Source: a virus (taxonomy: Duplodnaviria > Heunggongvirae > Uroviricota > Caudoviricetes). Taken from it: 8,147 bases of DNA. Below are positions 1 through 8,147 of this stretch, piece by piece. The position numbers were made by a program, and so were the translations under genes. The notes under the pieces are model-generated. The model had not been told where the DNA came from. It made no database searches and saw only the letters and a program-made list of their open reading frames with translations. The first letter of the stretch is position 1, and every line of letters begins with the position of its first letter. The stretch covers positions 1 to 8,147 of IMG/VR virus record IMGVR_UViG_2529292834_000016; one strand, written 5' to 3'.

Positions 1-276
1 TCGCAAACGACGAAAACTACGCTTTAGCAGCTTAATAACCTGCTTAGAGCCCTCTCTCCCTAGCCTCCGCTCTTAGGACGGGGATCAAGAGAGGTCAAAC
101 CCAAAAGAGATCGCGTGGAAGCCCTGCCTGGGGTTGAAGCGTTAAAACTTAATCAGGCTAGTTTGTTAGTGGCGTGTCCGTCCGCAGCTGGCAAGCGAAT
201 GTAAAGACTGACTAAGCATGTAGTACCGAGGATGTAGGAATTTCGGACGCGGGTTCAACTCCCGCCAGCTCCACCA
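1..276 (+). ncRNA. ssrA: tmRNA (SsrA), 3' ~276 nt; the 5' ~87 nt lie upstream of the window
   Basis: Sequence matches enterobacterial tmRNA as I recall it, from the tag-encoding region through the tRNA-like 3' domain, ending GGTTCAACTCCCGCCAGCTCCACCA at 252-276. Far longer than a typical att-core duplication, so this is the intact gene copy. Confidence 0.95.
3..35 (+). other. ssrA: tmRNA tag-peptide reading frame, ANDENYALAA plus TAA
   Basis: GCA AAC GAC GAA AAC TAC GCT TTA GCA GCT TAA read directly at 3-35; this is the canonical SsrA degradation tag. Confidence 0.9.
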
Positions 277-286
277 ATTAAAACAA

Positions 287-319
287 GGGGTTACGTGAAA
301 GCGTAGCCCCTTTTTCTTT
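287..319 (+). terminator. Candidate intrinsic terminator downstream of ssrA
   Basis: 9-bp stem GGGGTTACG (287-295) / CGTAGCCCC (302-310) with one G-U pair, 6-nt loop, followed by TTTTTCTTT at 311-319. Confidence 0.55.
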
Positions 320-322
320 GGT

Positions 323-363
323 AGTGGCGGCAAAATGGCGACAGAGTGTCGGAGTGGCGGCAA
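323..363. repeat. 11-bp direct repeat AGTGGCGGCAA x2, 30 bp apart, function unknown
   Basis: Identical 11-mers at 323-333 and 353-363, between the two terminators at the prophage/host junction. The repeat itself is certain; a role as integrase or accessory-protein binding sites is a guess. Confidence 0.5.
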
Positions 364-389
364 CAAAAAACCCGCCATTAAAGCGGGTT
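361..389 (-). terminator. Intrinsic terminator of ogr
   Basis: Minus-strand RNA reads AACCCGC-UUUAAUG-GCGGGUU followed by UUUUGUUG: a 7-bp perfect stem and U-tract starting 4 nt after the ogr stop. Confidence 0.6.
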
Positions 390-393
390 CTGT

Positions 394-612
394 TCAGAAA
401 CTCATGTGGCCTTGACCACCTTTTCCAGGATGTGGCGGCGCAGAAGAAATTAGATTCGGTTTTATAATGTGCCGTACAAACGTTTCATGAGTAACGAACG
501 TACAGCCACAATTTATATTTTGGCACTGGTTGTAACGTTCTTTTGTCGTAGCTGATACCTGAAAGCTGCTTCTGGTATGTGCTGCATGACCGCACTCTGG
601 ACAGTTCATCAT
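394..612 (-). CDS. ogr: Ogr/Delta-family zinc-finger late transcription activator, 72 aa from the internal Met
   Basis: MMNCPECGHAAH...CQNINC carries the CX2CX22CX4C spacing of P2 Ogr and resembles it closely. SD-like GGTGGGA sits ~8 nt upstream of ATG 610-612. The six-frame ORF's start at 660 adds 16 unlikely residues. Position after gene D matches P2. Confidence 0.85.
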   Translation of the reverse strand: MMNCPECGHAAHTRSSFQVSATTKERYNQCQNINCGCTFVTHETFVRHIIKPNLISSAPPHPGKGGQGHMSF

Positions 613-648
613 CGCTGTTATCCCACCACTCTTGCCGTAGTCGCAATA

Positions 649-676
649 ATGATACAGCATTATTCAATATTGAGAA
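649..676 (-). promoter_or_regulatory. Candidate sigma70 promoter for ogr
   Basis: On the minus strand, TTCTCA (676-671), 16-nt spacer, TATCAT (654-649), about 35 nt upstream of the ogr ATG in an AT-rich D-ogr spacer. Hexamer match only. Confidence 0.3.
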
Positions 677-680
677 CCAA

Positions 681-1781
681 TTATTCAATTTCAAGATCAT
701 CAATCTTTACTTCAAGCTCCATGCTGGTCGTAAATCCATTATCCGGGCTGACAGAATGCGTCAGGGTGGTAATGGTCCATTCTGCATCATCAATCGGCTG
801 CTTAAACCCCGTCACCTTCACCGGCATTTCCGTATAGAGATCAGCCCGCCCCTCAGCCAGCTGCAGGGAAAATGAAGCAACCCCACGCTGCAGACGTTCC
901 CACTGCATTTTTGCTGCGCGCTCTGCATTGCTCCGATTGGCATAGGTACGATTAAGAACCAGCACGTTTTCATCCGTTCCCACCAGATAATCGCCCTGTT
1001 TTGCTTCCGGCTCTTTGGGTGTGGTGGTTTTCTTTCGACGGCGCTTAACACTGGTTGTCTCTTTTTTCCTGGGTTCACGCGTATGCAACCAGCTGGCAAT
1101 AACACCGGTATAGGCACCACGATCAGCAAGGGTGAACCGATGACCGTCACCGGCTTTGCGTGTGATGGTGATAACCGGCAGCGGCTTGCCGCTTGCCGTT
1201 CTTCCCTGTCCCTGCCGGATAAACAGCAGATTCCCGTCTTTAACGGAAGCAATCGCCCCATACTGTCTCGCCAGTTTCATCAGAAAACTTGCATCGCTTT
1301 CATTGGTCTGGTCCAGATGATCCAGTGCCTTATCCGTCAGGTCTTTACCCAGCGCCACTTTGAGGTTATGCCGGGCGGCGATTTCCTTTACCACCTCCCC
1401 CACCGTTGTCTGATGCCATGATTTTTCGCGCCGTGTATTCAGGGTCTCACGGAAATCTGCACTACGCGCCCGGATGGTCAGTCGGTCAGGGGCACCGCTG
1501 TGTTCAATTTCATCCACGGTAAAAGCCCCTTTAGGGAAAAGCGGATGGCCTTTCCAGCCCAGCGCAAGCTGAATCACTGCCCCACGTCGCGGCAGGGCGA
1601 TCAGCCCGTCGGCATCGTCCAGCTCCAGATCAAGCTGGTCCGCTTCAAAGCCCCGGTTATCCGTCAGCGTCAGACTCATCAGGCGGGTATCCAGCACGGT
1701 CGTCACGTCCTTACCTTCAATGACGATACTGAAAGCCGGGCTTTTGCTGTTCAGGTTCAGGAGATCAGAATTAACGTTCAC
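681..1781 (-). CDS. D: P2 gpD-like tail protein (late control gene D family), 366 aa
   Basis: Length and sequence are consistent with the P2 gpD family and the gene sits between U and ogr. Starts with GTG at 1779-1781, preceded by GGAGGA, and overlaps the U stop as GTGA. Confidence 0.88.
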   Translation of the reverse strand: MNVNSDLLNLNSKSPAFSIVIEGKDVTTVLDTRLMSLTLTDNRGFEADQLDLELDDADGLIALPRRGAVIQLALGWKGHPLFPKGAFTVDEIEHSGAPDRLTIRARSADFRETLNTRREKSWHQTTVGEVVKEIAARHNLKVALGKDLTDKALDHLDQTNESDASFLMKLARQYGAIASVKDGNLLFIRQGQGRTASGKPLPVITITRKAGDGHRFTLADRGAYTGVIASWLHTREPRKKETTSVKRRRKKTTTPKEPEAKQGDYLVGTDENVLVLNRTYANRSNAERAAKMQWERLQRGVASFSLQLAEGRADLYTEMPVKVTGFKQPIDDAEWTITTLTHSVSPDNGFTTSMELEVKIDDLEIE

Positions 1782-2263
1782 TGCAGCAATCCTCCAACCG
1801 TGTTTTTAATCCCCCCAATCGCAGAGGCAGCAGAGTCCTGCAGGTTGCTGAGCTGGTCACTCAGGCTCCCGAACATGTCAGACAGCGACTCATCAACCCG
1901 TTTGAGGGTGATCGTAAACTCAATGCGCCGGGGCATTCCACTGGCAAAAAACTCCGTCTTTGTCTGGCTCAGACTCTCAATAACAAACATGCCGTAAATG
2001 GTTCCGCTGCCTTCAATCAAAGGCCAGGCTTTGCCCTGCTCTGCCATCAACTCCAGCGCCAGCAATGACAGCCTGCCTCCGGTCACTTCCGGCAGCAGAA
2101 CCCCGGACAGTGTCAGTGAATCATTATCCGGGCCAAGAAACTGCGTTGACGGGCGGCGGTTCACCCGGCTGTTGGCTGCATGTCGCCAGCTGCGCTGATA
2201 CTGCAGCTCCTGATAAGGGACAGTGCGCAACATAAATACATATAAACCCAGCACCATCATCAT
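1778..2263 (-). CDS. U: P2 gpU-like tail protein, ~160 aa
   Basis: Size and position between T and D match P2 gpU. Start ATG overlaps the T stop (ATGA at 2260-2263), with a G-rich SD inside the 3' end of T. Confidence 0.8.
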   Translation of the reverse strand: MMMVLGLYVFMLRTVPYQELQYQRSWRHAANSRVNRRPSTQFLGPDNDSLTLSGVLLPEVTGGRLSLLALELMAEQGKAWPLIEGSGTIYGMFVIESLSQTKTEFFASGMPRRIEFTITLKRVDESLSDMFGSLSDQLSNLQDSAASAIGGIKNTVGGLLQ

Positions 2264-5200
2264 GATTCATACCCCCCCTGATCGCTGAAATTGCTGCGCG
2301 CTTTTGCCCTGGCCCTGCGTTCCCGCTCGTCAAGCTGGCGTGCCACTTCACGGGCAATATCCTGCGCACTCTGTCCCGGCTGCGCGACGATATGAATGGG
2401 CGCATTTATCTCATAACGAATAACTGACGGCGGGCTGTCAGCCTTCACTGGCTGCGTCTGGTATGCCCTCGCAGGCAGACTGAACGGATGAAGCGGAGCC
2501 ACTTCTGCAGGTGTCGCAGCTACCCCCATCACGCCAGCAACGACAGAGGCCAGCGCAGCAGTACGCCGCCTGCTGGTGACATTTGCCGGTCCGTTCACAA
2601 TTTCAGGGCCATTTTCTCCAACAATGCCAAACTGCCCGCGTGGAATGATCCCCCCCGTGTCGTACATCCCTGCGTAAGCCGGGAACCCGCCTGGCGGCAG
2701 CACCACTTTGCCGTCACTGTTCACTGTGGCGGATTGCTGCTGCGTGACCTGCGCAGGCAGTTTCGCCTTTGCCGCCTCCTTACTGACAATACCGAGCTTT
2801 TCCAGTAGCCATGACACACCGGATTTAAGAGACTCCAGCGGGTGCATCACCCTATTCAGACCTTCCGCAAGCGCCTCACCAAACCGGCGCCCCATTGCAG
2901 CTGCGCTGTTCAGTTCTTCGGAAGTGGATTTAACCGGCGTAAGTAAATCACTGAACCAGCCCCACAAGGCCTGCACCCTGTCACCAATCCACTGGAACAT
3001 GGGCCTGAGCGGCTCAAAGGCGGCGCTGATGGGCGCTGCAGCGGCTTTGAACCCTTCCACCACGCCCCCCAGAAATGCACTGATGGGCTGCCAGTATTTC
3101 CACACAACCAGCGCCACACCAGCCAGCGCAGCCACAACCAGCCCTATCGGACTGAGCAGCGCACCCAGCATACCGGAAAGACCAGACAGCGCGCCGCGAA
3201 GTAATGCCAGCGGACCAGAAACAAGAAAACACAATACGCCACCGACAGCTGTCAGCCCACCCCGCAACGCCGCCAGCGGGTTCATCACCATACCGATAAC
3301 ATTACGGATACCTGACATACCGACACGGAACACGGCAAGCGGAGCACCTGCCACCGTTTTCAGTGCATTACCCGCTATTCCAACTGAGCGACGCAGGGAA
3401 TTAAGCGGGGCACTCAGCAACCCGACACTACCACCGGATGACGCCATACCCCGACGCAACAGGGAAAGTGGCGCACCTGCCAGCCATGACAGGGCACCGC
3501 CAGTACGTGTTACCGCTGCAGCAACGGAAGGTAATGTTTTTACACCCAGCACAGACAGGCCAAACCGAATCACCGCAATCGGCCCCAGCACAGCAGCCAC
3601 TGCCACGGCAAGTGTACCCAGCCCGACAGTGACAGCCGCCGTAGCCGCCGCCACTTTCATCAGCGTGCCAGCCAGCACGGGGTTCTGCTCCACCCAGCGA
3701 CGCAGCGCCCCGGTCACGCCCTTAACCATGCCCATAATATCCATCAGCGGCTGACGCAACGTTTCCCCCAGACTGCTGAAAGCGTTCTGCGCGCCAGTCT
3801 TAACCAGCAACCACTGCGCAGACAATGAATCCTTGTTAATGTCGGATTCTTTCTGCATGGAGCCATTAGCACCACTGCCTGATGTGAGTTTCAGCTGACG
3901 CTGCAGCTCCGGCAGGTTGTTAGCCAGCTTTGCCGCATCATCGCCAAACTCTTTACCAAAAATCATTGTCATGGCTGACAGGCGTTTATCCTGCGGCAGA
4001 TTGTTGACCTTCTCCAGAACCCGCTGAATGGTGCCCATGGCATCGGTGGTCATCTGCTTTTCAATCTCCGCAGGATTGAGTTTCAGCAGGTTCATACCTT
4101 CAAAGAAGCGTTTACTTTGCATGGTGGCAATGGACAGTTCACGCACCATGGCATTAGAGGCACTGGCGGCAATTTCCGGGGCAGCCCCAAGAGAAAGGAA
4201 TGTTGAACCCAGCGCAGCAGCCTTTCGGAAGTCAAGGCGGTCAGCCACGCCCCCCATACGCTGCAGGACGTTGATAATGTCCCCACCCTTTGACATAGCG
4301 TTATCGTCCAGGTAGTTCAGCGCATCGCCCAGTTGTTCAATATTGCGCGTCGGAACTTTATAGAGCTGCGCGATTTTCCCCAATCCTTCCGCCAGCTCAT
4401 CGGCGGGCAGCTCAAAGGCCGTTGCAGCTTTTGCCGCCGTGGATGCAAAGGCCAGCAGGTCACGTTTCTGGTCCTCAAAGGGATCGTCCTGGTCAGTCAC
4501 GCCCATGCGCGCGCCGCCTTCAACCAGCGCGGCATAGTCTATAGCACCATTCTCCATCGGCAGTTGCTCACTGGCAGCCTTAATGGCATCCTGCATGTCA
4601 TAAAACTGTTTTGTACGGTTGCCGTTATCGTCACGAAGCCCGTTTACCTGCTTTGCCACGCCTTTCATGGCATCTTCCATACTGGCATAGCTCTTAACTG
4701 CAGCCATAACCGGCGCGCCCATTGCCAGCCCCGCTGCCGTGGTGGTGGCCCCGGCTCCTGCAATGCGATCCCTTACCTCAAGACTCCTGGAGTATGCCGC
4801 ACGGGCGGCGTGCATTTTTCGCTGTTGCTCCCCGACACGTCGTAACCTTGCTTCCTGTTCAGAAAGCTGCCTGTTATAACGCATTGTTTCACGGGTAATG
4901 CGGGCCGTCGCGCTGGCGCCATCACTGGCTGAAATACCGGCACGATAAAGCTCTGCACGCACAAGTGCAGTCTGCTGCTGCAGCTTTTTCTGCCGTTCTT
5001 CCAGACGCTGAACAGCCAGCTGTTGACGGCCCAAAGCAACAACCTGCCGTTGAGAAGGCGGCCCCATCGCACCCAGCTCATGACTGAGTAAATTTGCACG
5101 CTGGCGGGCATAGTTCAGCCGGTCGCCCAGTTTCTGATTTTCTGCCTGTAGCTTTCGGAAGCTGTCCAGACTGCTCCCGGCCTGATCAAGCTGCTTTATT

Positions 5201-5325
5201 GCATCGCGGGATTTTTTGACAGCAGCAGCCAGCTCTTTTGAGCTGGCCTGCGCGGATCGAAATGGGCGGGTGAGCTTGTCAACCGCGTTCAGAATCACCT
5301 GCAGACGCAGGCTATTGTCACTCAT
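2260..5325 (-). CDS. T: Tail tape measure protein (gpT-like), 1021 aa
   Basis: Long ORF with an N-terminal coiled-coil-like Q/R/A-rich region, a central Gly/Ala-rich hydrophobic core and a C-terminal GG..IP.G.FGIVGENGPEIV motif typical of tape measures; sits immediately after the E/E' chaperone pair. Confidence 0.9.
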   Translation of the reverse strand: MSDNSLRLQVILNAVDKLTRPFRSAQASSKELAAAVKKSRDAIKQLDQAGSSLDSFRKLQAENQKLGDRLNYARQRANLLSHELGAMGPPSQRQVVALGRQQLAVQRLEERQKKLQQQTALVRAELYRAGISASDGASATARITRETMRYNRQLSEQEARLRRVGEQQRKMHAARAAYSRSLEVRDRIAGAGATTTAAGLAMGAPVMAAVKSYASMEDAMKGVAKQVNGLRDDNGNRTKQFYDMQDAIKAASEQLPMENGAIDYAALVEGGARMGVTDQDDPFEDQKRDLLAFASTAAKAATAFELPADELAEGLGKIAQLYKVPTRNIEQLGDALNYLDDNAMSKGGDIINVLQRMGGVADRLDFRKAAALGSTFLSLGAAPEIAASASNAMVRELSIATMQSKRFFEGMNLLKLNPAEIEKQMTTDAMGTIQRVLEKVNNLPQDKRLSAMTMIFGKEFGDDAAKLANNLPELQRQLKLTSGSGANGSMQKESDINKDSLSAQWLLVKTGAQNAFSSLGETLRQPLMDIMGMVKGVTGALRRWVEQNPVLAGTLMKVAAATAAVTVGLGTLAVAVAAVLGPIAVIRFGLSVLGVKTLPSVAAAVTRTGGALSWLAGAPLSLLRRGMASSGGSVGLLSAPLNSLRRSVGIAGNALKTVAGAPLAVFRVGMSGIRNVIGMVMNPLAALRGGLTAVGGVLCFLVSGPLALLRGALSGLSGMLGALLSPIGLVVAALAGVALVVWKYWQPISAFLGGVVEGFKAAAAPISAAFEPLRPMFQWIGDRVQALWGWFSDLLTPVKSTSEELNSAAAMGRRFGEALAEGLNRVMHPLESLKSGVSWLLEKLGIVSKEAAKAKLPAQVTQQQSATVNSDGKVVLPPGGFPAYAGMYDTGGIIPRGQFGIVGENGPEIVNGPANVTSRRRTAALASVVAGVMGVAATPAEVAPLHPFSLPARAYQTQPVKADSPPSVIRYEINAPIHIVAQPGQSAQDIAREVARQLDERERRARAKARSNFSDQGGYES

Positions 5326-5754
5326 CGCTGGCCCCGCTTCTCTGAATCGCTTTGTGCCGCCACTCCAGCACCTCAGTCAGCGGCATAACGTCAGTGATGG
5401 ACGGCGACCAGTGAAAAATGGTGGCGATATCCGCCACCAGGTCATCAATCGTCAGGCTGTCGGTAAACCGGCAAGCACCGACTTCTTCAACAAAAAAGTC
5501 ACCACCTCGACCGACAGCGCGGTGAGATCGGCGGGGTCCAGTTCAGCCATTTCCTGTGCGGTCAGCGTCGGGGTGGAAATACGCGGGATCACTGTCATCA
5601 TGGCCCCCACGTCCATATCCATAATGGCCTGCAGGCGGGTGCCGCGCAGCGCGCCGGACTGCGGCTTACGCAGCACAATTTCGGTGATTTGGGTTTTACC
5701 GCGCATGATGGGCGTATCCAGTTGTACGGTTTTTTCAGTCAGCTTGTCGTTCAT
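5318..5754 (-). CDS. E': gpE+E' fusion made by programmed -1 frameshift, ~145 aa
   Basis: After a -1 shift at T TTT TTG the frame stays open for 57 codons (VEEVGACRFTDSLTIDDLVADIATIFHWSPSITDVMPLTEVLEWRHKAIQRSGASDE) and stops at TGA 5318-5320, overlapping codons 2-3 of T. Confidence 0.65.
5452..5754 (-). CDS. E: Tail assembly chaperone gpE (zero-frame product), 100 aa
   Basis: Small ORF directly upstream of the tape measure gene; AGGAAA lies upstream of the ATG at 5752-5754; contains a slippery heptamer near its 3' end. Confidence 0.8.
   Translation of the reverse strand: MNDKLTEKTVQLDTPIMRGKTQITEIVLRKPQSGALRGTRLQAIMDMDVGAMMTVIPRISTPTLTAQEMAELDPADLTALSVEVVTFLLKKSVLAGLPTA
5491..5497 (-). other. 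Slippery heptamer T_TTT_TTG (X_XXY_YYZ), programmed -1 frameshift site
   Basis: Minus-strand codons ACT TTT TTG, i.e. Thr86-Phe87-Leu88 of E, place TTTTTTG in the canonical frame. Confidence 0.7.
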
Positions 5755-5779
5755 GTTCGTTTCCTGTTAATCAGATACT

Positions 5780-5797
5780 GGCGCGGATCACCGCGCC
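5780..5797 (-). other. GC-rich stem-loop in the FII-E intergenic region
   Basis: Perfect 7-bp stem GGCGCGG / CCGCGCC with 4-nt loop, 11 nt after the FII stop, not followed by a U-tract. Confidence 0.4.
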
Positions 5798-5808
5798 GTT
5801 AAGTTAAA

Positions 5809-6324
5809 TCAGAGGCCAAGGGCGTTACGGTGCGCTTCCATCAGGTCCACACCGTCAACGATTTCAATCATGTTGACCACATCAACCTCATAGAGCACCT
5901 CGCCGTTAATGGTCAGCTTCGCGTAACTGTTGGTGCTGCTGACTTTGGTGGCGCTACTTTCTCCAGTTTTCCACTCGCCGGAATCCACCTCTTTATGACG
6001 CCCCCGCACAACCAGCTCAACGGCCTGCACTTCGCCGGTATCGTCACGCTGAATAGAGCCGGTAAAACGCAACTGGATACCGTCCACCGTGGCAGCTCCC
6101 ATCTGTTTGAATAACAGCAGTTCGGTGCCGCCGATTGAAAATTCCGTGTCCAGTGCGCCGTCATCCAGCCCCATATCCACATCCACCGCGCCCGGCATAC
6201 CGCCGCCGCGATACTTCTCAAACTTGCGGGTGAATTTCGGCAGGGTCAGGGACTCAACGATCCCCTGCCAGTTGTTCCCGTCGTTGAACAGGTTCAGATG
6301 TTTTAACTTGCGTGGTAATGCCAT
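5809..6324 (-). CDS. FII: Major tail tube protein (gpFII-like), 171 aa
   Basis: N-terminus MALPRKLKHLNLF... and length match P2 FII; AAGGGGGA precedes the ATG; lies 9 nt downstream of the sheath gene. Confidence 0.9.
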   Translation of the reverse strand: MALPRKLKHLNLFNDGNNWQGIVESLTLPKFTRKFEKYRGGGMPGAVDVDMGLDDGALDTEFSIGGTELLLFKQMGAATVDGIQLRFTGSIQRDDTGEVQAVELVVRGRHKEVDSGEWKTGESSATKVSSTNSYAKLTINGEVLYEVDVVNMIEIVDGVDLMEAHRNALGL

Positions 6325-6333
6325 GTATCCCCC

Positions 6334-7506
6334 TTATGCACTGACACGGCTGGCAAAATCGACCAGGTAGCGATCGGTGATGCGCTGGCGCAGCATCAGA
6401 TTTTCAAGCGGCGGCACAGGTGTGTAGTCGTAGTCGATGGTGAGTTTCCCGGCTTTCAGGGAGTCTTTATCGTTCACTGACTCATCCAGCCAGCAGTCTG
6501 CCCCGATGAGGTATCCCTGATTCACCAGGCTGCGTAATTTGGCGCGGATACCTTCGATAATGTCGCGGGCCAGTGACGGATTCAGTGGCTTATCCACCGC
6601 CCACATATGCCCCTCTGCAATCGTGTCAGCCAGCACCTGCGCCGTGCGGGTGTAGTTCTCAAACGCAAACAATGGATCGTCACTGAGGCAGCGGGAACCC
6701 CAGAAGCGGAACCCGTCTTTACAGATCAGCGTGGTGACGTCGTTCTGGTTCAGCAGTCCCGCATCCGTTGCCGGGTCCTGCAGATCCCAGAACACATCAG
6801 CGGAAATACCGGTGACGCCATTCACACCCACGTTGGACAGGGTTTTATGCCAACCGGTCTGTTCGTCGATTTTGGCGCGCAAACCGAGCGCACGTGCAGA
6901 GGCGTAAGCCGTCGCATCGGCTTTTAGCACGGTGTCAAAGTTGATGAAATCAGGCCAGATCAGCATCCCTTCTCGCTGGCTGAAATTGTCCCGGTAAGCA
7001 ATGGCTTCCTCCAGCGTCTTGCAGCCATAGGCAGACAGGTAGGCAAACCCGCGCAGGCTCTGCGCAATACTCATCAGCTCAGTGGCTACCGCCTGCGTGT
7101 CGTGCCCCGGCACACCGAGAATGCGCGGATTAACTTTCAGCTGCGACTGCGCAGAAAGCAGCGCTTTCATCCCCGTTTTTTTACCGTCGGACGTGACGCC
7201 ACCGATAATATTGGAGGTGGTTTCCGCTTCGGTTTCGCCCTGCGCCACGCGCACAACAACCGTTACGGGCTTTGACTGGTCGGCAATCGCATCAAGCGAA
7301 CGGGCCAGCGTGCCGGACTCGCCTGCTTTACCGCTGGCCTCCAGCACATCCGTCAGCAGAACCGGCTTATTGAGAGGGAATACGGACGCATCAGCATCAT
7401 CGCCGGTGCAGACCATGCCCACGATAGCGGTGCTCACCGTGGTGATAGATCGGGTGCCCTCGTTGACTTCAACAACGCGCACCCCGTGGTGGTAATCCTG
7501 AGCCAT
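6334..7506 (-). CDS. FI: Contractile tail sheath protein (gpFI-like), 390 aa
   Basis: Strong similarity along its length to P2 FI as I recall it ([47 protein letters not shown]); AGGAGG lies 8 nt upstream of the ATG at 7504-7506. Confidence 0.93.
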
Positions 7507-7582
7507 AGCGGCGAACCTCCTGATTGGAATAGGCTTCGCCCTATGTTGTATTGATTACGTCACGCAGACAGCTGTGCGGCGT

Positions 7583-7600
7583 TGTCCTGTTAATCACACA
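7583..7600 (-). promoter_or_regulatory. Candidate Ogr-dependent late promoter element (TGT-N12-ACA dyad) for the FI operon
   Basis: TGTGTGATTAACAGGACA on the minus strand, centred ~85 bp upstream of the FI ATG, consistent with a -55 activator site plus a ~30-nt leader. No good -35 is present, as expected for activator-dependent P2 late promoters. Confidence 0.5.
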
Positions 7601-8147
7601 ATGTCGCAGGATATTTGCGGTATAACGTTGAGACACCCACATCAAAAATTAAAGCTACCCGCTGCCGTGTTTCACCTGCAGCAATTAACCTGCCTGCCTG
7701 CGCCCATTGTTCTGGCGTCAGTTTTGGTCTTCGCCCTCCGATCCTGCCTTTAGCTCTTGCGGCTTCCAGCCCCGCACGGGTTCGTTCCACTATCAGCTCG
7801 CGTTCCATCTCCGCCAGTGCCCCCATAACGTGAAAGAAAAACCGCCCCATCGGAGTACTGGTGTCTATGCTGTCAGTCAGACTGCGGAAATTAACCCCGC
7901 GCTGTCGGAGTTCTTCTATCAGGGTCACAAGGTGTCGCATGCTTCGCCCCAGCCTGTCGAGTTTCCATACAACCAGCGTGTCTCCCTCTGATAACGTCCT
8001 GAGCAACCTTTTTAGCCCTGGCCTGTCTGCTGTTTTTCCGCTCATTTTGTCCTCAAAAATTAGCTCACATCCTGAACGTTCCAGTGCATCACGCTGCAGC
8101 GCTGTGTTTTGCTCACTTGTTGATACGCGCACATAACCGACTAACAT
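7590..8147 (-). CDS. Serine-recombinase DNA invertase (Hin/Gin/Pin/Cin family), 185 aa, complete
   Basis: MLVGYVRVSTSEQ N-terminus with catalytic Ser, conserved GDTLVVWKLDRLGRS and SLTDSIDTSTPMGRFFFHVMGALAEMERELIVERT, and a C-terminal HTH (VGVSTLYRKY). The start codon is the last 3 nt of the window. Confidence 0.92.
   Translation of the reverse strand: MLVGYVRVSTSEQNTALQRDALERSGCELIFEDKMSGKTADRPGLKRLLRTLSEGDTLVVWKLDRLGRSMRHLVTLIEELRQRGVNFRSLTDSIDTSTPMGRFFFHVMGALAEMERELIVERTRAGLEAARAKGRIGGRRPKLTPEQWAQAGRLIAAGETRQRVALIFDVGVSTLYRKYPATLCD

Follow-up and report, generated by a model that had tools for sequence, protein, structure and literature searches.

In phage P2, whose tail genes follow the FETUD order, gene E carries a TTTTTTG frameshift site identical in sequence to the one in the DNA described here (PMC3091744), and the stop codon of U overlaps the start codon of D. 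In the G-F-D genes of phage 186, the stop codon of F, the U homologue, and the start codon of D share a 4-nt overlap, and the ribosome-binding site (RBS) of D is embedded in Gly-Gly codons. The locus described here has the same gene order, frameshift site, U/D overlap and Gly-Gly RBS. Among co-oriented genes, no spacing is nearly as frequent as -4 (NTGA), -1 and -8 (NTGNNTGA) spacings are also enriched, and -4 and -8 overlaps are classic geometries of translational coupling (review PMC12548453). Coupling was detected in 13 of 14 overlapping pairs tested (PMC6728339).

The window, the whole 8,147-nt stretch of viral DNA analysed, is the right-hand end of a prophage of the Fels-2 type (P2 family, Peduoviridae) inserted at ssrA, since its gene set, its tmRNA/attP core and its DNA identity to relatives all point to this origin. 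The DNA is 94-97% identical to Fels-2, SEN8, SopEPhi, RE2010 and Yersinia phage MLG42 (Felsduovirus and Elveevirus phages) and 97% identical to ssrA-adjacent prophages of E. coli chromosomes. The Pfam matches run in the order Phage_sheath, Phage_tube, Phage_TAC_7, PhageMin_Tail, Phage_P2_GpU, Phage_GPD and Ogr_Delta, so that sheath, tube, E/E', tape measure, U, D and an ogr-type activator lie on one strand in the P2-like FETUD order. The identities of T, U, D and E' proposed in an earlier note on this DNA agree with both Pfam and PHROGs. The features are as follows.

7590-8147, minus strand: serine invertase, 185 aa (Pfam Resolvase + HTH_7)
6334-7506, minus strand: sheath FI (Pfam Phage_sheath)
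5809-6324, minus strand: tube FII (Pfam Phage_tube)
5452-5754, minus strand: E, tail assembly chaperone, 100 aa (Pfam Phage_TAC_7)
5491-5497, minus strand: slippery heptamer T_TTT_TTG in E, at which a -1 shift gives E+E'
2260-5325, minus strand: T, tail tape measure protein, 1021 aa (ORF list, Pfam PhageMin_Tail), stop TGA 2262-2260
2271-2278, minus strand: RBS of U, GGGGGGGT, in the C-terminal Gly-Gly codons GGG GGG of T (…DQGGYES*), last G 8 nt from the ATG
1778-2263, minus strand: U, P2 gpU-like tail protein, 161 aa, 486 nt (Pfam Phage_P2_GpU, E=2.8e-45)
1790-1795, minus strand: RBS of D, GGAGGA, in two C-terminal Gly codons GGA GGA of U (…TVGGLLQ*), spacer 8 nt
681-1781, minus strand: D, baseplate hub ("late control D") protein, 366 aa, 1101 nt (Pfam Phage_GPD)
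394-612, minus strand: Ogr/Delta zinc-finger activator (Pfam Ogr_Delta)
1-276, plus strand: 3' part of tmRNA, 5' end cut (Rfam RF00023, 183 bits)

T matches in length and position the T genes of Yersinia phage MLG42 and E. coli E7476, which also encode 1021 aa. T of Fels-2 and SEN8 is shorter, at 935 aa, and lacks a single block of 86 residues (611-696; 3238-3495, minus strand) with Gly/Ala/Leu-rich "PLxxLR"-like segments. Tail length is set by the length of the tape measure, and the 86 extra residues therefore predict a longer tail.

At the ssrA end, positions 1-276 of the plus strand hold the 3' three-quarters of the tmRNA gene, cut at the window edge. A 22-nt core at 256-277 (CAACTCCCGCCAGCTCCACCAA), the last part of the tmRNA, matches the Fels-2 attP fragment; this core marks the junction between prophage and chromosome, with the tmRNA 3' end supplied by the phage. 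An ARAGORN scan of the window for tRNA and tmRNA returned nothing, the window edge having truncated the tmRNA, which Rfam did detect. In phage-derived DNA 9 nt past the tmRNA 3' end, a terminator-like hairpin (AAGGGGTTACGTGAAAGCGTAGCCCCTT) is followed by TTTCTTT (285-312, plus strand). A near-identical copy of this sequence lies at the end of the Fels-2 record, and the hairpin may terminate ssrA transcription in the lysogen. The neighbouring ogr ORF is open from an ATG at 660 (394-660, minus strand; 88 aa), and the start at 612 (ATGATGAAC..., a tandem ATG) gives 72 aa; the family domain and the NCBI annotation fit the 72-aa product from 612. After the ogr stop, at about 386-362, a stem-loop with a T-run (AACCCGC-TTTAATG-GCGGGTT-TTTTT) was read by eye and is unlisted by the terminator scan. 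At the opposite end of the window, the Hin/Gin-type serine invertase has its ATG at the last base. The invertase of E. coli E7476 adjoins oppositely oriented tail-fibre and tail-fibre-assembly genes, an arrangement suggesting that an invertible segment for host range lies immediately beyond the window.

Five ORFs in other frames or on the other strand (1500-1997, 1998-2198, 2065-2235 and 2708-3754 on the plus strand and 2124-2405 on the minus strand) were taken as non-coding, having no match in Pfam; the two scanned against PHROGs (1500-1997 and 2708-3754) had no match there either. The longest, 2708-3754, encodes 348 aa antisense to T and most likely exists only because the opposite, coding strand is GC-rich and Ala/Gly-rich.

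The coordinates of the junctions, all on the minus strand, were checked by script and by eye. The ATG of U overlaps the stop of T as ATGA at 2263-2260 (U ATG 2263-2261, T TGA 2262-2260), and the GTG of D overlaps the stop of U as GTGA at 1781-1778 (D GTG 1781-1779, U TGA 1780-1778), as the earlier note had described. Both are -4 junctions of the NTGA type, the second codon starts with A in each pair (ATG in U, AAC in D), and U and D match their family profiles from residue 1. The GGAGGA of D was previously placed 11 nt upstream; it lies at 1795-1790, with 8 nt between it and the GTG and with its first G 14 nt upstream, so that 11 results from neither count. These overlaps are real but ordinary, being the commonest junction type in bacteria and already annotated as such in public records.

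Both RBSs lie within Gly codons of the upstream gene. The anti-Shine-Dalgarno (anti-SD) duplex energy is -11.3 kcal/mol for the RBS of U, whose G-run is kept in relatives, and -9.3 kcal/mol for that of D, versus -3.1 to -6.0 kcal/mol for the alternative starts of D. Among distinct sequences, the Gly codons in the RBS window before D are GGA or GGG in 99% (Fels-2), 100% (P2) and 96% (186) of cases, and these two codons make up 40%, 25% and 27%, respectively, of the Gly codons elsewhere in U and D. Within the RBS window, GGA and GGG still interchange, and the Fisher p-values for the codon bias are inflated because the sequences are related. The trend itself is clear in all three clades: the RBS of D is kept by selection for translation of D. 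The value of this result is modest: it is clean comparative evidence that codon choice in the upstream genes maintains the RBSs of both U and D.

An overlap alone means little, because an NTG before a TGA stop is expected by chance in about three-quarters of cases. The U/D overlap is present in 75 of 76 scorable loci of the Fels-2 clade (the set comprises 80 loci, 4 of them without a U/D junction scorable by script) and in 80 of 80 loci of the 186 clade, and a 1-nt overlap is present in 79 of 80 loci of the P2 clade. This conservation is not due to chance. In the Fels-2 clade, the U/D junction is the -4 type, with GTGA in 71-77 loci and ATGA in 4-5, and the T/U junction is -4 ATGA in 61-68 loci and -1 TAATG in 11, where the ranges reflect different scripts. 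In the 186 clade, U/D is -4 ATGA in all 80 loci, and T and U are separated by a gap of +3 to +14 nt with an RBS of its own for U; in the P2 clade, U/D is -1 TAATG in the 79 loci, and the T/U gap is mostly +14 nt, again with its own RBS. The U/D overlap persists in three clades between which gpD is only about 53% identical, and is thus an ancient and conserved trait. Specific to the Fels-2 clade are the GTG start and the T/U overlap; the family can do without the latter, because P2 and 186 have T/U gaps of 3-14 nt.

Three loci of the Fels-2 set depart from this pattern. The window has a run of six G in U at 1811-1816 (ATTGGGGGGATT); one locus (L010) has seven (at about 2470-2480), which truncates U. 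In a second (L055, about 2500), the whole U/D junction is deleted, and in a third (L042), a different sequence stands where U and codons 1-8 of D would be. All three are likely decayed prophages or sequencing or assembly errors.

We consider, with good confidence, that the junctions are the ordinary stop/start overlaps of a late tail operon FI-FII-E/E'-T-U-D, with U starting at ATG 2263 and D at GTG 1781, and that termination-reinitiation is the most likely mode of their translation. In this mechanism, a ribosome ending at the TGA would be held or recaptured by the RBS 8 nt upstream and would reinitiate at the adjacent NTG, and fresh initiation at the same site probably contributes some of the product. 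The outcome would be the production of low-copy tail-tip proteins from one mRNA in roughly fixed proportions. Translational coupling of the T, U and D genes is likely in view of indirect evidence, namely the junction geometry, the selection on the RBS and the coupling rates published for other pairs. The sequences compared show the start positions, the conservation of the overlaps and the selection on the RBS, and from these the occurrence of coupling and its degree are inferred. The tightly coupled expression proposed in the earlier note is plausible. The overlap does not prove it, because among the 14 pairs mentioned above are five -4 pairs of E. coli, of which three showed strong coupling in reporter assays, one about 60% and one none (PMC6728339). 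A literature search found no ribosome profiling, proteomics or N-terminal data for Fels-2-like phages or prophages.

The overlaps might instead be a by-product of genome compaction, with U and D translated by fresh binding at their own RBSs and with little dependence on the upstream gene. We think this unlikely, though it has real points in its favour. The RBSs of U and D are both strong. Folds of 100 nt at the three junctions, compared with shuffled sequences, revealed no RNA structure that would mask the start sites (z = 0.15, 1.52 and 0.43). Coupling through RNA unfolding is therefore unsupported, and U and D could initiate independently. The bioBF genes of E. coli, a -4 pair, showed no coupling (PMC6728339), the -4 spacing is perhaps common merely because it evolves easily (PMC12548453), and P2 and 186 manage with T/U gaps and separate RBSs. 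However, the majority of tested overlapping pairs are coupled, the U/D overlap has been retained in three clades despite the divergence of gpD, and a terminating ribosome occupies the start site, so that termination and initiation must influence each other to some extent. We therefore favour ordinary overlaps with termination-reinitiation.

The region upstream of T allows a more elaborate arrangement. The heptamer T_TTT_TTG in E is in the correct phase for a P2-like frameshift, and the -1 frame is open to the TGA at 5320-5318. The E'/T junction (ATGAGTGA, 5325-5318, minus strand) contains the ATG of T (5325-5323) and the TGA of E' (5320-5318) and forms an 8-nt overlap, annotated alike in Fels-2 and E. 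coli E7476. The earlier note had nested the stop of E' in the start of T; the overlap stands, and the stop sits 2 nt past the T ATG rather than inside it. The RBS of T is weak (anti-SD duplex -6.6 kcal/mol), and the T ATG lies 127 nt beyond the stop of E. Since the start of T has a weak RBS, is far from the E stop and is in the context of the E' stop, T may possibly be fed by ribosomes that have translated E'. On this basis, the three overlaps could form a translation relay of fixed ratio, in which T is fed mainly by frameshifted E' ribosomes and the GTG lowers D relative to U; we regard such a relay as doubtful, with only a small chance of being right. If true, the level of tape measure would be linked to that of its E+E' chaperone. 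The pyocin entries contain 6 chains of PA0626, the U homologue, and 3 chains of the D homologue, and a lower output of D than of U through the weaker GTG start is a speculation in line with these numbers. Tailed phages in general might use such a relay, by analogy with the same -8 junction at T/H of lambda; an overlap of this kind between a frameshift ORF and a tape measure gene, common to lambda, is a possible way of setting protein ratios.

Inside E', 51 nt 3' of the frameshift site, a terminator-like hairpin (TGGTGGCGGATATCGCCACCA) is followed by TTTTT (5439-5419, minus strand). Fels-2, SEN8, MLG42 and E. coli retain the stem but have an interrupted T-run (ATCTTTC), and 186 does not retain the stem. 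With the T-run broken in relatives and no stem in 186, a role as a terminator was rejected, and the hairpin is, from this comparison, probably just coding sequence.

The sole genuine ambiguity of start position in the region, and a small one, is which ATG of ATGATGATG begins U. The T/U context reads GGGGGGGTATGAATC-ATG-ATG-ATG-GTG, with three tandem ATGs, the second at 2260-2258 and the third at 2257-2255. No earlier start is possible, because an in-frame TGA lies at 2269-2267, two codons upstream. The three adjacent ATGs are all in frame and have acceptable RBS spacing, and a 160-aa entry beginning at the second ATG exists (WP_354676433.1). U could therefore begin at the second ATG (2260, a TGATG junction of the -1 type) or the third (2257), which we hold to be improbable. 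In 11 relatives, the stop of T is a TAA that shares one base with the same first ATG (TAATG), gpU of P2 and 186 (MMLALG…) can be aligned from the first ATG with MMMVLG…, and phrog_76 matches U residues 1-160. The 161-aa U is also dominant in public calls: its exact sequence occurs in at least 1000 contigs, the 160-aa call from the second ATG in 4, and the 159-aa form from the third ATG in none of the public protein calls searched. Initiation at the first ATG, 2263, is thus favoured by the sequence comparison and the public gene calls, and the start given in the earlier note holds. The predicted N-terminal peptide is MMMVLGLYVFMLR from the first ATG, MMVLGLYVFMLR from the second and MVLGLYVFMLR from the third.

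For D, seven independent lines (start-codon scan, alignment, conservation, pN/pS, structure and PHROG, RBS energy and annotation) agree that GTG 1781 is the true start, as first proposed. The U/D sequence in the frame of D reads ...TAA AAA CAC GGT TGG AGG ATT GCT GCA GTG AAC, and the in-frame TAA at 1808-1806 is the upstream limit for any start of D. In a scan for ATG, GTG and TTG from this TAA to codon 26 of D, GTG 1781 is the only canonical start. The gpD proteins of P2 and 186, annotated with ATG starts, align gap-free from residue 1 with D of the window. In 82 of 84 related loci, this same position holds the earliest start following the upstream stop (GTG in 77, ATG in 5), and the swap between GTG and ATG is silent in the last codon of U, which is CAG/CAA (Gln) or TCG/TCA (Ser). 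The assignment of D to the gpD/Phage_GPD family follows from PF05954 (89.3 bits versus a cut-off of 30.1) together with a nearly full-length match to 6u5h_C, the homologue in the R2 pyocin baseplate. The predicted N-terminal tryptic peptide of D from the GTG is MNVNSDLLNLNSK, in which the initiator Met should remain, since Asn as second residue prevents its cleavage by Met aminopeptidase.

Initiation of D further downstream, with the GTGA overlap a coincidence, is very hard to sustain. The next ATG is codon 35, as the earlier note stated, preceded by canonical starts at GTG codon 26 and GTG codon 29. ATG is the commoner start codon, and an AAGGA motif lies 5' of GTG codon 29, with a weak duplex energy of -6.0 kcal/mol. 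However, codons 2-34 have a pN/pS of 0.30 (0.36 for codons 2-13 and 0.25 for 14-34) versus 0.10 in the rest of the gene, a level of purifying selection that indicates coding sequence, and none of the alternative start codons is conserved in relatives (V, I or L stands in place of M35, I or A in place of V26 and A or T in place of V29). The N-terminal region is also spanned by homologues: the match to 6u5h_C (E=6e-53) covers D residues 14-354 with residue 2 of the pyocin protein on D residue 14, so that the solved homologue begins at D residue 13-14, and phrog_52 matches D residues 1-365. Public data hold no truncated gene call, and the 341-, 338- and 332-aa forms are absent among about 15 billion public proteins. 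On this comparative evidence, a downstream start is effectively refuted already.

D is identical to RefSeq WP_001397626.1 (366 aa; E. coli 2741950), and the same start, 1101-nt gene and 4-nt overlap are annotated in Fels-2, SEN8 and Yersinia phage MLG42 and by the NCBI pipeline in E. coli E7476. The concern that the GTG start is easy to mis-call is not borne out, because the identical protein is in RefSeq, every annotated record inspected uses GTG 1781 and no truncated calls are public. Entries of 302 aa named "baseplate assembly protein" in the 90%-identity cluster of D were suspected as start mis-calls and rejected, since they are gpJ-like, unrelated proteins about 25% identical to D; their presence is a quirk of the cluster table without biological meaning.

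A fusion of U and D by a -1 frameshift on T_AAA_AAC (1808-1802) near the end of U, conceivable in that D is in the -1 frame relative to U and a shift on AAA-AAC lands just beyond the TAA at 1808-1806, deserves practically no credence, since the A-run is unconserved (relatives have agaacacgg, ccagcaccg or gatccacgg), T_AAA_AAC is not a canonical bacterial slippery site, and no fusion proteins appeared among the protein cluster members.

The locus, with the exact starts of U and D, is already in public annotation (RefSeq and phage records) and contains nothing new in this respect. The significance of the analysis beyond annotation quality is slight, in that it confirms starts of U and D already in use.

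The locus is most similar to Fels-2 of S. Typhimurium LT2 (NC_010463; STM2697 for T, STM2696 for U and STM2695 for D), with 95.7% DNA identity across the region, the same -8 (E'/T), -4 (T/U) and -4 (U/D) junctions, a 486-nt U, a 1101-nt D and the same ssrA attachment core; it differs from Fels-2 in the 86 additional residues of T. Phage 186 differs in that its D starts with ATG (ATGA), 12 nt separate G and F, and its gpD is about 54% identical. P2 differs in that its U/D overlap is 1 nt (TAATG) and its T and U are 14 nt apart, with AAGGAGG as a distinct site. In the R2 pyocin, PA0626 corresponds to U and 6u5h_C to D. Compared with generic NTGA pairs, in which TG is common to stop and start, the second codon starts with A and the RBS lies in the upstream gene, no difference was found. 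In lambda (L247, NC_001416, 10115-13429), the frameshift ORF T and H are joined by a -8 junction, H and M by -4 and M and L by -1; the lambda genes belong to an unrelated, non-contractile tail module, and the likeness is in operon layout only. As the lambda series and the general spacing statistics indicate, all three junction types are standard for phage tail modules and for prokaryotes.

Follow-up and report, generated by a model that had tools for sequence, protein, structure and literature searches.

A predicted programmed -1 frameshift joining E to E' in the tail chaperone gene of a Fels-2-like prophage that adjoins ssrA

Phage lambda carries two overlapping ORFs (gpG/gpGT) between its major tail gene and its tape measure gene, and the same arrangement in the prophage DNA analysed here raises the question of whether its tail assembly chaperone gene, E, yields one protein or two. 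The tail-chaperone frameshift of lambda and long-tailed phages is said to have been described by Levin et al. in 1993 and by Xu, Hendrix & Duda in 2004, 2013 and 2014, and reportedly has been recognised widely since 2004; the E/E+E' frameshift of P2 is likewise reportedly the subject of work by Christie, Temple, Bartlett & Goodwin in 2002 (J Bacteriol 184:6522). We conclude, from comparison of sequences, that the present locus very probably makes E together with a minor E+E' product by programmed -1 ribosomal frameshifting, giving two tail chaperones.

The window (the whole 8,147 nt stretch of DNA analysed) carries the late tail operon, FETUD, of a Peduoviridae prophage that is P2/Fels-2-like and adjoins ssrA. 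The tail operon lies on the minus strand throughout, from FI to ogr, and the features around E, with protein families assigned by Pfam, are as follows.

8147..7590, minus strand: serine DNA invertase gene
7506..6334, minus strand: FI, tail sheath
6324..5809, minus strand: FII, tail tube, directly upstream of E (PF04985 Phage_tube, 205.9 bits)
5325..2260, minus strand: T, tape measure, 1021 aa (PF10145 PhageMin_Tail)
2263..1778, minus strand: U (GpU)
1781..681, minus strand: D (GPD)
660..394, minus strand: ogr (Ogr/Delta zinc finger)
1..276, plus strand: 3' part of the tmRNA gene ssrA (Rfam RF00023, 183 bits, model positions 91-374)

The gene T is annotated as gpT-like or as tape measure in the Fels-2, RE-2010 and P2 records. 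ARAGORN found neither a tRNA nor a tmRNA in the window, missing the latter because the edge of the window truncates ssrA. The ogr-bearing end of the prophage abuts ssrA, consistent with Fels-2-type integration at that gene. At the other end, the invertase gene is complete (185 aa, Resolvase and HTH_7 domains), has its start codon exactly at the window end, and lies directly upstream of the tail sheath gene, a position where Yersinia phage vB_YpM_MLG42 lacks it (blastn similarity ends at 7507); its presence suggests an invertible tail-fibre segment beyond the window. A TGT-N12-ACA dyad at 7583..7600, overlapping the invertase stop codon and centred ~85 nt upstream of the FI start, is positioned as the Ogr-dependent late promoter PF is in P2 and is a candidate for that promoter; the motif occurs 3 times in the window against 1.9 expected, a count that is not itself significant. 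Start and stop codons overlap as ATGA at T/U (2260..2263) and U/D (1778..1781), both on the minus strand, the usual arrangement for translational coupling in a tail operon.

Gene E, which lies between FII (tail tube) and T (tape measure), matches the chaperone family PF10109 Phage_TAC_7 over residues 9-88 (64.5 bits, cutoff 25) and is assigned to PHROG 103 'tail protein'. Its elements are arranged thus.

5754..5452, minus strand: gene E, tail assembly chaperone, 0-frame ORF of 100 aa (Pfam PF10109 Phage_TAC_7)
5497..5491, minus strand: slippery heptamer T_TTT_TTG, putative site of the -1 shift, comprising the last base of Thr86, Phe87 and Leu88
5318..5491, minus strand: E' extension in the -1 frame, 57 codons (5491..5321) and a TGA stop (5320..5318)
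5452..5490, minus strand: dual-coding overlap, holding the last 12 sense codons and the stop of E, and E' codons 1-13

The heptamer, with Phe87 at 5496..5494 and Leu88 at 5493..5491, is the only in-frame X_XXY_YYZ heptamer that a script run over gene E detects. A slip of -1 would make GTT, from 5491, the first codon read, joining residues 1-88 of E to the extension in a 145-aa E+E' fusion with the predicted junction peptide ...VVTFLVEEVG... (spanning stretch ...SVEVVTFLVEEVGACR...). The E' stop overlaps codon 2 (AGT) and codon 3 (GAC) of T, whose ATG is at 5325..5323, so that stop and start together read ATGAGTGAC. This is just the anatomy that a first-pass annotation, made from the letters alone, had proposed: T_TTT_TTG in the canonical frame at Phe87-Leu88, 57 open codons in the -1 frame, a TGA over codons 2-3 of T, and a fusion of 145 aa; each of these details is exact. 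Followed back from the heptamer, the -1 frame meets a stop 18 codons upstream, with several more besides, which leaves the -1 ORF without a long frame of its own. The extension matches PF06528 Phage_P2_GpE at fusion residues 107-142 (64.4 bits, cutoff 23) and is assigned to PHROG 1756 and 6416; neither fusion nor extension has a match in NCBIfam, and a PDB sequence search found no solved relative.

On this reading of the locus, most ribosomes translating E would terminate at 5452 and release the 100-aa chaperone, while a minority, we infer, would move back by one base at T_TTT_TTG as both tRNAs, tRNA-Phe in the P site and tRNA-Leu in the A site, re-paired on UUU UUU. The slipped ribosomes would read 57 further codons in the -1 frame and end just inside T with the 145-aa product. 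Slippage would thus set a fixed ratio of two chaperones with a shared N-terminus, neither of which would be expected in the virion; in P2, the shift reportedly has a frequency of about 10%, a figure attributed to Christie et al. in 2002. If the lambda pair gpG/gpGT is a guide (review, PMC5009743), the E portion common to both products may coat the tape measure protein, and E' may recruit the tube protein. As in the lambda G/GT class, the second ORF here appears to have no start of its own and would be entered through a shift late in the first; the two systems differ in the slippery site (G_GGA_AAG in lambda, T_TTT_TTG in the window) and in the tail, which is non-contractile in lambda.

How much of this anatomy could arise with no function at all, as a chance heptamer followed by a chance open frame? 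Judged on the single sequence, the evidence is weakly significant and chance is not negligible: shuffling the codons of E yields an in-frame XXXYYYZ 23% of the time, and 57 open codons arise in 9% of shuffles of the E' stretch. The remaining in-frame heptamers in genes of the window open -1 frames of at most 39 codons. Because the single-sequence odds of chance are not negligible, the case rests on comparative evidence, and this evidence for the predicted frameshift is overwhelming.

The closest reference is P2, to whose E/E' the first-pass annotation had likened the locus as an instance of the conserved chaperone frameshift, a likeness that extends to heptamer, extension length and stop overlap. 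Aligned by BLASTP, the 145-aa fusion and the 142-aa P2 gpE+E' are 47% identical over 139 residues without a gap across the junction (E 1e-48), and the extension is 52.6% identical to those of P2 and L-413C (tblastn). We rebuilt the fusions of P2, L-413C, Fels-2, RE-2010, MLG42 and the window from DNA; in all six, TTTTTTG stands at the homologous Phe-Leu, the extension runs to 57 codons, and the stop overlaps T codons 2-3. In the P2 RefSeq record (NC_001895, P2p25/P2p26), E is accompanied by a joined E+E' CDS ('-1 frameshift; essential tail protein') and, at the same heptamer, by a 'site of -1 translational frameshift'; the L-413C record likewise carries a joined E+E' CDS, and the Fels-2 record states that the pair 'forms functional gpE+E' if translational slippage occurs'. 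In P2, a -1 shift at TTTTTTG gives a 91-aa E and a 142-aa E+E' (PMC3091744), and Christie et al. in 2002, cited in that paper, reportedly found that P2 makes the fusion by a -1 frameshift and needs it for tail assembly.

Gene order FII-E/E'-T is the same in P2 as in the window, as is the operon order FI-FII-E-T-U-D. The differences are small: P2 E has 91 aa and the window's E 100 aa, with three extra N-terminal residues in the latter; the 0-frame tail after the heptamer is 6 codons in P2 and 12 in the window; and E' stops with TAA in P2 and TGA in the window, the stop/T-start overlap of P2 reading ATGAGTAAC. Nearer relatives are Fels-2 (NC_010463; STM2699/STM2697.1), RE-2010, SEN8, SopEPhi and MLG42, with 90.8-99.2% DNA identity over the region. 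Over the E region itself, DNA identity is 99.2% to MLG42, 92% to Fels-2 and ~86% to many Klebsiella and E. coli P2-like phages, and the region is found at >=80% identity in 977/5426 complete E. coli genomes. The MLG42 fusion is identical to the window's and the Fels-2 extension 96.5% identical; apart from the missing invertase gene upstream of FI in MLG42, these Fels-2-like phages show no difference of substance from the window.

Conservation of the shifted frame reaches well beyond this clade. With the 57-aa extension alone as a tblastn query, 347 phage records were matched, spanning phages of Enterobacterales to those of Burkholderia, Pseudomonas, Vibrio and Mannheimia. Alignment of 24 distinct relatives without indels allowed a comparison by codon position. 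On the 5' side of the heptamer, it is mainly third positions of the E frame that vary (71/85, vs 24/86 and 13/86 at the others); 3' of the E stop, it is mainly those of the -1 frame (24/44, vs 9/43 at the first and 4/44 at the second); and in the dual-coding overlap only 7/36 sites vary, spread over all three positions. Third-position variation therefore moves by exactly -1 at the heptamer, demonstrating, at the level of codon positions, purifying selection on the -1 frame from that point onward. Together with the PF06528 match, this conservation refutes the reading by which heptamer and open frame are functionless coincidences, which we consider vanishingly improbable.

In a scan of genomes, an in-frame T_TTT_TTN followed by a -1 ORF of 53-67 codons occurs at 67/67 complete loci, from Enterobacterales, Pasteurellaceae, Neisseriales and Burkholderiales; these -1 ORFs hold an ADIATIFHW...WR..A..RSG motif and usually stop a few bases inside T. 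Because the patterns used in that scan were partly E' peptides, loci were retrieved again with the 0-frame part of E alone, giving 80 viral loci in a close clade and 80 in a distant one. Site and extension are present in 80/80 loci of the close clade. Of the distant clade, 3/80 loci end at contig edges, and 77 are complete, of which all but L173 have both. Across all complete homologous loci analysed, the 157 viral ones found with E alone included, codons GGT/ACT-TTT-TTN are followed by a -1 ORF of 52-67 codons in every case except L173, an ambiguous base shortening the extension in L193. The exception, L173 (IMGVR_UViG_2823426463_000001, ~1420-1560), has a run of 5 T by which E and E' are fused in frame 0, a frame that is lost again further on; it probably reflects either an error in sequencing the homopolymer or decay of that prophage copy. 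The alternative heptamers GGGTTTT and GGGGGGC, which appeared along the way, are artefacts of taking the longest extension, as the codons read GGT-TTT-TTN every time.

A conserved E' might still be a small gene in its own right, a 39-aa peptide running from GTG 5437 to TGA 5318 with no frameshift, and PGAP and several depositors annotate exactly that ORF, with no joined CDS. In favour of this, the ADIA motif of 123/142 distinct homologues is immediately preceded by ATG or GTG. Against it, no Shine-Dalgarno sequence precedes GTG 5437 in the window, and 18/142 distinct E' sequences have no ATG, GTG or TTG at all between heptamer and conserved motif. Starting at the heptamer, and hence also in the 18 codons that precede the GTG, the -1 frame is moreover conserved and free of stops in 35/35 relatives: over the 17 codons after the heptamer it holds no stop in 35/35, frames 0 and +1 being stopped in 35/35, and mean identity from heptamer to ADIA is 61% in the -1 frame vs 50% in frame 0. 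Heptamer and phase are conserved universally, and Christie and colleagues are said to have found in 2002 that P2 E' is expressed only as an extension of E. A separately initiated E' is in our judgement very improbable, and a frameshift within E remains the preferred source of the product.

Public records nonetheless make the stand-alone call, with GTG-initiated 39-aa ORFs annotated at the following places.

762-881 of locus L244 (E. coli E7476, NZ_CP035817)
4374-4493 of locus L001 (MLG42)
1874-1993 of locus L003 (RE-2010)

Labels on such ORFs include 'GpE family phage tail protein', 'tail assembly chaperone' and 'tail protein E''. The first-pass annotation had warned that simple ORF callers miss the E' product; this is so for the fusion, whereas the last 39 codons are usually called, as a stand-alone ORF started at GTG. 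The MLG42 record also gives its tape measure protein the name 'tail fiber assembly protein'.

The same fusion protein could also come about without any ribosomal slip, if RNA polymerase added one U on the T6 run in some mRNAs and so brought E' into frame. In every homologue the site is a run of six (sometimes seven) T, with no mixed X_XXY_YYZ variant found, so that the letters alone do not tell the two kinds of slippage apart, and a conserved 3' RNA stimulator, as set out below, was not found. Efficient bacterial transcriptional slippage usually needs ~8-9 A or T, however, and T6 is shorter. The T run also stands in the X_XXY_YYZ phase of the E frame at every one of ~220 loci, a phase for which polymerase has no need and which slippage of tandem tRNAs does require, and the P2 and lambda shifts are described as translational (PMC5009743, PMC3091744). 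We therefore regard transcriptional slippage as improbable, and ribosomal frameshifting as the mechanism that best fits the phase of the site.

Conserved 3' stimulatory structure was sought by folding, RNAalifold and covariation and was not established. Two local hairpins are predicted in the window.

5451..5482, minus strand: predicted hairpin starting 8 nt 3' of the heptamer, possible clade-specific stimulator
5421..5441, minus strand: perfect 8-bp hairpin UGGUGGCG-GAUAU-CGCCACCA in the codons of the most conserved E' motif (VADIATI)

Folding of the 80 nt that follow the heptamer gives -30.5 kcal/mol (z = -3.97, 0/200 shuffles), whereas the same segment of P2 shows no hairpin (z = 0.09), in keeping with a report of no structure in P2 and Burkholderia P2-like phages (PMC3091744). 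Over 35 relatives, the pairs of the first hairpin are kept in 71% of cells with covariation no better than a slid control, and RNAalifold returned no consensus structure. This hairpin is a feature specific to the Fels-2-like clade and, as a stimulator, possible and unproven. The second, within the ADIATI codons, is absent from P2 and may be a by-product of codon choice.

Taken as a whole, the locus shows recoding of a textbook kind, in a phage lineage already known, and biologically nothing new, the P2 case dating from 2002 and the Fels-2 record noting it. Its practical value lies in annotation, since automated pipelines still split E' from E; a usable rule is to look for an ORF matching PF10109, then GGT/ACT-TTT-TTN, then a -1 ORF that matches PF06528 and ends at the tape measure start. 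It is also conceivable, although we think it unlikely, that the Fels-2-like clade, unlike P2, tunes its frameshift via the 5482..5451 hairpin, or that the shift is in part transcriptional slippage on the T6 run. Were the hairpin reading true, the ratio of E to E+E' would be set differently in closely related Peduoviridae.

Follow-up and report, generated by a model that had tools for sequence, protein, structure and literature searches.

A P2-family late promoter overlapping the end of a DNA invertase gene, and a covarying leader hairpin predicted to cover the FI start codon, in a Fels-2-like phage

The DNA joining the invertase gene to the tail sheath gene FI is read here as a Fels-2-like PF late promoter with its leader, in which the invertase junction would be a tolerated compaction and a hairpin would insulate FI from read-through RNA; this joint reading is considered rather probable. 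The functional part of it is transferred from phage P2 by analogy, and the anatomy, conservation and covariation on which it rests are described below.

The window, meaning the whole stretch of 8,147 nt that was analysed, is read on the minus strand by every gene in it (open reading frame list and Pfam), and its gene order is that of Fels-2 and Cartapus. The genes that bear on the promoter are the following.

7590..8147, minus strand: Din-family serine DNA invertase gene, 185 aa (ORF; Pfam Resolvase, PF00239, 7.5e-53, and HTH_7, PF02796, 1.1e-13)
6334..7506, minus strand: FI tail sheath gene, heading the FI-FII-E/E'-T-U-D operon (Pfam Phage_sheath_1, Phage_sheath_1C and Gp18_domIII_N)
394..612, minus strand: ogr, 72-aa zinc-finger late activator whose presumed target is the dyad (Pfam Ogr_Delta, PF04606, 4.8e-22)

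Downstream of the promoter FI, FII (tube), E, T (tape measure), U and D are all six assigned by Pfam, and the FI counterparts in the E. coli E7476 prophage (locus L002), Fels-2 and Cartapus carry a sheath annotation. The translation of ogr contains a CX2CX22CX4C motif and its counterpart in L002 is an annotated 219-nt CDS. L002 is the best complete-genome match with 97.6% identity over the region, and in this prophage ogr is directly followed by ssrA and then smpB. Integration adjacent to ssrA, as in L002, is at the site reported for Fels-2/SopE-phi; a truncated ssrA at the window edge was not called by ARAGORN. Sequence and gene content place the window among the Fels-2-like phages of the P2 family (Peduoviridae).

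The invertase begins with MLVGYVRVSTSEQ, which includes the N-terminal serine of the Din family, and the gene has ~76% nucleotide identity with P1 cin. The 3' end of the gene reads CCT GCG ACA TTG TGT GAT TAA with the TAA at 7592-7590 (minus strand), and the dyad TGTGTGATTAACAGGACA (7600-7583, minus strand) contains this stop codon. Eleven of the 18 dyad bases lie within the invertase ORF, stop included, and promoter DNA provides the last four invertase codons (TLCD) together with the TAA, as the initial annotation had described in saying that TGT-N12-ACA spans the invertase stop and last codons. These four residues are outside the HTH domain because the HTH_7 match stops at residue 181. The spacer between the invertase gene and FI is 83 nt, with the FI ATG at 7506. 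The window ends at the invertase ATG and the crossover sites fall outside it; in L002 opposed tail-fibre and assembly genes are present and a cix/hix-like TTAAACCAACGTTTAAG is located ~55 nt upstream of the invertase ATG, the pair not being returned by the repeat finder.

The elements of the promoter are arranged as follows.

7583..7600, minus strand: TGT-N12-ACA dyad, predicted Ogr binding site of PF, centre ~-56 from the predicted start, conserved in position
7578..7606, minus strand: predicted full activator footprint, extending over the stop codon and invertase codons 181-185, taken by analogy only from the 29-bp P2 PF annotation
7543..7548, minus strand: -10 element CAACAT (xAxCAT in the family consensus), with constant spacing to the dyad and aligned with P2 GAAAAT
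7534..7536, minus strand: predicted PF transcription start, 7535 +/- 1, from P2 PF and PV geometry, giving a leader of ~28-30 nt
7516..7521, minus strand: FI Shine-Dalgarno sequence (SD) AGGAGG, within the hairpin loop and partly paired with UCC/CC in the long RNA

The comparison set consisted of 80 viral contigs encoding close FI relatives together with reference phages, and 86 loci were scanned with the exact pattern; FI is >90% conserved, and FI queries from the more distant loci L084 and L088 gave mostly the same loci. Every one of the 86 related loci has a TGT-N12-ACA that precedes the FI ATG by 87-94 nt, with the inner 12 bases widely divergent, and P2 itself has CCA for ACA and so departs from the exact pattern used in the scan. 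In an ungapped comparison of 48 non-redundant promoters anchored on the dyad, nearly all have a hexamer ending 57 nt from the start of TGT (L259 is apparently mis-anchored), and the A at the second position of xAxCAT is invariant. The main information-rich blocks in these promoters are TTGT, ACA, a weak A-N2-TG-C near +30 and xAxCAT, and no -35 hexamer was found, a sigma-70 two-hexamer scan being empty on the minus strand. In a separate scan of the genome collection with TTGTGTGAWTAACNNNACAAC, 11 of the 12 matches occurred in taxa without an evident connection to P2-like enterobacterial phages and look like chance, only Escherichia sp. MOD1-EC7003 appearing relevant.

The P2 GenBank record places the PF activator site at 17555-17583 (TGT at 17561), the start at 17626-17628 and the FI ATG at 17652. 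The annotated P2 PF and PV starts are 65-67 nt from TGT, the PF start being 7-9 nt downstream of GAAAAT, and in L002 the V ATG follows the PV dyad at exactly 65 nt, as it does in P2, where the annotated start is the V start codon. The alignment with P2 late promoters that the initial annotation had suggested gives a matching geometry for PF (half-sites, hexamer and start distances) and for PV (dyad to V start), and the start expected by it, ~55 nt past the dyad centre, fits the P2 distances and is predicted at 7535 +/- 1. That the dyad serves the FI (PF) late promoter as its activator site, as it had proposed, is likewise supported by the positional conservation in 86/86 loci, the fixed spacing to the -10 element and the match to P2 PF. 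By all sequence-level features of the class, the promoter is a member of the P2-family Ogr/Delta-dependent late promoters. By analogy with P2, Ogr would bind TGT-N12-ACA (7600-7583) centred at ~-56, inside the 3' end of the invertase gene, and would recruit RNA polymerase to an Ogr-dependent promoter with the -10 element CAACAT (7548-7543) and no -35; transcription would begin near 7535 and FI would be translated from AGGAGG (7521-7516) and the AUG at 7506.

A hairpin extends over the -10 element, the leader and the FI start codon and is formed by two arms.

7535..7545, minus strand: 5' arm CAUAGGGCGAA, C7545-A7535, the last three bases of the -10 element and the discriminator, predicted to be absent from PF-initiated mRNA
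7504..7515, minus strand: 3' arm UUCGCC-G-CUAUG, U7515-G7504, the SD-AUG spacer and the FI start codon with G7509 bulged (fold and covariation)

The helix has 11 bp and a 19-nt loop holding the SD, and the 42-nt hairpin alone folds at -18.0 kcal/mol. The -10 element overlaps the 5' arm, and the predicted start (7534-7536) is placed at the 3' edge of this arm. Folding gives the FI AUG a pairing probability of 1.0 in the read-through RNA of the window. Among 51 unique leaders the mean pairing probability of the AUG is 0.81 in the long RNA against 0.39 in RNA of PF length, and it is higher in the long RNA in 47 of them; some pairing of the SD is predicted for the short PF-length mRNA too. The initial annotation made no mention of a leader hairpin over the FI start. 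Arms from relatives of the window illustrate the range of sequences that form the helix.

Fels-2: 5' arm CAUAAGGUA, 3' arm UGCCUUAUG, over the AUG
L013: 5' arm CAUAAGGCA, 3' arm UGCCUUAUG
L053: 5' arm CCAUGGGUGAA, 3' arm UUCAUUCAUGG
L084: 5' arm CAUGUAGCGG, 3' arm CCGCUACAUG
L261: 5' arm AUAGCGGA, 3' arm UCCGCUAU
L216: 5' arm AGUCAC, 3' arm GUGACU

At least eight unrelated arm sequences occur and all of them pair. When all of the 5' arm except CAT is shuffled, 37 of the 41 arm combinations tested in the Fels-2-like group pair better than the shuffles (p <= 0.05); the combinations of L069 and L077 show no pairing. Arms pair with their own partners at -11.7 kcal/mol compared with -6.8 kcal/mol for arms from other families (permutation p ~1e-4). 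In a structural alignment of 12 sequences from about five lineages, which was hand-registered to fit the helix, N-padded and left ungapped by MAFFT, 97.5% of cells are paired versus 27-50% with a slid partner, both partners have changed in 5 of the 11 pairs (C-G to U-A, A-U to G-C, and G-C to A-U via G.U) and the observed covariation score is reached by none of 500 shuffles. RNAalifold found no structure in a MAFFT alignment of 23 leaders because indels shift the two arms out of register. The hairpin contains abundant G.U pairs, which is consistent with an RNA of the FI sense strand; a DNA cruciform and an antisense RNA were rejected as explanations since the G.U pairs become A.C mismatches on the other strand.

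The helix is not uniform across the group. In the MLG42 type, the commonest relatives, it is a weak helix of -7 to -9 kcal/mol, roughly half of which comes from the unavoidable complementarity of CAT and ATG, and in a few families it spans the spacer and misses the AUG. P2 and some relatives have a weaker helix (CACUCAcCC/GGaUGAGUG, p ~0.01) with the annotated P2 start inside its 5' arm, and a large L105 subgroup of P2-type phages is without the pairing. Hairpin strength has no clean association with the presence of an upstream invertase or co-oriented ORF (-11.7 versus -8.9 kcal/mol, with crude ORF calls and phylogeny uncontrolled).

An alternative placement of the promoter would make the hairpin part of the PF mRNA, with TAATCA (7557-7552) as the -10 element, a start at ~7545 and a 5'-terminal stem-loop stabilizing the mRNA or tuning FI translation. 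The 5' arm does start almost exactly 7 nt past this upstream hexamer, plausible hexamers occur ~13 nt upstream of CAT in several families (TAATCA, TATCAA, AATGAT and TATAAA), and 5'-terminal hairpins are known mRNA stabilizers. The upstream hexamer is however unconserved, with TGGCAA in Fels-2, none in L018 and low information content, whereas the position of xAxCAT is invariant, including the A at position 2 which is outside the helix, and xAxCAT aligns with P2 GAAAAT, downstream of which the P2 start is annotated. A start at ~7545 would also move the dyad centre to ~-47 rather than the -55/-57 of the family, the PV geometry in the same lineage fits +65, and a -18 kcal/mol helix on the AUG of the most abundant tail protein would be an odd design. 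Hence a hairpin belonging to the PF mRNA is judged unlikely, and the start near 7535, with the 5' arm left out of the PF transcript, is the reading retained here.

The junction between the invertase and FI was also viewed for signals that would end transcription. The terminator scan detected no intrinsic terminator on either strand over 7300-8147, the 141-nt junction RNA folds no better than shuffles (z = -1.17) and Rfam returned no match. The hairpin at 7545-7504 is followed by GGCUCAGG and not by Us, unlike an intrinsic terminator. The initial annotation had seen no terminator between the invertase and FI, only an 8-bp palindrome, and this is borne out by the empty scan and the ACAGCTGT palindrome at 7575-7568.

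7568..7575, minus strand: ACAGCTGT palindrome in the -35 region, overlapping the semi-conserved A-N2-TG-C block, the palindrome itself unconserved

Relatives have GCAGCTGT, TTAGCTGT, ACAGATGT or AGAGGTGT at this position, and ACAGCTGT was rejected as a functional palindrome or terminator, being unconserved, too short and without a T run. The search for terminators in relatives returned only short matches of 5-8 bp, mostly at or below chance numbers and none between the invertase and the dyad, and Fels-2, E7476 and MLG42 show no convincing terminator between the tail-fibre genes and PF.

The position of the invertase stop codon relative to the dyad was surveyed in every fetched locus with an invertase upstream of FI, giving 43 unique junctions. 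The gap runs from the end of the stop codon to the dyad's first T, and negative values place the stop inside or beyond the dyad.

Gap +136 nt: 1 unique junction
Gap +48 nt: 4 unique junctions, Cartapus type
Gap +18 nt: 1 unique junction
Gap +16 nt: 6 unique junctions
Gap +12 nt: 8 unique junctions, Fels-2 among them
Gap +8 nt: 2 unique junctions
Gap -11 nt: 7 unique junctions, made up of the window type (TLCD*) and of L205/L217 (AALYG*), whose TAA occupies the same position in the dyad
Gap -32 nt: 13 unique junctions, P2-type E. coli prophages in which the ORF crosses the whole dyad (...KNKLCHPLANRDK*)
Gap -60 nt: 1 unique junction, a frameshifted pseudogene

By this survey the arrangement is not peculiar, with stops +48 to -32 nt from the dyad in related prophages and a 12-nt gap without terminator in Fels-2. 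The junction of the window lineage is ~23 nt shorter than that of Fels-2 and 59 nt shorter than that of Cartapus. Compared with Cartapus, KP12, 500465-1 and Kp4845-2, 68 alignment columns are missing in the window between the invertase HTH and the dyad, and BLAST homology with these four begins <=1 nt from the dyad. Beyond the conserved ...FPA the C-terminal tails of the invertases are hypervariable, which points to a recombination seam at the invertase-dyad junction. A preprint remarks that this P2 hotspot frequently carries a DNA invertase gene (bioRxiv 10.1101/2024.10.15.618418). A Gin/Cin/Hin-type invertase gene sits in the tail-fibre/TO hotspot immediately upstream of PF, and the invertase of the window lineage would have lost its own C-terminal tail and stop; it now reads TLCD into the promoter and stops inside the dyad spacer. 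The window-type junction is present in 11 of 5,426 complete E. coli genomes and has been kept across ~12% divergence of the invertase protein, a persistence which shows that it is tolerated. From the variable gaps, the end of the HTH before the overlap and this persistence, the sequences indicate that the overlap is a tolerated compaction and not a regulatory device.

The free variation of the stop-to-dyad gaps, from +48 to -32, would also fit a reading in which neither the overlap nor the missing terminator has any consequence, with read-through negligible or harmless and the hairpin a functionless by-product of CAT/ATG complementarity together with chance or shared ancestry. Such a reading would also accommodate a hairpin energy not clearly tied to the upstream content, the weakness of the helix in the commonest family and its absence from some P2-type phages. 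It is opposed by the compensatory double changes at 5/11 pairs, the fall to 27-50% paired in the slid controls, the CAT-fixed shuffle test that is still significant in 37/41 arm combinations and the pairing of all of the at least eight unrelated arm sequences, and on balance it is improbable. A regulatory overlap, with Ogr on the invertase 3' end blocking or terminating invertase transcription late or with invertase-derived polymerase occluding PF, is suggested by geometry alone, the predicted footprint (7606-7578) spanning the last five invertase codons. Gaps of 12-48 nt and ORFs crossing the whole dyad coexist in relatives, however, which implies that selection favours no one overlap. The polymerase has also finished the invertase ORF before it leaves the site, and activators of the Ogr type are not known to act as roadblocks; this explanation is very improbable. 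A chance match of TGT-N12-ACA with no promoter element has a negligible probability, for although the bare motif is at chance level in the window (3 versus 1.9 expected, with 65 of 200 shuffles reaching 3, which makes the count uninformative), the conservation of its position in 86/86 loci, the rigid spacing to the -10 element and the annotated P2 PF counterpart effectively refute it.

The preferred reading, a PF promoter whose predicted start falls at the edge of the 5' arm of an RNA hairpin, has consequences for transcripts that arrive from upstream. Since there is no terminator, transcripts of the invertase and of the PV operon should cross PF. The 5' arm lies upstream of the predicted start (~7535), and the helix would therefore form only in RNA initiated upstream of PF; PF transcripts would be without the 5' arm because a promoter cannot start upstream of its own -10. 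On read-through RNA the hairpin would hide the FI AUG, and PF mRNA, starting at the 3' edge of the 5' arm, would stay open; invertase, moron or PV transcripts would cross PF yet be translationally silent for FI. By analogy with the systems compared below, the hairpin probably keeps read-through transcripts from making sheath protein. The initial annotation had transcription through the invertase reading into the sheath operon, and to take this as expression of the operon appears incomplete given a conserved hairpin predicted to sequester the FI start codon in transcripts initiated upstream. Din-family invertases are weakly expressed, and the amount of read-through may be trivial. A similar rule may hold at PV, where translation of the leaderless V gene would depend on the start made by the promoter itself. 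Extended to the Fels-2-like phages of the P2 family as a group, the proposal that PF lies in the 5' strand of a covarying hairpin, with only Ogr-initiated transcripts making sheath and hotspot transcripts silent, is put forward tentatively and at slightly less than even odds.

The promoter is one more well-supported instance of PF, useful for the annotation of P2-like prophages, and the spacing of its dyad to the -10 element is rigid across very divergent sequences. The junction survey shows that in P2-like phages the cargo of the hotspot is routinely joined directly to the activator site, or runs into it, with no terminator. Such junctions make one ask what keeps tail genes from leaky expression in lysogens. 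The covarying hairpin would be one answer, open to direct testing, and is the more novel element of the two. The literature search returned no description of an invertase-PF overlap, an FI leader hairpin or such an insulator in P2-like phages. If confirmed, the principle of a promoter placed in a hairpin would be extended from T4 and IS10 to temperate P2-like phages and the tailocin-like operons derived from them.

Among known systems the promoter most closely recalls P2 PF, which is Ogr/Delta dependent as are the late promoters of 186 and P4. In both P2 and the window the dyad is ~91-94 nt before the FI ATG, the -10 element (xAxxAT) is equally far from the dyad, there is no -35, and the same FI-FII-E-T-U-D-ogr operon follows with the cognate zinc-finger activator encoded downstream. 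The sequence between the conserved blocks is unrelated, and the right half-site is CCA in P2 and ACA in the window. The upstream neighbour also differs, being fun(Z) on the opposite strand with an annotated V-operon terminator in P2, whereas the window has a co-oriented overlapping invertase and no terminator. Fels-2 shares the order of tail-fibre inversion module, invertase, PF and FI, has no terminator and carries its dyad at -90, but its invertase stop is 12 nt before the dyad compared with 11 nt inside the dyad in the window, and its promoter and hairpin sequences are of different families. The invertase resembles the Din-family enzymes Gin (Mu), Cin (P1), Hin and Pin in its Resolvase catalytic domain and C-terminal HTH, and in its neighbours, which are alternative tail-fibre C-termini and assembly genes (seen in L002); it differs from them in taking its C-terminal four residues and stop from the neighbouring promoter.

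A close parallel for the hairpin is found in phage T4, where the e, soc, 49 and I-TevI genes have a late promoter in the 5' strand of an inhibitory hairpin and the early read-through RNA is untranslated (PMC3014915). In T4 gene e (lysozyme), as predicted for FI, a helix sequesters the translation initiation region in transcripts started upstream and the late transcripts lack the 5' arm. The stable AUG-sequestering helix that characterizes insulation of the gene e type was found in silico in the window (-18.0 kcal/mol, a pairing probability of 1.0 and covariation). The two differ in their machinery, with gp55 late promoters and early/middle read-through in T4 and, as predicted, sigma-70 with Ogr and invertase, moron or PV read-through in the phage of the window. 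Fold-back inhibition of externally initiated transposase transcripts of IS10/Tn10 was reportedly described by Davis, Simons and Kleckner in 1985. There, transcripts from outside fold a stem that hides the start codon and the element's own promoter starts inside this stem, an arrangement that serves a transposon in IS10/Tn10 and would serve a phage operon here.

The invertase ORF, which overlaps part of the late promoter dyad of the FI operon (PF) in the window, crosses it entirely in 13 unique P2-type junctions (the E. coli prophage loci L102, L116, L117, L120 and others), so that the overlap is more extensive in the P2-type E. coli prophages than in the window. In these 13 the invertase tail reads ...KNKLCHPLANRDK* and the stop codon lies 14 nt beyond the dyad, 59 nt upstream of FI. 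Past a conserved ...FPA the invertase C termini are hypervariable (window 7590-7612 and equivalent positions in the relatives), with tails of TLCD, AALYG, NKSNESP, VNQSR, SQPG, TPVTPA, GPVKVA and SR, a pattern that marks the invertase gene's 3' terminus as a recombination seam, where it joins the PF module.

Downstream of the dyad, two further features are present, the second having equivalents in Fels-2 and P2:

Window, about 7567-7573 (dyad start +27 to +33): semi-conserved A-N2-TG-C block
Window, 7504-7545, minus strand: covarying hairpin pairing the PF -10/discriminator with the FI SD-AUG spacer and start codon
Fels-2 (L007), about 3470-3504: equivalent PF/FI hairpin
P2 (L001), 17623-17658: equivalent PF/FI hairpin

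The block reads AGCTGT in the window and ACGTGC in most relatives, and overlaps the palindrome ACAGCTGT pointed out in the initial annotation. Placed at about -38 to -33 relative to the predicted PF start, it may be a late-promoter element replacing the -35. The window hairpin has a folding energy of -18 kcal/mol, and its formation is predicted to be restricted to transcripts starting upstream of PF.

Structures further along the minus-strand genes, and the low-coordinate end of the window, are as follows:

Window, 5419-5439, minus strand: GC-rich 9-bp stem TGGTGGCGG-ATA-TCGCCACCA followed by TTTTT
Window, about 365-390: GC hairpin and T run after the ogr stop
Window, 1 to about 277: apparent 3' portion of ssrA (tmRNA), truncated where the window ends (from the annotation of L002, E. 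coli E7476, the closest relative)

The first lies between E and T, within the E' frameshift extension, and is terminator-like in appearance yet operon-internal; it could therefore be an attenuator or be connected with the E/E' frameshift. The second is comparable to the P2 ogr/F-operon terminator. The window appears to end in the 3' part of ssrA, although ARAGORN made no ssrA call at this low-coordinate end, placing the prophage at ssrA, the location reported for Fels-2/SopE-phi as well.

Beyond the window, the S-V hotspot of L002 (1761-3861) carries on the opposite strand a DUF4435 protein and an AAA ATPase, a defence-like pair. The V start codon is positioned exactly 65 nt after the late promoter dyad of the V operon (PV) in both L002 (3905-3972) and P2 (L001 10239-10308), and from this spacing the V mRNA is predicted to be leaderless. 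If so, translation of V too would require initiation at the late promoter. The leaderless V mRNA predicted for L002 agrees with P2, where the annotated start of the V operon is the V ATG.

What the first reader, a model, noticed from the sequence alone, without database searches (positions are those of the whole stretch)
7590..8147. DNA invertase at the P2 Z/fun moron position implies an invertible tail-fibre switch just beyond the window
A complete Gin/Pin/Cin-like invertase lies immediately upstream of sheath gene FI, in the same orientation as the tail operon. In P2 that slot between tail-fibre gene G and FI holds the Z/fun moron and no invertase. In Mu, P1 and e14 the invertase gene borders the segment it inverts, which carries alternative tail-fibre C-termini. 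The gene starts at 8147, so the invertible segment and crossover sites should lie just past the window end, making this prophage a likely host-range phase-variable P2-like element.
Basis: partly seen in the sequence, partly recalled or inferred. Interest (0 to 1): 0.6.

Follow-up and report, generated by a model that had tools for sequence, protein, structure and literature searches.

The report
Tail-fibre inversion switch in P2-like prophage
The gene is a genuine Gin/Cin-type DNA invertase in a P2-like E. coli prophage, and the predicted flip-flop tail-fibre segment does lie just past the window, but this arrangement is already documented for Fels-2 and other P2-like prophages, so it is ordinary.

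Summary
Window 7590-8147 (minus strand) is a complete 185-aa serine recombinase with Resolvase and HTH_7 domains. It is 75% identical to Mu Gin, 79% to P1 Cin and 81% to the Fels-2 invertase, and it lies 83 bp upstream of sheath gene FI.

The window is 100% identical to an E. coli draft contig that ends 68 bp past the window, exactly at the central AA of a gix/cix-like site. A sibling prophage (99.975% identical) reads through. It has two 26-bp sites with inverted cores (TT and AA) bounding a 1489-bp segment that carries two alternative fibre C-termini, each with its own assembly gene.

The same segment occurs inverted (99.2% identical) in other E. coli genomes, with half-sites swapped exactly as predicted. 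An in-silico flip gives an intact 463-aa alternative fibre. Assembly breaks at the cores suggest mixed orientations within cultures.

Host-range change, Fis dependence and enzyme activity are inferred, not shown.

This is not new. Fels-2 has the identical layout. Inversions in P2-like prophages have been shown experimentally (PMC4272514, PMC7953296). Invertases in the Z/fun hotspot are noted in bioRxiv 10.1101/2024.10.15.618418. Interest is low.

The parts
7590..8147 (-). DNA invertase gene (185 aa; Gin/Cin/Pin/Hin subfamily of small serine recombinases). It is identical to RefSeq WP_001397632.1, which is annotated as 'recombinase family protein' in E. coli E7476.
   Evidence: ORF. Resolvase plus HTH_7 domains. 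75% identical to Gin, 79% to Cin, 81% to the Fels-2 invertase. The exact protein is listed in 176 blocks of the collection and translates identically in E7476 locus L009.
7743..8141 (-). Catalytic (resolvase N-terminal) domain, aa 3-135. The catalytic Ser9 codon TCA is at 8121-8123.
   Evidence: Pfam PF00239, E=7.5e-53. S9, Y5 and R7 checked. Alignment to the Gin structure.
7605..7736 (-). C-terminal helix-turn-helix DNA-binding domain (aa 138-181), which in this family reads the 12-bp half-sites.
   Evidence: Pfam PF02796, E=1.1e-13. Matches the Hin DNA-binding domain 1HCR.
8058..8129 (-). Stretch homologous to the annotated P1 cin recombinational (Fis) enhancer, nt 19-90 of the gene. This is a candidate enhancer only.
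   Evidence: P1 enhancer annotation. 79% identical to it. Third-codon-position conservation is 0.51 against 0.39 elsewhere, but the stretch is not more conserved than the rest of the gene against Mu or Fels-2. Inconclusive.
7583..7600 (-). TGT-N12-ACA dyad (TGTGTGATTAACAGGACA), the Ogr-type activator site of late promoter P_F for FI. It overlaps the invertase stop codon and marks the invertase as lying outside the F operon.
   Evidence: the centre is 85.5 bp from base 7506, the first base of the FI ATG. The P2 activator site is annotated in the equivalent position, with its centre 83 bp before the FI ATG. Alignment.
6334..7506 (-). Tail sheath gene FI (context; first gene of the F operon, FI-FII-E/E'-T-U-D).
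   Evidence: Pfam Phage_sheath_1, Phage_sheath_1C and Gp18_domIII_N. RefSeq annotation of relatives.
1..276 (+). 3' part of ssrA (tmRNA), the chromosomal attachment locus at the ogr end of the prophage (context).
   Evidence: Rfam RF00023, 183 bits, model positions 91-374, cut at the 5' end by the window edge. ssrA is annotated at this place in relatives.

Best explanation
The gene encodes a Gin/Cin-type DNA invertase of a Fels-2-like (P2-like, Peduoviridae) prophage integrated at ssrA of E. coli.

The enzyme binds two 26-bp imperfectly dyad-symmetric sites whose 2-bp cores are in inverted orientation.
- One site (TTCTCCCAATTG AA CGTTTAAGAAAA) lies 43-68 bp upstream of its own ATG, just outside the window.
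- The other (TTCTACAATACC TT GGTTTAAGGGCA) lies inside the tail-fibre gene at the junction of the constant and variable parts.

Cleavage and strand exchange at the cores flips a 1489-bp segment. This fuses the constant 350-aa N-terminal part of the fibre either to SvA (102 aa, followed by assembly gene U) or to SvB (113 aa, followed by U').

A lysogenic population would therefore release two kinds of virions with different receptor-binding tips.

Shown here: enzyme family, the sites, the segment, frame-preserving fusions, and the natural occurrence of both orientations with breakpoints at the cores.

Inferred: that the enzyme is active in the source strain, that it needs Fis and an enhancer in its own 5' end, and that the two tips confer different host ranges.
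For: Enzyme.

The source contig is identical to the window and ends at the AA core. So does an independent Logan assembly (L015), although there is no repeat at that point.

Sites and gene layout in sibling locus L014.

Against L014, the segment is 99.2% identical in inverted alignment and 57% in direct alignment in L009 and L011. It is 98.3-99.8% identical in direct alignment in L002, L004, L005 and L008.

The half-sites in the flipped loci are exactly the predicted recombinants (reproduced in silico).

The in-silico flip gives an intact 463-aa fibre that is 97.8% identical to the fibre encoded in E7476.

Upstream of the invertase, conservation across 15 loci stops exactly at the AA core.

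A matrix built only from Mu, P1 and Fels-2 sites ranks these two sites first and second in 15 kb: 18.9 and 13.5 bits, against a mean shuffle maximum of 10.2.

L022, which carries a related cassette, is a 1778-bp contig running exactly from TT to AA.

The geometry is identical to Mu and the layout identical to Fels-2.

Published evidence for the kind: PMC7953296, PMC4272514 and bioRxiv 10.1101/2024.10.15.618418.
Against: The segment is not in the window or on the source contig. Its content for the source strain is taken from a sibling prophage that differs from the window at 2 of 7900 bases.

The site next to the invertase scores only 13.5 bits on the independent matrix, within reach of the largest shuffle maximum (17.2). 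Its inner half, AATTG in place of AAACC, is a poor match.

No clear sigma-70 promoter was found for the invertase.

The enhancer-equivalent stretch is not clearly under extra constraint.

Assembly breaks are indirect evidence of within-culture mixing. No reads were examined.
Confidence: 0.88

Rival explanations
1. The switch is a frozen relic in the source strain. The invertase or its sites no longer work. The opposite orientations seen in different genomes record old events, and the contig breaks are assembler artefacts.
For: No read-level data were examined. L014 and one further contig with the same tape-measure protein assemble straight through the segment. The inner half-site next to the invertase is degenerate. 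No strong promoter was found.
Against: The protein is intact with all checked catalytic residues, and the exact protein is listed in 176 blocks of the collection. Two independent assemblies stop at the very base where the orientations would diverge, with no repeat there. A related cassette assembles as a stand-alone TT...AA contig. Segments that are 99.2% identical exist in both orientations, so the inversions are recent. Homologous P2-like prophage switches were shown to be active by sequencing and PCR (PMC4272514).
Confidence: 0.08
2. The biologically important role is on the host side rather than in phage host range. Either the invertase acts in trans on other invertible segments in the genome, or one orientation yields a fibre-like protein that blocks adsorption of other phages, as reported for PinQ and e14.
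For: PinQ of the Qin prophage inverts the e14 P segment and creates StfE2, which blocks T2 adsorption (PMC12529663). Goldberg et al. cite a report that two invertases contribute to Salmonella flagellar phase variation. A promoter-like match at 8120-8147 (+) points from the invertase 5' end into the silent cassette.
Against: The prophage relatives carry complete late-gene sets, so the simple phage-side reading is sufficient. The promoter-like match is 9 of 12, with 0.5 expected by chance. The silent cassette has no start codon of its own at the junction. Nothing here tests trans action or defence. This reading is compatible with the main explanation rather than exclusive of it.
Confidence: 0.04

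Closest known systems
Fels-2 prophage of Salmonella Typhimurium LT2 (Felsduovirus): invertase STM2702 (called fin in PMC7953296) and its tail-fibre segment
   Same: Identical gene order: H - G - inverted G' - inverted H' - invertase - FI - FII - E - T. The invertase is 81% identical. A gix-like site lies next to the invertase (TTCGCCTAAACC GA GGTTTATGAAAA). The segment is inverted between LT2 and LT7 (PMC7953296).
   Different: Different host species, different Sv/U cassettes, and different core dinucleotides (GA in Fels-2, AA/TT here). The segment here is shorter, 1.49 kb.
Phage Mu Gin / G segment
   Same: S(c) - Sv - U - U' - Sv' - site - invertase, with the segment boundary 67 bp upstream of gin against 68 bp here. 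The enzyme is 75% identical. The sites are 26 bp with AAACC-NN-GGTTT centres.
   Different: The Mu G segment is about 3 kb and Mu is an unrelated transposable phage. In Mu gin sits near the genome end, whereas here the gene sits between the two P2-type late operons.
Phage P1 Cin / C segment
   Same: The enzyme is 79% identical. The enhancer is annotated inside the 5' end of cin, and the homologous stretch here is 79% identical. cixL is CAATCCTAAACC TT GGTTTAAGAGAA.
   Different: In P1 the site overlaps the 3' end of cin, so the gene points towards the segment. Here, as in Mu, the gene points away from it.
Invertible loci in P2-like prophages of EPEC E2348/69 (Goldberg et al. 2014, PMC4272514), and the invertase-bearing Z/fun hotspot of P2-like phages (bioRxiv 10.1101/2024.10.15.618418)
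   Same: E. coli P2-like prophages with an invertase beside the tail-fibre genes. Coexisting orientations were shown by sequencing and PCR. The invertase is described as frequent in the Z/fun hotspot, together with inversion of the adjacent genes.
   Different: Whether these are the same prophage lineage was not checked. One EPEC locus is a three-site shufflon, whereas only two sites were found here.

Membership tests
Gin/Cin/Pin/Hin DNA invertases (small serine recombinases) | N-terminal resolvase catalytic domain plus C-terminal HTH_7 DNA-binding domain, about 185-195 aa | tested here: met
   PF00239 at E=7.5e-53 and PF02796 at E=1.1e-13, 185 aa
Gin/Cin/Pin/Hin DNA invertases (small serine recombinases) | Catalytic serine near the N-terminus (Ser9 in Gin) within the conserved YxRVS motif, and close full-length similarity to characterised invertases rather than to resolvases | tested here: met
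   GYVRVST with S9. Gin structure at E=3.6e-87 against gamma-delta resolvase at 3.7e-32. 75% identical to Gin and 79% to Cin.
Gin/Cin/Pin/Hin DNA invertases (small serine recombinases) | Two 26-bp crossover sites (12-bp imperfect inverted half-sites around a 2-bp core) in inverted orientation, flanking the segment | tested here: met
   Found in sibling locus L014 at 5608-5633 and 7099-7124, with cores TT and AA. They are the top two hits of an independent Mu/P1/Fels-2 matrix. The outer half and core are present on the source contig. Neither site is inside the window.
Gin/Cin/Pin/Hin DNA invertases (small serine recombinases) | The segment actually inverts, with exchange at the core dinucleotide | tested here: met
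   The same 1489-bp segment occurs in both orientations in different genomes (99.2% against 57%), with recombinant half-sites. Within-culture mixing is only indirectly indicated by contig ends at the cores.
Gin/Cin/Pin/Hin DNA invertases (small serine recombinases) | Fis-dependent recombinational enhancer, located within the 5' part of the invertase gene in gin, cin and hin | tested here: inconclusive
   The homologous stretch at 8058-8129 is 79% identical to the annotated P1 enhancer. It is not more conserved than the rest of the gene against Mu or Fels-2, and the synonymous-site excess is small. Fis binding cannot be tested with these tools.
Mu G / P1 C / e14 P-type invertible tail-fibre segments | A constant fibre N-terminus outside the segment; two alternative C-termini inside it, each with its own assembly (chaperone) gene, arranged head to head | tested here: met
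   L014: S 4572-5930, U 5932-6372, U' 6344-6766 (-), SvB ORF from 6769 (-). Caudo_TAP and Gp53-like_C domains in relatives. RefSeq annotation.
Mu G / P1 C / e14 P-type invertible tail-fibre segments | Both orientations give an in-frame full-length fibre | tested here: met
   452 aa as found and 463 aa after in-silico inversion. The latter is 97.8% identical to the fibre of E7476.
Mu G / P1 C / e14 P-type invertible tail-fibre segments | The two orientations confer different host ranges | not testable with these tools
   Only indirect evidence: SvA and SvB share 19% identity, and U and U' share 38%.
P2-like (Peduoviridae) prophage, Fels-2 type | Late-gene order FI-FII-E/E'-T-U-D-ogr, with an Ogr-type TGT-N12-ACA late promoter before FI | tested here: met
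   Pfam assignments. Dyad at 7583-7600. P2 reference. Fels-2 reference.

The most novel reading that the evidence does not exclude
The prophage's switch may be co-opted by the host. The invertase could act in trans on other invertible segments of the genome. Alternatively, the 'silent' cassette could be transcribed from the promoter-like sequence inside the invertase 5' end (window 8120-8147, + strand). The resulting fibre-tip protein in lysogens could occlude a surface receptor and block superinfecting phages, which would make this a recombinase-gated defence like PinQ/StfE2.
Probability: 0.04. Interest if true: 0.5.

Novelty: already known. Interest (0 to 1): 0.12.

Why it matters
For annotation, it shows that the 'recombinase family protein' beside FI in this E. 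coli ssrA prophage is the tail-fibre invertase.

It also shows that the inverted 'gp53-like' fragment next to it in relatives is the alternative fibre tip rather than a pseudogene.

It explains why draft assemblies of such strains break 68 bp upstream of the gene.

Biologically it adds one more example of bet-hedging on host range by a temperate phage. It raises no new principle and does not open an unresolved question.

Tried and rejected
(1) The repeat finder for inverted repeats in relatives did not report the crossover sites. The two sites are individually palindromic but share little sequence as an inverted pair. They were found by reading the sequence and by breakpoint comparison.

(2) ARAGORN found no tmRNA in the window because the gene is cut by the window edge. 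Rfam found it.

The 91%-identical representative P0001 belongs to a different cassette. It therefore gave only family-level evidence for stand-alone segment contigs.

(4) A look-up with the exact sheath protein returned only the source contig, so no further samples of this exact prophage could be counted.

(5) Enhancer test by synonymous-site conservation and by G-N13-C scanning: no convincing signal.

(6) The sigma-70 scan found no promoter for the invertase on its own strand. By eye, a TGGCATKAT motif resembling an extended -10 is shared with the Mu and Fels-2 upstream regions (sequences), but this was not tested.

(7) Shufflon (more than two sites): rejected. Only two sites score above background in 15 kb.

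(8) Transposon resolvase reading: rejected. The protein is far closer to invertases than to gamma-delta or Tn3 resolvase, and the context is entirely phage tail genes.

Full report
**Observation**

Window 7590-8147 holds a complete 185-aa ORF on the minus strand. Its ATG is the last three bases of the window.

It has a resolvase catalytic domain (E=7.5e-53) and an HTH_7 domain (E=1.1e-13).

It matches the solved Mu Gin structure at E=3.6e-87, against 3.7e-32 for gamma-delta resolvase. It is 75% identical to Gin and 79% to P1 Cin over the full length. Ser9, Y5, R7, H106 and M114 are in place.

It lies 83 bp upstream of sheath gene FI on the same strand. The rest of the window is the P2-type F operon (FI, FII, E/E', T, U, D), then ogr, then the 3' part of ssrA at 1-276.

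A perfect TGT-N12-ACA dyad at 7583-7600 overlaps the invertase stop codon. Its geometry matches the annotated P2 P_F activator site. The invertase is therefore a separate unit between the two late operons.

**Where the window comes from**

The window is 100% identical to contig APXF01000151.1 of assembly GCA_000356225.2 (L013). The chromosomal flank of that contig is 100% identical to E. coli O6:H16 strains.

That contig ends 68 bp beyond the window, at AACGTTTAAGAAAATG... An independent Logan assembly (L015, ERR15358139) ends at the same base.

A third assembly (L014, ERR14366187) has the identical 1021-aa tape-measure protein and 2 mismatches in 7900 bases. It reads through.

**What lies beyond the window**

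In L014 the order is:
- tail-fibre gene S (452 aa)
- assembly gene U (146 aa)
- inverted assembly gene U' (140 aa)
- an inverted ORF without its own start, encoding a second fibre C-terminus
- the invertase

Two 26-bp sites are visible:
- TTCTACAATACC TT GGTTTAAGGGCA, inside S (L014 5608-5633)
- TTCTCCCAATTG AA CGTTTAAGAAAA, at L014 7099-7124, which is 43-68 bp upstream of the invertase ATG

They have the form of gixL/gixR, cixL and the Fels-2 site, and their 2-bp cores are mutually inverted.

A matrix made only from the Mu, P1 and Fels-2 sites ranks them first and second in 15 kb. They score 18.9 and 13.5 bits, against shuffle maxima of mean 10.2, sd 2.0 and largest 17.2.

There is no third site, and none inside the window.

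Projected onto window numbering:
- the site beside the invertase would be 8202-8227
- the 1489-bp segment would be 8216-9704
- the far site would be 9693-9718

**Evidence that the segment inverts**

Across 15 loci carrying this invertase, conservation upstream of the gene stops exactly at the AA core. To its left there are at least five different inner half-sites.

For the cassette pair of L014, five loci (L002, L004, L005, L008, L014) are in one state. E7476 (L001/L009) and L011 are in the other state. There the inner half-sites are swapped and reverse-complemented exactly as exchange at the cores predicts.

The 1489 bp between the cores are 99.2% identical in inverted alignment to L009 and L011, against 57% in direct alignment. 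They are 98.3-99.8% identical in direct alignment to the first group.

Flipping L014 in silico reproduces the observed sites. It also yields an intact 463-aa fibre that is 97.8% identical to the one encoded in E7476. The two variable tips (102 and 113 aa) share 19% identity, and U and U' share 38%.

The contig ends of L013 and L015 fall on the first base common to both orientations, and no repeat is present there. A related cassette appears as a stand-alone 1778-bp contig running exactly from TT to AA (L022).

These are the signatures a mixed-orientation culture leaves in an assembly graph. They are indirect, because no reads were examined.

**Mechanism**

By homology with Gin, Cin and Hin (established knowledge of the family), dimers bound at the two sites synapse, cleave at the 2-bp cores through Ser9, rotate and religate. 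This normally needs Fis bound to an enhancer in the 5' part of the invertase gene.

The enhancer is annotated at nt 19-90 of cin. The homologous stretch is window 8058-8129 and is 79% identical. I could not show extra constraint on it, so Fis dependence is inferred.

The outcome is a switch between Sc-SvA/U and Sc-SvB/U'. In Mu and P1 the equivalent switch changes host range. Here that step is inferred.

**Comparison with known systems**

Fels-2 has the same layout gene for gene and an invertase 81% identical.

Invertases 82-87% identical to this protein are also encoded in other sequenced phage genomes, most of which also matched the sheath gene region. Examples are pro483, 500465-1, Cartapus, SEN8 and a set of Klebsiella phages.

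Mu has the same geometry, with the segment boundary 67 bp before gin. In P1 the gene points towards the segment instead.

The literature already covers the kind:
- The Fels-2 segment is inverted between LT2 and LT7 next to STM2702 (PMC7953296).
- Coexisting variants in two P2-like prophages of EPEC were shown by sequencing and PCR (PMC4272514).
- A DNA invertase is 'often' present in the Z/fun hotspot of P2-like phages, with inversion of the adjacent genes (bioRxiv 10.1101/2024.10.15.618418).

**Rivals**

A frozen relic is unlikely, given the intact and widely conserved enzyme, near-identical segments in both orientations, and the assembly breaks.

A host-side role (trans action, or receptor blocking as for PinQ/StfE2, PMC12529663) is not excluded. 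Nothing here supports it beyond a weak promoter-like match.

**Verdict**

The feature is a textbook Gin-type tail-fibre switch in the Fels-2 arrangement. It is already known and of low interest beyond correct annotation.

Noticed in passing
just beyond the window (L013 position 1, equivalent to window coordinate 8215); also L015 position 1 and L022 both ends: Draft assemblies break exactly at the 2-bp crossover cores of the invertible segment. The source contig and an independent Logan contig both start at AA, and a related 1778-bp contig runs exactly from TT to AA. This is a practical marker for active invertons in short-read assemblies.
   Followed up: partly
window 8120-8147 (+ strand): A sigma-70-like match (TTGATA-16-TAACAT, 9 of 12; 0.5 expected by chance in the region) lies inside the 5' end of the invertase gene. 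It points outward into the silent fibre cassette, antisense to the invertase.
   Followed up: no
window 7583-7600 (- strand): A perfect TGT-N12-ACA late-promoter (Ogr) dyad overlaps the invertase stop codon. The regulatory site for FI is therefore embedded in the 3' end of the inserted gene, at the same distance from FI as in P2.
   Followed up: yes
window 1-276 (+), and 277-393: The window starts inside ssrA (tmRNA, model positions 91-374). The prophage end and att site must lie between the ssrA 3' end and ogr (394-612). Some relatives (L002, L003, L005, L010) carry an extra 160-aa ORF between ogr and ssrA.
   Followed up: partly
L009 2761-4861, L011 2761-4861 and L001 15388-17488; the same slot in L004/L012 (283 aa), L005/L008 (401 aa), L014 1237-2016 (259 aa, faint DUF2971 hit) and L006 (84 aa): There is a second variable cargo slot between the tail-completion gene (Phage_tail_S) and baseplate gene V. 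In E7476 it holds an AAA ATPase plus a DUF4435 protein, which from memory resembles the PARIS AriA/AriB defence pair. Other relatives hold unrelated ORFs there.
   Followed up: no
window 2260-5325 (-), compared with L008 and L002: The tape-measure gene varies in length among close relatives: 1021 aa here, 978 aa in L008, and a 2778-nt gene in L002. This suggests in-frame deletions in its repetitive central part.
   Followed up: no
L013 29-34 (beyond the window), between the crossover site and the invertase ATG: The source prophage and its two siblings have CCCCCC where all other loci have CCCGCC or CCCGTC. The change is in the region where a -35 element for the invertase would be expected. A TGGCATKAT motif, resembling an extended -10, is shared with the Mu and Fels-2 upstream regions.
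   Followed up: no
L007 8361-10001: In this relative no genes were called between the fibre gene (434 aa) and the invertase, although the segment between the cores is 1826 bp. The cassette may be degraded or simply left uncalled.
   Followed up: no
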